Source of the DNA: Bacteroidales bacterium
Lineage (GTDB): Bacteria > Bacteroidota > Bacteroidia > Bacteroidales > UBA1715
Assembly: GCA_045599365.1 (NCBI GenBank)
Contig: JAZRVS010000129.1
Coordinates: 1,684-65,683 of the forward strand
Length of the DNA: 64,000 bases
Direction of reading: 5' to 3'
The notes below the pieces were generated by a model that saw only the letters and a list, made by a program, of their open reading frames with translations, made no database searches and was not told the DNA's origin. Positions 1-64,000 of this stretch are shown here, piece by piece (within the stretch, counting starts at the first letter, position 1; each line of letters opens with the position of its first letter). A program made the position numbers and the translations under genes.

Positions 1-209
1 TTTTCAATAAAATCAATGACTTAACTTGATGGGGGGTCTGACATTTTACTCGGCTTTATGGAAATTTCAAAGAATATGTTATATGAAAAAAATAGAAAGA
101 ATAAGAGGCATATTGGTTATTTGGAGCAATAACATATTGATATTATTGAAAAACCAGTTACAAGTTTATTATTAACCTATTGATTTTATTGGATTTTATA
201 AATCGCAAC

Positions 210-238
210 TTGACAACCGATACGAAATGTGGTATAAT
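210..238 (+). promoter_or_regulatory. Early sigma70-type promoter P1
   Basis: TTGACA 210-215, 17-nt spacer, extended -10 TGgTATAAT 230-238. It lies upstream of the first ORF. Confidence 0.7.
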
Positions 239-304
239 CGGAGTTGTAAAAAGAAACGAATTTCAAACAAAAAACAATTAACAAAAAGTTAATTTTGCAG
301 TCAA

Positions 305-327
305 AAACTAGGTTCAACACCTAGTTT
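305..327 (+). other. 5' leader hairpin AAACTAGGT-n5-ACCTAGTTT
   Basis: 9-bp inverted repeat read directly, between P1 and the RBS of ORF 348. The same stem core recurs at 63691-63713. Confidence 0.45.
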
Positions 328-347
328 ATAAGAAAGGAGAAAATAAA

Positions 348-743
348 ATGATTAAATATAAAAACTTTATAATCACTGATGTTTTAAAAGGTGTTTCAAA
401 GAACCAGTGTGATTTATTCACACGAGAACACGTCAAACACGACTTGGAAATAGAAATAATTGATAATTTAGGAAACAGTTTTATTTTTGAAACAACCTTT
501 CAATTCAACCCTAAATATTATAAATTCAAGAAAAACGACGGCTTGCAAGCTGTTATTTTGGACGCATTAGCTTTTGGCAATACGAGAAACTATGAGGATT
601 TTTGCACTTGTTTCGGATATGAAAGAGAAGAGGAAAAGAGTTATTCAATTTATAGAGCTTGCGAAAAGGCTTATAATTTTTTCAGAATAGCAGATTTAAG
701 TTTAGAAGATTTAAATAAATTAGCAGATTTATTAGATAGATAA
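348..743 (+). CDS. hypothetical early protein
   Basis: ORF with AAGGAG RBS 8 nt upstream. First gene after P1. No motif recognised. Confidence 0.6.
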   Translation: MIKYKNFIITDVLKGVSKNQCDLFTREHVKHDLEIEIIDNLGNSFIFETTFQFNPKYYKFKKNDGLQAVILDALAFGNTRNYEDFCTCFGYEREEEKSYSIYRACEKAYNFFRIADLSLEDLNKLADLLDR

Positions 744-754
744 GGAGGGAAACA

Positions 755-1297
755 ATGTTAAAAGCAATTAAAAAAGATTTAATGACTTGTGGTTATCGTC
801 CATTTAAGAAAGACGATTTAGAAATCAAATTTATTGACTGGCTGGATAGACATTTTTACGAAGCTTATCCATTTGGAAAAAGACGTAATTTGAAAGATGT
901 AATTTGGGACGATTACGAACCGAGTGGCGACTATGAAGAATTGAGAAGTGATAATTCTTGTAATTGGAGTGGTTTAGTTACATTTCACATTATGGTGTTC
1001 AGATATAAAGATACAACTTATACTGGAATTGCATTTCACAGAGGAGGCGATGTTCGTTGTAATTATACAAAATATGCCTGTTTTGAGATGAGTTTTGATG
1101 AGTTTTTTGAAGAGATATTACAATTTCAAATTGAAATTCCTTGTGAAAACGAAAATTGGCGTATTTTAACTGATTTAATAAGTGAAAGTGGTTGGGTGCG
1201 AGCTTGGAATCAAGAAACAGAAGAAGAGTTTGACGGCTATTATGGAAACAAAAATTGCCCGAAAGAAGTTCAGGAAGCGTGTGAAAAATTTTTTTAA
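755..1297 (+). CDS. hypothetical early protein
   Basis: ORF with AGGAGG RBS, tightly packed. The HRGGDVRCNY string looks familiar, but I cannot place the family. Confidence 0.6.
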   Translation: MLKAIKKDLMTCGYRPFKKDDLEIKFIDWLDRHFYEAYPFGKRRNLKDVIWDDYEPSGDYEELRSDNSCNWSGLVTFHIMVFRYKDTTYTGIAFHRGGDVRCNYTKYACFEMSFDEFFEEILQFQIEIPCENENWRILTDLISESGWVRAWNQETEEEFDGYYGNKNCPKEVQEACEKFF

Positions 1298-1361
1298 TGT
1301 AGGAGGTTAGCGAAGATGTTATTGAAATGAAAAAAGAATTAAAACGAAGAGGAGAATTAAA

Positions 1362-1901
1362 ATGACAAAATTAGAAAGAAGAAGTTATCTCAACCATTTT
1401 TTTGTTGAAGGGAATCTAATTAAAAGCATTCATTTATACGATGAGAACGGTGTTATTTTTTCAACAGGTCAAGGGTGGTTTGACAGTGCTTTTTCATACC
1501 CATTTAAAGATGGTTTAGAAGTACCTGATGTTAAGCGTCGACTCAAAGTCAATTTAAAAAAGAAAGAGTGCTTTTTTGTACAACTTAAAGGCAAACGTTG
1601 TGAATTGTATTTATACGTTGACGGAGTTGACATTAAAATTTTGAAAAAAGATTTAAAAAGCAAAAAAATGAACTCTTGTGAAATATGGGATTATGAAATC
1701 TACAGCATTGAAATTAAAGGAGTTACCTTCAGACAAGAAAATTTAAAAGAAATTAAAACAACCGCTTTTGGAGTTGAAGTTGAAAAGTTAAAAAATGAGC
1801 TTAACGATTTAAATATACACTTAATGAGATACGAGATTGAAACAATTTTACAAAATTATGACATTACAAAAAAAAGAAATAAAACGAAGAGGATGAAATA
1901 A
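1362..1901 (+). CDS. hypothetical early protein
   Basis: ORF with GAGGAG RBS. Its stop is coupled to the next start (ATAATG). Confidence 0.6.
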   Translation: MTKLERRSYLNHFFVEGNLIKSIHLYDENGVIFSTGQGWFDSAFSYPFKDGLEVPDVKRRLKVNLKKKECFFVQLKGKRCELYLYVDGVDIKILKKDLKSKKMNSCEIWDYEIYSIEIKGVTFRQENLKEIKTTAFGVEVEKLKNELNDLNIHLMRYEIETILQNYDITKKRNKTKRMK

Positions 1902-2146
1902 TGACTGAAAAATATATTGCATTTAAAATCATTGAAAAAGAAAAATTAAAAGACGGAGTTAAATATAGAACAATTAAAACTTCGCCTTATAAAATGATTT
2001 TATTAACTTCTATATCTTATAAATGGAGTGAACGAGGTCAATTTTTTGTTTGTGAAGACGGAAATTTTTATGAATATGAAGAGGTGAATCCAGTTAAAGA
2101 AGAAAGTGAAGATGAAATTTGGCACTTGGAGTTAATTGACAAGTGA
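1901..2146 (+). CDS. hypothetical early protein
   Basis: Co-directional ORF. Its 3' end overlaps the -35 of promoter P2. Confidence 0.55.
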   Translation: MTEKYIAFKIIEKEKLKDGVKYRTIKTSPYKMILLTSISYKWSERGQFFVCEDGNFYEYEEVNPVKEESEDEIWHLELIDK

Positions 2147-2164
2147 TACGAATTGTGCTACAAT
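2136..2164 (+). promoter_or_regulatory. Early sigma70-type promoter P2 (paralogous to P1)
   Basis: TTGACA 2136-2141, 17-nt spacer, TGcTACAAT 2156-2164. About 39 of 47 positions match the P1 block by hand alignment. Confidence 0.7.
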
Positions 2165-2194
2165 ACGAATTGTAAAAAGAAAAGGAGATTTAAA

Positions 2195-2530
2195 ATGATT
2201 GAAGTTTTAATTGATGAAGAAACGTTACTTGATATGCTGGATAGCAGATTAAATCATTATTGGAATCCAGATGAAGAAGTTGCTGATTTGTTTCACAAAA
2301 TGTGGAAATTAAACATTGATCGTGGAGCATTTACAGGAATAGAATTTGATGTAAAGACGATTGTTGATAATGATTATATCAATTGGTGTTCTGTTGTTCG
2401 TGAAGACGACGAGAGATTTGAGGAATTACTTAAATCGTATAAAGATAACGAATACGATGTAGCTGAAATCGGTCACATTGAGGCAGTTGATGATGAAGAT
2501 GAACCTACTATGTTTTTGATTAGGTGTTAA
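2195..2530 (+). CDS. hypothetical acidic protein
   Basis: Start moved from 2153 to ATG 2195, which has an AAGGAG RBS at 2182-2187. The longer ORF would cover the P2 -10 element. Confidence 0.6.
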   Translation: MIEVLIDEETLLDMLDSRLNHYWNPDEEVADLFHKMWKLNIDRGAFTGIEFDVKTIVDNDYINWCSVVREDDERFEELLKSYKDNEYDVAEIGHIEAVDDEDEPTMFLIRC

Positions 2531-2532
2531 AA

Positions 2533-2865
2533 ATGATTACAAGAAAAGAAATTGAATTATATTTGAGATTAGACCGAGTTCTCGTAAAACGAGAAGGTCT
2601 TTTCTCAAAGAAAATGGAAAATAAGTATTGGGAACTTGGTCGTAAAATTGACGAGCAAAATTGGAAATTGATTTATAAAGAGGCTTGCCGAGTTATTGAC
2701 AATGACGGAATGAATCAGTTTGATATGGCTAGAAGATATGCTGATGTTGTTTTAAATGACAGCAATTATTTCACGAATGATTCGCATTGGGAAATAAGTC
2801 AATTTCATACGAAAAAAGGTTTAGGTGCAGTTGTAGTTGATTTGTGTTGTGGGAGGTTAAAATGA
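2533..2865 (+). CDS. hypothetical protein
   Basis: ORF. ATG 2533 preferred over GTG 2524 (TAGGTG just upstream). Confidence 0.55.
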   Translation: MITRKEIELYLRLDRVLVKREGLFSKKMENKYWELGRKIDEQNWKLIYKEACRVIDNDGMNQFDMARRYADVVLNDSNYFTNDSHWEISQFHTKKGLGAVVVDLCCGRLK

Positions 2866-3089
2866 CTTGGGAAGAGTTATGCGAAAAGGCAAGAGAACTT
2901 GGGTATTGTCTTCATGAAGATGATTTGTTTGACGCACTAGATGGATATGGAAAAGTTTGTTATTTGGAAAAGAGAAACGGAGGCGTTTCGTTTTATGAAA
3001 AAGGAGGTATAGAAACAAATTTTGAAGTATTTGCCGAAAACAGAACTTATGAACAGATGTATGCAATAATGAAAGCATTGGAGGGATAA
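2862..3089 (+). CDS. hypothetical protein, TWEEL...RTYEQMY family (paralog 1)
   Basis: GGGAGG RBS before ATG 2862. MTWEELCEKARELGY...RTYEQMYAIMKALEG is paralogous to the C-terminal half of ORF 3090. Confidence 0.6.
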   Translation: MTWEELCEKARELGYCLHEDDLFDALDGYGKVCYLEKRNGGVSFYEKGGIETNFEVFAENRTYEQMYAIMKALEG

Positions 3090-3524
3090 ATGACAATTAA
3101 AGAAATTGAAATGTTAAGAGAAGAAAATATAAAACTTGCAGAAAAAATTGAAATTTCAAGAGATGCTGTTAGAACACTTAAAGAACAGTGTGATTATTGG
3201 TATTATATAGCAACAAAAGAAAACAATAAGTTAAAATACGAACACTCTCCGTTTTCGTGTTTTAAATGGTTTGGGAAAAAACTTAAAATTAAAACTCCAA
3301 TGACTTGGGAACGACTTGTTGAAAAAGCAGAAAAGATTGGTTACAGGCTCGTTTGTACAATGAACGAAGAACTTTTAGCCAAAGAATATGAAATAGGAAA
3401 ACACCTTGTGTTTAGAAAAAACGGAAAGTTTGAAATTATTTTTCCAGCTCGTTTTCAAGAAACGATATTAAAAGAAAGAACATACGAACAGATGTACGAA
3501 ATTATAAAAGAATTGGAGGATTAA
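3090..3524 (+). CDS. hypothetical protein, coiled-coil N-terminus plus TWERL...RTYEQMY domain (paralog 2)
   Basis: The C-terminal half MTWERLVEKAEKIGY...RTYEQMYEIIKELED matches the whole of ORF 2862. Confidence 0.6.
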   Translation: MTIKEIEMLREENIKLAEKIEISRDAVRTLKEQCDYWYYIATKENNKLKYEHSPFSCFKWFGKKLKIKTPMTWERLVEKAEKIGYRLVCTMNEELLAKEYEIGKHLVFRKNGKFEIIFPARFQETILKERTYEQMYEIIKELED

Positions 3525-3827
3525 ATGAAATTATTAAATTATACGAACGTTAAAGGAAGCAGAACGGCAACAAGTTTAGAAAAAGATTTTCTTGATGCGT
3601 TTAATGAAATTTGCAAAATGGAGAATTTGAAGAAGAGTCATTTTCTACCAGTTTTTGAATTATGTTTTGAAGAAAATATGGCGTCAAGCATACGAACGTT
3701 TGTATTGGCGTATTATAGAAGATTAGCGAATTTGAAAACTGAATTAGATGTCAAATTGATTTTAAAATTAGCAACAGTTGAAAAATTAAAAAGAAGAGAA
3801 AAGAGATTAAATGAAAATTACTTATGA
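3525..3827 (+). CDS. hypothetical protein
   Basis: GGAGGA RBS. Co-directional packed ORF. Confidence 0.55.
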   Translation: MKLLNYTNVKGSRTATSLEKDFLDAFNEICKMENLKKSHFLPVFELCFEENMASSIRTFVLAYYRRLANLKTELDVKLILKLATVEKLKRREKRLNENYL

Positions 3828-4068
3828 TAAAGGAACATTGTATTGTTTAGGAAATGAGAAAGTCTTGAAAAAAGACCCGAGAAGTGATAAGAAATATATG
3901 TTTCGTAAAAAACAAAGCTATGCTAGATTTGTTTTAGAAAATCACTTGGGAAGAAAATTAGAACGAAATGAAGTTGTTTATCATCTGGACGGAGATGTTT
4001 ATAACAATGAGATTTCAAATTTAGAAGTTATAACAAGAGCAGAATTGATTAGGAGGAATTCAAAATGA
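3811..4068 (+). CDS. small HNH-family endonuclease
   Basis: VVYHLDGDVYNNEISNLEVI fits the H-x-DG-x3-NN-x3-NL HNH core. Confidence 0.7.
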   Translation: MKITYDKGTLYCLGNEKVLKKDPRSDKKYMFRKKQSYARFVLENHLGRKLERNEVVYHLDGDVYNNEISNLEVITRAELIRRNSK

Positions 4069-4634
4069 GAAAAATATTTAATATTGAAAATGAAAACGAA
4101 AGAGAAGAGTTATTTGGTATTTTACCAGAAGATGTTGTTAAAATTGAAAGAGATTCTTTTAATAATACAATCTTTACTTACACAGACGGTTGTAAAGCAA
4201 CAAGTAACTTGTTTCAAATAAATTTTGGCAACTTGGCATTCATAACAAGACCTGTTGACCCGAAGGACTTGATTGGAAGTTTAGTTTGGTACAAAATTCA
4301 CGAGTCACAAGAGGCAAGAATTGGTTTCTTGTTAAAAGTAGTTGATGACGAAGAAAAACCTTATGTTTGTACGTCGTCTATTTCAGCACAAATTTTTCAC
4401 GATTGTTGCTGGATTAGAGCCGTAGCGAAAGACGAAATTTCAATTTATGAGCCGAAGGTTGAGGTTGCGTTACCTGAGAAAAAAGTTAATCGTAAAATAC
4501 CAGGTCGCAAAGGTAAATTCACATTGGAACAAAAAATTGAAATTGCTCGTTCAAAAAAGAGCATAAGAGAATTGATGGTTCAATATGATTGTACTGGAAA
4601 AACGATTTCAACTTATAGAAAGAAATACAGATGA
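4065..4634 (+). CDS. hypothetical protein with C-terminal HTH-like segment
   Basis: AGGAGG RBS. The C-terminus LTLEQKIEIARSKKSIRELMVQYDCTGKTISTYRKKY resembles resolvase/transposase-type HTH tails. Confidence 0.5.
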   Translation: MRKIFNIENENEREELFGILPEDVVKIERDSFNNTIFTYTDGCKATSNLFQINFGNLAFITRPVDPKDLIGSLVWYKIHESQEARIGFLLKVVDDEEKPYVCTSSISAQIFHDCCWIRAVAKDEISIYEPKVEVALPEKKVNRKIPGRKGKFTLEQKIEIARSKKSIRELMVQYDCTGKTISTYRKKYR

Positions 4635-4831
4635 GCGTTATATCTATTGCTAAGTTAAGAGAAATTGAAAATAACAAAGAAGATGGAATGTGTAAAACGA
4701 TTGATTTTTATTATGAACTTGTAAAGCAAGGTTTTAGTGAAAATCACGCTGAAAAGTTTTCTCTGGAAAGAATGGGAAAACGATTCAAAGAAGATTTTAG
4801 TTATATTGATTTTAGATTGGAGAATTGGTAA
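4631..4831 (+). CDS. hypothetical protein
   Basis: ATGA-coupled to the upstream ORF. Confidence 0.5.
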   Translation: MSVISIAKLREIENNKEDGMCKTIDFYYELVKQGFSENHAEKFSLERMGKRFKEDFSYIDFRLENW

Positions 4832-5235
4832 TGAAAAATAAAATTTATTTAAACAAATTAACATTCGAAGAAATCATTAAAAGATTAAAGGGTGGAGAAG
4901 TTGTAAAGATAAAAGATTCAAATGATTTCTACAAAATGGTAGATGGTATTATTTTTAAATACATCGGTGAGTATCGTATAGTTACTTGTGAAATCCATAT
5001 TGACGAACCATATTACTACTTTGAGGAAGAAAAACCTTTTGAAATAACAGAAACAGGTCTTTATAAAACTCGTGATGGTAGGAAGGCGTTTGTTTATCGT
5101 GTAGATAGAACTACAATATTTTCTGTTGAGTATGTCATTGAAAACGATATATGTCGTTCTGCTACTAAATATGGATTTAATCTTTTAGGCAACACTGAAA
5201 GTAATCTTGACATTGTTTCAAAATGGGAGGAATAA
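4831..5235 (+). CDS. hypothetical protein, ETGLYKTRDGRKAFVYR...VSKWEE family (copy 1)
   Basis: ATG 4831 after GGAG. Tandem paralog of ORF 5239, with DNA-level similarity visible around 5047-5110 versus 5461-5520. Confidence 0.6.
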   Translation: MKNKIYLNKLTFEEIIKRLKGGEVVKIKDSNDFYKMVDGIIFKYIGEYRIVTCEIHIDEPYYYFEEEKPFEITETGLYKTRDGRKAFVYRVDRTTIFSVEYVIENDICRSATKYGFNLLGNTESNLDIVSKWEE

Positions 5236-5238
5236 AAA

Positions 5239-5646
5239 ATGAAAAAGAAAATTTATTTAAATACGTTGAAAGACGAAGAAGTGATTGAACGGTTGAAAAA
5301 CGGAGGAGTAATCCATTCCGAAGGAAACAATTGTAAAATCAAAATGATGGAAGGTGTGATTGTTACAAAATTTAAAGATGTCACACAATTCGGTATGGGT
5401 TTTACGGTTTATTCACACAACGATTACTACTTTGAGGAAGATGAAAAGTTTGAAATAAAAGAAACAGGTTTGTATAAAACTCGTGACGGAAGAAAAGCGT
5501 TTGTTTATCGTATAGATAAAAATTTATCATTTTCGGTTGATTATTGCATTGAAAACGGTCTATGTGAATCGGCTACTGAATATGGATTTAGTCGTACAAA
5601 ATACTGTGAATGTGATAATGATTTAGTTTCAAAATGGGAGGAATAA
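5239..5646 (+). CDS. hypothetical protein, ETGLYKTRDGRKAFVYR...VSKWEE family (copy 2)
   Basis: Same architecture and C-terminal VSKWEE as ORF 4831. GGGAGG RBS. Confidence 0.6.
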   Translation: MKKKIYLNTLKDEEVIERLKNGGVIHSEGNNCKIKMMEGVIVTKFKDVTQFGMGFTVYSHNDYYFEEDEKFEIKETGLYKTRDGRKAFVYRIDKNLSFSVDYCIENGLCESATEYGFSRTKYCECDNDLVSKWEE

Positions 5647-5651
5647 AATAA

Positions 5652-6089
5652 ATGTGGGGATTTAACATAATAAATGGAGTTGAATTTTTTATTGAAGAAG
5701 GAAGAGAGTTACCTAACTTTTATCCCGAAAGCAAAGTTCCGAGTTGTTTTTGTCCCCACAAAACCATTGGTGAGGCAAAAAAGTGGAATAACGGAGAGAT
5801 TGGAATTTTTTGGAAAAACGGAGGTAAAAACGAAAACATTTTGCAAGACAATGTAACGGCACAACGAAGTGAGATTATTTACACAGGAATGGGTTGTCTG
5901 AAACATGTTGTTCCGTTGTTAAAGTTGACAAATTACATTCCGTTGGTTATATCTGATTTCAAAGTTGACGGAGTTCAAGATAGATTTCTTTTGAAATTAC
6001 AAAATGAAGTTGCTTTGTATGGTAGACCAGTTGTTTTAGTTGGCGATGATTTCACACCGTTGCCACATTTTGTAAAGGTTTTAAAATGA
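5652..6089 (+). CDS. hypothetical protein
   Basis: GGGAGG RBS. Packed ORF with no motif recognised. Confidence 0.55.
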   Translation: MWGFNIINGVEFFIEEGRELPNFYPESKVPSCFCPHKTIGEAKKWNNGEIGIFWKNGGKNENILQDNVTAQRSEIIYTGMGCLKHVVPLLKLTNYIPLVISDFKVDGVQDRFLLKLQNEVALYGRPVVLVGDDFTPLPHFVKVLK

Positions 6090-6235
6090 CACCGATTTTA
6101 TTTATTTGGTTAGTAGTTTGGTTTTTTAGTAAGTTTGAGAGAGAAGAGCCAAGACAAAAATTATTTGTTTATAACGACATCAGTGATGATTTGTTTTTGA
6201 ATGGCGTTTATAGAGTAGGAGATGAATTTAAATGA
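6086..6235 (+). CDS. small membrane protein (49 aa, below ORF-track cutoff)
   Basis: Hand translation MTPILFIWLVVWFFSKFEREEPRQKLFVYNDISDDLFLNGVYRVGDEFK. ATGA overlaps at both ends (6086-6089 and 6232-6235). Confidence 0.5.
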   Translation: MTPILFIWLVVWFFSKFEREEPRQKLFVYNDISDDLFLNGVYRVGDEFK

Positions 6236-6525
6236 CTTGTTTTAGAATGAAAGACGGACGGACAGTTAGGTCGTTTTTAAATAAAGATAGTTCTTATTGT
6301 GCATTTCAAAGACGAATTGAAAAAGGAGATACGATTGAGGAAGCTTTGGAATATGTATCAAAAGAACATAAAAGAGGAAGAGCTTGCTTGGTTTATTTTT
6401 ATCAAGGAAAGCCAATAATTGACATTTGCCGAGAACGTGGTATAAATTATCATACGGTCTATGAGAGAATTCAACGTGGACTTGAAATTAACGAAACTAT
6501 TTTTTATAAGGGGAAATTAAAATGA
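6232..6525 (+). CDS. hypothetical protein, possible HTH
   Basis: RGINYHTVYERIQRGL looks like an HTH recognition helix. Weak call. Confidence 0.45.
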   Translation: MTCFRMKDGRTVRSFLNKDSSYCAFQRRIEKGDTIEEALEYVSKEHKRGRACLVYFYQGKPIIDICRERGINYHTVYERIQRGLEINETIFYKGKLK

Positions 6526-6788
6526 GAAACATTATTATGAAAACACTTGAAAAGATGTATGAAAATTTCAAAGACGATTACGACTTTGAAATGGAAGACG
6601 ATTTTGCTCCGTATGGAGACACATACGTTTCAACAGGAAGTGAACCGACAGAAGAAAGTTTGGAGAAATGTTTAGAAGATTTCAAAGAGAAAATGAAAGA
6701 AAAATTGAACGAAGTTGTTGACGAATTGCTAAATGACGAAAGATTTTATTCTGAATTAGAAAACATAATTGATGAAATGGAGAATTAA
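6522..6788 (+). CDS. hypothetical highly acidic protein
   Basis: D/E-rich ORF, ATGA-coupled to its upstream neighbour. Confidence 0.55.
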   Translation: MRNIIMKTLEKMYENFKDDYDFEMEDDFAPYGDTYVSTGSEPTEESLEKCLEDFKEKMKEKLNEVVDELLNDERFYSELENIIDEMEN

Positions 6789-6789
6789 A

Positions 6790-6957
6790 ATGAGTGAAAC
6801 TTATTTACAAAGAGCAGAAGAAGAATTGAGATTTAAAATAAATATTGCAATTAAAACGTTAAATGATATATACAATATGAAAGAGGGTTCTCTGGAGCAA
6901 GTAAAACAGCTAGTGGAGAAATCACTTATTGAAATGAAATTGAAAGAGGATAATTAA
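6790..6957 (+). CDS. hypothetical small coiled-coil protein
   Basis: GGAG RBS before ATG 6790. It ends ...LKEDN followed by TAAATG, and the identical junction is repeated at 7107-7128. Confidence 0.5.
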   Translation: MSETYLQRAEEELRFKINIAIKTLNDIYNMKEGSLEQVKQLVEKSLIEMKLKEDN

Positions 6958-7125
6958 ATGGAGGAAAAAGAATTTTTGAATGAAATGAAAAAGGAATTTG
7001 AAAATCAGACTAAGGATTCTTATTATCAAGGACACATTGATTGTATTGAAGGTATGCTTATCTATTTGCTGGAATTAAAAAAGAGATTGATTAAAGCTAA
7101 AAACGAATTGAAAGAGGATAATTAA
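6958..7125 (+). CDS. hypothetical small protein (55 aa, below cutoff)
   Basis: Hand translation MEEKEFLNEMKKEFENQTKDSYYQGHIDCIEGMLIYLLELKKRLIKAKNELKEDN. It fills the gap exactly and is paralogous to the N-terminus of ORF 7126. Confidence 0.55.
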   Translation: MEEKEFLNEMKKEFENQTKDSYYQGHIDCIEGMLIYLLELKKRLIKAKNELKEDN

Positions 7126-7389
7126 ATGGACGAAGTTGAAGAAGCTGTTGATAAGATTATGGTTGAATTCAACAAACATAACGCTTATCAATATTATGAA
7201 GGTGGAATTGACACCATTCAAATGTTATCTGGAATAATAGCAAAAGAAGTGAATAAAGGATATGATGCAATTCAGTTAAAAGATTTGACAGAATTTCTAA
7301 ATAATGTTTGTGATGAATTAGTTGAGAAACAAAGTAAAATTGAATTAGAAAGCGAGAAAGGAGTAAAAAATGGATTGTTTTACAAGTAG
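7126..7389 (+). CDS. hypothetical protein
   Basis: AYQYYEGGIDTIQMLSGII parallels SYYQGHIDCIEGMLIYL of ORF 6958. Confidence 0.55.
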   Translation: MDEVEEAVDKIMVEFNKHNAYQYYEGGIDTIQMLSGIIAKEVNKGYDAIQLKDLTEFLNNVCDELVEKQSKIELESEKGVKNGLFYK

Positions 7390-7642
7390 AGATTTTGAGG
7401 AATTTGTGGTATTAAAAAAGCCTTTTAAACGTAGAAAACCAATTGTCAAAAAGGAAGCTATTGGAAAATTATGTAAGGTTAAAAATTCAAACGAATCTCA
7501 TTTTAATAATTATGCTTTGATAAGTAAAATCATTATAGATAACGACGAAGTTTATTATTGTGATTCGCTTGGTTTTTATTGGGACCAAGTTGAAGTTTTA
7601 ACGAGAGAAGAATTTGAAAAATTAAATGGAAAAGGAGAATAA
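7370..7642 (+). CDS. hypothetical protein
   Basis: Packed co-directional ORF. Confidence 0.5.
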   Translation: MDCFTSRDFEEFVVLKKPFKRRKPIVKKEAIGKLCKVKNSNESHFNNYALISKIIIDNDEVYYCDSLGFYWDQVEVLTREEFEKLNGKGE

Positions 7643-7643
7643 A

Positions 7644-7871
7644 ATGAACGAAGAATTATTACGTTACGTTGAAAGAATTGAAAAACTTGAAGAAGATAAA
7701 AAAGAAATTCAAGATGATATTAAAAGTGTCTATGACGAAGCTAGTGGAAAAGGATTTGATAAAAAGGCTTTGAAAGAGGTTCTTAAATTAAGAAAAATGA
7801 CACCCTCAGACAGAGCTGAATTTGAATTTTTAAGACAGAAATTTAAAACTGAAACAGGAATTGAAGAATAA
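7644..7871 (+). CDS. GapR-like / DUF2312-family DNA-binding protein
   Basis: LLRYVERIEKLEEDKKEIQDDIKSVYDEASGKGFDKKALKEVLKLRKM follows the DUF2312/GapR consensus (IERIERLEEEKK..DDIK.VY.EAK..GFD.K.L...I.LRK). AAGGAG RBS. Confidence 0.8.
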   Translation: MNEELLRYVERIEKLEEDKKEIQDDIKSVYDEASGKGFDKKALKEVLKLRKMTPSDRAEFEFLRQKFKTETGIEE

Positions 7872-8068
7872 TGAATGAAATGGAAATTGAAATCGGAGAT
7901 GAGGTTCGTCTTGAAGACAGATTTTATGTCGTAAAAGACATCAAGAAAGAGGAAGTGAAAACTATCCGTAAAGGAACGATTGTTTTTACGAGATTGTATT
8001 TTGATTATGAGCACGCTCCTGTTTATTCTTATTCGGTAAAAGAGGTTAGAAAAAAGAACAATGTTTAA
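7871..8068 (+). CDS. hypothetical protein
   Basis: TAATG-coupled ORF. Confidence 0.5.
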   Translation: MNEMEIEIGDEVRLEDRFYVVKDIKKEEVKTIRKGTIVFTRLYFDYEHAPVYSYSVKEVRKKNNV

Positions 8069-8411
8069 TGAAAATGAAGCGAGAGAGTTATTTGAAAACG
8101 GATATTCATATTCTCAAATTGCTTCAAAGTTATCTTGTTCTTATTCAACAGTTTGTCATAAGTTGCAAGGGGAAACGAAAAAGCGAAGAACAATTCGCAA
8201 ATCGTGTTCTCCCTTGCACGTAAGAATTGGCTTGAATTTATCGTATTATTTAGATAGAGATGATTTAGATTTAAAAAGATTATTTAGATTGAGTGGAATA
8301 CATTGGACAATCTTATCAAGAATTTTGACAGGTTCACACGACATTAAATTGTCAGAGTTGATACGGATTGCAAAAGCATTCCGAGTTGAAGTGGAAGATT
8401 TACTAAAATGA
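8061..8411 (+). CDS. HTH DNA-binding protein (two HTH-like segments)
   Basis: YSYSQIASKLSCSYSTVCHKL, plus an XRE-like LSGIHWTILSRILTG...LSELIRIAKAFRVEVEDLL. Confidence 0.6.
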   Translation: MFNENEARELFENGYSYSQIASKLSCSYSTVCHKLQGETKKRRTIRKSCSPLHVRIGLNLSYYLDRDDLDLKRLFRLSGIHWTILSRILTGSHDIKLSELIRIAKAFRVEVEDLLK

Positions 8412-9721
8412 AGTTGAGAGATTATCAATTAAAACAACTTGCTTTTCATTTGTCGGCAGACAGAACAATCAATCGTTCTGCTCCCTCAACTGGAAAGACA
8501 GCAACAGTTTGCACATATATGAAGATTAAATACAGAAACGAAAAGAAAAAGGCAGTTTTTGTTATGCCGTCTTCAATTATGTTGAAAAACAAAGAAGAGG
8601 TTTGTAACTGGTGTGAGTATTCAGAAGATGAAGTTGCGATTTGTAACGGAACACCAGCTAAACGTCTGGCTCAATATCAAGACAAAAACATAAAAGTTTT
8701 TGAAATGACATTTGAATGTTTTTCAAAAGAATGGCATTTGTTACCAAAAGACGTTGACGTTGTTATAATTGATGAATTTCATTTAGGTTTTTCAACTCAC
8801 ACAAGCAAACGAACTCAATCTTATTATCGTTCGTCAAGACGCTTTAAATATTTTATTATGATGAGTGGTACTTTGATTGACGGAAGATACAATTCAGCTT
8901 ATCCTGCTATTTGTGTAATTGAGCCGAGATATTATTTGAATTATGAAAACTTTATGCATTATCACGCAATTTACAACACTTGGGGTCAGGTTGTCGGTTG
9001 GAGAAATCCAGACAAAATCAAAGAGATTTTAAAACGACACTCTTGCTCAATTTCCGTTGAAGAAGCGTATAAAGACAGAAAGGAAAACATAATCATTTAT
9101 GAGAAATGTCAACTTGACGATAAGCATAAGAAAGCTTATTTACAAATGGAAAAAGATGCTCTGTTGGAATTAGAAGATAAATACATTGAAGCAGATTCGG
9201 GAGGTGTGAAACAAATTCGTTGTCGTCAGATTTTATCTTGTCCAGAAGTTTTAGATTTGAAAGTGGATAAGATTGGAAAAGACGAAATGTTGAAAATTCA
9301 TTTAGAAGACGCAGTTGCTTATAAAAAACAACTTTTGATTTTTGCAATTTTTGAAGCAGAACAAAAACGAATAGCAGAAGTTTGCAGACAAAATGGTTTG
9401 AAAACAGAAATAATTAACGGCACAGTTTCTTCAAAAAGACGTGGAGAAATTGACGTAGCATTTAGAAATGGTGAAATTGACGTTGTTGTTGGTTCACCAG
9501 CAACGTGTTCAATCGGTTTCAACTGGGAACACGTTGACCAAGTGATTTTTGCGAGTTGTGATTATAAAGATTCAACTTTTGAACAAGCCATAGCTCGTGG
9601 AAATAGGGGAACTAGAAAAACCCCACTTCGTGTGTATATTCTTACTTACGACACAAAAGTTGAAAGGAGAATTATGCAAATTATTAAAAGAAAATCGGAA
9701 GAAAGTAAAAAAATCTCTTGA
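8408..9721 (+). CDS. SF2 (DEAD/SNF2-like) helicase
   Basis: Walker A APSTGKTAT, motif II IIDEFH, motif III SGT, motif VI QAIARGNRG. Confidence 0.9.
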   Translation: MKLRDYQLKQLAFHLSADRTINRSAPSTGKTATVCTYMKIKYRNEKKKAVFVMPSSIMLKNKEEVCNWCEYSEDEVAICNGTPAKRLAQYQDKNIKVFEMTFECFSKEWHLLPKDVDVVIIDEFHLGFSTHTSKRTQSYYRSSRRFKYFIMMSGTLIDGRYNSAYPAICVIEPRYYLNYENFMHYHAIYNTWGQVVGWRNPDKIKEILKRHSCSISVEEAYKDRKENIIIYEKCQLDDKHKKAYLQMEKDALLELEDKYIEADSGGVKQIRCRQILSCPEVLDLKVDKIGKDEMLKIHLEDAVAYKKQLLIFAIFEAEQKRIAEVCRQNGLKTEIINGTVSSKRRGEIDVAFRNGEIDVVVGSPATCSIGFNWEHVDQVIFASCDYKDSTFEQAIARGNRGTRKTPLRVYILTYDTKVERRIMQIIKRKSEESKKIS

Positions 9722-9795
9722 CTATTTATTTTTTTCGTGTAAAAATAAGATTACTCCGAGTGAGTAAGATTTAGATTTAAAGAAAGGATATTAAA

Positions 9796-10551
9796 ATGAT
9801 TTTAGATAAAAATGTTTTAGCACAAATGAAAGCAGCAGGACTTCAAAAACCAGATATGGTTAGCGATATGGAATGGGAAAATTGTGATTCTCAAATTGAA
9901 GACAGTTTGCCAATCGTTGAAGTACCAGCTGTTCAACAAGCAGTTGTTCCTGTTGTTCCAATGCAACAAGCAGTTGTTCCTTCACAACAAGCAAATTATA
10001 TTGCAAAACCTTTAAGTATGTCTGATACTTTGCAATCTAGCAGTATGGTTGTTGACGCAACATTAAAATTAAAAAGTGGTGTTGTTAAAATTGGAGATTC
10101 AGCTGTTAGAACTCCTATTGTGGCAAAAGTTTTGTTTTCAGAATCAAAAGTGAAACAAACAATCACAGTTGAAAATTCTAAAAAAGAAATTGAATATTAC
10201 CACACATACGACGGCAGAGTTGAATCAAGAACTGGACGCTTGTTCCAAGATTGTGTAAATCATTGTACTTCAATCAATCCAAAAGCTTATGCTTTCACAG
10301 CTTTTGATATTGTTATGGAAATCACAGAAGATGTTTTGGATGAAGACGGAAGAGTGGCAGTAAAAGCTGGTACACGAATTGGTCATAGCACAAGTTCAAC
10401 GACAGCTACGAAATTTAAACAATTTTTAAATCAATGTAAGCAAGCAGGAGTTGACGTAAATAATGGAGAAGCAGGGGTTAAAATCAAAACTGAACTTCGT
10501 ACAAACAACAATCGTCAAGATTTCAGAGTGTTTGTTTTTGAAATGATTTAA
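9796..10551 (+). CDS. hypothetical protein with QQAVVP tandem repeat (ssDNA-binding or recombination role only guessed from position)
   Basis: AAGGA RBS. The 18-bp direct repeat caacaagcagttgttcct occurs at 9934 and 9964. The gene sits between the helicase and the FEN nuclease. Confidence 0.5.
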   Translation: MILDKNVLAQMKAAGLQKPDMVSDMEWENCDSQIEDSLPIVEVPAVQQAVVPVVPMQQAVVPSQQANYIAKPLSMSDTLQSSSMVVDATLKLKSGVVKIGDSAVRTPIVAKVLFSESKVKQTITVENSKKEIEYYHTYDGRVESRTGRLFQDCVNHCTSINPKAYAFTAFDIVMEITEDVLDEDGRVAVKAGTRIGHSTSSTTATKFKQFLNQCKQAGVDVNNGEAGVKIKTELRTNNNRQDFRVFVFEMI

Positions 10552-10558
10552 TAAGAGT

Positions 10559-10601
10559 TTGGAGCGAGATTTAATTATTTTTGAGGGCAATCTCGCTCCA
10601 A
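10559..10601 (+). other. Intergenic stem-loop TTGGAGCGAGAT-n19-ATCTCGCTCCAA
   Basis: Perfect 12-bp inverted repeat read directly. It is followed by AAGGAG and ATG 10619. Confidence 0.6.
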
Positions 10602-10618
10602 TCAAAAAAGGAGAGTTG

Positions 10619-11386
10619 ATGAAAAGATTACGAATTTATGACACGAATAACTGGGCACGAATTGTTTTAGAAAAAGATATTTTTGGAAAAGGAATTAGGG
10701 CTTTATGGGAAGAAGCAATAAAAGAAGACGGAATTGATTTAAAGATATTCGCCTTTGAAGGTATGTGTGGAAACCAAGCTAGACGTGACAAATATCCAGA
10801 TTACAAACTAACAAGAAAACCACCTCAAATTGATAGCTTTTTTGATAACTTGGATTTATTCAAACAACTTTTAGAAAACGCTCCTTGTAACGTAGCAAAA
10901 TGTCATTGTGATTATTACGAAGCAGACGATGTTATTTACAGTTTGAACGAAGTGTTCAAAAACAATTACGAAGTTTCAATTATGAGTACCGACCGAGATT
11001 TAACTCAAATTGAAAATGCACATTTTCCAATGGTGCAAAATGAATTGACAAAGAGAGAGTTTGTTAGAACTTATAAAACATTAGTTGGTGATACGAGTGA
11101 TAACATTCACGGAGTAAAAGGCTTTGGAAAAGGTCAATGGGAAAAAGAGATTGATAATTGGCATTTGTTGAAGCAATATTGCGAAGGAAGTTTGTCAACA
11201 TTTGAACTTGCAAGAATGGGTGTTTCAGAAAAGACAATAAAATTGTTAAAAGAAACTAGCAGAGAAGAAGTTGATATTTTGTGGGACATTACTGGTTTGA
11301 AAGACGTTAAGTCAATTATGAAAATGTCATTTGGAAATGGAAATATTCAAAAAACAGAAGAAAAATTAAAGGAGTTATTTATATGA
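10619..11386 (+). CDS. 5'-3' exonuclease / flap endonuclease (PolI N-terminal-like, PIN-FEN)
   Basis: YEADDVIYSL, STDRDLTQI and LVGDTSDNIHGVKGFGKG (the GDxSDNIPGVxGIG motif). Start placed at ATG 10619 after AAGGAG. Confidence 0.9.
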   Translation: MKRLRIYDTNNWARIVLEKDIFGKGIRALWEEAIKEDGIDLKIFAFEGMCGNQARRDKYPDYKLTRKPPQIDSFFDNLDLFKQLLENAPCNVAKCHCDYYEADDVIYSLNEVFKNNYEVSIMSTDRDLTQIENAHFPMVQNELTKREFVRTYKTLVGDTSDNIHGVKGFGKGQWEKEIDNWHLLKQYCEGSLSTFELARMGVSEKTIKLLKETSREEVDILWDITGLKDVKSIMKMSFGNGNIQKTEEKLKELFI

Positions 11387-11892
11387 AATTAGATTTTGTT
11401 GAAGAAGAAGGAATGTCAGAAGAACTTAAAAACATTTGTAAAGTTGAAAAACGAAAATACAAATATTTAAGGTATCTTGACGAAATGGGTGGAAGAGCGA
11501 GAGTTAATGACATTGTTCTTTACATTTACAAAAAAACAGGACTTTCAGTTAATCGTCAAAGTGTTCATCAATGTTTAACAATTGCATTAGAACGTGGATT
11601 AGTTGAACGAAACGGACACGAATTTGTTTTGAAAAATTCAACAAAAGAACGAGATGATATTGAAAAAGATTTGATTTACACAGCAGAGCACTACAACAAA
11701 ACATACGAAGAAATCTTTGAGAAAATTGACGCTCTCTTTGAGTGCAAACAATATGCAAAAGCTTACGTATTATCAAAACTTCTGATTAAAAAATACAACT
11801 CACATATTGGACAAATTCTTATTTCTTATTTGGAACCAAGAGTTACTTTTAATGATTTGAATTATTTATTGGAGGAACAAACAAATGCTTAA
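11383..11892 (+). CDS. winged-helix (MarR-like) DNA-binding protein, putative
   Basis: VNDIVLYIYKKTGLSVNRQSVHQCLTIALERGLVERNG resembles a wHTH. Confidence 0.45.
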   Translation: MKLDFVEEEGMSEELKNICKVEKRKYKYLRYLDEMGGRARVNDIVLYIYKKTGLSVNRQSVHQCLTIALERGLVERNGHEFVLKNSTKERDDIEKDLIYTAEHYNKTYEEIFEKIDALFECKQYAKAYVLSKLLIKKYNSHIGQILISYLEPRVTFNDLNYLLEEQTNA

Positions 11893-12469
11893 TCAGAAAG
11901 TTGAAATTTTCAAAAATGAATTGATGTTGATTGAAGATGATAATTTAAGAAAATTCATTTCAATTTACTTAGAAAATTGTCCAGATTATTTTTTCACAAT
12001 GCCTGCTTCCTCAACTGGAAAATATCATCCAGCATATACACTTGGAACTGGTGGTTTGATTAGACACACAAAAGCAGCAGTTAAAGTTGCTTATGATATG
12101 TTATCGTTAGAACAAAATCATTCTTTAAGATTGTTCAAAGACGAAATTATTGCGTCATTGATTGTTCACGACTCGTTGAAAAAAGGATTGAACGAACACA
12201 ATATGTACAGTTTAGCTGAACATCCAGTTTTAGCTTCACGTTACATAAAGGAAATCTGGAGCAAGTATTTTGAAACGAATAAAAATTCTTTCCCAGATAA
12301 AGACCAGATTGAATTTATTTCAAATTTGGTTTTATGTCACATGGGACAATGGAACACAGATTGGAAATCAAACGCAGAGATTATGCCGAAGCCTAGAACT
12401 GATTGTGAGAAATTTGTTCATTTATGTGATTATTTAGCGAGCAGAAAATTTTTAACTATTGAATTATGA
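11885..12469 (+). CDS. HD-domain phosphohydrolase
   Basis: SSTGKYHP...GGLIRHTKAA...IVHDSLKK gives an H..HD..D pattern like YhaM-type HD domains. Confidence 0.8.
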   Translation: MLNQKVEIFKNELMLIEDDNLRKFISIYLENCPDYFFTMPASSTGKYHPAYTLGTGGLIRHTKAAVKVAYDMLSLEQNHSLRLFKDEIIASLIVHDSLKKGLNEHNMYSLAEHPVLASRYIKEIWSKYFETNKNSFPDKDQIEFISNLVLCHMGQWNTDWKSNAEIMPKPRTDCEKFVHLCDYLASRKFLTIEL

Positions 12470-12481
12470 TTGGATATTAAG

Positions 12482-12817
12482 ATGAATTGGTTGGACGAAA
12501 TTATTGATTGGCACAAAAAGACTTTTCCGAAAGTTACTGAACAAAGTCAGTTTTTGAAAATTGGGGAAGAATTAGATGAATATGAAAAAGAAACTCCATT
12601 TTCAAATTCTTGGTACGAAGAACGAGCTGACGTTTTTATAACAACTCTTTGTTATTACGCTCGGTTTAACAAAGATGATTTGTACATAAAAACAATTCTT
12701 TCAAAATTTTGTCCTAGAACAGAAAAAGCAATTACGGCAGTTTTCAATAAATTTGAGAAATTAAAAGAAAGAGAATGGTTTTTCAATGACGAAGAATGTG
12801 TTTATAAACACAAATAA
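12482..12817 (+). CDS. MazG-like nucleotide pyrophosphohydrolase
   Basis: KIGEELDEYEKE...EERADVFITTL matches the MazG EExxE...ExxD helix pair. TTG 12470 is an alternative start. Confidence 0.6.
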   Translation: MNWLDEIIDWHKKTFPKVTEQSQFLKIGEELDEYEKETPFSNSWYEERADVFITTLCYYARFNKDDLYIKTILSKFCPRTEKAITAVFNKFEKLKEREWFFNDEECVYKHK

Positions 12818-13013
12818 AGAATTGATTTTTTATGGTTACAAATTTGAATCAATTTGTTCATATTTTGGTTTTGAGGGAAGTGTTAAAGGAAAGTTTAAAA
12901 ATGCAGTTTTAAAAGATAGAGGTTTGTATTTTTTAAAACGATATGATAAACTAGACGAGTTCAATGAGATAAAGGAGAACAAATATGATATTGAATCCAT
13001 GGAAGAAGTGTAG
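12786..13013 (+). CDS. hypothetical protein
   Basis: ORF-track ORF. It overlaps its neighbours at both ends, so boundaries are uncertain. Confidence 0.4.
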   Translation: MTKNVFINTNKELIFYGYKFESICSYFGFEGSVKGKFKNAVLKDRGLYFLKRYDKLDEFNEIKENKYDIESMEEV

Positions 13014-13158
13014 AGAGTTACAAGAGAAATGTGACATTTTGGTTGCAGAAATCTTGTGGCTCAGAAAAGAAAATTATTCATTAACCTATAAAACAAGAAG
13101 TCAATTTAAAAAAGGAAATCAAGAATGGAAGAAAAGCAAACGGTTTTTAAAGAGCTAA
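12985..13158 (+). CDS. hypothetical small protein (57 aa, below cutoff)
   Basis: AAGGAG RBS at 12972-12977. Hand translation MILNPWKKCRELQEKCDILVAEILWLRKENYSLTYKTRSQFKKGNQEWKKSKRFLKS. TAATG-coupled to the next ORF. Confidence 0.5.
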   Translation: MILNPWKKCRELQEKCDILVAEILWLRKENYSLTYKTRSQFKKGNQEWKKSKRFLKS

Positions 13159-13340
13159 TGTTTATGGCTAGAAACGAAATTGCAATGCCTGAAAAAGAAG
13201 GTGTAAAGCGAGAATATGCGATAAATCTAGCGAAGCTAATGTCAAAGAAAATTGTTTGGGGAAGTGATTTATCAAAATCGTTATTAAGAAGACAATTTTA
13301 TTTGTGTAGAAAAATGAAAGAATTAGAAAGGGAGAATTAA
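13158..13340 (+). CDS. hypothetical protein
   Basis: Track ORF 13125-13340 trimmed to ATG 13158 (MFMARNEI...), which overlaps the upstream stop. Confidence 0.45.
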   Translation: MFMARNEIAMPEKEGVKREYAINLAKLMSKKIVWGSDLSKSLLRRQFYLCRKMKELEREN

Positions 13341-13341
13341 A

Positions 13342-13536
13342 ATGAAAAAGAAAGTTGAGAATCTTCAAAAACAATTAGAGATAGCAAAACAATGTCTTAA
13401 AATGTATGGAAACAGAACTTTGTGGAATGAAAAAGGAGATTGTTTTATGACGTTTAAAGACGGCTATACTTACGCACAAGAAGCTTTGGAAAGAATGGAG
13501 GGTTGTGAATGGAAAACGAAAGAGAATTCGTTATAA
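13342..13536 (+). CDS. hypothetical protein, LQKQLEIAxxxLK motif family
   Basis: GGGAG RBS. LQKQLEIAKQCLKMYGN is shared with ORFs 14371 and 14864. Confidence 0.55.
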   Translation: MKKKVENLQKQLEIAKQCLKMYGNRTLWNEKGDCFMTFKDGYTYAQEALERMEGCEWKTKENSL

Positions 13537-14183
13537 ACGAATATAAAAACGAAGTTCCTATGGCACATATAGCAAAGAAAATAGGAGTTACTCCAGCCAC
13601 AATTAAAAATAGGCTTGTTAAATGGGGTGAGTTTAATTATAATAAAAAAATTACATTGAAAGAAAAGTGTTTGCGAAGCAATGTTTCTTATGGTGCTGTG
13701 CTTTCAAAATGTAAAAAATATAACTTAACACAAGAAGAAGCAATTGAAGAAGTAAAAGCTGGAATTAAAAGATATAGATTTCCTGAAAAATATAAAGAAG
13801 GAACAATGACTCGTGAATGTTATTTGGCAGGTCTTAATTATAGGTGTGTTTTGGCTAGAATGCGTAACAAAAAAGAGTCTGTTAAAGAAGCAATTGATTA
13901 TTTAAAAAAAAGAAGAGAAAGATTAGAAGCTGTACATCGTGAATGCGAGTTAAAAGGGCTAAATCACAAATATGTTTTGGCAAAAATGAATACAAAAAAT
14001 ATTTCTTTGGAAGAAGCAATTGAAGAAATGAAATATTACAAGACTATAAAACGAAGAGTTGTAAGAAAAAAAGAAAATGAAGTCAGAATGATTGAAGGTT
14101 TATCTTTGAAAGAATATGCTGAAAAGTATGGAATGAGTTTGTCTACAGCTAGATTGCATTGGAGAATTTTAAATGAGAAATGA
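13509..14183 (+). CDS. HTH protein with three internal ~45-aa repeats
   Basis: N-terminal HTH PMAHIAKKIGVTPATIKNRL. Repeats LTQEEAIEEVK / ESVKEAIDYLK / ISLEEAIEEMK, each preceded by a Y..VL.K. segment. Confidence 0.55.
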   Translation: MENEREFVINEYKNEVPMAHIAKKIGVTPATIKNRLVKWGEFNYNKKITLKEKCLRSNVSYGAVLSKCKKYNLTQEEAIEEVKAGIKRYRFPEKYKEGTMTRECYLAGLNYRCVLARMRNKKESVKEAIDYLKKRRERLEAVHRECELKGLNHKYVLAKMNTKNISLEEAIEEMKYYKTIKRRVVRKKENEVRMIEGLSLKEYAEKYGMSLSTARLHWRILNEK

Positions 14184-14189
14184 GGGATA

Positions 14190-14354
14190 AATGATTTTAG
14201 GTATTATATATTTTATAACGTTAGTGTGTGATGCGTTTGGTTTCAAACAATTTATTGAAATTGAAAACGAAAGAGCATTAGAGGATTGCATAGTTTGTGA
14301 AATTATATTTGAACTTGTGATTGCGTTACTTTTTTTATTTTATAAGATGATATA
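14190..14354 (+). CDS. small membrane protein (54 aa, below cutoff)
   Basis: GAGGGA RBS. Hand translation MILGIIYFITLVCDAFGFKQFIEIENERALEDCIVCEIIFELVIALLFLFYKMI has two hydrophobic segments. Confidence 0.5.
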
Positions 14355-14370
14355 AATGTTGGAGAGATAA

Positions 14371-14574
14371 ATGGACGCATTAGAAATGTGTGCTAGGGAC
14401 TTATGTAACGTGTTGCAAGAGTCTCAGAAATTACAAGAGGAAAATGAGCGATTACAAAATAAACTTGATATTGCTGTGAAAGCGTTAAAATTTATATCAT
14501 CGCAAAGCTATGGAAAAGATATGTATGATTGTGCAAAAGGGACATTAAAGCAGTTAGAGGAATTAGAAAAATGA
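14371..14574 (+). CDS. hypothetical protein, LQNKLDIAVKALKF motif family
   Basis: GGAGAG RBS. Shares the motif with ORFs 13342 and 14864. Confidence 0.55.
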   Translation: MDALEMCARDLCNVLQESQKLQEENERLQNKLDIAVKALKFISSQSYGKDMYDCAKGTLKQLEELEK

Positions 14575-14852
14575 AAGCGATAGAACAGTTAGAAGTTTTG
14601 AATCTTCTTAAAGAAAATGAGCGATTAACCCAACTTCAAATTGAATCACAAGAGATTATTGATAAATTGAAATTTGAAAATGAGCAATTAAAAAGATACA
14701 AAAGACGTTGCCATCGTTTGATAAAAATAATTGAAGCTATGAATGAGCGTCGTAGTGTTTTAATAGTAAGACCTGCCAGTGCTTTTACAAAAGCAAAACC
14801 AGAAATTATTAGTCCATTGAAAAAGGATTGGATAAAAAAGTGTTTTTATTAG
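14571..14852 (+). CDS. hypothetical coiled-coil protein
   Basis: ATGA-coupled at 14571-14574. ENERLTQLQIESQEIIDKLKFENEQLKRYK. Confidence 0.5.
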   Translation: MKAIEQLEVLNLLKENERLTQLQIESQEIIDKLKFENEQLKRYKRRCHRLIKIIEAMNERRSVLIVRPASAFTKAKPEIISPLKKDWIKKCFY

Positions 14853-14863
14853 AGGAGGATTAA

Positions 14864-15181
14864 ATGAAAAAAGAAGATGTTAAATACAACAATTTTATAA
14901 AGGGAGATAGAACTCCCGAAGATAAAATTTACAGTACATTATTATTAAAACCAGATGATATTACTTTTGCTTTTAACTTTTGTGATGGTGAGCAAGCAGT
15001 TTTTACAAACGATAAAGCAGGACTTAAAAGTATGCAAGATTTTTTGGATTTAATGAATAAAACTCATATCTTACAAAAGCAGTTGGAAATAGCTGTAGAT
15101 GCTTTGAAATTTTATTCAAACGACAATACAGCAGCTGTAGCACAAATAACACTTAAACAAATTGAGGAGTTGTTAAAATGA
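14864..15181 (+). CDS. hypothetical protein, LQKQLEIAVDALKF motif family
   Basis: GAGGAGG RBS. The C-terminal LKQIEELLK parallels LKQLEELEK of ORF 14371. Confidence 0.55.
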   Translation: MKKEDVKYNNFIKGDRTPEDKIYSTLLLKPDDITFAFNFCDGEQAVFTNDKAGLKSMQDFLDLMNKTHILQKQLEIAVDALKFYSNDNTAAVAQITLKQIEELLK

Positions 15182-15408
15182 GTTTGGAAGAATTGAGAAA
15201 TATAATGTCAAAGTCTTTTAAAATAAAAGAAACAGGTATTTATAAATTGGAGAATGGAAAAAAGGCTTTTGTTTCAAAAGTTTTAAAAAACAGAGATGTG
15301 TACGGAATTATTGAAGGTGAGATTACTCTTTCGACTTGGTATATAAATGGTCTTTATCTTGATAAATATAGTCCAGAGTTGAGCATCGTTTCAAAATGGA
15401 AGGGATAA
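15178..15408 (+). CDS. hypothetical protein, short member of the ETGxYK..GKKAFV...VSKW family (copy 3)
   Basis: KETGIYKLENGKKAFVSKV...SIVSKWKG matches the C-terminal halves of ORFs 4831 and 5239. Confidence 0.55.
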   Translation: MSLEELRNIMSKSFKIKETGIYKLENGKKAFVSKVLKNRDVYGIIEGEITLSTWYINGLYLDKYSPELSIVSKWKG

Positions 15409-15409
15409 A

Positions 15410-15721
15410 ATGAAAGACCACATTAAGATATACAACAAAGAGGCAATAAAATTCGCAGAAGAAACTAAATACACAAAGGCGACAATGAAAGCAGTGTATG
15501 AAGATTTAGAAAAATTAAGGAACGCCTCTGTAAAGTTTTATAATGATTATATCCATTGGTTGAATTATTACAAAGCCGACGCTCCTTATTTTGGTTGGAG
15601 TGACGATAACCCTGAATATGTTAATATGTGTGAAATGACAGAAGAAATTGAAACATTGTTTTTAAAGATGTATATTATTGCTGAAAAAGGGTTAGGTAAT
15701 GAGTTGGAGGTAAGGAAATGA
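15410..15721 (+). CDS. hypothetical protein
   Basis: Packed ORF. Confidence 0.5.
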   Translation: MKDHIKIYNKEAIKFAEETKYTKATMKAVYEDLEKLRNASVKFYNDYIHWLNYYKADAPYFGWSDDNPEYVNMCEMTEEIETLFLKMYIIAEKGLGNELEVRK

Positions 15722-15915
15722 CAAGAGAAGAATTATTGGAAAAACTAATTGAAAATGAGCGTAAGATTGAAATGATAAAATATGAAAACGGAATGTTGCT
15801 TATTGAAAATTCTGAAATTGTTGATGAATATTTTAAAATAATCCTAAGTGCCAAAATTGAACAAATGAAATCAAATTTAAAAAATGAAAATTATAAAATT
15901 ATAGTTAACGATTGA
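15718..15915 (+). CDS. hypothetical protein
   Basis: ATGA-coupled ORF. Confidence 0.5.
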   Translation: MTREELLEKLIENERKIEMIKYENGMLLIENSEIVDEYFKIILSAKIEQMKSNLKNENYKIIVND

Positions 15916-15925
15916 GGAGTTGAAA

Positions 15926-16120
15926 ATGAATGAAATGAATGATGACATTCCTGAAGATGATGACGTTTTTTCAGGTTTATTTTTATTTGTTGTTTGTATT
16001 GTAGCTGCAGCGTGTGTATTTTCTGCTGGACTCAAGGTCGGAAAAAATGACACGATAAAAGAACTGTGTCGGAAAAACAGTTATGATTTTTGTGAAACAA
16101 AATGTGGAGTTAATCAATGA
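15926..16120 (+). CDS. small single-pass membrane protein
   Basis: GAGGAG RBS. Hydrophobic segment GLFLFVVCIVAAACVFSAGL. Confidence 0.55.
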   Translation: MNEMNDDIPEDDDVFSGLFLFVVCIVAAACVFSAGLKVGKNDTIKELCRKNSYDFCETKCGVNQ

Positions 16121-16800
16121 CAATTAAATTATACAACAAAGATTGTTTGGAAGTGTTAAAAGAAATCTCCGATAAATCAATTGATTTAGTAATCACAGAC
16201 CCTCCGTACAGAACTATCTCTGGTGGACGGAATGACGATTTATCAAGAAGAAAATACAATTCACCAACTGGAATCTTGGCGAAAAATGATGGGAGAATGT
16301 TTCAACACAACGACATTTCGTTTGAAAGTTGGATTCCAGAAATTTACCGAGTTTTAAAAGATAATTCTGATTTCTATTGTATGACAAACGCTTTGAATTT
16401 ATTTAAGTTATATAATGTTTGTATAAACTCTGGATTTAAATTTCATAACTTGCTTGTCTGGGAAAAGAACAACGCAACACCTAACAAGTGGTATATGAAA
16501 AACTGTGAATACGTTTTATATTTTTACAAAGGATTTGCTAAACCGATAAACAACAAAGGAAGCAAAACCGTTCATAAATTTGATAATGTAAAAATCAAAA
16601 ATCACCCGACAGAAAAACCTTGCTCTTTGATGGAATTTTATGTTATAAATTCATCTGAAGAAGGTGCTCTGGTACTTGACCCATTTATGGGAAGTGGAAG
16701 TACTGGGTTAGCTTGCAAAAACACCAATAGAAATTTTATTGGAATTGAGTTAGACGAAATATATTTTAACATAGCAAAAGAAAGGATTGAAAATGAATAG
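16117..16800 (+). CDS. beta-class DNA methyltransferase (N6-adenine/N4-cytosine family, DPPY type)
   Basis: Motif IV VITDPPY is N-terminal and motif I [11 protein letters not shown] is C-terminal, giving the N6_N4_Mtase architecture. Confidence 0.9.
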   Translation: [227 protein letters not shown]

Positions 16801-17071
16801 AGAAAATTGTTTAGAAACAGCAAAAGCTTGTGTTACACAAGACAGACAAAATGATTATGGAAAACCAGAAAACAATTTCCAAAACATCGCTAATTTATGG
16901 AACGCTTATTTTGGAAAAGAGATTGTTAATTCAACTGACGTTTCTATTTTACTTATGCTTTTGAAAGTGGCAAGACTTAAAACAAGTCCTCACAAAGAAG
17001 ATAACTGGGTTGACATTGCAGGTTACGCAGCTTGTGGTTGCGAAATTTCAACTTTAACTATTGACAAGTAA
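16793..17071 (+). CDS. conserved phage protein (DUF6378-like, putative)
   Basis: DRQNDYGKPENNFQNIANLWNAYFG...LLMLLKVARL...EDNWVDIAGYAACG resembles the DRxxxYG..NF..IA.LW phage domain. Called from memory only. Confidence 0.5.
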   Translation: MNRENCLETAKACVTQDRQNDYGKPENNFQNIANLWNAYFGKEIVNSTDVSILLMLLKVARLKTSPHKEDNWVDIAGYAACGCEISTLTIDK

Positions 17072-17089
17072 TTTTTATTGTGATAGATT
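17061..17089 (+). promoter_or_regulatory. sigma70-type promoter
   Basis: TTGACA 17061-17066, 17-nt spacer, TGaTAGATT 17081-17089. It overlaps the stop of ORF 16793. Confidence 0.6.
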
Positions 17090-17094
17090 TGTTA

Positions 17095-17161
17095 TTGGAG
17101 CAGGAAGGCTTTTGTTTTCATAAAATTCTCCCATAAAAATCTCTCATTCTTCCTGCTCCAA
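17095..17161 (+). other. Stem-loop: 13-bp perfect inverted repeat TTGGAGCAGGAAG / CTTCCTGCTCCAA with 41-nt loop
   Basis: Read directly. It starts about 6 nt after the -10 at 17084-17089. Confidence 0.65.
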
Positions 17162-17169
17162 GATGTAAA

Positions 17170-17316
17170 ATGACAAAAGAAGAAAAAGCAAGACGAATTA
17201 TAACAAAGTTACAAATTAGATTGACAGTTGAAAAATGTCGTCCGTCAATGAGATTGATTTGCAGAAAACGTTGGGATAAGATTATGCCAATTCTGTTGAA
17301 GGAAAGACAAAAATAA
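17170..17316 (+). CDS. possible 48-aa basic sORF
   Basis: Hand translation MTKEEKARRIITKLQIRLTVEKCRPSMRLICRKRWDKIMPILLKERQK has 16 K/R in 48 residues. No convincing SD. Confidence 0.3.
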   Translation: MTKEEKARRIITKLQIRLTVEKCRPSMRLICRKRWDKIMPILLKERQK

Positions 17317-17320
17317 TTTC

Positions 17321-17349
17321 TTGACAAGTGTTTCAAAAAATTATATATT
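17321..17349 (+). promoter_or_regulatory. sigma70-type promoter of the polymerase operon
   Basis: TTGACA 17321-17326, 17-nt spacer, TATATT 17344-17349. Confidence 0.6.
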
Positions 17350-17355
17350 ATTTAC

Positions 17356-17450
17356 GATATGGTTTTTCTCAACTTTCTTCCCATATCTTAAGTGAGAGCG
17401 ATTCCCTCCTAAACCAAAATCGCTCTCACACCCACTAAAAAGTTGAGAAA
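17356..17450 (+). ncRNA. structured 5' leader (candidate cis-regulatory RNA)
   Basis: Three inverted-repeat pairs: GATATGG 17356 / CCATATC 17381; TTTCTCAACTTT 17365 / AAAGTTGAGAAA 17439; GTGAGAGCGATT 17392 / AATCGCTCTCAC 17418, whose loop is CCCTCCTAAACCAA. Confidence 0.45.
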
Positions 17451-17469
17451 TAAAGAAAGTGAGAATTAA

Positions 17470-17844
17470 ATGTTTAGCGAAGTAAAATCAAAGTTTGATA
17501 TTGCCGACATAAAACGTAAGGTATATCGGTTATCTCGTTTTCCAGCAGATGTTGGAATTCATAAAGATTGTACTATATGTGAGTTTGATTTAATCGGTGA
17601 TTATGCAATTTCTGTTGTGTTTAGGAACACAGAAGAAAAAGTCATTTCAAAAAGATTTCCTATGACAAAACTAGAAGATTTTTATGCGTTTTCAAGAAGT
17701 GTTGGTGTTACAATACAATTTGAAACGTTTGAAAGTTTTTCAAATGAAATTGAGAAAGCAAAAGAAATTTTAAAATTATTTGTTTTTGATGTTTATTGTG
17801 TTGATTGGGATATGATGGTTTTATCAAGGAGGATTAAATGCTAG
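17470..17844 (+). CDS. hypothetical protein
   Basis: First ORF after the leader. It overlaps the polymerase start. Confidence 0.55.
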   Translation: MFSEVKSKFDIADIKRKVYRLSRFPADVGIHKDCTICEFDLIGDYAISVVFRNTEEKVISKRFPMTKLEDFYAFSRSVGVTIQFETFESFSNEIEKAKEILKLFVFDVYCVDWDMMVLSRRIKC

Positions 17845-19598
17845 TATATGACTTTGAAGTATTTAAAGAAGATTGGTTAGTTGTTATTGCAGATTTAGAA
17901 AAAGAAGAAGTGACAACAATAACTAATGACGCTGACAAATTAAGAGCGTTTTATGAATTACATAAACACGATATTTGGATTGGTTTTAATTCAAGAAGTT
18001 ACGACTCGTTTATTTTAAAAGGAATTCTTTGTGGTTACAATCCGTTCAAGATTTCTCAATTCATTATTGAAGACGGAAGAAAAGGCTTTGAGTTTTCAAA
18101 GGAATTCAATCAAATAAAATTTTTAAATTATGATTGTATGACAGGGTTCTTTGGATTAAAAACTTTGGAAGCGTTTATGGGAGATATGATTAAAGAGAGT
18201 GACGTTTCGTTCTTAATTGACAGAAAATTAACTGAAGAAGAACTTGAACAAACAAAGTTTTATTGTGAACACGATGTCAGAGAAACGATTAAAGTTTTTG
18301 CCAACAGGAAAGCAGATTTTGACGCATATCTTTCTATTTTGGAAAAGTTTGATTTACCGATTGAAAATATCAGCAAAACAAAAGCACAATTATCGGCTAT
18401 TGTTTTGGGAGCTAAACGACGTGAGTGTGAAGACGAGTGGGACATTCGCTTACCAGAAACACTTAAAATTGAAAAATACACACACGTTTGCGATTGGTTT
18501 TTGAACGAAGAAAATCACAACGATAACGCAAAGTTGGAAACAGAAATTGATGGCTGTCCACACGTAGTCGCTTGGGGTGGATTACACGGTGCTTTAAATA
18601 GATTTTCTTATAAATGTGAAGATGATGAAGTGCTTGTTATGGCTGACGTTGACCAGCTTTATCCGACAATTATGATTAAATATAATTTGTTGTCACGTGC
18701 AATTACAAAGAAAGATTTGTTTCCGAAAATTTTAGCAATCAGTTTGGAATTGAAAGCAAAAGGTTTGAAAGCACAACGTCTTCCTTATAAAGAAATTTGT
18801 AATATCACTTACGGAGCTATGGGTGACAAGTACAATCCGATGTATGACCCACGAAATAAGAAACTTGTTTGTGTATTTGGTCAGTTGTTGATGATTGACT
18901 TGATTGAGAAAATTGAAGATTTCACGCAGTTAATTCAATCAAACACAGATGGTATTTTAATCAAAGTGAAGAAAGCTGATTTGCCGAGATTGAACGAAGA
19001 AATTGAAAAATGGCAAGATAGGGTAATGCTTCACATGAGTAGTGACGACTATTTGAAAGTTATTCAAAGAGATGTCAATAACTACATTGTCGTTCCGTTT
19101 GGTGAATTGTACGATAAAAAAGGAAAGCCTCGTTGGAAAGCAAAAGGGGCAGTTGTAAAACAGTTGTCAAAATTGGACTATGATTTGCCGATTGTCAACG
19201 AAGCTGTTAAAATGTGGTTTTTAAAAGGAATTCCACCTGAAAAAACGGTGTGGGATTGTGACGAACTGATTAAATTTCAAAACATTTTTAAATTAAGTTC
19301 GGCATATAAAGAAGCACGTATTGGTTGTTCTTTTAGAAAAGAGAAATCAAAAAACGTGTGGAACGAAGACGGAGAAATTTTGAAAGATAAAACTTTTCGG
19401 GTATTTGCTTCGTTAGGAGAAACAGGTGCTTTGTACAAGAAAAAGGACAACAAAAATCCAGAGAAATTTGCTAATTGTCCAGACAACTGTTTCATTGAAA
19501 ACGAATCCATAGTTGGAAAGTCTTGTTCTGAATATCCGTTGTTAGATAAAAATTGGTATGTTGAATTGGCGAATGATAGAATTAGGAAATTTGTGTAA
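17838..19598 (+). CDS. DNA polymerase, family-B-like, with 3'-5' exonuclease domain
   Basis: ExoI VYDFEV, ExoII GFNSRSYDSFIL, ExoIII YCEHDVRET. Motif A DVDQLYPTIM, motif B-like KEICNITYGAMG, motif C-like QSNTDGILI. AAGGAGG RBS. Confidence 0.85.
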   Translation: MLVYDFEVFKEDWLVVIADLEKEEVTTITNDADKLRAFYELHKHDIWIGFNSRSYDSFILKGILCGYNPFKISQFIIEDGRKGFEFSKEFNQIKFLNYDCMTGFFGLKTLEAFMGDMIKESDVSFLIDRKLTEEELEQTKFYCEHDVRETIKVFANRKADFDAYLSILEKFDLPIENISKTKAQLSAIVLGAKRRECEDEWDIRLPETLKIEKYTHVCDWFLNEENHNDNAKLETEIDGCPHVVAWGGLHGALNRFSYKCEDDEVLVMADVDQLYPTIMIKYNLLSRAITKKDLFPKILAISLELKAKGLKAQRLPYKEICNITYGAMGDKYNPMYDPRNKKLVCVFGQLLMIDLIEKIEDFTQLIQSNTDGILIKVKKADLPRLNEEIEKWQDRVMLHMSSDDYLKVIQRDVNNYIVVPFGELYDKKGKPRWKAKGAVVKQLSKLDYDLPIVNEAVKMWFLKGIPPEKTVWDCDELIKFQNIFKLSSAYKEARIGCSFRKEKSKNVWNEDGEILKDKTFRVFASLGETGALYKKKDNKNPEKFANCPDNCFIENESIVGKSCSEYPLLDKNWYVELANDRIRKFV

Positions 19599-20020
19599 TG
19601 GATAAATACGAAAAAGCAGTTTATAATTATTTTAACGAGAAATCTAAATCAAGCGTTTGTTTCAGATTTCAAGATGCATTAGACGCAAGCAAAGCTTCTG
19701 GAGTTATCGGAAAGGGACGCTTGGCGTTTATGAAAAAGAATCCAAGTGATTTGCTTGTTTGTGACAATGGAGATATGTTTTTTGCAGAGGTGAAACACAC
19801 ATCTGGAATTAAGGGAGTTACAAACTCATTGTTTGAAGAACAACGAGTCGCACGAGATAGAGTATTACAATCGAGTGGTAAATATTTTTATTTTATTTAT
19901 TCAACGAACATAAATATGTGGTACAAAGTTCCAGGTGCTTTTATCAGAGATAATCCAAATGCAAAATGGAAAGAATTGGGACAATTTTTAATTGATTATA
20001 TTCCAGCAGTTTATTTATAG
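19598..20020 (+). CDS. PD-(D/E)xK nuclease, RecU/Holliday-junction-resolvase-like
   Basis: DLLVCDNGDMFFAEVKHTSG gives a D...E-x-K core, followed by EEQRVARDRVLQSSGKYFYFIY, as in RecU/PrfA. Confidence 0.6.
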   Translation: MDKYEKAVYNYFNEKSKSSVCFRFQDALDASKASGVIGKGRLAFMKKNPSDLLVCDNGDMFFAEVKHTSGIKGVTNSLFEEQRVARDRVLQSSGKYFYFIYSTNINMWYKVPGAFIRDNPNAKWKELGQFLIDYIPAVYL

Positions 20021-20029
20021 GAGTTTAAA

Positions 20030-20275
20030 ATGAAGTTTATTTTATTTTCGGCAAGTTGGTGTTGCAAGTGTCAATCATTGAAAAGAGAATTAGAAAAACA
20101 TAGCGATATGAAAATAACAAAGTATGATGTTGACGAATGTTCAAACGAAATGCTTGACAAGTACGATGTAAATGAGTTACCATTGTTAATAGCAATTAAA
20201 AACGATAAAGAAGTTGCTCGCTATGATGAACGTGGTGGGAACTTGGACAGTTGGCTAAAGTTTATTGAGTGGTAG
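20030..20275 (+). CDS. thioredoxin-fold protein
   Basis: N-terminal beta-strand then SASWCCKCQ (WCxxC active-site position). 81 aa. Confidence 0.75.
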   Translation: MKFILFSASWCCKCQSLKRELEKHSDMKITKYDVDECSNEMLDKYDVNELPLLIAIKNDKEVARYDERGGNLDSWLKFIEW

Positions 20276-20283
20276 GAGTACAA

Positions 20284-20505
20284 ATGGAATTAAAAGAACA
20301 AATGCTTAAAATCTGTGCAACAGCAGGATTTGAGCCAACTGACAACATTGATAGAATTGTCAGATTAAAAGAACGATTTGGAATTGGGTTACGTTGTCCT
20401 TGTGATAAAGATAATCCAGCACGTTTTTGCATTAGCGAACAATGTGCAAACGATATAAAAAACGACGGTAGATGTCATTGTGGTTGCTACCGTAAAAAGA
20501 GTTAG
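20284..20505 (+). CDS. ferredoxin:thioredoxin reductase catalytic-subunit-like Cys-cluster protein
   Basis: CPCDKDNPARFCISEQCANDIKNDGRCHCGCY has the CPC...C..C...CHC pattern of FTR beta chain. AGGAG RBS before ATG 20284. Confidence 0.6.
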   Translation: MELKEQMLKICATAGFEPTDNIDRIVRLKERFGIGLRCPCDKDNPARFCISEQCANDIKNDGRCHCGCYRKKS

Positions 20506-20637
20506 GAAGGCAAATCCCCCAAATGGCTAGTCGGTGGGTCGTAAGATACAATGCTCAAGGTCTTGTCTTCCTTTGCTTATGCATATTTGCCTTAATTGTA
20601 TCAACACCGACATTTTAAAAGAAAGGAATTTAATGTT

Positions 20638-20820
20638 ATGAAAATGATAGCTATTAAAAAAGGAAACAAAACAACGTATAAGTTTGTGCCAGACGATTAT
20701 GTTGAAGAAGAAGGGGAAACAAAAGACATTCCACAACGTGATTTGACGACAACTGATTGCAACCAGTTGTATTTTGAAATGTCAAAAGAAGATTTTGAGA
20801 AAATATTTAGGAGCATTTAA
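20638..20820 (+). CDS. hypothetical small protein
   Basis: Track ORF 20596 trimmed to ATG 20638 (MKMIAIKKGN...) after AAAGGAA. TAATG-coupled to the SbcD-like gene. Confidence 0.5.
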   Translation: MKMIAIKKGNKTTYKFVPDDYVEEEGETKDIPQRDLTTTDCNQLYFEMSKEDFEKIFRSI

Positions 20821-21710
20821 TGTTAGAAAAAGTAAAGTTGATTGGGGACACGCACTTCGGAAAGGTTTTTAAAACAGGAGTGCCTTACGAAAGACGTGGC
20901 GAAATTGAAGAAAAGTTTTATGAGAAATTTGAAAAAGAGTTAAACGGTTCAGAGGAGTATGTAATTCATCTCGGAGATTTGTTTGACAACGTTGTTGTTT
21001 CTTTTGGAACTATTTTGCGAGTTTATAATCTGATTAAAAATGCAAGTAATTCAAATAAAAGATTTTATTTCATTCGTGGAAATCACGATTCGCAAAGAAA
21101 TAGTTTAGAAACGTCAGCTTTTGATATTTTGTCGGTAATGTTTTTGAACAATTTAAATGTGAATTTTGTTACAGATTATTTTTATATTTCAGATATAAAA
21201 TCACTTCTTATTGGCTGGGATTATCACAACGACAATTCGGAAAAAATTGAAGAAATAATTAAAGAAGAAAAACCAGATTTTGTTTTAGGTCACTTTGACG
21301 AAGTTTTGCCAGATTATTTATTTTCTTATACTGGAAAAGTTTATTCTGGACACATTCATAACGCACACAAATCTGGAAATACAACTTATGTTGGCAGTTT
21401 GTTGCCACTTGCTTTCGGGGAAGAAAGTGACGATTCGCTTATGATGACACTCACGTTAGACGAATTTCTTTCAAAGAGAGAAGATGAAATCAAAGACAAA
21501 CGAATTCGTGTTGTGTTAAAAGAAGGTGAAACTTTGCAAAACGTGAGAAATTGTTTGCAACTCGTTTTACAAAACGTGAAAAAAGAAGAAAATGTAAAAT
21601 TAGATGTTGAAATGGATTCTTTTGATATGCGACAACTTTTCAAAGAAGAATTGCCAGAAGAAATTTTTGAAGAAATGTATAACGAATATGTGGGGTTACT
21701 GGAATGCTAA
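20820..21710 (+). CDS. SbcD/Mre11-like nuclease (calcineurin-like phosphoesterase)
   Basis: Motifs IGDTHFG, HLGDLFD, IRGNHD, GHFD and GHIH in canonical order. Confidence 0.9.
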   Translation: MLEKVKLIGDTHFGKVFKTGVPYERRGEIEEKFYEKFEKELNGSEEYVIHLGDLFDNVVVSFGTILRVYNLIKNASNSNKRFYFIRGNHDSQRNSLETSAFDILSVMFLNNLNVNFVTDYFYISDIKSLLIGWDYHNDNSEKIEEIIKEEKPDFVLGHFDEVLPDYLFSYTGKVYSGHIHNAHKSGNTTYVGSLLPLAFGEESDDSLMMTLTLDEFLSKREDEIKDKRIRVVLKEGETLQNVRNCLQLVLQNVKKEENVKLDVEMDSFDMRQLFKEELPEEIFEEMYNEYVGLLEC

Positions 21711-23503
21711 ATAAATTATCAGTTACAAACGGAGTTAAGGGGAATCTGGATTTAGATTTTCATAAAGGTGTGACAATCATTCAAGGTGAAAACGGCAAAG
21801 GCAAATCATTAGTTCAAGAATACATTAGATTTGCTTTGTTTGGAACAAGTGCTTTACGTGGAAAAGCAAGTGAATATCCAAAACAAATGTCTGTCACATT
21901 GACTTTTACAATAAATGACAATGAACATATCATTAAACGAACATTAAATGATTGTTATTTTGACAACACCGTTGTTGGAACGACAGCTTGTAACAAAGCA
22001 ATTGTTAAATTACTTGGCTATGATTTATCAATTTTTGATATGGGAAATTGTGCTAAACAATTTGAAATTACAAAATTAGGTGAAATGAAACCGACAGAAA
22101 GAAAGCAGGCAGTTGATAAGTTAATTGGCATTGATTGTATTGAAAAACTTGAAAAGAAAGTAAAAGAAAAATTGCAAGCTGTTAACGGAGCTTTGTCAGT
22201 TATCCCTGATATTTTGAGAGAACCACAATTTCCAGAATTAGGATATGTTCCAGAATTAGATATGGAACGAGAATTACGCTTAATCACACAACAAGAAATG
22301 ATGATTTCAGAAATCAATAAAATGAAATCACAGGGTGTTGAAAAATGTGACGAGCCGATTAAACCGAACGGCACTTACGAAAAAGCAGTCCTAAAGAAAA
22401 GTTTATATGACGAATTGAAAAATATCGTTGTTGAAGAAATTTCTGATGAATATAATTCTGCCGAAAAAATTTACGATTTAATTAGCAAACGTCAAGCGTG
22501 GGATAACTTCGGAGAAATCCCAGAAGAGCCTTCAATGACATTAGAAGAAATCTCACAAGAAGAAAAGAAATGGTCAGATTGGAACGCTTGGCAAAATTCA
22601 AAGAAAGCAACTTGTCCCGATTGTGGAAAAGTGTTTTCATTGACAGGTGTTGAAGAATGTGAAAAACCGACTTATGATTTGTCTTATTTGAGAAATCAAA
22701 AAGAGTTAATTCAAAAGTTAGAAAGAATGCCGAAGTTTGAAAAGCCATACGAAACTGTTTCTGAATTAAACAAAAAGCTTTCTGATTTAACAAAGTTTTT
22801 GAATTACAAATCAAAAAAAGAAGAATTAGAAAAACTTGAAGATGAAACTTCGGTTGAAAATTGGGACACATACAACTCTGATTTAATTAAATATAAGAAA
22901 TACTTGGAATTAGAAAATCTTGTAAATGTTTTATTGAATAGCGAACACCCTGCGTTAAACCGAAATCTTTATAATAAATATCAGCAAACGATTTTGGAAA
23001 ATAAAGTAAAACAAGAAAATTATGAAAGAGAATTGTCCGACTACAAAACAAAAATTAAAATAAAAGAAACTTATGAAAAACAGAAAAAGTTATACACAGA
23101 AACTTTGGAAGGGCTTAAACGAATTAAATTACGTGTAAAATCAACGATAACGCCGAGTTTATCACGAGTCGCAAGTGAAATTTCTTCTGATATGACAGAC
23201 GGAGTTGTGTCAAAAGTTGAAATTAGCGAAAGTTTTGAAATAACAGTTAATGGAAAATCAATCGGTTTGCTATCTGGAAGTGAAAAAGCAGTTGCTAATT
23301 TGGCGATTCGTTTAGCATTGGGTCGCATTTTGACACACAAAGTTTTAAACATTTTCATTGGTGACGAAATTGACGCAAGTATGGACGACGAAAGAGCGTT
23401 GCTTGTTTCAAAATCATTACACAAACTTGCTTCACAAATTGACCAAGTTATCTTGATTTCGCATAAAAAAGTTGAAGGCGATTACATTATAACAATTCGT
23501 TAG
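21704..23503 (+). CDS. SbcC/Rad50-like ATPase
   Basis: Walker A GENGKGKS, central CPDCGK zinc-hook-like CxxC within coiled coil, signature LSGSEK, Walker B IFIGDEIDASMD. Confidence 0.9.
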   Translation: MLNKLSVTNGVKGNLDLDFHKGVTIIQGENGKGKSLVQEYIRFALFGTSALRGKASEYPKQMSVTLTFTINDNEHIIKRTLNDCYFDNTVVGTTACNKAIVKLLGYDLSIFDMGNCAKQFEITKLGEMKPTERKQAVDKLIGIDCIEKLEKKVKEKLQAVNGALSVIPDILREPQFPELGYVPELDMERELRLITQQEMMISEINKMKSQGVEKCDEPIKPNGTYEKAVLKKSLYDELKNIVVEEISDEYNSAEKIYDLISKRQAWDNFGEIPEEPSMTLEEISQEEKKWSDWNAWQNSKKATCPDCGKVFSLTGVEECEKPTYDLSYLRNQKELIQKLERMPKFEKPYETVSELNKKLSDLTKFLNYKSKKEELEKLEDETSVENWDTYNSDLIKYKKYLELENLVNVLLNSEHPALNRNLYNKYQQTILENKVKQENYERELSDYKTKIKIKETYEKQKKLYTETLEGLKRIKLRVKSTITPSLSRVASEISSDMTDGVVSKVEISESFEITVNGKSIGLLSGSEKAVANLAIRLALGRILTHKVLNIFIGDEIDASMDDERALLVSKSLHKLASQIDQVILISHKKVEGDYIITIR

Positions 23504-24978
23504 ATTTTTATATAAAATGTAACGTTTGTGTAAAAGTTATAACTGTTAATATTATTTGCGTTGCTACTGCTGGATTGTGGTAAATAAGGTCCTTGATATT
23601 GAATCTTGACATAGCCATTTCCAGCAGTTCCAACTGCTGGATTTCCAGAATAAGTTGCTGCCCAAGAACCAGCTCCATATCCACCATAAACAGATGCTCC
23701 ACCATCAAAATGTAAACCTGCTTCTTTGTAAGCGTTTGCGCCACCACCTACGTTTCCATTTATGTTTGTTGTAACATAACTTGCAGATGTGTTCAATATA
23801 ACAGTACCACCTGTTCCAACAAAGAAATTCAAATTATTCAAATCACGAGCTCCACCAAAGCCACGTGTTCCACCAGTGCAACTAATTAGATTTCCAATTG
23901 AGCTTGTTCCACCGTCAGTTGAACGACACGTTCCGTCGCCACTTGAATTTGAAGCTCCACCTTCTCCAACGACAACTTGATATTGTCCAGCTGGAATATA
24001 AATCGTCCCAACAAAAGCAGCTCCAGAGCCACCTGCAGCACAACCGTTCCACCAGTGAGAATAGTTACGAGAGAAAGCATAACTTCCACCACCTCCACCA
24101 ACTACTTGAACGTAATAATAACCAGAAGTAGCGATGTCTAATGTATAAGTTCCACTTGCACTGTTGCTTTCAAATAAAACTGTTCCAGGTGTGTTTGAAA
24201 AATAACTTGGGGAATCTGGAATACGCATTCTGCAAGAATTATCCCAATCTGCAGAAGCTGTCGTTTTAGTTATTTGAACACCTTTTGTGGAATAAAGAGG
24301 CAAATTCGGATTTTTCCAAAGCGTTTCAAAAAGAGATTTATATGAGTTTCCAATATAAGTTGCTCCAGATGTTGAATTTCCACAAGTTAAATTTGTAGCT
24401 AATTTAAGAAAACCGTTTTTTCCATTTTTATTGAAACTTGTGCAAATATCTCCAGACTTAAAAGGAGCGTCTGTGATTAAAGATGAAACAAACTTGTCTT
24501 GAGTTATGCTTCTATTTTCAAGCTCGTTTATTGAAATTGAATTTTTCTTTGACAAACCTTTTAAGCCTAATGTGTTATACAAATTGGTGGTTTGCATTAA
24601 CGTATTTTTAAAATAGTCGGTGAAAGTTTTTACAATTCCGTTTGAAACAAAACATTGTGTTGTAATTCTTGGCGAACCAAATGTTGACAAGTTTTGATTT
24701 AATGGTTGAAATCGTCCTTCAATTTGATTTCTTGTCAGATAACCAGACGAGTAATCAATTAAAAGTTTCCATTGAGCATTTGAAGAAAAATAAAGCTTTT
24801 TTTGTGATACATTGTTCCAACACCAGCCTTCTTCTGCATTTTGTGGAGCTGTGTCACCTGACATTAAAGTCATAGCTGTCAAATCACGATTTAACAGAGC
24901 AATCAAACCTTCGTCAATATAATCTGTTGAAACAAGTGATTTGAAACTTTGCATTATAATTTTATCCTTAAATAACAA
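23500..24978 (-). CDS. tail fibre protein with C-terminal glycine-rich domain
   Basis: N-terminus paralogous to ORF 24954-25760 (LLNRD...FPQ/APQ...Y/FQPLN.NL). The C-terminal ~200 aa are rich in GG/GGG strings (VVGGGGGSYAF...GNGYVKIQY). Confidence 0.75.
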   Translation of the reverse strand: MLFKDKIIMQSFKSLVSTDYIDEGLIALLNRDLTAMTLMSGDTAPQNAEEGWCWNNVSQKKLYFSSNAQWKLLIDYSSGYLTRNQIEGRFQPLNQNLSTFGSPRITTQCFVSNGIVKTFTDYFKNTLMQTTNLYNTLGLKGLSKKNSISINELENRSITQDKFVSSLITDAPFKSGDICTSFNKNGKNGFLKLATNLTCGNSTSGATYIGNSYKSLFETLWKNPNLPLYSTKGVQITKTTASADWDNSCRMRIPDSPSYFSNTPGTVLFESNSASGTYTLDIATSGYYYVQVVGGGGGSYAFSRNYSHWWNGCAAGGSGAAFVGTIYIPAGQYQVVVGEGGASNSSGDGTCRSTDGGTSSIGNLISCTGGTRGFGGARDLNNLNFFVGTGGTVILNTSASYVTTNINGNVGGGANAYKEAGLHFDGGASVYGGYGAGSWAATYSGNPAVGTAGNGYVKIQYQGPYLPQSSSSNANNINSYNFYTNVTFYIKI

Positions 24979-25760
24979 TTATTTAAAAGTGAAGCACGAG
25001 TCGGAAACTTCAACACTTTTCCACCACTCCAATCTGCGTCAGCTGAAGAACCCTTGCTTGGAGTAATTGTTACGCCAGAAAGTGACCACGCCATTTTAAA
25101 AAGATTTTGTGCGTTTGCGTTTTTATATTGAGCTGACGAATTTGTGTTTCCTATTGTGTAATCGTAGTTGACCCAACCTGTTTCAACTGTCGGATTTGAT
25201 GTTTCTTTTATATCGCCAGTTGTAAAAATTTCAGATGTTGTAACTGGAGTGAAAGCCAACTTATCAACGGTGATTGTATTGCTGTTTATGTCAGCGTTTG
25301 AAATAGTGTCTTTTAAAGCAAGTGAACCAAGACCGAGTAAAGAACGAACAGCAGCTGCGTTTGAAGCCGTTAATAAAGAATTTCCTAATTGTGTCAATGT
25401 GATAGTTGACATTTCGTTTGATTTTACGAAATATGGTATTTTATTTTGTCCGTCTGAAATAGCAGATAAAGCAGTTAAATTTGAGTTTAATGGTTGATAA
25501 CCGTTTTCAACTTGTGGTTTTGTTAGAACACCCGATGAATAATCAAGAACAAGAGTCCAAGTAACTGGATTTAATGACGTTAATGTATAAATCGCTTTTA
25601 AATCAGTGCGATTTACAATTCGTCCAATCATATTTTCAGTTAATTTTTGAGGAAAAGTCGTTCCAGAAGAACAAGAGAGGACAGTTTCATCTCTATTTAA
25701 AAGAGGTGATAAACTGTCCTTAATTGTCATATTTAATGTGACACTCTCAAAATTATCCAT
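24954..25760 (-). CDS. tail fibre protein (short paralog)
   Basis: Shares the N-terminal ~100 aa pattern with ORF 23500-24978. Different C-terminus. Confidence 0.7.
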   Translation of the reverse strand: MDNFESVTLNMTIKDSLSPLLNRDETVLSCSSGTTFPQKLTENMIGRIVNRTDLKAIYTLTSLNPVTWTLVLDYSSGVLTKPQVENGYQPLNSNLTALSAISDGQNKIPYFVKSNEMSTITLTQLGNSLLTASNAAAVRSLLGLGSLALKDTISNADINSNTITVDKLAFTPVTTSEIFTTGDIKETSNPTVETGWVNYDYTIGNTNSSAQYKNANAQNLFKMAWSLSGVTITPSKGSSADADWSGGKVLKFPTRASLLNNCYLRIKL

Positions 25761-25929
25761 TTTTGTTCCTTGATGTCACAGAAAATTTTTCTAACCAAAT
25801 TTGACATTTGCCAATAAAAGCATCGTCTTTTGGAGTAGGAGTTAATTTAGCAATAAAAGTTGCGAATACGACAAGCCCACCTAAAGCTGTCAATAAATCG
25901 TCTGAATAAGAAATAATTGTATCAAACAT
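25753..25929 (-). CDS. small single-pass membrane protein (TPTPKDD motif)
   Basis: Trimmed to MFDTIISY... with an AGGTG RBS. TM segment LTALGGLVVFATFIAKL followed by TPTPKDDAF. Confidence 0.5.
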   Translation of the reverse strand: MFDTIISYSDDLLTALGGLVVFATFIAKLTPTPKDDAFIGKCQIWLEKFSVTSRNKNG

Positions 25930-25951
25930 CTCACACCTGCCTTTCAAAATC

Positions 25952-25980
25952 ATTTTATCTAAAAAATAAATTTAAGTCAA
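25952..25980 (-). promoter_or_regulatory. sigma70-type promoter for the - strand fibre pair
   Basis: The minus strand reads TTGACT (25980-25975), 17 nt, TAAAAT (25957-25952). Confidence 0.55.
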
Positions 25981-25990
25981 GTGATATTGC

Positions 25991-26019
25991 TTGACAAGAC
26001 TATGTTTAAATGATATTTT
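25991..26019 (+). promoter_or_regulatory. sigma70-type promoter for the + strand fibre cassette
   Basis: TTGACA 25991-25996, 17 nt, TGaTATTTT 26011-26019. Back-to-back with the minus-strand promoter. Confidence 0.55.
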
Positions 26020-26038
26020 TTAAACAAAGGAGTTTGGT

Positions 26039-26377
26039 ATGATTTTAAGTAAAGAAATTATTGAATTAAGACGTGGTGATGACTTGGATTTTGCAGGTAC
26101 GAATCACAAAATTGAAATTGAAACAGATGAAGAAAGTGGAATTGATTTAAGCACTTGGAAAGCGATTTTACAAATAGCTCAAGTAAAACACGTTTTTGAA
26201 GATTTATCTGACAAAGTAATTCCTATTGAAATAAGCAAAGAAGAAAGTGAAGACTTACCACTTGGAAATCAGTTGCTCAAAATTAAATGTATTGACAGCG
26301 AACACAAGTATGGGACAATAGAATTTGGAATTAGATTTTTAATTAAACCGAAAGAGGTGGACAATGTCAACTTATAA
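26039..26377 (+). CDS. hypothetical protein (fibre cassette)
   Basis: AAGGAG RBS. First ORF of the + strand cassette. Confidence 0.55.
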   Translation: MILSKEIIELRRGDDLDFAGTNHKIEIETDEESGIDLSTWKAILQIAQVKHVFEDLSDKVIPIEISKEESEDLPLGNQLLKIKCIDSEHKYGTIEFGIRFLIKPKEVDNVNL

Positions 26378-28943
26378 AATAAAAATCGGAGAAGGTAAAT
26401 CAATCTCTTTTACTTTGCGAATTGCTACTTCTGATTATTCAAAATTAGATAATTTACCAACAATTAACGACGTTGTTATCAAAGGAGATTTAACAAGCTC
26501 CGATTTAGATATGTATTTGAAAAGCGAAGTTGACGATAAAATTAGCGAAGTAGCTGATTCAGTATCTGACTTAAATGACGAATTACAAGAAGAAATTTCA
26601 ACAAGACAACAAGTTGATACAAATTTATCTGGAAGAATTGACGAAGTAGCTGGTTCAGTATCTGACTTAAATGAAGAGTTACAACAGGAAGCAGAAACAC
26701 GTCAAGAACAATATGATTCAATAAACAATAAAATACCAGCGGAAGCAACTTCAGAAAATAAGTTAGCTGACAAGCAGTTTGTTATTGATAGAACAACTTT
26801 CACGCAATCACAATTAGACGCTATCAATTCTGGTGCAACAAGTGTCAAGATTGATAGAATTGAAGACAACGCCACGAACATTGAAAACTTAACCGATAGA
26901 ACAACGCAAGCCGAAGCTGATATTCAATCACTTAATTCAAGCAAGCTGGAAGTTAGCAATATTAAAGCAGGTGAAAATATCACTTTGTCTATTGAGGGAA
27001 ATAACATCACAATTAATGGCGAACAAGGTGGTGCAAGTTCATTTAGCGAATTAAGTGGTAGCCCATACGATAACACCAACTTGGCAAATGCTTTAAATGA
27101 AAAAGCGAGCGAAGAAGATTTACAGCTTGTTAATGATGATTTAGCACAAGTTCATATTGATTTAGCAAGTAAAGCCGAAGTATCAGCGTTAAACCAGACA
27201 AACGAAAACTTGTCAGCATTGACTGGCGATGTTGAAAATCTTGCTGGCGAAGTTGAAAATAAGCAAGACAAAATTAGTGATTTAGAGGAAATAAGAACAA
27301 ACGCTCAAACAGGTGCAGATTTAGCTCCACAAGTCGCTGTCAACACTCAACGAATTGAAGATTTAATTATTAATAGATTGCCGAACGTTATTTATAACGG
27401 AACTCCTACAATTATCGGCTCACAAGTTAGCAATTTTTCTGCAACGAATTATTTACAATTCCCTTTTACCGATATTTCCAAAGGAAACCCTTTTAGATTT
27501 AAGTTCAGTTTTACAACTGGTTCTGACGTAACGACACAGCAAAACTTCTTGGATTCTCGCTTCGGTATTGCTATTGCAATTAAGGACGGCAAAGGTATTA
27601 TGGCGTTATCAAGTAACGGCACAAGTTGGGATATAGGAAGCATTACAGGCACAAATACGTTATTGCCACGCACGACATATTATGGGTTGTTTGAATATAC
27701 AGGAACAGAATATACAACGGCTTTGTCACTTAACAAAGATGAGTATATACCTGATATGAGAGTTACGAGTAATAAGAAAATATTTATAACAACAACTTAT
27801 ATTGGTGGAAGTCCTGATTTGTTCGGACCAAATACAGCACACCCGTTTGGTGGAAGCATTGACTTTTCTGATAACATTGTTGAAGTGTATGTAGATACAG
27901 CGTGGACAACAATTTGGTTAGGTATGGCTGACGTGGGTTTAGCGTCACGTGCTAACGTGTCATTGACTAACGTTGATGAAGTCGGGCAAGCGAAGTTTGA
28001 TGCAAAAGCCGATAAAGACGACACTTACACTAAAACCATTGTTGACGGCTTGTTGAACGCAAAAGCAAATCAAAGTGATTTAGAAGAAACAACGGCAATA
28101 GCAAAAGGCGCTCAAAAAGGTGTATCTTTTAGCAATTATCAAAACGCCGTACAAAATATCAATTCATACGATTATGACAAGTACATTATTGGACAATCAG
28201 TTTATATTATCACGAAAGAAGTGCCTGATTTATGGATAAGTGCTAAATATGAAACAAGTGTGCCGTATGTTTATACAACTGATGACGCTATCGTTGAAGC
28301 GTTAAAAACAACGGGTGTAGTGCGTTTTGGTCGTTATCAGTTATCGCCTTTGGAAACAGATAAAATTGACTTATCTGAGTATCTTAAAAAAGACGGCGAT
28401 GAAACCCATAATGGGAAATTAACAAACACAGGCATTGTTGATATTTCAAGTGGTGCAGGGTCAGGTTCTTTGGTTTTGGGAGCAGACGTTAATGCGACGA
28501 CAAGAACGACAAACACAAGAAAAATCGGAAGAATTGTCGCACCGACACAAGAGGGTAACTTGTCAACACCAGCCACAGTATTGACTTTTGATACGCAAGG
28601 AGATTCAAGCTCAACAATAGGACAAACTGGTACAGGTATTTATAACAGAGTTGAGTTTGGTGGACGTTTAGGTTCAACAACGACAACCTCGCCTGACGGA
28701 ATGGCGTTTGCTGTTGCCAAAGTGCATAACGGCAAACAAACCAACCAAAAAGTGTACGCTCTTGAAATGGACGCTAATCAAGCTAGATTTAACGTGCAAC
28801 CTAATTTTAATGGCGTGAATCTTTTAACTACCAATGATATTGTAATCAAAGGTGTTCAACAAAATGGCGTTGATTTAATTCCTGATACAAACGGCAAAGT
28901 AAATGTTCAAGCTACTATTATAAACATTATTGAGGACGATTAA
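26364..28943 (+). CDS. tail fibre protein
   Basis: N-terminal DYSKLDNLPTINDV fibre motif. ~96-nt direct repeat (26546 and 26642) encoding EVA.SVSDLN.ELQ.E. Long coiled-coil region. Confidence 0.8.
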   Translation: MSTYKIKIGEGKSISFTLRIATSDYSKLDNLPTINDVVIKGDLTSSDLDMYLKSEVDDKISEVADSVSDLNDELQEEISTRQQVDTNLSGRIDEVAGSVSDLNEELQQEAETRQEQYDSINNKIPAEATSENKLADKQFVIDRTTFTQSQLDAINSGATSVKIDRIEDNATNIENLTDRTTQAEADIQSLNSSKLEVSNIKAGENITLSIEGNNITINGEQGGASSFSELSGSPYDNTNLANALNEKASEEDLQLVNDDLAQVHIDLASKAEVSALNQTNENLSALTGDVENLAGEVENKQDKISDLEEIRTNAQTGADLAPQVAVNTQRIEDLIINRLPNVIYNGTPTIIGSQVSNFSATNYLQFPFTDISKGNPFRFKFSFTTGSDVTTQQNFLDSRFGIAIAIKDGKGIMALSSNGTSWDIGSITGTNTLLPRTTYYGLFEYTGTEYTTALSLNKDEYIPDMRVTSNKKIFITTTYIGGSPDLFGPNTAHPFGGSIDFSDNIVEVYVDTAWTTIWLGMADVGLASRANVSLTNVDEVGQAKFDAKADKDDTYTKTIVDGLLNAKANQSDLEETTAIAKGAQKGVSFSNYQNAVQNINSYDYDKYIIGQSVYIITKEVPDLWISAKYETSVPYVYTTDDAIVEALKTTGVVRFGRYQLSPLETDKIDLSEYLKKDGDETHNGKLTNTGIVDISSGAGSGSLVLGADVNATTRTTNTRKIGRIVAPTQEGNLSTPATVLTFDTQGDSSSTIGQTGTGIYNRVEFGGRLGSTTTTSPDGMAFAVAKVHNGKQTNQKVYALEMDANQARFNVQPNFNGVNLLTTNDIVIKGVQQNGVDLIPDTNGKVNVQATIINIIEDD

Positions 28944-31900
28944 TGGCAAGAATACCCGACACATATCAAGAGGTTGAATATTTAAGAGGTACTGGAACGC
29001 AATATATCCGTACGAGTTATTTTGCGACTGGAAACACAAGCATTAAAATTAAATTCAGAGTTAATGAATTGAAAGGTTACGGTATCTTTGGTTCTCGTGA
29101 TACCACGACACCAACAAACGCTTATTTAATGTGGGGTGCAGGAGCAGGATTTTGGCGTGCACAATACGGTAATCAAAACTTTGTTTCGGAAATAGAACGT
29201 GATACCGAGTGGCACACTTGGGAACAACGGAAAAACGCTTGCTTTTTAGACGGTAAGTTGTTTTATACTTTTGAAAAACAGACGTTTCAAAACTCATACG
29301 AGCAATTATTGTTCGGTATCGGAAGTAGTGCGACTACTATAACTGGCTTGTATGTTGCAAAAAATGACATCGGCGTTGTGGAATATTGGGAAAATACCGA
29401 ATTAACAATGCAGTTAATTCCTTGTTATCGCAAAGCTGATAAAGAGGCAGGATATTACGATACTATTTATGACGAGTTTTTAACAAATGCAGGAACAGGC
29501 AAGTTTGAAGTTGGTCCTGACGTTTTATACGAAGACGAAGTACAAGAAGTTGAATATATTTACGGAACAGGTACGCAATACATTGACGGTGGAGTTATCG
29601 GTAAAACTGGCGAATATAAAATACGGACAAAGATAAGAACAAGCGATAACATATCGGGCTTGCAATCTATTTATGGCGTTAGAAAAGATAGTGGAAATAC
29701 TCGGTTTATGCTTGGTTTTTATACATCAAGCAATCAGATAAAGTTTGACTTCGCCATTAACACAGATAACTTTGGACAAGTTGTTTCTAAAAATACCGAT
29801 TATGAGTTTGAAGCAGATTATACAACTGACACAAGAACATTGAAAATTAACGGAGTTGTAAATATAACCAGTAGTGATTCATTGGACACAGGTGGAAATA
29901 TTTATATATTCGGTTATAACCGTATGTGGCAACCTGTGTCACAAATGACTTCGTTCTTCGTTGGTCGTATGTACGAGTTTGATATAATTGATAAAAACGG
30001 AAAAAGCATTTTATCATTAAAGCCTGCCTATCGTAAATCAGATAATAAAACAGGAATGTATGACAGAAAAAGAAAAGTGTTTTTTCCTAATTTAGGAGCA
30101 GGAGAGTTTTTACTTGGAGAAAACGTTTATCGTAAAGATTTACGTATGATTTATTGGCAGGGTGCTAATTCTCAACCTTTACCAAGTGAATATCAAGCAG
30201 TTGAATACGTTGAAAGTGCAGGTGCGTCAACAGACACAGCTAACACACATTCAATAGATTTAGGTTTTAAAGGAAATCAAGACACTGTTATGAATTGCAC
30301 TGTCGCAATGCTGAATAGTCCTAGACGTGTGTTCGGTAATAATACAATTTCAAGTAAAGCGATAACGTTATGTTTAGCAAGTTCAGGTAGCGAAATAAAT
30401 CGTTTTGGTACAAACTCGGTAACAGGTGCAATTCCTAGCACTTTGAAAATGGGCGAGTTTCAAAATTATACCGTTGATAAAAATGGCATTTATTGTGACG
30501 GACAACAAATTGCCGAATATTCGCCAGTTAGTTTTGAAACTGACGGAAACTTGAGATTTTTAACTATTGGTGGTTATGCACCAAATGTCGGTGTTTTAAG
30601 AGTTAAAAATTTTGAAATTGTCGGTAAAGTCAAGCTACAGGCTTGCAAAAGGAAAACTGACAATGTTGCAGGATTTTACGACTTTGTTTCAGGCGAGTTT
30701 AAAACTTGTGACGGATTAACTGCAGGGAATGACATTTATTATAAACAACAAATAAGATTTTTTTATACAGAAGCAAGTACGACAAAATTGCCTAATGAAT
30801 ATCAAGAAGTAAATTATATCAGTGGAACTAGCTATAATAGTTATATGGTTTCCGATTACAAGGCAAGTAGTAATACTCGTGTTGTTGTTGAAGCACGACC
30901 AAAAGGCAATGGTGGCTGGCTATTCGGAGCAAGAAGTGGTACAGGTTATACTGACTCATTTTCTTTAATGTTCGCTGCAAACGCTACTTATCCTCAATTT
31001 GGAAACGACGCTCAAACAATTGAAAGAGGATTTATTGATGGTGCAAAACATACGTTTAAACTATCGCAAGACGGTTTCTTCGTTGACGATGAGCAGATAA
31101 CAACATTTATGGCTCAAACATTCCAGTCTACCCACAATCAGTATTTGCTATGTATGAACAATAATGAAGTTAAAGCAAATGGATTTATTGGTGATGTTTT
31201 TAGTGTGAGATATTACGAAGGAAGCCAACTCGTTCGTGATTATGTACCATGCTATCGCAAGGCTGATAATGTTATTGGCTTGTATGACATAATCAATGGA
31301 AAATTCTGTGTCAATGTAGGAACGGTCAATTATGAAAAAGGTCCTTGTGTGCATATACCGAGTGAATATCAAGAAGTTGAATATATTGAATCTGACGGCA
31401 ACCAATACATAAATACTGGATATACAGGTAACATTGACACCGAAGTTAATTATCACGGAAAATTTTTGAGTGCGACAGGTACATTTTTTCAAATATTCGG
31501 AAACAACGTAACAAGCAGTAGAGCGTTAACTGTCAACTTAAATATAACTGGTAACGCAGCGACAAGCCGTTTTGGTAATAAAACAGCGTCAATGTCGTAT
31601 AGAGTACCAGCAGACGCAGAAGTTACATTAAAATTAAACAAAAACGTTTTCGGCTACATTGACAACAAAGGATATTTACAAGCGTCGCCGATTGACGCAA
31701 CAACATCTTTCACCACAAATGGAACACTTCATTTAATGTTTGTCAATGGTGACTCTTATAAAGGTGCTTCTCAATTTTATGAATCAACAATAGTTCAAGC
31801 TGGAGTTGTTGCTCGTAAATATAAACCTGTTTATCGTAAGGCAGACGGTGTTATCGGAGTTTATGACGTTATAACAGGAACGTTCTTGACAAATGCGGGA

Positions 31901-31963
31901 ACAGGGACATTTACTAAAGGTGCAGATGTAAAAAATAGAACAGTTAGATTTATTTATGTGTGA
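28943..31963 (+). CDS. tail fibre / receptor-binding protein built from five ~200-aa tandem modules
   Basis: The YQEVEY(I/L) motif occurs at nt ~28961, 29541, 30188, 30797 and 31363. Each module ends in P(C/A/V)YRK(A/S)D...G.YD....F..N.G.G.F..G. Confidence 0.75.
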   Translation: MARIPDTYQEVEYLRGTGTQYIRTSYFATGNTSIKIKFRVNELKGYGIFGSRDTTTPTNAYLMWGAGAGFWRAQYGNQNFVSEIERDTEWHTWEQRKNACFLDGKLFYTFEKQTFQNSYEQLLFGIGSSATTITGLYVAKNDIGVVEYWENTELTMQLIPCYRKADKEAGYYDTIYDEFLTNAGTGKFEVGPDVLYEDEVQEVEYIYGTGTQYIDGGVIGKTGEYKIRTKIRTSDNISGLQSIYGVRKDSGNTRFMLGFYTSSNQIKFDFAINTDNFGQVVSKNTDYEFEADYTTDTRTLKINGVVNITSSDSLDTGGNIYIFGYNRMWQPVSQMTSFFVGRMYEFDIIDKNGKSILSLKPAYRKSDNKTGMYDRKRKVFFPNLGAGEFLLGENVYRKDLRMIYWQGANSQPLPSEYQAVEYVESAGASTDTANTHSIDLGFKGNQDTVMNCTVAMLNSPRRVFGNNTISSKAITLCLASSGSEINRFGTNSVTGAIPSTLKMGEFQNYTVDKNGIYCDGQQIAEYSPVSFETDGNLRFLTIGGYAPNVGVLRVKNFEIVGKVKLQACKRKTDNVAGFYDFVSGEFKTCDGLTAGNDIYYKQQIRFFYTEASTTKLPNEYQEVNYISGTSYNSYMVSDYKASSNTRVVVEARPKGNGGWLFGARSGTGYTDSFSLMFAANATYPQFGNDAQTIERGFIDGAKHTFKLSQDGFFVDDEQITTFMAQTFQSTHNQYLLCMNNNEVKANGFIGDVFSVRYYEGSQLVRDYVPCYRKADNVIGLYDIINGKFCVNVGTVNYEKGPCVHIPSEYQEVEYIESDGNQYINTGYTGNIDTEVNYHGKFLSATGTFFQIFGNNVTSSRALTVNLNITGNAATSRFGNKTASMSYRVPADAEVTLKLNKNVFGYIDNKGYLQASPIDATTSFTTNGTLHLMFVNGDSYKGASQFYESTIVQAGVVARKYKPVYRKADGVIGVYDVITGTFLTNAGTGTFTKGADVKNRTVRFIYV

Positions 31964-31971
31964 GGTGTTAA

Positions 31972-32205
31972 ATGGATAAATTGGATATTGTAAAAACGAG
32001 TGAAGAAAAGTTTAAAGGTTACACTCCTGATAAAAACAAAATATTTGCCGTTAAAATAGCTTTTTCTGGGAATGAGCTTTTGTTCATTGATGAAAATGGG
32101 GTTGTAAAAGCGACTAATGATTTAAGCTTTATAGCTGGATATGACGCAAGTCAAACTCAAACATTAAAACAAATTAATGGAGTGTTGCAATGGGTAAACG
32201 GTTAA
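31972..32205 (+). CDS. hypothetical protein (possible fibre accessory or chaperone)
   Basis: Small ORF immediately after the fibre gene. Confidence 0.45.
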   Translation: MDKLDIVKTSEEKFKGYTPDKNKIFAVKIAFSGNELLFIDENGVVKATNDLSFIAGYDASQTQTLKQINGVLQWVNG

Positions 32206-32333
32206 AACAAGCGCAACGGATATGTGCAAAGGTTCAGGTTAAATTAACAGTTGACAGGAAAAAACTAACGCAAGCTGATAAAAGGGCTTGGAATGTAGCA
32301 ATTAAATATATTAACGAAAGCAGGCAAAGATGA
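32190..32333 (+). CDS. possible 47-aa basic sORF (below cutoff)
   Basis: Hand translation MGKRLKQAQRICAKVQVKLTVDRKKLTQADKRAWNVAIKYINESRQR. ATGA-coupled to ORF 32330. Confidence 0.35.
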   Translation: MGKRLKQAQRICAKVQVKLTVDRKKLTQADKRAWNVAIKYINESRQR

Positions 32334-32875
32334 GAATTATTTTAAGTTTATTATACGGTGTTTTTAGACGGATGTTTGGATCAAGTGGTTGGCATATACC
32401 TTTTTTAGAAAATCGTTTTGTTCAGCACATTTTCGGCTATTTAGTCGGTGTGTTATCTCTGTTATTATGCAATTACAAAGATTGGCAAGTGTTACTTGTT
32501 CCGATTGTTATTCAAGGGTTATTTTGGGCACCTGCTGTTGGAATGTATCAAGACATCGGCAGAGCAGGACAACCAGATGAAAAAATGGAAAAAAGATATA
32601 ACGCAATTTGGTATAATCGCTTTTTAAATAGGTGGTTTGGACGTTATAAATATTCTGACTTGTACGATTTTGTCGGCTTGACAATCAGATATACGTTGCC
32701 TGCTTTATTGATTGCGATATTGCTTGCTAAACCTGTGTTTTGTTTTACAGGCGTTGGAGTAGCTTGTATATATGCATTTATGTGGAAATTGTATGATTAT
32801 CAATATACCAAAGAGCCGACAGAATATGCAGAGTTTATCAGTGGCGTATTTTTTGGTTTAATGCTTGTATTTTAG
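32330..32875 (+). CDS. polytopic membrane protein
   Basis: At least four hydrophobic segments, for example FGYLVGVLSLLLC, VLLVPIVIQGLFWAPAV, LPALLIAILLAKPVFCFTGVGVACIYAFMW and ISGVFFGLMLVF. Confidence 0.6.
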   Translation: MRIILSLLYGVFRRMFGSSGWHIPFLENRFVQHIFGYLVGVLSLLLCNYKDWQVLLVPIVIQGLFWAPAVGMYQDIGRAGQPDEKMEKRYNAIWYNRFLNRWFGRYKYSDLYDFVGLTIRYTLPALLIAILLAKPVFCFTGVGVACIYAFMWKLYDYQYTKEPTEYAEFISGVFFGLMLVF

Positions 32876-33192
32876 CGAGCTGAATTCTTTAAAATAGCTA
32901 GGATTGTATCAAACTTATCTTCAATTCGTTTTGAAACGTTGTCATTGTTTTGTTTGATTGCCCGAAGTATGTCTTCTTTAAATGTACGGAAATCTTCTTT
33001 TGTTGCGTATGATGCAATTTTTCTTTCAATTTCATCTGTGAATTCTTCAAAATCTTTCTTACTTGCTTTTTGATATAATAATCCATAACAAGTAAATAAC
33101 CCACCAGCTAATGCAAAAAATGCTTCAATAATATATTTTTCCATACGTTTCCTCACTGATTTAGTTATAGCGAAACTTTTGTTAACTGTCAA
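32872..33192 (-). CDS. N-terminal TM plus charged helical tail (holin or i-spanin-like)
   Basis: TM segment IIEAFFALAGGLFTCYGLLY, then a K/E/D-rich helical region. Last gene of the late arm. Confidence 0.45.
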   Translation of the reverse strand: MTVNKSFAITKSVRKRMEKYIIEAFFALAGGLFTCYGLLYQKASKKDFEEFTDEIERKIASYATKEDFRTFKEDILRAIKQNNDNVSKRIEDKFDTILAILKNSAR

Positions 33193-33679
33193 GAATTTTT
33201 GCCAACGACAATCCTTTTTTTATAACTTCGTCAGAGTAAGGTTGAATTCCGTTTTCGTGTAAAATTATTCCTTCAATTAACTTTTTAAAATCAGATAGTT
33301 GTATTTTATCATCAGGTAATACGCCAACTTTATCGCAAACGTGTTTTACATAAGCTGACGTGTTGTTTTCGTTTGTTGGTGCGTATCTGTTAATAATTTG
33401 ACGAATCGTCTTTAAATTGTATTTGTTGTAATAATTAAATAATAATTTTGCTAAAGCACGAATTCCGTATTCAGGTGAAACAAATACGCAAAATGAAGCG
33501 TCTTTGCTTTTTCCGTCTTTATCTAATCCTTGCCAAGCTGAAGATGACCAACGGATATTTCCAGGATTGTTGTTTCGGATTCCTCTTGGTTGTGGGGTAA
33601 CTTGTGGGACAACTTGTGGGGTAGCTTGTGCTGTAGGTTTTGATTTTTTACAAAAAAGTTTTAACAACAATTTAATCAT
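33182..33679 (-). CDS. putative peptidoglycan hydrolase (RNNNPGNIR-motif family) with N-terminal hydrophobic leader
   Basis: Trimmed to MIKLLLKLFC... Has a TPQVVPQVTPQP linker, then GIRNNNPGNIR...YGIRA...IINRYAP..EN. I recall this motif from phage muralytic or structural P5-like proteins. Confidence 0.5.
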   Translation of the reverse strand: MIKLLLKLFCKKSKPTAQATPQVVPQVTPQPRGIRNNNPGNIRWSSSAWQGLDKDGKSKDASFCVFVSPEYGIRALAKLLFNYYNKYNLKTIRQIINRYAPTNENNTSAYVKHVCDKVGVLPDDKIQLSDFKKLIEGIILHENGIQPYSDEVIKKGLSLAKILDS

Positions 33680-34127
33680 TTTCCACTTCCTCCAAATAAT
33701 GATAATCGCCAGTTTCAAAATAAAGGTCCAAATTCTCGCTTGTGATTTGCAAATGTTCTGCCACAAGATTTACTAAAGTATGACCTCTATGGAAATCTTC
33801 AACGTCGTCAACGTCAATACGAGCAATTTCTTTAGCCATTTTTTCTTCTTCTGTTTCTTCAGGCATTTCTTCAATAATGTCACGAACATTTTGCTTAGTG
33901 AACATACGAGCTTGAATTAACGCACGCCAGACTTCAGCACGAGTGCGAGTTAAATCGTTAATTCGTTCTCTTTCCTGTTCCTCAAGTTCCTCTTGAGTGT
34001 AACCCCAAGCTTCTAATGCAGTTTCTGTTTCACGAATTTCATAACCCAATCTGTGATTTTGTGAAACAATAAATTCAAGTCTATCTTCTTCTTCGTATGG
34101 TTTTTCCAAACTTGATTTGATTTCCAT
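33672..34127 (-). CDS. hypothetical acidic protein
   Basis: Packed late ORF, E/D-rich. Confidence 0.5.
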   Translation of the reverse strand: MEIKSSLEKPYEEEDRLEFIVSQNHRLGYEIRETETALEAWGYTQEELEEQERERINDLTRTRAEVWRALIQARMFTKQNVRDIIEEMPEETEEEKMAKEIARIDVDDVEDFHRGHTLVNLVAEHLQITSENLDLYFETGDYHYLEEVEND

Positions 34128-34738
34128 TATAATACTCCTTTTAACTTATTTCCGTCTTGAAAAGCTTTAAAAATATCAATTACTTGTGTTTCTGTATAAT
34201 CAGTTGGACTTCCTTCAACTCGTTGTTGTGCAGTTATTGTTATTTCTGTTATGCGTGAAGGGTATCTGTCGCCATTATTATCTGGTCTAATACAAATACG
34301 AATTGCTGTACAAGTTCTTGAAAACGTGTGTGTATTTGTATTGGCAGATGATTGTGTACTCACGTGAACTGGAGTTCCACTTGAAATATCATAAATTATT
34401 GAACCTGTAATAGACGAAGCGTAACCTACAACAACTGATCCGTTAATGTAAATCTTTGATATTTTAAGTTTGTTTGAAAAATAGAGGTCAATGACACTGT
34501 ATGTCTTTGAACCCTTGTTCACAGTAAAATAACCGTTTTTTATAAAAGGATTAGTTATTGATTGATAATCTGTTATTGATTGATTTGAGAACGTCGGACT
34601 TGTTGGAGTATCTATTGTTGACCCCGATAATTGTGGGTCAGATATAGAAATTTGACCAAGCAAACCAGATACAGTTGTTGCTTGACTCCAAGTTCCATAT
34701 TTATAATAAAGCGTTTTCGTATCTTTAAATAATTTCAT
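34127..34738 (-). CDS. hypothetical tail-associated protein
   Basis: Follows the 800-aa fibre. No motif recognised. Confidence 0.5.
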   Translation of the reverse strand: MKLFKDTKTLYYKYGTWSQATTVSGLLGQISISDPQLSGSTIDTPTSPTFSNQSITDYQSITNPFIKNGYFTVNKGSKTYSVIDLYFSNKLKISKIYINGSVVVGYASSITGSIIYDISSGTPVHVSTQSSANTNTHTFSRTCTAIRICIRPDNNGDRYPSRITEITITAQQRVEGSPTDYTETQVIDIFKAFQDGNKLKGVL

Positions 34739-34739
34739 T

Positions 34740-37142
34740 TTATTGTCCGTCTGCTAAATAACCGTAAGCACGCCACATGAGTCTTTTTAAATCAGCAGTA
34801 TATTCTTTGTGTGTAAATCCAGTTACTGAAATAGAATTTGCATATAATTCAATGTCGTGAGATGCTCCAGCTCTAGTTGTAACTCTGGTTAAATAAACTT
34901 GAGGAACCCACTTAAATTTCTTAACGAACGTAAGCGTTTGTACAGTTGATGAAAAACTTGTGTCACCCCATTGTTCACAATAATTATCATCATAGATACG
35001 ATAACCACTTAATCCATCTGAACTTACATACGTTCTTGTTACACAATGAACTTCTGATGACATCTTTGAGTTGACCCACTCTGTTGTTGCTATGTGATTA
35101 GTAGTAGATGTGGAAGGTGGAGTTGGGGCGAAGGCATAAAAGTCCCCACTAGGAGTTGCAACTATAGATATTACACCATTGGATGTAGAGCCTAATGTTG
35201 GAGTATATGCCCTCATAGAAGCAACCAACTCTCCGTTAGTATTATACTCGCAACCAAATCGTGCAAGTCTTCCTGTACTTGTGTTTTCAGTTGAATCAAC
35301 CATCAGGTACTGATTTCCTACTGTTGCAGAAGGTACAGTTCCTTTTGTATAGTTAGTGGCTACAGAATAAATAGTGTTATTATTAGATTTAAAAGCGTTA
35401 TTAGCACTCAAACTTGCATACTCTTTAAGTTTAGTATTTCTAGCTCCTACTGTGTCACCTTGTGTTGATGATAAAGTGTCTTCTTGTGGGTGTGGAAACC
35501 TAACAAAACCAGCTTTACCTGTTTCACCACTATTAAGAATTTCAAAACTTGTAAAAGTATTATTTGTTTTATTATATAATTGAAAGTTAAGTCCAGCGGA
35601 TCCTGATTCAGATACATATCCTTTAAATCCTGCTGTACTACCTTCTCTTAAATTCGCTAAAAAAGCAGGTCCACCACTACTTGCAGATGTATAAGTTATG
35701 TTTCCGTTAAGATATACTGGTTTTGTAAATGTTTTAGTGCCAGTTATGGTTTGCGGTCCATTTAAATCAACATAATTAGCTAATTTAGTATTTCTTGCAC
35801 CAACTGTGTCAATCTGAACTGATCCAGTTGTATCGTCTGTTGGTGTCGGCGCGCTAGTTGAAAATGCACCAGTTTTTAAAGCATATATACCTAATGCTCC
35901 AAAAACACGAGTATCTCCGTTATAGATACTAGGACGTAAAAAAACTCCATTCGCATCGCTGCTTACGTGAGCGAACTCAATGCAGCTACCCGCTTTTTTA
36001 TCAGAGAATTGTTCAGTAATGTAATAACTATAATTAGCAGAAGTTGATACAGTACTACTAGCTGGATTATTCATTTGTAAGAATCTTCCAGAATTTGAAG
36101 ATGATGAGTAAGTTTTAACTATAATGCTAGTAAATGTTTTATCACCATCAATCGTCTGATTTCCAGTTGTTTTCACAACTGACGAATCAAGTTCAGTAAC
36201 TTTGTTTGATAAATCGGAGAATTCATCGTATTTAACTAACTGAACAGGTGATTTGACTTTCATTGATGTGACTTTATATGGAGAAGTTCTATCACGTTCT
36301 TCGTTCCAAATAACGACACCAACTCGTTTTGTTGCAACTCCTCCGACAACGGTATATAAAATATTCTCAGAAGGTTTATACCACAATGTATAATTAGTGG
36401 TTGGCTTATCTTCAGAAACAACAAAACTAGTAAATCCGTTATCAAAGTTGTGAGCATTACTTACAACAAGACCTATAAAAGGACCCCCATTAATAGTTCT
36501 TGTATAAGATATAGCTCTATCACTAGTCCACTTTAAATTATTATTTTTTCCATATTCATTTTTTCCGTCTGGAGCTGACATTTCAACTCCAGGTAACATA
36601 TAAACTGTACTTCCCATAAAGCCAAATCCGTTAAAAATTTGGTCTATTGAGATAATTTTACCTGTTGAATCACAACTAATAATGGCTAAAGGAAGACTTC
36701 CATATCGGTCAATCATTCCACTTGAATCATAAAAACGAATTGCATTTGTAGTAGTGTCCCACCAAGTAGTTGATGAAACTGGAGATACGACTTGTGGTCC
36801 AGATTGCCAAGTTGATAAATAACGAAGTCTTATTGTATCCTTATCAATAAACGCAGCCATAGCTTCATCTGGATTTGTTGTGCCACCACTTCTTGTAATG
36901 TCGTTTTGAACAACTACGGTTTCATACGTATTAACACCTTTTGGAACGTAATACTTACTTCCTGCTTTTAATGTCAATACACCTTCACTACTCAATTCCA
37001 ACTTAATATCTTGTGGAATTTTTGTAATGCAGTTTGAGATTTTAGAAGAAGCTTCTAAATCAATTTCATCTGCAATCTGATTAACTGTTTCATATAACGC
37101 TTCATCTGCTAATTGTTGCTTGTTAATTCTTGTGTTTGACAT
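34740..37142 (-). CDS. tail fibre protein
   Basis: Repeated fibre motifs G(N/P)QTI(D/T)G(D/T)KTFT and DTVGARNTKL (twice). Confidence 0.8.
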   Translation of the reverse strand: MSNTRINKQQLADEALYETVNQIADEIDLEASSKISNCITKIPQDIKLELSSEGVLTLKAGSKYYVPKGVNTYETVVVQNDITRSGGTTNPDEAMAAFIDKDTIRLRYLSTWQSGPQVVSPVSSTTWWDTTTNAIRFYDSSGMIDRYGSLPLAIISCDSTGKIISIDQIFNGFGFMGSTVYMLPGVEMSAPDGKNEYGKNNNLKWTSDRAISYTRTINGGPFIGLVVSNAHNFDNGFTSFVVSEDKPTTNYTLWYKPSENILYTVVGGVATKRVGVVIWNEERDRTSPYKVTSMKVKSPVQLVKYDEFSDLSNKVTELDSSVVKTTGNQTIDGDKTFTSIIVKTYSSSSNSGRFLQMNNPASSTVSTSANYSYYITEQFSDKKAGSCIEFAHVSSDANGVFLRPSIYNGDTRVFGALGIYALKTGAFSTSAPTPTDDTTGSVQIDTVGARNTKLANYVDLNGPQTITGTKTFTKPVYLNGNITYTSASSGGPAFLANLREGSTAGFKGYVSESGSAGLNFQLYNKTNNTFTSFEILNSGETGKAGFVRFPHPQEDTLSSTQGDTVGARNTKLKEYASLSANNAFKSNNNTIYSVATNYTKGTVPSATVGNQYLMVDSTENTSTGRLARFGCEYNTNGELVASMRAYTPTLGSTSNGVISIVATPSGDFYAFAPTPPSTSTTNHIATTEWVNSKMSSEVHCVTRTYVSSDGLSGYRIYDDNYCEQWGDTSFSSTVQTLTFVKKFKWVPQVYLTRVTTRAGASHDIELYANSISVTGFTHKEYTADLKRLMWRAYGYLADGQ

Positions 37143-37151
37143 TCACTTCTC

Positions 37152-37865
37152 CTAATATCCGTCTGCTAGATAATCTATTGTACCATTAACATAAACGCTT
37201 GTATTTGTCAAGCTCTTAATTCCTATTTTAAAGCTGTCCCTACTGACTTCACTTACTTCAATCACTCCATATCCGTCACTTTCAACTAACGCACTTGTAA
37301 TGTGTGGAATTGTGTAATATTTTTTACTTAATAAAACTGTTGTCGGACCTGAACTTGAGCAAGTAACTCGTCCTTTTTGAATCACATCTTCAACGTCAAT
37401 CGTTAATTTCTGACCAATTAAACCGAACCGTCCTTGAGTTTGAGCAATTTGCATTTGAACACCAACAATCGCTTCTTTATATTCGTATTCACCTGGAACA
37501 AGTGGACGTAATTCACTATAACCTAAAGGAGTTCTCTTTAAAGCAAATTCTTCAAAAACATCTCTGCTACTTGAGAAATTGTCTATCTCAAAATCATATA
37601 AAACAGTACTTCCTGCTTTTAAATCGTCTTCGTCAGCGATTTTGATTAAATCTTCTTTTACGGTTTTTGTGACATCTATTGTGTATTTGTCGCTTACCGT
37701 TAATTTGTCTTCAAGTCCTTTTACGTCAATAGCAGTTCGGTTTTTTCCCCAACCACTATAGTTGTATTGCATTTCTGGAGAACCAGAAATAAGCTGTAAC
37801 GCTTTCAGTTCTTCGTAAGTATATCCGTTTCCTTTTGTCCAAGTTATAATTACGTTTGAAGACAT
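37152..37865 (-). CDS. hypothetical tail protein
   Basis: Packed ORF between the gpJ-like gene and the fibre. Confidence 0.5.
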   Translation of the reverse strand: MSSNVIITWTKGNGYTYEELKALQLISGSPEMQYNYSGWGKNRTAIDVKGLEDKLTVSDKYTIDVTKTVKEDLIKIADEDDLKAGSTVLYDFEIDNFSSSRDVFEEFALKRTPLGYSELRPLVPGEYEYKEAIVGVQMQIAQTQGRFGLIGQKLTIDVEDVIQKGRVTCSSSGPTTVLLSKKYYTIPHITSALVESDGYGVIEVSEVSRDSFKIGIKSLTNTSVYVNGTIDYLADGY

Positions 37866-37867
37866 TT

Positions 37868-38299
37868 TTAAATTAACTCAAATTCAAATTCTTGTGTAAA
37901 ATCAACTGACGAATCAACTGTAATTGGTGTTGTGAAAAGCAATCTATCTAACATCGTTCCACCTGAGCTCGCATTGAAAACACCACCTTCAGTTATGTTT
38001 CCTGTAACAACTCCACGACCAAACGGTGCTGTGATAACAAAAGTTTTTCCACTAATTTGCCACGTTCCAACGTGACGATTGCTTTCATTGACTAATTTTG
38101 TCATAGCTGAAGTTGTTGCACCACCACCTTTTCCAACGGCAACATATTGCATAACAGCTGGACGACCACTCGTAGCTGTCATCGCTTTCATAATGAACTC
38201 AAAACCGACATTCACAATCATATTGTTTTGTTCGTAAATTTCAACGTGCCCATCATCGTATTTTAAAATTGCACGCCCTTTTCCTTTTACTTTAATCAT
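37868..38299 (-). CDS. hypothetical tail protein
   Basis: Trimmed to MIKVKGKG... with a GGAGG RBS. Overlaps the gpJ-like stop by 8 nt. Confidence 0.5.
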   Translation of the reverse strand: MIKVKGKGRAILKYDDGHVEIYEQNNMIVNVGFEFIMKAMTATSGRPAVMQYVAVGKGGGATTSAMTKLVNESNRHVGTWQISGKTFVITAPFGRGVVTGNITEGGVFNASSGGTMLDRLLFTTPITVDSSVDFTQEFEFELI

Positions 38300-41200
38300 A
38301 ATTGCCTCCGAAATACAACTTCGTGAACCCACCAATAGGTCCTGCTTCTACTTCTAAACTACTTGTAATATTAGCATATTCAACCGAATAGTCAAGTGAT
38401 AATTTGGTGTCACTTTGAGATACCATAACGTGCAAGTAATCTTGATTTTCAAATCTTGTAAATGGCTCTCTTAAAATAACTCCGTCACTACGTTCTAAAA
38501 ATAATTCCTTCTCAATAACGTATGCTTGAATCCAATTTGTGTTACTTGCGTTGCTCAAACGAAATATTCCGAAATAGTTACTCGTTTGACTTGTCATTTT
38601 AACTCTGAATTTAACCGTATAATTAGCAAATACATTAACGTTGTCATAACGCACTTCCATAACTTTGTTTAAGACAAGTCCCTTTGAAAAGTGAGCGTTT
38701 GCATAATAAACTTTGTAAGAATAAGCTGGAGCAATCGTGTTGTTGTAATCAACTAAAGTTTCGTTTAACGTAAAACCATAATTGTGTAAATACGGCTCCT
38801 CAATTTTATAAGTTATAACTGGAGTAATTGTCCCTTGTATTTCGGAGAATGTGCTTGAGTTAAGCCAGTTGAGTTTGGCTGCTTCTTCACTTCCCCACAT
38901 ATAATCCAAATCTTCAAATGTTAATCGTGAGCCGAATTTAAATCCTTCTGTCGTGAACCAGTTTCTCGCACGAATTACCTCTGGCAATTCAACTTTAAAG
39001 AAATGCTCGGCAAAATAAATTCCGTCAGACATCGCTTTAACGTCATCAAATTGTGTGTCTTCTAATCCGTAACTCACGCCTTGCCAACCTTGACTTGCGT
39101 TGTCAATTTCCATAATAACGTTTCTGTCTTGCTTTAATTCTTGTAAAGCTAAAGCATATCTGAATTCTTCTGAATAAACTCCAGAAGCAGAAACGGCTTT
39201 AATCATATATCCATTTTCAGAAATACCTGGATTTAAAATCGTGTTGTTCGTTCCTTTAACTCGGAATAAGGTAATGCCAGAGTCCCAATCAGCACCTGCC
39301 CGAACTTCAAATTCAACACCGTTTCCTGTTTCAGCACTCCAATCAAATCGCAAGTTATCGTTGCTTGGAGTTACGTAAAAGTTTCTCACAGGTGATGGAG
39401 CTGATAAATGGGAAATGTTATAAGCATAATTTACCGAATAATTACCTAAAACGTCAATCGCTTTAATCATATATTTGCGTTCATCTGTTCCAATATAATT
39501 GTCAATAAAGCGATTGTCTGTCAAATAACTTGCGATAACATCCCCTGTTTCCCAATCTTCGCCAATTCTGATTTCATATCCAATTAAGTCGGCGTCTTGA
39601 ACTTTGTCCCACGTTAAAACAACGTTGTTTATATTCGGTGTTGCTATGAAATTCCATACGTCAGCAGGTGGCTCTGATAAATCACTTATTACACATTCAA
39701 AAATAGGAGCTGTGTCAAAATCAGCCACACTTCCATAAACGTTGCTAGGCAAAACAATAAATTCATAATCACCTGCTGGGTGATTGATAATTGTATCTCC
39801 GTCAACTAACGTTCTGACTTGCCAATCGTAGTTGTCGTCTTCTGTTCCAGTTCCTTCTTTCAATCGTGAATAAACATAAAAGCGATTGCTGTAAAATGGG
39901 TACCTGTTTTTATCAAGCTCTGGTGTTAATACAAGTTGCGTTTGTTTTTCGTCTTTTACATAATACTCAGAGAAAGATAAGCCGATTATGTGTGGAACGA
40001 CATACGAACTTGGCATTGTGCTATTGTCAATCGTTGTTATTTCATAACCTGTGTCAGCTTCGTATTGTTTGTTGCGATAAATTTCAATTGCGTTTATTGA
40101 AATTGTGTCAATGTCGTCTTGTCCTTCTGCTATTGAAATGACTTTGAAAGGTTTAGCTGAACCGAAATTATCTTTACTTCCTGTCAAAGAGAAAACTGCT
40201 TTTTCAGGTAAGTTAATTGGCAACGACTCGTTTAAATATAAGGTTTTTACTTCACCGTATTCTTTTACGTCAAGTTGCATTTCAACAACACCGTCTGGCA
40301 ACTGTAAGTTAATTCCGTATAAACTGCCAGCTTCAATAAAAACTGGGTCACGTAATTTAATGCTCATTCTGTCTTCGGAAACTGATTTAATACGTCCAGA
40401 TTGTGAATATTGCATATTCGGGTCAGCGACTAAAATCGTATCAAAAATATCAATATTTTGCCCAGCACGATTTGTCACAAAAGAAACTGACATAACTTCC
40501 TTTACAGATGAAAGCAAGTGATAACGAGCTCGTCTAATTGCTTCGCTTTCTTTTGTACAACCAACTGCTTGGAAATCCTCAGTAATTCTTCCATATAATT
40601 CAATTTGTTCGTCGTCTTTTACTTGTCGTCTGTCTTCCGACCAGTTTAAATTCGGGTTGACGAACGTGACACTAACTTCATTATAACGTGTACTTGGGTC
40701 AGTAAAAGAATAATTAAAGCCAGCTGCAGTTACATTTTCTGGAGAAAAAATGTGTTTCGCTTGTCTGTTTCTGTCATAAGACAAACGCACATATCCAGTT
40801 GCGTCTTCATAAATCGTCGCATTGAAAATTGAAGCAATATAATTCAACATTTCTGGTCCAGATTTTGCTTCAGAAATAACGATGTTTAACGTATATCGTG
40901 GTTCAACTCCACCTTTTCCGTCATCAACTAATTCGTCACAAAATTGTCCAGCTTCATAAAAATCGTATTTATCAGGCAATACTTCCCAATAAGAATTAAC
41001 ACCGTATCTGTCATTAACTAGCAAATCATATAAACACCAAGCTGGGTTATCGGTCCACTCCATTTTAAATGTGCCGTCCCATTCTCCGTTATACGTTCTG
41101 TTTTCTGGATTATAGTTACTCGGCACTTTTACAACTAAACCTTTATAAATTCCACTAAAACTCGGTAATTGTGAAAATTGGTCTGAAGTTGATACGTTTA

Positions 41201-41894
41201 TGTGAGCGATTGCCGTATTTTCAAAGTTATAATCTTTCGCAACAACTTCTTCAAATTGTTGGAAATACAATGAGTTATAATAACCTTTTCCACTTTCAGG
41301 TGAATTTTCACTCGTTTTTGTCAAACGAATATCGTAAGTTGTGTTTTCTAAACGTGGAACTGGCACACGATAATCACGAGAATATTGTGACGTAGTTTTA
41401 CCAGAAATCACCATATCTTCATTTCGGTATGTCGTCCACATTTGAGAATTAGTCGGCTTGTATTCAATTTTGAATTTTACGCTTGATGCATACTGACTTC
41501 CACTTTTTGTTTCCCAATACAATAGATTACACATAACACGAATATCTAAATAATCAATGTCACCTGTTTGAGTTGTTCTTGTAATTGGTTCGTTGTGTTT
41601 TAATTCAACTCCGACATTTGTGGCTCTTGCCACACCACCTAATTTTAATTTTATTTCTTCATCTTGAGAAGGGTCGCCCAATTTAATGTCTAAATCGTAA
41701 TCGGAAAAATTTTTACTTCCGTCTTCGTTAATTAAAGGTGTGTCGTCCAAGAAAAATGATTTTTCTCCGTTTTCAAGACCTGAAATCGGACCTTCGCAAA
41801 GTCCAATAACAAGTTCAGCACTGTCCTCTGAACGAAGTGTATCAGAAGCTATTTTTGGCGTTTTTTGACTTTTTGCGAAAGATATATTTTTCAT
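38292..41894 (-). CDS. gpJ-like tail tip / host-specificity protein
   Basis: 1200 aa, directly after the gpI-like gene. Synteny M-L-K-I-J. Central repeated beta-rich (FN3-like) segments. Confidence 0.85.
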   Translation of the reverse strand: MKNISFAKSQKTPKIASDTLRSEDSAELVIGLCEGPISGLENGEKSFFLDDTPLINEDGSKNFSDYDLDIKLGDPSQDEEIKLKLGGVARATNVGVELKHNEPITRTTQTGDIDYLDIRVMCNLLYWETKSGSQYASSVKFKIEYKPTNSQMWTTYRNEDMVISGKTTSQYSRDYRVPVPRLENTTYDIRLTKTSENSPESGKGYYNSLYFQQFEEVVAKDYNFENTAIAHINVSTSDQFSQLPSFSGIYKGLVVKVPSNYNPENRTYNGEWDGTFKMEWTDNPAWCLYDLLVNDRYGVNSYWEVLPDKYDFYEAGQFCDELVDDGKGGVEPRYTLNIVISEAKSGPEMLNYIASIFNATIYEDATGYVRLSYDRNRQAKHIFSPENVTAAGFNYSFTDPSTRYNEVSVTFVNPNLNWSEDRRQVKDDEQIELYGRITEDFQAVGCTKESEAIRRARYHLLSSVKEVMSVSFVTNRAGQNIDIFDTILVADPNMQYSQSGRIKSVSEDRMSIKLRDPVFIEAGSLYGINLQLPDGVVEMQLDVKEYGEVKTLYLNESLPINLPEKAVFSLTGSKDNFGSAKPFKVISIAEGQDDIDTISINAIEIYRNKQYEADTGYEITTIDNSTMPSSYVVPHIIGLSFSEYYVKDEKQTQLVLTPELDKNRYPFYSNRFYVYSRLKEGTGTEDDNYDWQVRTLVDGDTIINHPAGDYEFIVLPSNVYGSVADFDTAPIFECVISDLSEPPADVWNFIATPNINNVVLTWDKVQDADLIGYEIRIGEDWETGDVIASYLTDNRFIDNYIGTDERKYMIKAIDVLGNYSVNYAYNISHLSAPSPVRNFYVTPSNDNLRFDWSAETGNGVEFEVRAGADWDSGITLFRVKGTNNTILNPGISENGYMIKAVSASGVYSEEFRYALALQELKQDRNVIMEIDNASQGWQGVSYGLEDTQFDDVKAMSDGIYFAEHFFKVELPEVIRARNWFTTEGFKFGSRLTFEDLDYMWGSEEAAKLNWLNSSTFSEIQGTITPVITYKIEEPYLHNYGFTLNETLVDYNNTIAPAYSYKVYYANAHFSKGLVLNKVMEVRYDNVNVFANYTVKFRVKMTSQTSNYFGIFRLSNASNTNWIQAYVIEKELFLERSDGVILREPFTRFENQDYLHVMVSQSDTKLSLDYSVEYANITSSLEVEAGPIGGFTKLYFGGNYD

Positions 41895-41897
41895 TTC

Positions 41898-42473
41898 TTA
41901 TCCGTTTCTATCACTTGATTGTAAATTCAACGACAACAAATGTCCATACATTTTGTGCTTTCCATAACACAAAGCAATTCTAGTGCCACTTGTTGTTGTA
42001 TTTTGATGATTAAACATTCTTGATTGTGGAACATCTCCTGTTGACGAAGCTTTCGGTACAGGTGTTAATAACGTTGAAACACCTGATAACATCATACCGA
42101 TTCCAAGCGATAAAAAAGAACCAGCAATTGGTCCTAAAGTTCCACCACTGAGAACAACTGCCGTAATCGTTAAACCTACAATAACAGCTCCGATTGCAAT
42201 TTGTGTCCAACCAGCTTTTTTTCCACCACCGCCAGCAGCAACAAATGAAGGAAATATATTTAACTCAGTTATATCCTCTAAGTTTGAAAAAATACGTTCT
42301 TTTGTCGGACATTCTTTTACACGACAGACATATCTAGTTCCGTCTTTTTTGTATAATTGAGGAAGCTGATTTGTCAAACCACGAATTGCCTCAGCTGGAG
42401 TGCTTGCGTCAATTTCATAAACTTTCGGACAATGCTTTTTCAAAATACCGTGAAATTTAATCTTTACAAACAT
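41898..42473 (-). CDS. gpI-like tail assembly protein
   Basis: N-terminal ubiquitin-like MFVKIKFHG..., Gly-rich and hydrophobic C-terminal half. Position is as in lambda. Confidence 0.7.
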   Translation of the reverse strand: MFVKIKFHGILKKHCPKVYEIDASTPAEAIRGLTNQLPQLYKKDGTRYVCRVKECPTKERIFSNLEDITELNIFPSFVAAGGGGKKAGWTQIAIGAVIVGLTITAVVLSGGTLGPIAGSFLSLGIGMMLSGVSTLLTPVPKASSTGDVPQSRMFNHQNTTTSGTRIALCYGKHKMYGHLLSLNLQSSDRNG

Positions 42474-42816
42474 TTATTTCCTCAATCAAAATCGTGTTAC
42501 GTTCACTAACCTTATAGCACGAAATTCCGTCTTTGCCAACAATAAAATGAAGTAAGTTCGCCCAATTTTTAAAAGCTTCACAATCTTGTTTTGATAAATT
42601 CTTTTCTCCATTTGGGTGAGTGTGAAAAGTGGCAATTACTTCGTCGTCTTCCAGCATTTCCAACGAGTCGCAGGAAAATGAAAATCCTTCAAGTGGATTT
42701 ATGTGGTCGTTTTCAACTTCAATTACTTCGTTTCCTTTTAAATAACCACCACGCTCAATTCCGTCATCGGAATAAAATGACAATAATTTATTATAAGTTA
42801 ACTCGTTTAAATTCAT
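42457..42816 (-). CDS. JAB/MPN metalloprotease domain protein (gpK N-domain-like)
   Basis: JAMM motif HTHPNGEKNLSKQD (HxH-x7-S-x2-D). Confidence 0.8.
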   Translation of the reverse strand: MNLNELTYNKLLSFYSDDGIERGGYLKGNEVIEVENDHINPLEGFSFSCDSLEMLEDDEVIATFHTHPNGEKNLSKQDCEAFKNWANLLHFIVGKDGISCYKVSERNTILIEEINVCKD

Positions 42817-43225
42817 AAGGTTTTCTCACTTTCTGTTTTTTATTTTGAATGTGTCTAATTCTAGCTACAGTTAAATTTTTCCACATTCCACGATATTTGT
42901 CAACTGAAGACAATCTTCCAATAACGTGATGTAAAATAAATCCGTCCCCGATATAAATTGCTCCGTGACAAGCAACACTACTTCCTAAAGCGATTAAAAA
43001 CAAGTCGCCAAATTGAGCTTCTTCATCGTCTTCCAATAAATAAAAACCTTCTTTCTTAAAATTTTGAATATAAAGATTTTCTCCGTTGTCCCACCAAAAG
43101 TCAGCTCTAGCGTAATTTGTCAAATCAATGTCAAATTCGTTTTTATAAAATTCACGAATTAACCCATAACAATCAGTATCTCCGTGAACAAAAGCTTTCC
43201 CACAATAAGAATCTGTGTTAAACAT
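42791..43225 (-). CDS. NlpC/P60 cysteine peptidase domain protein (gpK C-domain-like)
   Basis: Catalytic-Cys context GDTDCYGLIREFY, and downstream H in GFILHHV. Confidence 0.75.
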   Translation of the reverse strand: MFNTDSYCGKAFVHGDTDCYGLIREFYKNEFDIDLTNYARADFWWDNGENLYIQNFKKEGFYLLEDDEEAQFGDLFLIALGSSVACHGAIYIGDGFILHHVIGRLSSVDKYRGMWKNLTVARIRHIQNKKQKVRKPYEFKRVNL

Positions 43226-43292
43226 TTCTCCTCCCTATAACAAAATAATAAATTAAAGCTACCATAAGAGATACAAACGTCATTTCAAACAT
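43221..43292 (-). CDS. possible 23-aa hydrophobic micro-ORF
   Basis: GGAGGAAGT RBS, then MFEMTFVSLMVALIYYFVIGRRNV. Its stop overlaps the start region of the next gene. Speculative. Confidence 0.2.
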
Positions 43293-43300
43293 ACTTCCTC

Positions 43301-43783
43301 CTATAAAGTTACCGTTGGAAATTCAGGTGGCATATACATACGAGCAGGAACATTGAAATTAACTCCGTCCATTGGATTTCTCAATTCTAACTGAATGTAA
43401 TTTGAGTTCAACGATGGCGTGTTCCAGATGACCCACTTCTTACTTTGATAAATATTTCGGTTATTCAAAATATCATCGTATAAAACAATATAACGTGTTA
43501 ATGTCGCTTTGACAAGTAATCCGTCACGAATAAATGTGGAAAACGCACCATTTGGATTCGCAATAGACATTGTTGGGCGAGAATAAGTGTCTGAACTTGC
43601 TGAAGAAAATCCAGAAAAAGATAAAGGCAAACCTGTCCAAGTTGTCCCCTGCCATTCAACTGAATTGTTGTTTTTTAAGTTAATGTAATCGCCGTTTCTC
43701 AACTTAATTTCAAACAACTGCACGTAACCGTCAGCTACTAATTTCTCGTTTTCCTCTCTGTGTGATTGTGGTAAATCTGACAT
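43301..43783 (-). CDS. gpL-like minor tail protein
   Basis: VQLFEIKL...VEWQGTTWTGLPLSFSGF...SRPTMSIANPNG parallels lambda gpL (V.LWEIDL...WQG..Y.P.P..G.GFE...RPTL.VSN). Confidence 0.75.
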   Translation of the reverse strand: MSDLPQSHREENEKLVADGYVQLFEIKLRNGDYINLKNNNSVEWQGTTWTGLPLSFSGFSSASSDTYSRPTMSIANPNGAFSTFIRDGLLVKATLTRYIVLYDDILNNRNIYQSKKWVIWNTPSLNSNYIQLELRNPMDGVNFNVPARMYMPPEFPTVTL

Positions 43784-44178
43784 TATTCGGCAACCTCTTT
43801 TAGTGTAACTGTGAAATCTGAAACAACACCAAAGCCGTCCCCAACTGGTTCTGGAACATCCAACGGCTCGGCAAATCTAACTGGAACGTGACCGAATTGC
43901 AAATCTTTATAAATAAAAGTTTCCCACATATTCATCGTTTCGTAAAACGAACACAACGCAGCAACGTTGTTTTTGTTTTTGTAAGAATTATAATCAATCG
44001 TTCCGTCATCATTAAAATAGTAACGCCAACCAGAAAAAGATAATGTGAATTCTTTTATCAAAGGAGAATCTGGCTTTGAAACATAAGAATAACCTTTTCC
44101 TAAATCAATGGAGTTCGTGTTTCTCACATATTTAAACCGTCTTTTGTGGTTCATAAAATTATCAAAATTTTCTGCCAT
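43783..44178 (-). CDS. gpM-like minor tail protein
   Basis: Trimmed to MAENFDNF... GKGYSYVSKPDSPLIKEFTLSFSG parallels lambda gpM FGDGYSQR....L..Y.VTL. Confidence 0.65.
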   Translation of the reverse strand: MAENFDNFMNHKRRFKYVRNTNSIDLGKGYSYVSKPDSPLIKEFTLSFSGWRYYFNDDGTIDYNSYKNKNNVAALCSFYETMNMWETFIYKDLQFGHVPVRFAEPLDVPEPVGDGFGVVSDFTVTLKEVAE

Positions 44179-44180
44179 TT

Positions 44181-47100
44181 TTATTTCCTTCCTGCCACAA
44201 CGCTTTGAATTAAACGTTTTGTTGTTCCACCAGTTAAAATGTCTTTTGAAATTGTCGCAATAACATCGTTCGGTCCCATTTGAGCTTGTTGTTCTTCTGC
44301 TACAACCCAAACATTGACAACACTTCCAGAACTGTCTTTTTCTTCGTATGTCAAACCAGGTTGTAATGCTGACAACGTTCCTTGAGCGTCTTTGTTTAAT
44401 GCATATAAGAAATCTTCGCCTAATTGTGACACAGCTGATTTCTTCATAACAAATTCACCTGGCATAAGTTTAGCATTGACCGAATCTCTATTTGCCAGAG
44501 CTCCTCTTACAGAGCCACCAGTTGCAAAATGTTGACGACCTACAATTCCTCCTTCTGCTTTATTCTCAGTTGCACCAGTTGAAAGTTTTGCTACAATTTT
44601 CAGCCACCCATCTGTTGCAGCGTCAAGAGCTTGAAATATCAAAGCTTTTATTGACAATTCAATTAAAAGGTCACCAACGGATTTTAAAATTGACAAAGCC
44701 ATATCTTTAATAGATTGTCCAATAGACTTACTTCCGTCCCCCACAGATTTAACTGCGTCAGTGAAGCTTTTTGCAAATATATCAATTCCTTCAGTTGTTG
44801 CCGTAATAAGTGTTTGTTTAAAATCTTTGACATTTTCATTTGCTTTTTTCCATTTTTCAGCAGCTTGGTCAAAAATTCCAAGCTCTTCTGTCTTTTTTCC
44901 ACCAGAGGTTTGACCTCGCAAATAAGCAATTCTTTCTTCTGTGTCCAAAATTTGTTTCTCTATTGAAAGCTGTGTTTCAAGAGTTTGATTGTATTCGGCT
45001 TTCTTTTCGTTGTTTCCTTTCAAACCTTCCAATAAAACTTTGTTTCTTTCAGCAAAAGATTTTTGAATTTCAAGCAATTTTTCTTGCAAAACAATTTCTT
45101 TCGGAGTCGCTTCTAATTCAAGACTATGAATTTTCTCTTTTGTTTTTGCGTATTCGTGAGTTTGACTTAATTCAGCTTTTGACAAACCTGACAAATAACC
45201 AGATTGTATCTTTGCTTCCCTTGCTTCTGGAATTTCAGAAATAGAACGCTTGATGTCTTGAGTTGCTCGTTTTAATTCGTCAGCAAGTGTTCTTGTCGCA
45301 GAACCAAGTCGTTGATTGTGTTCTTTTATTGTTGCCTTTTCGTCAACTTGTGCCAAAGCAAAAGCTCTATCTCTTTGAAGTTCTCTCTTTTTTTCAGCCT
45401 CTTGTTCAGCTTCAATAAGAGTTTTGTATTTTATTTCAATATATTTTTTCTCTTCAGAAACAGCTTGAGATAATTCCTCAGTTGTCTTTTTGCCGTCAAC
45501 TTCAACACTAATTCCTTTTTCTTTAAAGAATTTTTCACGTTCAACTCTTTTACTTGATTCTTTGATTTCCTTATCAAGTTCTTTTATTGAATCTGCGATT
45601 TTATTCTCTACTGTTTTGTTGACACCTTTGAGAGAATCTAAAATAAAGTCAAACAAAGAGCTAACTTCATTAGGAATTTCACCAAGATTAGGATTTTTTT
45701 CAATAATATCTTTTATCTTTGTGTTATATTTATCGTAAGTTGAAGATATTGTTTCACGAACATCAAGCAAAACTTTGTTATATTCTTCTTCTGTGATTTC
45801 ACCTTTCGCAAATTTAGAAGACGCTTCTTCAAATTTTTTCTTTTGCTCTGTTACAAATTTTGCAACGTTTCTTGACATATCAATAGCTGTAAATTGATTT
45901 TCTGAAATGCTTACATTCATATCTTCCAGTGTGTCAATCAATTTAACTTGAAGAGCGTTATTATAAATCTTTAATTGTGCAGAACGTTCTTTTGCATTTT
46001 TTATTGCCATAATTCTTTCTTGAATGGCACTTCTTTCGTCTTCATCGGAAGCCAAAACTTCTTGGAAAAGTCTTTCATACATATCTTGCTTGAATTTATA
46101 GACTTGTCCTTGACCAGTAAATGAAGCTATCGTTGCGTCAAAAATATTTCCTTTGTGTTCAGTTCTCAAAAGAGCTTGCTGTTCTTTAAGAAGTTCTGTT
46201 TTTTCTAACTGTTTTTGAATTCTAAATTCAGCCATTTTGGCAATGACTTGCTCGTAAGAATCAGACAAATCAAGAAGGAATAATTTTTCATCTTTAAAAG
46301 ATTTGTTCAATTCAATAATTCTTTTTCTTAATTCTTGAGAATTTGTTGAATACAAAGTTGATTTTTCAACCATCTCTGTCATTCTTTCTGAAACAGTAGC
46401 TGTCGTTTGAGCGTTTGTTTGTAACTCTCCTTCAACTGTAGCTAAATCTTTTTTATAAACACCTAAAGCTTTTGAAATATCGTCCCAATAAGAATAAACT
46501 AATTGAAGAGCACCGAACCAAAAACCAAAAGATGTCAACATTGCTTTTATAGCCGTCGTCAAACCTTTAACAGCAACTGTGAATTTTCCAATCGCACTTG
46601 TTGCTGCAATGGTGTCTTCAGCAACTTTTTTTAATTTGAGAACTGCAAGAACTTTAGTAAAAGCTAGAACAATGTTCTTTAATGTCGTAAATGTAACTCC
46701 TAATGTTCCCAAAGCTCCTATCAATTTTCCAACAGGAGTTCCTGCCAAATTAGTCAACAATTCAACTAATTTTGTAACAATTGTTAAGGCTGGTGCGAAA
46801 GCTCTATTCATCGTTTCCGACATAACATCTCGTAAAGATTGCCAACGTGAAAGAACGGTGTTCATTTGAATTTCGTTGGCTCGCATAGCAGCACCTTCTT
46901 CTAAAAACGCATCTCTCAACATATCCATTGTATTTAATTGAGATGTAGCAGCTAAATAGAATGAAGCAGCACGTCTATCTAATGCGTTGAAAGCTTCAAC
47001 TGAACCAAATCCAGCTTGCTTTAACGTTTTCAAAACGTTTGTTAAACCACGAGAACGAATGTCAACATCGTCCAATGTCAAGCCAAGTTTTTCTAATTGC

Positions 47101-48134
47101 TTTTGTAATTTCTTTGTCGGAGCAACCAATTCAGTAGCCAAAGCACGAGAACCTGTACCAACAACTGAACGAGCTTTCAAACCAGCATTCGTAACGGCTG
47201 CAAATAACGCAACTGATTCTTCAAGAGAAACTCCTAAATCAGCAAATGCAGAACCAGCATATTGAATACCTTGAGCAATAGTTCCAATTTCTGCTTTCGT
47301 TTTATTGACGGCAGTTGTCAAAATGTCAGCTACGTGTGCCATTTCACTTGCTTGCATATTCCAAACAGTTATGGCAGATGTGCCGACTTGCACAGATTGA
47401 GCCAAATCAGTTCCAGTTGCTGAAGCCAAAACTGCGATTGAACCTAATGCTGATTTGATTTCTTCTGCTGAAAAACCTGCTTGACCTAATGTAACTGTAG
47501 CTTTTGCTAATTCTTCGTTTGAGAAACGTGTTGATTCACCAACTTTGAAAATTGTATTTTTCAAGCTTGTCATTTGAGAATCAGTTGAGGCAGTAATAGC
47601 TTGAATGTTGGCAAATTCTTTTTGTAAAGTAGCAACTTCACCAATGCTTTCTTGAACTGCGCCAACCATAAGATTGATTGCACGATAAGAAGCATAAATT
47701 CCAAGACGCTTTCCAATATCAGAAAACGAATCTTTCATAACTTTGGCTAAACCAGTTAACTTTACTTCGGCTTCTTTTGTTACCTCACCAGTTTCTTCAA
47801 CTTTTTCATTGACTTCCTGCAAACTTTCAGCAACGGTTTTGTTGGTTTTGTCAACACCTTTTAAATTTTGATTAAATCCAGAAATCTCTGTGGCAATTCC
47901 TTTTCTCAAACCGTCACGAAGTTCGTCAAGCATAACTTTGAAATTCGTCCCACCAGCGCTAAATTGGTTTAACGCTTTTCCCAATCCTTTAATTGATTGT
48001 AAATCAAACTTTAATTGTTCAAGTTCTTTTAGTTGCTTTACTTTATCTTTTAAAACGCCGAGCTTGTCGTTTGCATTTTCGTACCCAACTAACTCTAACT
48101 CAACTCTTACTTTACTTTTATCTCCGTTTGCCAT
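44181..48134 (-). CDS. tape measure protein
   Basis: 1317 aa, helical and hydrophobic-patch rich. Sits between the chaperone pair and the gpM-like gene. Confidence 0.9.
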   Translation of the reverse strand: MANGDKSKVRVELELVGYENANDKLGVLKDKVKQLKELEQLKFDLQSIKGLGKALNQFSAGGTNFKVMLDELRDGLRKGIATEISGFNQNLKGVDKTNKTVAESLQEVNEKVEETGEVTKEAEVKLTGLAKVMKDSFSDIGKRLGIYASYRAINLMVGAVQESIGEVATLQKEFANIQAITASTDSQMTSLKNTIFKVGESTRFSNEELAKATVTLGQAGFSAEEIKSALGSIAVLASATGTDLAQSVQVGTSAITVWNMQASEMAHVADILTTAVNKTKAEIGTIAQGIQYAGSAFADLGVSLEESVALFAAVTNAGLKARSVVGTGSRALATELVAPTKKLQKQLEKLGLTLDDVDIRSRGLTNVLKTLKQAGFGSVEAFNALDRRAASFYLAATSQLNTMDMLRDAFLEEGAAMRANEIQMNTVLSRWQSLRDVMSETMNRAFAPALTIVTKLVELLTNLAGTPVGKLIGALGTLGVTFTTLKNIVLAFTKVLAVLKLKKVAEDTIAATSAIGKFTVAVKGLTTAIKAMLTSFGFWFGALQLVYSYWDDISKALGVYKKDLATVEGELQTNAQTTATVSERMTEMVEKSTLYSTNSQELRKRIIELNKSFKDEKLFLLDLSDSYEQVIAKMAEFRIQKQLEKTELLKEQQALLRTEHKGNIFDATIASFTGQGQVYKFKQDMYERLFQEVLASDEDERSAIQERIMAIKNAKERSAQLKIYNNALQVKLIDTLEDMNVSISENQFTAIDMSRNVAKFVTEQKKKFEEASSKFAKGEITEEEYNKVLLDVRETISSTYDKYNTKIKDIIEKNPNLGEIPNEVSSLFDFILDSLKGVNKTVENKIADSIKELDKEIKESSKRVEREKFFKEKGISVEVDGKKTTEELSQAVSEEKKYIEIKYKTLIEAEQEAEKKRELQRDRAFALAQVDEKATIKEHNQRLGSATRTLADELKRATQDIKRSISEIPEAREAKIQSGYLSGLSKAELSQTHEYAKTKEKIHSLELEATPKEIVLQEKLLEIQKSFAERNKVLLEGLKGNNEKKAEYNQTLETQLSIEKQILDTEERIAYLRGQTSGGKKTEELGIFDQAAEKWKKANENVKDFKQTLITATTEGIDIFAKSFTDAVKSVGDGSKSIGQSIKDMALSILKSVGDLLIELSIKALIFQALDAATDGWLKIVAKLSTGATENKAEGGIVGRQHFATGGSVRGALANRDSVNAKLMPGEFVMKKSAVSQLGEDFLYALNKDAQGTLSALQPGLTYEEKDSSGSVVNVWVVAEEQQAQMGPNDVIATISKDILTGGTTKRLIQSVVAGRK

Positions 48135-48776
48135 TTACGTTTTCCTTCATTCTAGCAACTAATTCATTCACAGATGACACATTATGAACTCGGTCTGGTG
48201 TCGGTTGTCCTTTCTTCTTTCCACCACCTAATGCCATTGAAACAATAGTAGCAAAAGTTTCGTGATTTTGCAAGAGTTTCATTTGCTCAAATTGAATAAA
48301 ACTTTCAACTCCCATAACAATTTCTCGGTATGTGAGTTGAAAGCTCAATTCTCTGAAAGTTTTTCCGAAAGCTAAAAATACACTTTTTTCAAAATCAACG
48401 TTTTTTATCCAGCTTGAGAAACATTTGAACCCATCTTGGTTGCCAGTTTCTCTGCTTTCTCCTGCAGTTGCTTTGCTTTCTGAATTTTCTCTATAAAAAA
48501 ATCGCTTACGTGTTCTCCACAGAATTCAATGATTTTATTGTAACTATCAACATCTAATGTGAAAACACTTGCTTTTTCACTAACAACTTCGCCTTTTTCG
48601 TTGTAATTTTGTAAGCAAAGTTTGACAACTTCTTCTTGAACGTTTGTGTCAACATAAATTGCAGGAAGATTGTCAATCCCACCAATTGTCGTGATAATTC
48701 GGGATAATAAACCTGCATACATAACAATTTCAACGTCTTTGTCTGCCACTTTTAAAATTAAGCTGTCATTCGCCAT
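48118..48776 (-). CDS. gpG-T-like fusion via putative -1 programmed frameshift
   Basis: A run of seven T on the coding strand (48501-48495) lies in-frame as gaT TTT TTT. By hand translation the -1 frame is open from there to 48118 and overlaps the tape-measure start. Confidence 0.5.
48405..48776 (-). CDS. tail assembly chaperone (gpG-like)
   Basis: 123-aa ORF directly upstream of the tape measure, following its own promoter. Confidence 0.7.
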   Translation of the reverse strand: MANDSLILKVADKDVEIVMYAGLLSRIITTIGGIDNLPAIYVDTNVQEEVVKLCLQNYNEKGEVVSEKASVFTLDVDSYNKIIEFCGEHVSDFFIEKIQKAKQLQEKAEKLATKMGSNVSQAG

Positions 48777-48810
48777 AGTAATTCCTTTCTTTTTAGTTGA
48801 ACGATAACTA

Positions 48811-48839
48811 AATATAATCTTTTTAAATTAACTTGTCAA
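48811..48839 (-). promoter_or_regulatory. sigma70-type promoter for the chaperone / tape-measure genes
   Basis: The minus strand reads TTGACA (48839-48834), 17 nt, TATATT (48816-48811). Confidence 0.55.
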
Positions 48840-48846
48840 CTAAAAA

Positions 48847-48870
48847 AGAGAGCTCGTTTCCGAACTCTCT
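48847..48870. terminator. bidirectional-looking terminator hairpin after the major tail gene
   Basis: AGAGAGCTCG-tttc-CGAACTCTCT (9 of 10 bp paired), flanked by an A-run upstream and a T-run downstream. On the minus strand a TTTTT follows the hairpin. Confidence 0.65.
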
Positions 48871-48893
48871 TTTCACAACCATCTTAATACAAA

Positions 48894-49724
48894 TTATCGT
48901 GTTAAAATGTATGCGTTTGCGATTGAAGATAAACCTCTGAAATAATCAAACATAGCGTCTGATTTTGTCAAAGCATAAGGTTTGATTTCAAACGGCATAT
49001 TGCTGTAATCGTCTGTCGTGAAACCAAGTGTCATACCAGAAGTGATTTTTGCTTTTGGAATGATGATTGTCACTGGTTCGTTTCCGTTTGGTAACATACC
49101 AACAATTTTCACACCTAAATATGGTTGTGGTTTGTCTGAACCAACTGGAATTACGTTGACAGTTTGCACTTTGTCACCAGCTGAGAAGTTCCAACCCAAT
49201 GGGATAGCTTCTGATAATGTGATTGTAACTTTGTTTGTTGCAAAAGTAGCAGATTCAACAACTGCTAAATACACTTTATCAAATTCTTCAGTTGAAGAAG
49301 CTTGTAACATAATTTTTGTTCCTTTAGGGAATTTGCTTGTAATGTCACTGTCAGCTACGATTGAAACAGTAGTTGCAGAAGAACCACCTGTGACAGCTGC
49401 TGATAAAGCGTATGTGCCACCAGTAGCGAATTCGTTACCGTCTAATTGTGCAGCATAAGCCAAGTTGCTAGCTGTGTATTCATAAACTTCTGTGCTGATT
49501 GTTGTGTCAACGCCTGTAACTTGTGAGTCAACTGTCGTACCACGAATGCCGTATTTCAATTCAACTTCACTTGTTTCAGATGTCATTGTAACATTTTTAA
49601 CTAAACCCAAAGAGTGTTCTTCAGGGTTTAACTCTAAAATTTTATCCATTGGACCGACCATAAGTGTAGCCACACCAATGTTAAATTTATCTGTGATAGG
49701 TCCACCAACGCCTGTACTACTCAT
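48894..49724 (-). CDS. major tail (tube) protein, putative
   Basis: 276-aa ORF immediately upstream of the chaperone pair, followed by a terminator hairpin. Called from position only. Confidence 0.6.
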   Translation of the reverse strand: MSSTGVGGPITDKFNIGVATLMVGPMDKILELNPEEHSLGLVKNVTMTSETSEVELKYGIRGTTVDSQVTGVDTTISTEVYEYTASNLAYAAQLDGNEFATGGTYALSAAVTGGSSATTVSIVADSDITSKFPKGTKIMLQASSTEEFDKVYLAVVESATFATNKVTITLSEAIPLGWNFSAGDKVQTVNVIPVGSDKPQPYLGVKIVGMLPNGNEPVTIIIPKAKITSGMTLGFTTDDYSNMPFEIKPYALTKSDAMFDYFRGLSSIANAYILTR

Positions 49725-49762
49725 TTTTAAATTCCTTTCCTATGAATAACGTTATTTCACTC

Positions 49763-49791
49763 TTGCATTTTATAAAAATGTGTGTTATATT
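49763..49791 (+). promoter_or_regulatory. sigma70-type promoter of the antisense RHH-like mini-gene
   Basis: TTGCAT 49763-49768, 17 nt, TGtTATATT 49783-49791. Confidence 0.5.
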
Positions 49792-49820
49792 TCAATAGTT
49801 ATTTTTTAACAGGAGTGAAC
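49790..49820. repeat. 31-bp element, copy A (TTTCAATAGTTATTTTTTAACAG core)
   Basis: 23-nt perfect core and 28 of 31 positions identical to 55650-55680. Confidence 0.8.
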
Positions 49821-49824
49821 AAAA

Positions 49825-50004
49825 ATGATTGAAGAAAAAAGAGCATTAACAATTTCAATTCCAGCAAGTTATTACAATTTAATTGAAAAAACAAGACTTG
49901 AAGAAAAACGTACTAAAGTTCAACAAATCTTGTTTCTTCTTGATAAGGGAATAACTGCTTATTACGGAAAACCTATCTCGTCTTTGCTGAAAGAAGACAA
50001 CTAA
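49825..50004 (+). CDS. ribbon-helix-helix-like small protein (59 aa, below cutoff)
   Basis: AGGAGTG RBS. Hand translation MIEEKRALTISIPASYYNLIEKTRLEEKRTKVQQILFLLDKGITAYYGKPISSLLKEDN. KRALTISIP plus a helix is a typical RHH N-terminus. Confidence 0.5.
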   Translation: MIEEKRALTISIPASYYNLIEKTRLEEKRTKVQQILFLLDKGITAYYGKPISSLLKEDN

Positions 50005-50440
50005 CGTCAACATATTGAGCCATTCGGTTGTCGGCTTTTGACATAGGCATAACTTCAGTTCCAGAAGTAATGTTTAACGAAGTTATTATTTCACTTTCTT
50101 CGTTAAATACGTTTATTGTGTTTCCAGAAAGAAATCTTGCAAAAACATAAGAAACTATCTTTGAAAGACGAATTCCATTTTTGTCGTTCATTGTTGAGCA
50201 AACAACATAAAACGAATTGCGAACAACTCCGTCTTCATCATAGGTCGCATAAGAACGCAATCCAATGACGTCGTTTTGAATTAACTCAAAATTTTCTGCG
50301 TGTGAATCAAAGTCAAAAAAAGTGGCGTCTTTTGATATTTCTAATTCTTTTACCACTCTGCAACAATCAGAAATAGCTCTGATTACAGATGAACGTGATA
50401 AATAATAAATCTTTGCGTTAAATTCCTGCTGTTTATTCAT
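49973..50440 (-). CDS. hypothetical head-tail connector or tail completion protein
   Basis: Packed late ORF between the capsid and tail genes. Confidence 0.5.
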   Translation of the reverse strand: MNKQQEFNAKIYYLSRSSVIRAISDCCRVVKELEISKDATFFDFDSHAENFELIQNDVIGLRSYATYDEDGVVRNSFYVVCSTMNDKNGIRLSKIVSYVFARFLSGNTINVFNEESEIITSLNITSGTEVMPMSKADNRMAQYVDVSCLLSAKTR

Positions 50441-50450
50441 TTACAACTCC

Positions 50451-51101
50451 TTATTTTAATTCTAATTTATAACCATTTCTTTTCAATTCCTCGTTTATCT
50501 TTCGTGGAATTTTATATTTAACATAATATTGAGCCATAGGCTCAAACAAAGGACGCAATTCTTCGTTGCTTTTTCCCTCACTTCCACTCACAACACCTGT
50601 AATTTTTGTTTCTTGTGTTTTACTTCCTTTTCCAGATTCGTTTTGTATAAATCTCTTCGTTCTATAATGTCCCAAACTAACATCTAAAGCAAATCTTCTA
50701 TAATAACTATTTCTTATTTTAATAGGCTGATATTTAATAAGTTTAGTGCTTGGAAAATAATCTTCAACAGAAACAGTTGTCAAAAAATCTTGTAAGTGAG
50801 TAACTCCTTCTTCACCACTTCTCCATTTTCTTCCGTTTCCTTTTGCAGCTCGTGTTGTTGATTTCAAATTTTTCCAATGGATATTTGAGAAAACGGCACT
50901 ATAGTTCTCTTCTCCAGTGTTTCTCGGTTTGAAATATTTATCCATAGCTGATGAAACTTCTCTGAAATATCCTTCTTGAACTCTTCTCGTCACAGAATAA
51001 GCAATTTTTGCAATATCTTCAAAGCGAGATTCACTAATGCGAATCGCTTTTTCCATAACTATTTCACTTATTTTTTCTATGAAATCATTGTCTTTGGACA
51101 T
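50451..51101 (-). CDS. hypothetical head-tail connector protein
   Basis: Packed late ORF. Confidence 0.5.
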   Translation of the reverse strand: MSKDNDFIEKISEIVMEKAIRISESRFEDIAKIAYSVTRRVQEGYFREVSSAMDKYFKPRNTGEENYSAVFSNIHWKNLKSTTRAAKGNGRKWRSGEEGVTHLQDFLTTVSVEDYFPSTKLIKYQPIKIRNSYYRRFALDVSLGHYRTKRFIQNESGKGSKTQETKITGVVSGSEGKSNEELRPLFEPMAQYYVKYKIPRKINEELKRNGYKLELK

Positions 51102-51639
51102 TTGCTACAGTTGCTCCTACATAATGTTCGGAACGCATTACAACAAATCTTTCGTCTTTGTCATTGACAAGAATATCATTAACTTGCAATTCTTTGTTCG
51201 TTACGACATTGTATTTGTCAAACTTGATTTGCATTGTGTCCATACTTTTTCCGTCATCTTCAAACGCACAATACAAGTTGCCTAAATCTTCATATTCACC
51301 AGAGTCACTTAATTCACCAGAAACAGGGTCTTCAATGAACTTTGCACGAAGCCAGTTCATCTTTGTTTCAACGATTTTTAAAGTGAATAATTTTTGAGTT
51401 GAACCTAAACTTTCCTCTGGCATATCGTCCATACACATAACTGCACGATTGAAATTAGTGAAAAAAATGTCACCAACTTTTACATTCGCTGTCGGAGATG
51501 TGTATAAAATCGTACCACCAATGGCGTAGTTTGTGTAACGACCAGTTAAAGGAGATTTACCAATCAATCCTTTGAAAAAAGAACCGTCTTCTTTTCTATA
51601 AACTTTATAAAAGTTGCGTCCAACTCTCTTTAAGTCCAT
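51085..51639 (-). CDS. hypothetical head-tail connector protein
   Basis: Packed late ORF. Confidence 0.5.
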   Translation of the reverse strand: MDLKRVGRNFYKVYRKEDGSFFKGLIGKSPLTGRYTNYAIGGTILYTSPTANVKVGDIFFTNFNRAVMCMDDMPEESLGSTQKLFTLKIVETKMNWLRAKFIEDPVSGELSDSGEYEDLGNLYCAFEDDGKSMDTMQIKFDKYNVVTNKELQVNDILVNDKDERFVVMRSEHYVGATVANVQRQ

Positions 51640-52388
51640 TATTGACCTCCAGTAAATATGTCGTCAAAACTTCCGATTACAAATCCAAGTGTCATACTGT
51701 CAGCTGTGTCGCCAGTTATTTCGTCAGTTAGCTCTTCTAATTCACCTTTTAAACGTGAGATTAAATCCATAAAATCGTCTTTTGTCATTGTAAAACGAGT
51801 TTGACTTACAATAGAGTCCGATTCAATCTTTGCAACAATAATCGGTAAAGCAACTTCTAACGAAATTGCAGAAGTCAATGCAATCATGCGATTCGCTTTT
51901 TGTGAAGTTAATCCAAAAGAAGTTATTGCTTCGTCAAACTCATCTCCAAGATTTTGCTTAACTTTTAAATACGATGAATACAAGTCAAGCATATCGTCAG
52001 TTATAACGTTTGAAGTTAAACCGAATATATTTCTAACGTCATCTTTTGTGACCGTGTACGGAACAAATTTTATAATTCTATACGGAACTCTCTTGTGTAT
52101 GTAACTTCCATTAAGCGTACAAGTTACGTCAACAAAACGAATCGTAAAATCAGAACTTTCTTCAATAGTATTTATATCACAAGGAAGTGGAATTTGAACA
52201 ATAGACGGATTTGTTGCGTTTATTGCTAAATCAATTTCTTTGAAATTCTCAAGTGGAACTCCGTTTGTATCTAAAATTGAATACACAATGCTGTCACGCC
52301 CTTCTTGAAACGAAATAAAATTTTCTTCTCCGTTTTCAATAAGAGGTATTTCAATCGTGTGACTTGTTGCAACAAATACGTCAATCAT
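51639..52388 (-). CDS. hypothetical head-associated protein
   Basis: Packed late ORF. Confidence 0.5.
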   Translation of the reverse strand: MIDVFVATSHTIEIPLIENGEENFISFQEGRDSIVYSILDTNGVPLENFKEIDLAINATNPSIVQIPLPCDINTIEESSDFTIRFVDVTCTLNGSYIHKRVPYRIIKFVPYTVTKDDVRNIFGLTSNVITDDMLDLYSSYLKVKQNLGDEFDEAITSFGLTSQKANRMIALTSAISLEVALPIIVAKIESDSIVSQTRFTMTKDDFMDLISRLKGELEELTDEITGDTADSMTLGFVIGSFDDIFTGGQ

Positions 52389-52390
52389 TC

Positions 52391-52723
52391 TTATTTACCT
52401 TTTCTTGATTTTGTTTTTGGTTGAGCTTCTTCTTTAACTTCAGCTACTACTTCTTCTTTAATTTCAGCTACTACTTCTTCTTTTTTCTCAAACTTTTTAA
52501 TATATTCTTTAGGGCTATCGCTCCCAAATTCTTTAATAAAAGCCTTATAATCGTCGTCATTTGCTTCGTCGTCCACATAAAAAAGAGAAATTAAGTTTCT
52601 GCCTTCCCAATTATCCATAACAGGATAAATGTCTTTGACACGATAACGAGATGAATCAATAAAATCAGCGTCAGGCAAAACTAAAACTGTTGATTCACTA
52701 TTTGTTTTAACTAAAACTTTCAT
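52391..52723 (-). CDS. hypothetical protein with EEVVAE(I/V)KEE repeat tail
   Basis: First ORF after the capsid-gene hairpin. C-terminal direct repeat EEVVAEIKEEVVAEVKEE. Confidence 0.5.
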   Translation of the reverse strand: MKVLVKTNSESTVLVLPDADFIDSSRYRVKDIYPVMDNWEGRNLISLFYVDDEANDDDYKAFIKEFGSDSPKEYIKKFEKKEEVVAEIKEEVVAEVKEEAQPKTKSRKGK

Positions 52724-52744
52724 TTTATCTCCTTTAAGTTTTAA

Positions 52745-52767
52745 AGCCTCCTCTTTTGGAGGAGGCT
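52745..52767 (-). terminator. terminator/attenuator-like hairpin after the major capsid gene
   Basis: AGCCTCCTC / GAGGAGGCT, a 9-bp perfect stem with a 5-nt loop. Only a short T-run (TTT) follows on the minus strand. Confidence 0.5.
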
Positions 52768-52777
52768 CTATTTAGTT

Positions 52778-53947
52778 TTAAGCTTGTGTTCTATATGTTA
52801 ACAAGTAACGAGTTTTCGGGAAAATCAAACTGTAACCTGTGTTCTCTGTACGAACATAAGTAATTGTTTGGTTCATAACTGCTCTTGTTTCTTCTTCAAT
52901 ACGAGAACCAGCTTCCACTAATTCTTCAATCGTTTCTTCTTTATTGAAGCATAACAATTTGCCAGCTGGAACATTTGTGTTCAACACAAATTTTAATGGC
53001 ATAAAGAGGTTTTGTTGTAAGGATAAACCAACACCACCTTTGCCAGCTAATTGGTCAGCATTGTAAGCTGAAGAAATAGCAGCTGTACCAAATAATTTGA
53101 CAAATTGAGCATAAGCGTCTAAGTTACCAGCGATTGTGTTAATTGGGTTTTTGTCACGTAATGCACGCATAGCGATTTCCATTAACATATCGTATGTTAA
53201 ATCAGAACTTGTCGTAGCACCAGTTGCCGTAACAGCGATAGCACCAGCATTTGTGCCGTCACCATTTAACATAATACCTGTACAAGCAGATAATTTAGAA
53301 GCGTTCAAGTCACGTTCAATACGAGCAGCAAACGGAGTAATTAAATCTAAAGCGTTTCTGCGATTGAATTCGTATGTCATTTCAACACCAGAACCGTGTT
53401 TGTAAATTTTCACGGAACGTTCGCTCATTGTCACACGATGGACAGGGATGCGAGAACCTTCTGGAACACCGTATGTTTTACGGTCTTCGTCTGTGTCTTT
53501 ACCAATAACACGGACTAATTCAACGCCACGAATTGTACGTGAACCAGAAATCATATTTTCAACGCTTTCTAAGTTGTCCAAACGATTTTCCCAACGTAAC
53601 ACAGAGTCAATCGTATATGGGAATAAAATACGAGTACCTGGTTTTGTTGTGAATGTGTCAGAAGCTTGAGCTAATGTGATTTGATTACGGTAATCGTTTT
53701 TACCAGGTAATCCCAATTTAGCACAAGTCATTTCATAACCACTTAAACCGTTAGCGTGAGCTTTTGCTTCTTCGCCTTCTGATAAATCAACTGCTAAATC
53801 CAAAAAGTCTTTTAAGTTGATGCCATAATCAGCTGCTTCACGAGATAATGATAAACCAGCTTCGCGAGATTTTGTTTCAGAATCGTCTAACAAAGGTTTT
53901 ACGATGTCTTCAAGTTTTCTTTTTTTAATTTTTGTAATCGGTTCCAT
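52778..53947 (-). CDS. major capsid protein
   Basis: 389 aa, after the scaffold and DUF2190-like genes and followed by a hairpin. Called from position and size. Confidence 0.75.
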   Translation of the reverse strand: MEPITKIKKRKLEDIVKPLLDDSETKSREAGLSLSREAADYGINLKDFLDLAVDLSEGEEAKAHANGLSGYEMTCAKLGLPGKNDYRNQITLAQASDTFTTKPGTRILFPYTIDSVLRWENRLDNLESVENMISGSRTIRGVELVRVIGKDTDEDRKTYGVPEGSRIPVHRVTMSERSVKIYKHGSGVEMTYEFNRRNALDLITPFAARIERDLNASKLSACTGIMLNGDGTNAGAIAVTATGATTSSDLTYDMLMEIAMRALRDKNPINTIAGNLDAYAQFVKLFGTAAISSAYNADQLAGKGGVGLSLQQNLFMPLKFVLNTNVPAGKLLCFNKEETIEELVEAGSRIEEETRAVMNQTITYVRTENTGYSLIFPKTRYLLTYRTQA

Positions 53948-53958
53948 TTTCTAGCTCC

Positions 53959-54369
53959 TTATAAAACACAAACTGTTACTGTTTTGTTTGTTGTGTCAAC
54001 TGCCCAAACACGAAGTCCTTGAACGGCTGTGTCACCAGTTGTTTTCTTACGAACTTTACCACCAGCAGCACCAACAACCATATCACCAACAGAGATTGAT
54101 TGACCGTCAGCATAAGCTAATTTGTAGCCACCTTTTGTTTCAACAGTAGCGACAACAGAACCACCTTGTTCAGTTCTATCTTCAACCATAAAGAGTCTTC
54201 CTAAAATTTCGTCACCGTCAGTTGCAATTTTAACAGATTCTGCAGCAGATGTATCTTGTGTAACAGCTAATCCGATTACAGCGTCAATATCAGAAACAGT
54301 ATCAGTCAAATTGAATGCGAGTCTAAAATCAGGAAAAACTTGTCCATTTAATGTAATTTCAAATGCCAT
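53959..54369 (-). CDS. DUF2190-like head decoration/cement protein, putative
   Basis: 136 aa. Pattern ...IGLAVTQDTSA...GEILGRLF...VGDMVVGAAGGKV resembles the DUF2190 family, usually found just upstream of the capsid gene. Confidence 0.55.
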   Translation of the reverse strand: MAFEITLNGQVFPDFRLAFNLTDTVSDIDAVIGLAVTQDTSAAESVKIATDGDEILGRLFMVEDRTEQGGSVVATVETKGGYKLAYADGQSISVGDMVVGAAGGKVRKKTTGDTAVQGLRVWAVDTTNKTVTVCVL

Positions 54370-54386
54370 TTTTTGTTCCTTTCATA

Positions 54387-55607
54387 TTATTTGACTTGAA
54401 ATGCCTTTAGTTGCTCAGCACTGTATTCGCCAAAGAAAGCTTCTTTTTTAGAATCTTTGTTTTCAAATTGTGCTGACACACCACCTGCTGGGATTAAGGA
54501 AGCCAATAATTGCTGACCTTTTCCGAGCACTTCAGAAATCCCATTCAAGTCTTCTGGGACTTCTTCGTTATTTGAGCCAGAAGCCACTAAAACTTTTTTA
54601 ACTTCTTCTCTCAAAAAATTCATAACCTTACCACTTTCCTCTTTTTCAGAAGATAATTGACTTTCTAATTCGTCTTTACCTTCTTTTAAAGATAAAAGTT
54701 CAGTTTCTTTTTCAGCTAATTTAGCTTCTAAGTCAGCAATTTGACTTTCTTTTTCAGCTAATTTAGCTTCCATTTCTTTGATTTTTTCTTGTAAGTCAAG
54801 TTTGGCATTAGCTTCAGCTAATTTTGTTTCCAAATCTTTGACTTTTTCCTCTAAATCCACAGCAGGAGCTACCACTTCTTCTGTGGCTTGAGATTGTACT
54901 AATTCTTCGTTTGCCATTAAAGCTTTCTCCATTTTTTCAAAACAAACAACCAATTTGTTTGGCTTACCACCACTAGCAGCCAACAAATAACTTTGTTCTT
55001 TTGGATTATCCAAAATTTTTGGTTTGTTTGCTGCACCTCTGTTGACTATTGACGTTTCTGAAAAATGTTCAGCACCGTTCAATATCAAATGAGTTCCGTC
55101 TTTTCCAATAGTATGTCCTTCTGGACAAGTCATTGAAAACCAATGTTCCATATCAGCTTCATCACTCATATAATCAAAGCCACATTTATTGCATTTTGCT
55201 TCTTTTGCTGTGAAACTGACTGAAACTTCGTCTAACACATTGTTCTCAATTTTAGCAATAACAGATTTTGTTTCTTCTGTTTTTAAAATCGCCATATAAA
55301 GAATTAAAGATTTTACACCACCTTCATCTTGAACTCGTGAAAAGAAACATCTTCCAACACTCAAAGACTCGTGGTCGTGCATAATAGCCACACCAACATT
55401 GTTATTAGTATTGTTAACTTCATCTGATAAATCAAAAATAACTTGCTCTGTTGGAACAGCTCCGTCAAAAATTGTTCCTTGATGTAAAGGTTCTGTACTG
55501 ATTGCCCTAACTTTAATACAATAAAAATTTGAAGGTTCTACTTCTTCGCCAAATTTGTCTTTAAATCTGTCTAACAACTCACCACTTAAAATCAATTCTT
55601 TACTCAT
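54387..55607 (-). CDS. scaffolding protein (possible N-terminal protease-like domain)
   Basis: Lies between portal and capsid. Cys pairs CNKCGF...CPEGH. C-terminal coiled-coil with repeated KLAE(A/K)..(K/E)L. Confidence 0.6.
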   Translation of the reverse strand: MSKELILSGELLDRFKDKFGEEVEPSNFYCIKVRAISTEPLHQGTIFDGAVPTEQVIFDLSDEVNNTNNNVGVAIMHDHESLSVGRCFFSRVQDEGGVKSLILYMAILKTEETKSVIAKIENNVLDEVSVSFTAKEAKCNKCGFDYMSDEADMEHWFSMTCPEGHTIGKDGTHLILNGAEHFSETSIVNRGAANKPKILDNPKEQSYLLAASGGKPNKLVVCFEKMEKALMANEELVQSQATEEVVAPAVDLEEKVKDLETKLAEANAKLDLQEKIKEMEAKLAEKESQIADLEAKLAEKETELLSLKEGKDELESQLSSEKEESGKVMNFLREEVKKVLVASGSNNEEVPEDLNGISEVLGKGQQLLASLIPAGGVSAQFENKDSKKEAFFGEYSAEQLKAFQVK

Positions 55608-55649
55608 AATATACCTCGCTTTTTCATTGATAAAACATTTTAGTTAAAT

Positions 55650-55680
55650 TTTCAATAGTTATTTTTTAACAGAACTTAAC
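55650..55680. repeat. 31-bp element, copy B
   Basis: See 49790-49820. It lies between the portal stop and the scaffold start. Confidence 0.8.
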
Positions 55681-57149
55681 TATTTGTTCACATTGGAGTC
55701 AGCTGAGTCTGCGTCTTGAGGTGTTAAAGAACGACCTAAGGAATTGTCACGAGTTGTTTCACCAACAGCTGATTCATCGCCAGCACTATCTTGAGCGTCT
55801 AAAAAGTTAGTGCCAGATAATTCTGGAGCTGTATCAAGTGGAGCTCGTCCATACATTTCCATAGCGTATTCTTCGTCTGAAATAATACCCAATGACAAAT
55901 CTTTTTGTAAGCGAGTTTGCTTTTGAATACGCATAGCTTCCAACTCCAAGTCTGGACGAAGTTCAGCTGGAGCAAACCAGAAGGTAACAAAACCGTCAAA
56001 ACCAGCCATACGTAATGCGAGTGTCATACAACGTGACAACAAGTCAGCAATCGGCTTGTTTAATGTGTCAGCACTCAAACTGAAAATACGGCTTTCAACT
56101 GAAGCTGTATTAACGCCAGCTTCGCCACGACCTAAAACAGTAGGTACAACTTTCAAGCTGGCTTGGTTTTGAGCGTTCAATGTTTCAATAATTTCTTCAA
56201 CTTGTAACGCAGCACCTGGATTTTTCTCGTTTAAGATAGAAACTTTAATGCTGTCTGTGTGAGCAAACGGAGAATCAGCACGAATATCAGAAAATCTAGC
56301 TGCAATTTGATTTAATTGACGATTTACCCACTCGTTAAATTTACGTTTGTCGTTTTTCAATTCGTCTGGACAACGATTTTTCAAAATTTCTTCAACAACT
56401 TCCAATGTAACTCTTGGAAAACCAGTAATTCTCATAATTCTATACAAATCATTGATAACCGTTTGTCTTGCTGCAATCGTGTTAATCGCTGAAGTGAAGA
56501 AAGAATATGAATAAACATCTGTCGGGTCTTGTTTATATCTCGTTGTGAAAAATGTCGGAATATCCAAACTCGTTTCGTCAACGTTATCTGTTTCTTGAAC
56601 TGGCTTAAACTCACCAGAAGATTTTTCAATAAATTTGACAGTTGCCATATCAACACAACGAATTGTTGAAGGTTGCATTGTCTTATCATAAATAAGTTCA
56701 GCTCCGACAGAACCTCTCATTAACAACAAATAACGCAAGTTGTTCAAAAATTCATTTAAAGACGGCTTTGATTGATAACCCAAAGTATAATCGGTAATTG
56801 AAAAAATGCGATAAAGAAGAGAATATAATAATGATTGTCCGTCTTTGCTGACTTGCCCTTGCGAATCTCTAACTTGATATAATAATTTTGTATCGGCAAC
56901 TGTTAAATAAGCATTAGCTGCAGCACTAACATCTGGGTCAGTGCGCATAAGATTTTTAACCAACTCCATACTGTTATCTGAAACACGGCTTTCTTGAATG
57001 TCAGTTAAATGCTCTTGATATTCGGGTAAAGTTAACGCTTCACTTGTGTTTGAAGGGTCAAAACTGTCAGTTATACTTACCCCACCAGCTCTTTGTTTGC
57101 TTTTAGGCAGGATAAACTCAAACATTTTACTTAAACTTGTCGTTGCCAT
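55680..57149 (-). CDS. portal protein
   Basis: 489 aa, immediately downstream of the large terminase. Confidence 0.75.
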   Translation of the reverse strand: MATTSLSKMFEFILPKSKQRAGGVSITDSFDPSNTSEALTLPEYQEHLTDIQESRVSDNSMELVKNLMRTDPDVSAAANAYLTVADTKLLYQVRDSQGQVSKDGQSLLYSLLYRIFSITDYTLGYQSKPSLNEFLNNLRYLLLMRGSVGAELIYDKTMQPSTIRCVDMATVKFIEKSSGEFKPVQETDNVDETSLDIPTFFTTRYKQDPTDVYSYSFFTSAINTIAARQTVINDLYRIMRITGFPRVTLEVVEEILKNRCPDELKNDKRKFNEWVNRQLNQIAARFSDIRADSPFAHTDSIKVSILNEKNPGAALQVEEIIETLNAQNQASLKVVPTVLGRGEAGVNTASVESRIFSLSADTLNKPIADLLSRCMTLALRMAGFDGFVTFWFAPAELRPDLELEAMRIQKQTRLQKDLSLGIISDEEYAMEMYGRAPLDTAPELSGTNFLDAQDSAGDESAVGETTRDNSLGRSLTPQDADSADSNVNK

Positions 57150-57150
57150 T

Positions 57151-58866
57151 TTACCATCGCTTTCGTATTGTATTGTTAAATCTTCTGTTAGAATACTCTA
57201 ATAAATCGTCATTGTAAAGCTCTTTTTGAGCTCCACCAAAATCTAACCACTCTCTCGTTTCTTTTGTTTCGTTCAAACCAATTTCAAAGTTTCCGATTTC
57301 AATGGCTATGAACGAATATGCTAATGCGTGGAAAAAGTGGTCGTTCCCTCTAATCTTTTTCCAAATAGGCTGTTTGTCGGCATTGGAATCATCTCTAAAC
57401 ATATCTCTTAAATGCTCAATCAAAACATTTTGATATGTGGTGTAGCCATACAATTCCAAGAAACCAGAGTTAATTCCTTGCATAATTAAATCCAAAGCAT
57501 TAGTTCTGTTTGCTCTGTAATATGATATTTCTCCGGCAACCTCTTTTACTGGTTCAACCGTTTTACCGTAGCTATATTCAATCGGAAAAATTCTTCGGTT
57601 TGACATATCTCTTATTTCATTTGATGTCGGAGTATATGGGTATCTATCAATAGCTCCATAGACAATGTTGTATTTCTTACACAATTCTTCAACTGTCGGT
57701 TTCAACGCCTCTGGAGGAACTGCTGTGAAATAAAAAGCGTGTCTTTTACTTGTTGACAAAACAATGTGACAAGAACTACCCATATCAATTCCAATAAAAA
57801 CAGGTGTTGCACTATTTATTTCAGGAACACGACTTTCTTTCATACAAGCAATAATCGCAGATTTATCTAATCGTGTCTGCGAGTCGCTGTATTCTTCTCC
57901 TAATACGGTGTTAATTCCACGTCTTATTTCGTTTTTCTTAATAAAGTCTGCCATTGTCGTTACCAAATATCTAATTGATAAAACACTTGAAGAAAATGGT
58001 CTTACCCAATATCCGTGTGTATATCTATCAGGAAATTCGGCAACCCATTCTCGTCTATCTCCATTTGAAAGCTCTTTAATCGGCTTTCCACACTTTTCAC
58101 AGAACACGTAAGCGTTGTCTAAATCTAATCCAGCTACAATGCTTTCTGTTAATTCTGTTTTTAAATCTGTAACTTCATCTGGCAAACCTGGAATGTGAAC
58201 AAAAGCTCTGTCATACAACGGAACTTGCCAATGCCCACAATGTTCACATTTATAAAAGTATTCTCTTTTGTCAGAACTCTCATATTCCAAAGAAATTCCG
58301 TAACCAGAAAACGTTGGCGTTGAAAAACCGTGCTTTATTTTATAATCTGAACCCTGAATACGAGAATTAACTAACGCCAAGAACTCTTGGTTTGACAAAT
58401 CGTACTCGTCATTCATAATAAAGTCAACTGCAGTTGACGTAGCCGACGATTCGGTGTTCGCCGATATATATAAAAACGAATCGTTTAATTGCATAACGTC
58501 ATTATTTCTAATATCTTCTTTTCTAGCTGGAAAATCGTTATCAAAAATCGGCTTAATACGAGTTTGTGCCTGAATTTTCTTCATAACTAAATCAGGATAA
58601 GTGTATAAACCAGTAACTCCTTTGTTTCGTGCCAAGAAACCTATCATTTTTCTGTAGTTAATCTCAGATAAACCAACCTGTGATAACTTTTTAACACAAA
58701 CAGAGGGGTGCATATCGTCAGCAATCGCCTTTTGAAAGGGATATTTTGTAAAAGAAAACTTATTTCCTGCACGAGTCGTATTCGCACAAATCCAATCGCC
58801 CATTGTAGCAACTGCAGCTCTTTCTTTTAGTCTGTTTGCAAATCTTTCTAAATAGTCGTTTGCCAT
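57151..58866 (-). CDS. terL: terminase large subunit (GpA-like)
   Basis: Trimmed to MANDYLERF... with an AAGGAG RBS. VCVKKLSQVGLSEI matches the GpA-type K.aQ.G.SE ATPase motif. Cys pairs CEHCGHW...CEKCGKP. Confidence 0.85.
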   Translation of the reverse strand: MANDYLERFANRLKERAAVATMGDWICANTTRAGNKFSFTKYPFQKAIADDMHPSVCVKKLSQVGLSEINYRKMIGFLARNKGVTGLYTYPDLVMKKIQAQTRIKPIFDNDFPARKEDIRNNDVMQLNDSFLYISANTESSATSTAVDFIMNDEYDLSNQEFLALVNSRIQGSDYKIKHGFSTPTFSGYGISLEYESSDKREYFYKCEHCGHWQVPLYDRAFVHIPGLPDEVTDLKTELTESIVAGLDLDNAYVFCEKCGKPIKELSNGDRREWVAEFPDRYTHGYWVRPFSSSVLSIRYLVTTMADFIKKNEIRRGINTVLGEEYSDSQTRLDKSAIIACMKESRVPEINSATPVFIGIDMGSSCHIVLSTSKRHAFYFTAVPPEALKPTVEELCKKYNIVYGAIDRYPYTPTSNEIRDMSNRRIFPIEYSYGKTVEPVKEVAGEISYYRANRTNALDLIMQGINSGFLELYGYTTYQNVLIEHLRDMFRDDSNADKQPIWKKIRGNDHFFHALAYSFIAIEIGNFEIGLNETKETREWLDFGGAQKELYNDDLLEYSNRRFNNTIRKRW

Positions 58867-58925
58867 ATCAACTCCTTGATTTTTATAGATTAGCAAAAAA
58901 ATTTTAAAAAAGCAACATTTTTTTC

Positions 58926-58955
58926 TTGACTTATTTTGTAAAAGTGTGCCATAGT
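58926..58955 (+). promoter_or_regulatory. sigma70-type promoter of the rightward replication arm
   Basis: TTGACT 58926-58931, 18 nt, TGcCATAGT 58947-58955. GTGTGCCA is repeated at 58944 and 58954. CTTGACT (58925) pairs with AGTCAAG (58961) as an inverted repeat. Confidence 0.55.
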
Positions 58956-58986
58956 GTGCCAGTCAAGAAAAGAAAGTGAGGAAATT

Positions 58987-59433
58987 ATGAATTTATCTAA
59001 AATGTTTTCGTTGTTGAACAGACACAATGTTATCTGTTTTAACAAAAAGAACGAATTATCAAGGCATTGGATATACCAAAATTGCAATAGCATTGAAAGA
59101 AACAAATTTGTAAGAGAACTTCTCAGTTGTTTAGACGTACAAAGTGTTCGGTATGACGGTTCTTGTTTAAAGAAAAAATGTAACATTGACCGTTGTGTTA
59201 ACCCAGATTGTTATGAAGTTTGCTTTAGAAAAAAAGATTCTATATCAAACAGTTTTTCTTACGAAGATATGCTTGATTTAGCTGAAATGATTGATTTAGA
59301 GAAGATATGCCAGATTGGTGAAAAGAAATACTTAGAGATTTTCAATAATGAACAACCAGATTTTCTTAAAATAACAATGAAAGACCTTAAAAAAACAATA
59401 GAATTTGTTAAAATGAAAGAAAAGGAGATATAA
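58987..59433 (+). CDS. hypothetical Cys-rich protein (degenerate His-Me-finger-like Cx3CVNPxC)
   Basis: GTGAGGA RBS. CNIDRCVNPDCYEV resembles the C...CVNP.HL motif of HNH-type homing endonucleases but lacks the His. Confidence 0.5.
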   Translation: MNLSKMFSLLNRHNVICFNKKNELSRHWIYQNCNSIERNKFVRELLSCLDVQSVRYDGSCLKKKCNIDRCVNPDCYEVCFRKKDSISNSFSYEDMLDLAEMIDLEKICQIGEKKYLEIFNNEQPDFLKITMKDLKKTIEFVKMKEKEI

Positions 59434-59633
59434 TGTTAAAATATAATGTTAAAGAATTTGCCGAAATGTTAGGCATTTCAAGACGTACTATGTACCGATA
59501 TATTGAACGTGGTGACATTACGCCAAAAACAAACTTTAGAGGAAAACGCTTTTTCACAGCTGACCAATTGGAAGAATATCAAAACTTAATAAACGAGGAA
59601 AAAGAAAATGGAATATCCACAGATAGAATTTAA
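59433..59633 (+). CDS. MerR/excisionase-type HTH DNA-binding protein
   Basis: VKEFAEMLGISRRTMYRYIERGDI is the classical excisionase/AlpA-family HTH. Confidence 0.75.
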   Translation: MLKYNVKEFAEMLGISRRTMYRYIERGDITPKTNFRGKRFFTADQLEEYQNLINEEKENGISTDRI

Positions 59634-60030
59634 AAAAGTGTACGAACTGCTTTCATTTATGCTTGAATTAAAGAAAAATCCAAGTTTGTTAGATAAAGCT
59701 CCGTATGATGATATGACAAAAAAAGCGTTGTCAGATGTTCTTCTTAAAAAATATTCAGATGACGATACTTCAAAGAAAAACTTACACGACGTTGACATTG
59801 AAGAAGAAACAGTGCGTTTATACGAATCAATGCAGTTAATTGATATTAAAGAAGATTTAGACCCTCGTGAACAAATCGCTTTAATCAAATTGAAGACAAC
59901 CACATTAAAAGATTTGCTGGATATGATGAAAGAATCCAAAGAAATCAAAAATGTAAGACAATTTGAAAACGCTGTTTTAGAAATATTAACAGAAGAACAA
60001 GCAAATAGAGTTATTGACTTAATTAAATAG
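59608..60030 (+). CDS. hypothetical protein
   Basis: Packed ORF upstream of the primase. Confidence 0.5.
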   Translation: MEYPQIEFKKVYELLSFMLELKKNPSLLDKAPYDDMTKKALSDVLLKKYSDDDTSKKNLHDVDIEEETVRLYESMQLIDIKEDLDPREQIALIKLKTTTLKDLLDMMKESKEIKNVRQFENAVLEILTEEQANRVIDLIK

Positions 60031-60039
60031 GAGTTAATT

Positions 60040-62529
60040 ATGATTTTTAGAGAAAATGCTCCAAAATATTGGGATAAAGGATTACCTGTCATTCCGTTAC
60101 ACAAATGGGACGCACTCAACGCTGACGGAAAATCTATGGGAAAAGCTCCTTGTCCTGCTGGCTGGCAGAGATACTCTGACCAAATGCCAGATAAAGAATC
60201 ACAAGAAAAATGGTTGCAACAATTCAGTGAAAACAATATTGGTTTGCCATTGGGGAAACAATCTCGCTGTGTCGCACTTGATATTGATAGTACAAACGAA
60301 GCAGAAATCGCTTTAATTGACACTCTCGTTCCAAAATCAGCTTGGGTTCGTATTGGTAAAAAAGGAAAAGTATTGATGTTTCGTTACAATGGCGAAAAAA
60401 CTTTCCGTATCAAAGACGAATTAGGGAGAACAATCTGCGAGTTACTCTCTTCTGGAACACAAGTGGTGTTGCCTCCATCAATTCACCCAGATACCAAGCA
60501 ACCTTATGTGGCAAACGCAAACTTATATGATGTAGTTGACCAATTACCACCTTTGCCGAAAAATATTGAAACGTTATTACGTTCAGCATTTGAAGAAAGT
60601 TTGGGAATTAAATTAAACAATTCTGGTTGGACACGAACAGTTGACTACGTGTCACAAGGCTCTCGTGACGTTAAAATGACTTCTGTGGCTGGCGTTTATG
60701 CACAAGCAGTTCTTCGTGGTGAAGTAACATTAAAAGAAGCTATGGATATGTTAGTTGCTTGGTGCTCAACTCAAGTGGAACAAGTGTCAGGTGACCCTGT
60801 TGACGTAAACAAAGGTATCAAAAATCTCGTAAAATTTGTTATGAAAGATGTTCTCGGACCAAAAAAGAAGGTATTGCCAAAAGGCTGGGACGTTGACTTG
60901 AGTGACAAAGAAAAACAAGAACTCGGAATTGACGCAAAAGAAGACATTGAAAGCTGGGACTTTGAAAAAGTGAAACAATATGTCAAAGAACATCTTGAGC
61001 CAACTGAATTAAACTCAGTAGAAAGAAGTAATGTCATTGAATACGTTGTTGAACGAATTGCTCGCTCAAATATGTCAGTTATCCAAGAAGAACAATCAAT
61101 AAAACACTTGGTTAACACAAACAAAGACAGCATTTCAGTTCCGGCTTTAAGAAAACGCATTATTGAACTTCGTTCAAACGGAGTTAGTGGCTTAAATCAC
61201 ACAGAAATCGCAAAAGCTGTGTTAAAAGACATAAATGACCGTATTCCAGACGAGGACCAATACGAAGTACAACGTGAATACAACTCGATTCGCTTTTGGC
61301 GTGACCAATTCTGGAAATGGGGTGGTTCACACTGGGAAACATTGGAAAAAAATGAAATTTTAAAAGAAATTTCTTCAGAATATGGATATTTACCAGCTGC
61401 AAAGAAAAACTCCGACCATTTGGGAATTTACAACGTTATGAAATCTCTTGTTGACCAACAAATTTGTGATGTTGAAACAAAAGGTGTGAATTTCTCAAAC
61501 GGATTTGTTGATGTGAACGGTGAAATACACAAACACGACAAAAAATATGGTTGCACATACACGTTGCCTTATCCATATTCACCAGAAAAAGCAAGTTTGG
61601 ACAATTCACCGAAATTCAAAAAGTTGCTTCAATCATATTGGAACACCGACTCTGACTACGAAGACAAAGTTAAAGCATTACAAGAGGCTTTTGCAGTCAC
61701 TATCTTCGGATATGGACCATCCTTTGCACGAGCTGTATTGCTTTACGGAATTGCTGGGTCAGGGAAAAGCCAAGTGTTGACAGTATTATCAAATTTATTG
61801 CCAACTGAGGTAACATCTTGCGTCACACCATACGATTTTGACAATGGCTTTTATTTAGCGTCTTTATCCACTTCATATTTAAACATTTGTGGAGAATTAG
61901 ACGAAACAAAATCAATTCCAAGTGCTGTTTTCAAACAAGTAATTGACGGAAGTGAGCTTGAAACGTCTTACAAATTCGGACAAAACTTCAAGTTCAGACC
62001 AAAAGCAACACATTGGTTTGCGTCAAATCACTTACCAAAATCAAAAGATACCACAGAAGGTTTCAATAGACGTTGGTTGGTGCTTGAATTCAACAATGTT
62101 GTTAAAGAAGAAGACAAAATCATTGATATTGGCAGAATAATTGCAGCTGAAGAACGTGAAAGCATTGTTGCGTGGGCAATTTCCACAATGAAAGAAGTTC
62201 GTGACAGAGGTGATTACACATTACCAGACAGCCATTTGAGAATTGTATCTGATATGATTTCTCAAAATAACTCCGTTTTTTTCTATCTGACTTCGGAGGA
62301 AGGACCGAAGAAAGACCAGAATTCCTCAATACAAATAGATACGCTGTACGAAAGTTATCGGAATTTCTGTTACGCCAAAGCAGATGCAAAGCCTGTGGGA
62401 CGGAGGAAATTCTCCTATACGCTAAGAGAACAGGGTATTTTGTACGGCTTCTCAGTGAACAACTTGTTGGTGAATGGACTCACACTGGACAAGGACAAAG
62501 GGACACCTGTCAGAAGGGAAAAAAGATAA
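60040..62529 (+). CDS. bifunctional primase-polymerase (prim-pol) / SF3 helicase (P4-D5 type)
   Basis: N-terminal LPVIPL...GKAPCPAGWQ, VALDIDS and LPPSIHPDT..PY (prim-pol). C-terminal Walker A GIAGSGKSQ and Walker B-like NICGELDE (SF3). Confidence 0.9.
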   Translation: MIFRENAPKYWDKGLPVIPLHKWDALNADGKSMGKAPCPAGWQRYSDQMPDKESQEKWLQQFSENNIGLPLGKQSRCVALDIDSTNEAEIALIDTLVPKSAWVRIGKKGKVLMFRYNGEKTFRIKDELGRTICELLSSGTQVVLPPSIHPDTKQPYVANANLYDVVDQLPPLPKNIETLLRSAFEESLGIKLNNSGWTRTVDYVSQGSRDVKMTSVAGVYAQAVLRGEVTLKEAMDMLVAWCSTQVEQVSGDPVDVNKGIKNLVKFVMKDVLGPKKKVLPKGWDVDLSDKEKQELGIDAKEDIESWDFEKVKQYVKEHLEPTELNSVERSNVIEYVVERIARSNMSVIQEEQSIKHLVNTNKDSISVPALRKRIIELRSNGVSGLNHTEIAKAVLKDINDRIPDEDQYEVQREYNSIRFWRDQFWKWGGSHWETLEKNEILKEISSEYGYLPAAKKNSDHLGIYNVMKSLVDQQICDVETKGVNFSNGFVDVNGEIHKHDKKYGCTYTLPYPYSPEKASLDNSPKFKKLLQSYWNTDSDYEDKVKALQEAFAVTIFGYGPSFARAVLLYGIAGSGKSQVLTVLSNLLPTEVTSCVTPYDFDNGFYLASLSTSYLNICGELDETKSIPSAVFKQVIDGSELETSYKFGQNFKFRPKATHWFASNHLPKSKDTTEGFNRRWLVLEFNNVVKEEDKIIDIGRIIAAEERESIVAWAISTMKEVRDRGDYTLPDSHLRIVSDMISQNNSVFFYLTSEEGPKKDQNSSIQIDTLYESYRNFCYAKADAKPVGRRKFSYTLREQGILYGFSVNNLLVNGLTLDKDKGTPVRREKR

Positions 62530-62531
62530 TC

Positions 62532-62636
62532 GTTAAAAAAGAAAGAGAAAAGGATGAAAACATCTCGGAACTTGGTAAGTGTTAAAAAAAGAAAGAGAAA
62601 AGGATGAAAACATCTCGGAACTTGGTAAGTGTTAAA
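62532..62636 (+). repeat. tandem duplication 49 + 50 bp, plus a 6-bp third start
   Basis: The unit gttaaaaaa(a)gaaagagaaaaggatgaaaacatctcggaacttggtaagt occurs at 62532-62580 and 62581-62630. The copies differ by one A. Confidence 0.95.
62554..62607 (+). CDS. uORF1 (17 aa) created by repeat copy 1
   Basis: AAAAGG then ATG. MKTSRNLVSVKKRKRKG. Its stop TGA overlaps the ATG of uORF2 (ATGA). Confidence 0.35.
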   Translation: MKTSRNLVSVKKRKRKG

Positions 62637-62693
62637 CCAGCAAGTAACAAAGAACTTGAACTAATAGAAAAAAGAAAGGGAAATAAGTTATGA
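62604..62693 (+). CDS. uORF2 (29 aa) created by repeat copy 2
   Basis: MKTSRNLVSVKPASNKELELIEKRKGNKL. Its stop overlaps the methyltransferase ATG (ATGA at 62690-62693). Confidence 0.4.
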   Translation: MKTSRNLVSVKPASNKELELIEKRKGNKL

Positions 62694-63484
62694 CATTAGA
62701 AATTATAGAATATATCAGAGAACAGGGAGGCAATCTCCCTGTTCAGGAAGCCAACTCACAATTATATAACGGAGATTGCTTTGAAATTATGGAGGAAATG
62801 ATACAAAAAGGCGTTAAAGTTGACGCAATTATAACATCACCTCCATATAATATGAATTTACGTGTCAGAAAAGGAAAATATGTGAGTCGCTGTGGATATA
62901 AAGAATCCGTAAATGAATTCTCAACAAAATACAAAAACTTTTCAGACGATTTGCCAATGGACAAATACTTTGAGCAACAAAAAGAATTTTTAACAAAAGC
63001 ATTAACATTGTCGGACATTGTTTTTTATAATATTCAAATGATTACTGGAAACAAACCAGCATTGTTCAAACTTCTCGGAGAATTTTCAGACAAAATTAAA
63101 GAAGTAATTATATGGAACAAAGGCTATGCTCAACCAGCTATGATGTCTAAAATGTTGAATTCTCAATTTGAATTTATTTTTGTACTCCAGAATAGCAAAC
63201 CTTATAACAGAGCCTTTGATGTTTGCAATTTTGCTCGTGGAACTGAAACAAATGTGTGGGATATAAAAAGAGAACGAAACACAAAACACAAAGCCTCTTT
63301 TCCAGTTGAGCTAGTTGAACGTATTTTGAGAAATTTTACAACAGAAAATTCAACTGTGCTTGACCCATTTATGGGCTCTGGAACAACAGGTGTCGCTTGC
63401 AAGAATTTGAATCGTAATTTTATCGGAATAGAATTGGATAAAGAATATTATCAAATAGCTAAAAAGAGCATTGAGATGAGATGA
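62690..63484 (+). CDS. beta-class DNA methyltransferase (SPPY type, N4-cytosine or N6-adenine)
   Basis: Motif IV IITSPPY, motif I LDPFMGSGTTG. The C-terminal ~40 aa nearly match those of ORF 16117. Confidence 0.9.
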   Translation: MTLEIIEYIREQGGNLPVQEANSQLYNGDCFEIMEEMIQKGVKVDAIITSPPYNMNLRVRKGKYVSRCGYKESVNEFSTKYKNFSDDLPMDKYFEQQKEFLTKALTLSDIVFYNIQMITGNKPALFKLLGEFSDKIKEVIIWNKGYAQPAMMSKMLNSQFEFIFVLQNSKPYNRAFDVCNFARGTETNVWDIKRERNTKHKASFPVELVERILRNFTTENSTVLDPFMGSGTTGVACKNLNRNFIGIELDKEYYQIAKKSIEMR

Positions 63485-63487
63485 GTG

Positions 63488-63595
63488 CTTGGAGCTGGTG
63501 TTGGTGGCAAGTGGTGAGTGCCCAGCTCAAAATAAGCTGCTCCAAGTAGTAAGTGCCAAGTGCCCAGCTCCAAGTTCCCATACGCTTGGAGCTGG
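63488..63595. repeat. five copies of the 11-mer CTTGGAGC(T/A)G(G/C) in alternating orientation
   Basis: Forward copies at 63488-63498 and 63585-63595. Reverse copies at 63522-63528 (partial), 63536-63546 and 63564-63574. The region is locally GC-rich. Confidence 0.85.
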
Positions 63596-63690
63596 CACAC
63601 TTGAAAATCAAAAATTGGGTCGGTTGGTGTGAGGGAGTGGGTTGGGAAGTTATCCTGTTTTTTCGGTATATTTTAGGGATGGGCTTTTTT

Positions 63691-63730
63691 TAACTAGGTG
63701 CACAACCTAGTTATTTTTTTTTATTTTTTA
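63691..63730 (+). terminator. rho-independent terminator
   Basis: TAACTAGGT-gcaca-ACCTAGTTA hairpin followed by a long T-rich tract. Confidence 0.75.
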
Positions 63731-63741
63731 TAAAAAACATC

Positions 63742-63770
63742 TTGACAATTTAAAAAAAAAGTGATATAGT
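63742..63770 (+). promoter_or_regulatory. sigma70-type promoter
   Basis: TTGACA 63742-63747, 17 nt, TGaTATAGT 63762-63770. Confidence 0.65.
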
Positions 63771-63810
63771 TAATATATCAAAAGGCAATAAAGCCTTTTG
63801 ATATATTAAC
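63769..63810. promoter_or_regulatory. 18-bp perfect palindrome (operator or leader hairpin)
   Basis: GTTAATATATCAAAAGGC-aataaa-GCCTTTTGATATATTAAC. It begins inside the -10 hexamer. Confidence 0.7.
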
Positions 63811-63837
63811 AAAAAAAAAAAAAAAAAAAAAAAAAAA
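63811..63837 (+). repeat. A27 homopolymer
   Basis: 27 consecutive A counted in the sequence, between the palindrome and the AAGGAG RBS. Confidence 0.95.
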
Positions 63838-63853
63838 CATTAAGGAGTCCAAC

Positions 63854-64000
63854 ATGACTATATACTTTATAAATAAAGAAACCATTGCAAAAATTGAAAA
63901 AACAACAAAAACCACAAGTTTTAATGCGCTTGTAACCTATGCGCTAGACTCTAAAAAAAGACTTGCTGACAACAAAGATTTTAACAACGATTTTAAAAAA
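63854..64000 (+). CDS. hypothetical protein, 3'-truncated by the window end
   Basis: AAGGAG RBS at 63842-63847, ATG at 63854. Open to the last base (MTIYFINKETIAKIEKTTKTTSFNALVTYALDSKKRLADNKDFNNDFKK...). Confidence 0.55.
   Translation, partial: MTIYFINKETIAKIEKTTKTTSFNALVTYALDSKKRLADNKDFNNDFKK

Follow-up and report, generated by a model that had tools for sequence, protein, structure and literature searches.

The window, that is the whole 64,000-nt stretch of DNA analysed here, ends in a region in which a primase gene, a methyltransferase gene, a GC-rich repeat patch (63485-63600), a conserved non-coding block, T-rich DNA, a promoter and a first early gene follow one another in that order. 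Between the promoter and the start codon lie a perfect inverted repeat, which overlaps the last 2 nt of the -10 element, a run of 27 consecutive A (A27) and a Shine-Dalgarno (SD) motif (Table 1). The promoter, the palindrome, the A-run and the ribosome-binding site (RBS) had all been pointed out in an earlier note on this DNA, and all were found in the assembled sequence where they had been placed. The promoter scored 11/12 with the TG in a promoter scan, the two arms of the palindrome are complementary at 18 of 18 positions, and TRF returned the A-run as a repeat of period 1 with 27.0 copies, after which CATT and AAGGAG follow directly.

Table 1. Positions of the features at the A27 locus, numbered from the first letter of the window.
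Feature	Position	Strand	Remarks
Conserved non-coding block	63595..63650	+	GGCACA-N-AAAAT-N-AAAAATTGGGTCGG, then G-rich; outside the transcript
Terminator-like hairpin TAACTAGGTGCACAACCTAGTTA	63691..63713	+	From terminator scan; copy of ACTAGGT-N5-ACCTAGT, candidate insulator/operator
A/T-tract region	63714..63739	+	T9AT6 (63714-63729), then ATAAAAAAC, with AAAAAA at 63733-63738; both runs upstream of the -35, in UP-element-like position
Promoter	63742..63770	+	sigma70/sigmaA-type, TTGACA-17-TGaTATAGT, extended -10
-35 TTGACA	63742-63747	+	
TG of the extended -10	63762-63763	+	Within the 17-nt spacer
-10 TATAGT	63765-63770	+	
Perfect 18-bp inverted repeat, 6-nt loop	63769..63810	+	Left arm GTTAATATATCAAAAGGC at 63769-63786, right arm GCCTTTTGATATATTAAC at 63793-63810; loop AATAAA
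A27 tract	63811..63837	+	Unstructured 5'-leader spacer, -43 to -17 from the ATG
Shine-Dalgarno AAGGAG	63842..63847	+	6 nt before the ATG; CATT between A27 and SD
First early gene	63854..64000, on to contig 66202	+	221 codons, past the window end

The window covers positions 1684-65683 of a 68,118-bp contig. Both contig ends carry the same 141 bp, as is typical of a k=141 assembly that closed into a circle, and the replicon is therefore about 67,977 bp long (GC 33.8%). It is an uncultured, circularly assembled siphophage of roughly 68 kb that is similar to phages JWF and Lumi. The minus strand codes for a GpA-type large terminase, a portal protein and tail genes, and the plus strand for a MerR-like HTH protein, a PrimPol/D5 primase-helicase, methyltransferases, a DEAD helicase, a 5'-3' exonuclease, an SbcC-like ATPase and a sigma-like protein; no tRNAs were found on the contig. 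The primase shares 33-42% identity with its counterparts in Achromobacter phage JWF, Xylophilus phage Lumi, Caulobacter phage Seuss and Acinetobacter phages EAb13 and TCUP2199, and the divergent terminase/primase arrangement is common to the window phage and all of these. Siphophages of this 65-80-kb family are common in gut and rumen metagenomes.

The remainder of the bin is a Bacteroidales genome whose rpoB is 92% identical to that of rumen MAGs. The phage contig gave no spacer-like or other DNA match to the other 195 contigs of the bin, an SD motif is found in 67% of the phage ORFs versus 4% in the remainder of the bin, and the phage contig uses sigma70/sigmaA consensus promoters. For these three reasons the binning was treated as unreliable. 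Judging from its sequence the phage contig was probably mis-binned into the Bacteroidales MAG, and its host is probably an SD-using bacterium. The contig should be flagged as a likely binning error, which matters for any host assignment. Among the phage proteins a lactococcal-type BppL_N baseplate domain (Pfam) was observed, and this domain may be taken as a weak hint of a Gram-positive host.

In a scan of the circular genome the pattern TTGACA-17-TGnTAnnnT occurred at just five sites (contig positions 1893, 3819, 65425, 66439 and 66844, with the A27 locus at 65425). All five are on the plus strand in the early region, within a stretch of about 6.5 kb of small ORFan genes that starts at the A27 locus. 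The suggestion that the locus belongs to an early transcription unit was thus borne out, the predicted strong promoter being one of these five consensus sites. As a prediction the promoter is well supported: it matches the consensus, such sites are confined to the early region, and it is conserved in the relatives. A phage RNA polymerase was not found in the set of proteins scanned, which makes early transcription by the host enzyme the natural reading; the sigma-like protein may serve later genes. The five early promoters share little beyond their hexamers, and the GATACGAAnTGTG spacer is common to the pair at window 210 and 2136 alone. Hairpins follow directly after three of the five (-15.8, -18.3 and -7.1 kcal/mol in the first 50 nt), two of these hairpins belonging to other early promoters 1-1.4 kb further in. 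In the promoter at window 2136 the -10 hexamer is itself the left arm of a 6-bp palindrome. Besides the promoter of the A27 locus, two early promoters of the window phage and several in one relative (L013) have predicted transcripts that begin with (A/G)TCAA(A/G) leading straight into a stem. The A/T tracts ahead of the -35 element have counterparts in all relatives, which carry A- or T-runs at the same place ahead of TTGACA, and it is possible that these tracts function like an UP element.

The product of the first early gene, a 221-aa protein, has an internal (QDN)n repeat and a C-terminal KKVA, and a 9-bp repeat of 7.6 copies lies inside the gene. No homologues of the protein were found in IMG/VR, in a search of 5.8 billion proteins or in PHROGs, and by sequence the gene would appear to be a fast-evolving ORFan. 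Relatives were therefore reached via the primase, for which 748 were found at E <= 1e-30, many of them on contigs of 65-76 kb. Ten were compared at the orthologous interval, their primases being 49-73% identical to that of the window (73% in the closest). In these relatives the counterparts of the first early gene are positional only. They code for 177-243 aa with almost no sequence similarity and carry an internal low-complexity repeat, and in 8 of the 10 the C-terminus reads KK[VIAS]A(S).

It was shown that the order of the predicted elements, and not their sequences, is conserved in the ten relatives. A variable short-repeat array is followed by the conserved block, A/T runs, TTGACA-17-TGnTAnnnT, a hairpin, a spacer, an SD motif and a gene, a layout listed for L005, L006, L008, L009, L011, L012, L013, L107 and L108. 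Their hairpins start 0-6 nt after the predicted start and have short stems of 5-9 bp; an A/T-rich spacer of 10-24 nt separates them from the SD (AAAGGA or AAGGAG), after which comes the ATG, and the ribosome-binding site AAGGAGTC of the window is the same in L012 and L013. Stem sequences and loop sizes are unrelated between genomes, and in the pair L005/L006 the stem was kept, including a G-U pair, while the loop changed. The minimum free energy of the leader (first 45 nt) was below the mean of the local background in 10 of 10 genomes (Fisher combined p = 4e-6, a value driven by three strong cases, among them the A27 locus). No leader A-run longer than 9 was found in the ten relatives, and no T-run longer than 12 anywhere in the fetched loci. 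The comparison with related genomes that the earlier note had proposed as a check thus recovered the order of promoter, hairpin, spacer and SD, but neither the sequence of the stem nor the long A-run.

The conserved block upstream of the transcript could be aligned in 7 genomes, with invariant CACA, AAA and GGG columns, and was found in L107 and L108 too. It is probably part of a terminal-repeat edge or of a packaging signal. The ends of phage Lumi were mapped with PhageTerm, giving a direct terminal repeat (DTR) of 2,298 bp (PMC9959647), and a check of the Lumi record established that its two ends are identical. In Lumi the primase and one small gene come immediately before the inner edge of the DTR, the first DTR gene begins 158 nt beyond that edge, and a G-rich non-coding stretch is found directly outside it. 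The order from terminase to primase is the same in the window and in Lumi. By synteny with Lumi the promoter described here would be the first one just inside the DTR edge, and the physical end itself probably lies roughly 40-200 bp upstream of the promoter. The contigs of several relatives break just beyond the primase, as is expected near a coverage step or repeats.

The palindrome was proposed in the earlier note to form a very stable hairpin in the first 40 nt of the mRNA. The RNA from 63771 to 63875 folds at -23.3 kcal/mol (z = -8.8), and none of 200 shuffles folded as well. With the usual spacing of 5-9 nt between the -10 element and the start site, transcription is predicted to begin at about 63775-63777, inside the left arm. 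An mRNA starting at A63775 or A63777 is predicted to form a stem of 10-12 bp (-15.8 to -19.3 kcal/mol), in which the predicted 5' end, AUAUCAAAAGGC or AUCAAAAGGC, pairs flush with GCCUUUUGAU(AU); the stem begins 0-2 nt from the 5' end, given a start predicted from -10 spacing alone. A stem at the very 5' end is therefore predicted, as the note had it, with 10-12 bp in place of the full 18. RNase J1 and RNase E require an accessible 5' end, and a stem flush with the 5' terminus is a classic protection from 5'-end-dependent decay. The 10-12-bp stem would shield the transcript in this manner. In Bacillus subtilis, RppH was shown to require at least 2 unpaired 5' nucleotides, and in the aprE leader the 5' stem-loop together with the RBS acts as a stabiliser (PMC3997798).

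The palindrome reaches 6-8 bp upstream of the predicted start, into the -10 element, which is more than the RNA stem alone needs. The full 18-bp stem would form solely in read-through RNA from upstream, where it could act as an attenuator or insulator, matching the attenuator role reported for the stem-loops of PeSL (promoter-early stem-loop) cassettes. The extension into the -10 element is most readily taken as a product of template switching, or else might reflect a role of the long stem in such read-through RNA. In agreement with the earlier note, the element is no terminator: on the plus strand A27 comes after the stem, on the minus strand T27 comes before it, and the terminator scan made no call there. 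Both an intrinsic and a bidirectional terminator were ruled out in this way, as a U-run after the stem is absent on both strands. A search of the early region against Rfam returned sub-threshold noise alone, with no known RNA family at the hairpin.

A27 is the sole run of at least 14 A/T (or at least 10 G/C) in the whole 2,855,874-bp assembly. When leaders with A0, A5, A10 and A27 were compared in silico by partition-function folding, the fold was the same and SD accessibility was similar, and hence no benefit from the extra A's could be computed. The idea that the A-run relieves masking of the SD was rejected, as its removal in silico leaves SD accessibility almost unchanged. The tract is free of structure and of C, and separates the very stable stem from the RBS. 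It might thereby keep the hairpin about 31 nt from the SD and offer the 30S subunit a structure-free, C-free standby (landing) stretch at -43 to -17, the part of a leader upstream of the SD that the 30S subunit covers. This argument for a spacer would rest on sterics and standby binding.

The simplest account, and the one that we suggest, is that an A-rich spacer was expanded here by replication slippage, and that the expansion was tolerated because spacer length is probably not critical. As none of the ten relatives carries a long A-run, the cassette can do without 27 A's. A27 is probably a slippage-expanded A-rich spacer and not a purpose-built switch, and it could be neutral or mildly deleterious. 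The surroundings are in keeping with slippage: a perfect 50-bp duplication (two copies) is present at 62535-62636, and in the same intergenic spaces the relatives carry arrays of decamer, nonamer and heptamer units, (CAAAGCAAAC)n, (GGTTAGTTA)n and (CACTAGA)n. The proneness of the tract to slippage, which had been claimed from its length, is supported, and the tract lies in the leader of a translated gene. The length-variable switch proposed along with it is not, because the tract is situated between the hairpin and the SD, where its length alters neither the reading frame nor the spacing between -35 and -10. RNA polymerase was reported to slip on runs of at least 9 A/T (PMC1088944); the host RNA polymerase therefore probably slips on A27 as well, leaving the mRNA leader heterogeneous in length. 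Near-identical genomes were sought with an exact-pattern scan of IMG/VR, which gave 0 matches, and a 21-mer scan of JGI metagenomes gave 7 matches, all of them chance matches in unrelated coding sequence.

Taken together, the explanation that accounts best for the whole locus, and one in which we have moderate confidence, is that of an early promoter and stem-loop cassette just inside the DTR edge of a lytic phage, in which the A-rich spacer was expanded by slippage. The locus would then hold the first early promoter of the phage that is read by the host RNA polymerase, driving a fast-evolving ORFan.

The earlier note had taken the palindrome as an operator. A phage-encoded dimeric repressor occupying -8 to +34 would explain why the symmetry is perfect and why it extends into the -10 element and the discriminator, beyond what the predicted RNA needs. 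The phage does code for several HTH proteins (for example at 8061-8411, with HTH_26/HTH_3), and shut-off of early promoters is known from lytic phages that run early and late programmes. Nonetheless, such an operator is unlikely. When up to 3 mismatches were allowed, the genome yielded no further copy of the 18-nt half-site bar two unrelated 3-mismatch matches in coding regions, its 13-mer matches are scattered in genes, and a 42-bp symmetric site would be unusually long for an HTH dimer. The remaining early promoters carry different stems or none. In the relatives the hairpins at this position are not homologous and vary in loop length, as would be expected of a structure and not of a recognition sequence. 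Tight repression through the palindrome is thus not supported, the half-site being neither repeated at other promoters nor conserved in the ten relatives.

A more plausible common operator is the repeat ACTAGGT-N5-ACCTAGT. It is present twice in the window, against 0.00 copies expected, and seven times on the circular genome, all in 4.6 kb of the early region. Its copies, whose spacer is partly conserved, flank the early promoters, and one of them lies 31 bp upstream of the -35 element of the promoter at 63742. As a candidate operator this repeat would be preferable to the palindrome. In L008 a different repeated palindrome, GTTTCAC-N-GTGAAAC, occupies the same positions; with a spacer of a single base it could not fold into a hairpin as RNA, and this speaks for binding by a protein.

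It was also considered that the poly(A) leader might itself be selected, either for ribosome recruitment that is SD-independent or assisted by S1/Hfq during host shut-off, or as a rheostat in which slippage would give the phages of a population differing doses of the first early protein. A27 is positioned exactly at -43 to -17, where the 30S platform touches the leader, and in E. coli A-rich, C-poor leaders were shown to be translated efficiently and to enhance translation (PMC5389652). Among the 2.9 million contigs of IMG/VR, runs of at least A20 within 10 nt of AGGAG-N4-10-ATG were found in 15, compared with 6 for the T20 control, with runs of up to A88, some of which come just after a hairpin or a tRNA-like 3' end. 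Leaders of this type are therefore rare. However, the excess of 15 over 6 is weak (about 13 versus 6 without related contigs, one-sided p about 0.08), half of the matches are at contig ends, where artefacts are common, a long A-run is missing from all ten relatives, and the first early gene already has a consensus SD at ideal spacing. We therefore regard a selected poly(A) leader as improbable.

A broader form of this idea, to which we give slight credence, holds that genome-encoded poly(A) leaders are a rare but recurrent phage device for privileged or SD-independent ribosome loading or for capture of Hfq or S1. The device would consist of a long A-run placed between a 5' structure and the SD, and would favour the first early mRNA while the host is being taken over. 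In such a device slippage of RNA polymerase would lengthen the run, and slippage in replication would diversify dose across the phage population. Poxvirus late mRNAs carry poly(A) leaders that are made by slippage, and the phage device would be analogous to these. Were it true, the roughly 13 independent IMG/VR cases (A20-A88 abutting SD-ATG) would be further members, and A27, as one of few phage poly(A) leaders, would represent new biology. As a tolerated product of slippage, in accordance with the spacer reading that we prefer, A27 would instead show how little spacer length matters.

The position of the locus, within roughly 200 bp of the DTR edge expected by synteny with Lumi, also raises the question of a DNA element at the repeat edge. 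The palindrome, lying between T16 and A27, would here extrude as a cruciform or hairpin. The extruded form would have a part in replication or packaging, as an intermediate when the terminal repeat is duplicated, or would make the promoter sensitive to supercoiling. An AT-rich, perfect 18-bp palindrome with a 6-nt loop is able to extrude, T9AT6 and A27 are complementary and bracket the promoter, and the breaks in the relatives' contigs just beyond the primase would fit such an element. This role appears highly unlikely, as relatives with stems of 5-9 bp and no long A-run presumably package alike, the element conserved throughout the family is the upstream block and not the palindrome, and similar hairpins follow two other early promoters further in.

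It is very improbable that A27 arose as an artefact of assembly or library preparation by which two unrelated ends were joined. Homopolymers are error-prone and many long A-runs in IMG/VR are at contig ends, but A27 lies 2.6 kb from the end of a contig that closes through 141 bp of overlap, and a k=141 graph cannot be bridged by a 27-mer. In ten independently assembled relatives, too, the two flanks form one contiguous promoter-hairpin-spacer-SD unit, including the same AAGGAGTC. The alternative of an artefact or a physical genome end, which had been offered together with the operator, was therefore only partly upheld: the tract is internal, with syntenic flanks, and is no assembly join, whereas an end is probably near, upstream of the promoter by synteny with Lumi and not at the tract itself. 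Retro-insertion of a polyadenylated RNA end (a hairpin with an A-tail) was considered as well and is not needed, the elements being contiguous in all relatives.

Several known systems share parts of the proposed early promoter and stem-loop cassette. [quoted passage not shown] Unlike standby sites, the RBS of the A27 locus is predicted to be largely open, so that standby would be unneeded to overcome structure. Standby of the ribosome was shown to be favoured by 5' tails that lack structure (Sterk et al. 2018, PMC5934652). Hypermutable homopolymer tracts of phage and bacterial genomes resemble A27 as long, slippage-prone runs, and A27 follows closely on an early promoter, adjoins a leader hairpin and differs in length from the spacers of the relatives; it is, however, poly-A and not poly-G/C, and with 27 nt far longer. 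Contingency (phase-variation) loci differ from the A27 locus in that a change in length of A27 would not toggle a frame, a promoter spacer or a stem. The 5'-terminal stem-loop stabilisers are represented by the E. coli ompA leader and the B. subtilis aprE leader (Hambraeus et al. 2002, cited in PMC3997798). Like these leaders, the A27 locus has a stem 0-2 nt from the predicted 5' end and a strong RBS downstream; it differs from them in a stem-SD spacer of about 31-39 nt that is far more homopolymeric, and its start and its stabilisation are predictions.

Clusters of early promoters inside the terminal repeats of lytic phages include the host-takeover module of SPO1, the pre-early region of T5 and the A1-A3 promoters of T7. 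Like these, the region described here is predicted to combine strong host-polymerase promoters and RBSs with small ORFan genes, in or at the edge of a long DTR. The terminal repeat of the window phage is placed by Lumi synteny only, unlike those of SPO1, T5 and T7, and no homology to their early genes was found.

The closest likeness in layout is to the PeSL cassettes (Arbiol et al. 2010, PMC2839356; Comeau et al. 2014, PMC4122927). In the T4-type phages RB49 and phi1 these consist of a strong sigma70-like promoter with AT-rich DNA upstream, a stem-loop that often lies over the -10 element, an SD and an ORFan (PMC2839356). Like PeSLs, the A27 locus has a predicted strong promoter, TTGACA-17-TGaTATAGT, after T9AT6 and A6, a stable stem-loop that overlaps the -10 element ahead of the SD, then the SD and the ATG of an ORFan, with several apparent copies in a plastic early region. 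The attenuation of upstream transcription that was proposed for the PeSL stem-loop is also what we propose for the stem of the A27 locus. Unlike PeSLs, it belongs to an unrelated lineage (a JWF/Lumi-like siphophage, possibly with a Gram-positive host), and its AT-rich stems differ from promoter to promoter, whereas PeSL stems share GGGG...CCCC. The five early promoters of the window phage have no conserved cassette sequence of roughly 100 bp in common. The interleaved ACTAGGT-N5-ACCTAGT palindrome is a further difference, and a 27-A spacer is undescribed for PeSLs. On the whole, the interpretation given in the earlier note is partly supported. The locus is best read as an early promoter and stem-loop cassette whose general type is known, here in a phage lineage new for it and at the probable edge of a terminal repeat. 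If this reading is right, such cassettes extend beyond the T4-type phages and also shape the terminal-repeat early region in a large family of 65-80-kb siphophages that has hardly been studied. The locus would also be a compact natural part and a candidate strong expression leader, in which an UP-like tract, a consensus extended -10 promoter, a flush 5' stem, a structure-free spacer and a consensus SD are brought together.

In the early region of the phage, a stretch of small ORFan genes with consensus TTGACA-17-TGnTAnnnT promoters, the palindrome ACTAGGT-N5-ACCTAGT occurs seven times, its copies being confined to 4.6 kb and flanking each of the early promoters. It is frequently extended to AACTAGGT...ACCTAGTT, with the spacer T-R-Y-A-Y. 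In the related phage contig L008 another repeated palindrome, GTTTCAC-N-GTGAAAC or GTTACATGTGAAAC, was found in equivalent kinds of position. We regard ACTAGGT-N5-ACCTAGT as a candidate operator or insulator specific to this phage.

Features of the early region and its surroundings (L003, DNA of the same phage that runs past the window end; L005-L013, L107 and L108, related phage contigs)
Feature	Position	Location or counterparts
ACTAGGT-N5-ACCTAGT	window 307-325, 63693-63711; L003 2698, 2859, 3087, 3275, 4254	
Promoter TTGACA-17-TGcTACAAT, stem, T8	L003 2756-2860 = contig 66439-66543	just past window end
Promoter spacers with GATACGAAnTGTG	window 210-260, 2136-2175	
TACAAT-ACGA-ATTGTA	window 2159-2174	
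First early gene	window 63854-64000; L003 1854-2519	L005-L013
TTTTTGTCTA(C/T)TTTTT	L003 2599-2641	L005 ~11700-11730; L009 ~9070-9150; L011 ~10680-10730
T9AT6	window 63714-63729	upstream of promoter
A27	window 63811-63837	downstream of hairpin
50-bp duplication	window 62535-62636	
Short-repeat array and conserved block	window 63485-63650	L005, L006, L008, L009, L011, L013, L107, L108

Directly behind one of these promoters (TTGACA-17-TGcTACAAT) lie a 12-bp stem, GTGTCAAGAGAG...CTCTCTTGACAC, and then T8, and the predicted transcript is about 65 nt long and holds no ORF, which makes it a candidate for either a small phage RNA or an attenuator. A search of the hairpin against Rfam returned only a sub-threshold, miRNA-like match. 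Elsewhere, the spacers of two early promoters have GATACGAAnTGTG in common, and in the second of the two (window 2136-2175) the -10 hexamer, TACAAT, is also the left half of a 6-bp palindrome.

The first early gene belongs to a family that is defined by position and whose proteins (177-243 aa) have nearly no sequence similarity. Every one of them contains an internal simple-repeat linker (QDN, NNNG, EQ, KEESS and others), and eight of the ten end in KK[V/I/A/S]A(S). A repeated motif, TTTTTGTCTA(C/T)TTTTT, adjoins the gene: in this phage it follows the gene, and in the relatives it precedes the promoter. Its copies could possibly represent iterons or protein-binding sites. It was also observed that T9AT6 is complementary to the A27 tract; judged from the sequence, their pairing in read-through RNA or extruded DNA would enclose both promoter and palindrome.

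Poly-A leaders of this kind, with A20-A88 at most 10 nt from AGGAG-ATG, were found in 15 viral contigs of IMG/VR (L110-L124), several of which originate from a single dataset (3300045988), and eight of the loci are located at contig ends. The tract is immediately preceded by a hairpin in L115 (A88) and by a tRNA-like 3' end in L120 (A25).

The phage contig was probably mis-binned in the Bacteroidales assembly. An SD motif precedes 67% of ORFs in the whole contig versus 4% in the rest of the assembly, and the promoters of the contig follow the sigma70/sigmaA consensus. No DNA common to the contig and the other 195 contigs of the assembly was found, nor were any tRNAs found in the contig.

The gap from the stop of the primase gene to the start of the methyltransferase gene holds a tandem duplication (50 bp x2), which is recent, because the copies are perfect. 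In the relatives L105, L106, L010 and L007 the contig ends 12-500 bp, or a few kb, past the primase gene, which fits an assembly that broke at repeats or at a step in coverage close to the edge of the terminal repeat. Upstream of the first early promoter lies an array of short repeats that varies between the phages, and behind it come a block conserved throughout the family, CACA-N-AAAAT-N-AAAAATTGGGTCGG, and then a G-rich stretch. The block is probably the packaging or cutting signal of the repeat edge, and it sits immediately outside the point at which the mapped terminal repeat of the Xylophilus phage Lumi starts.
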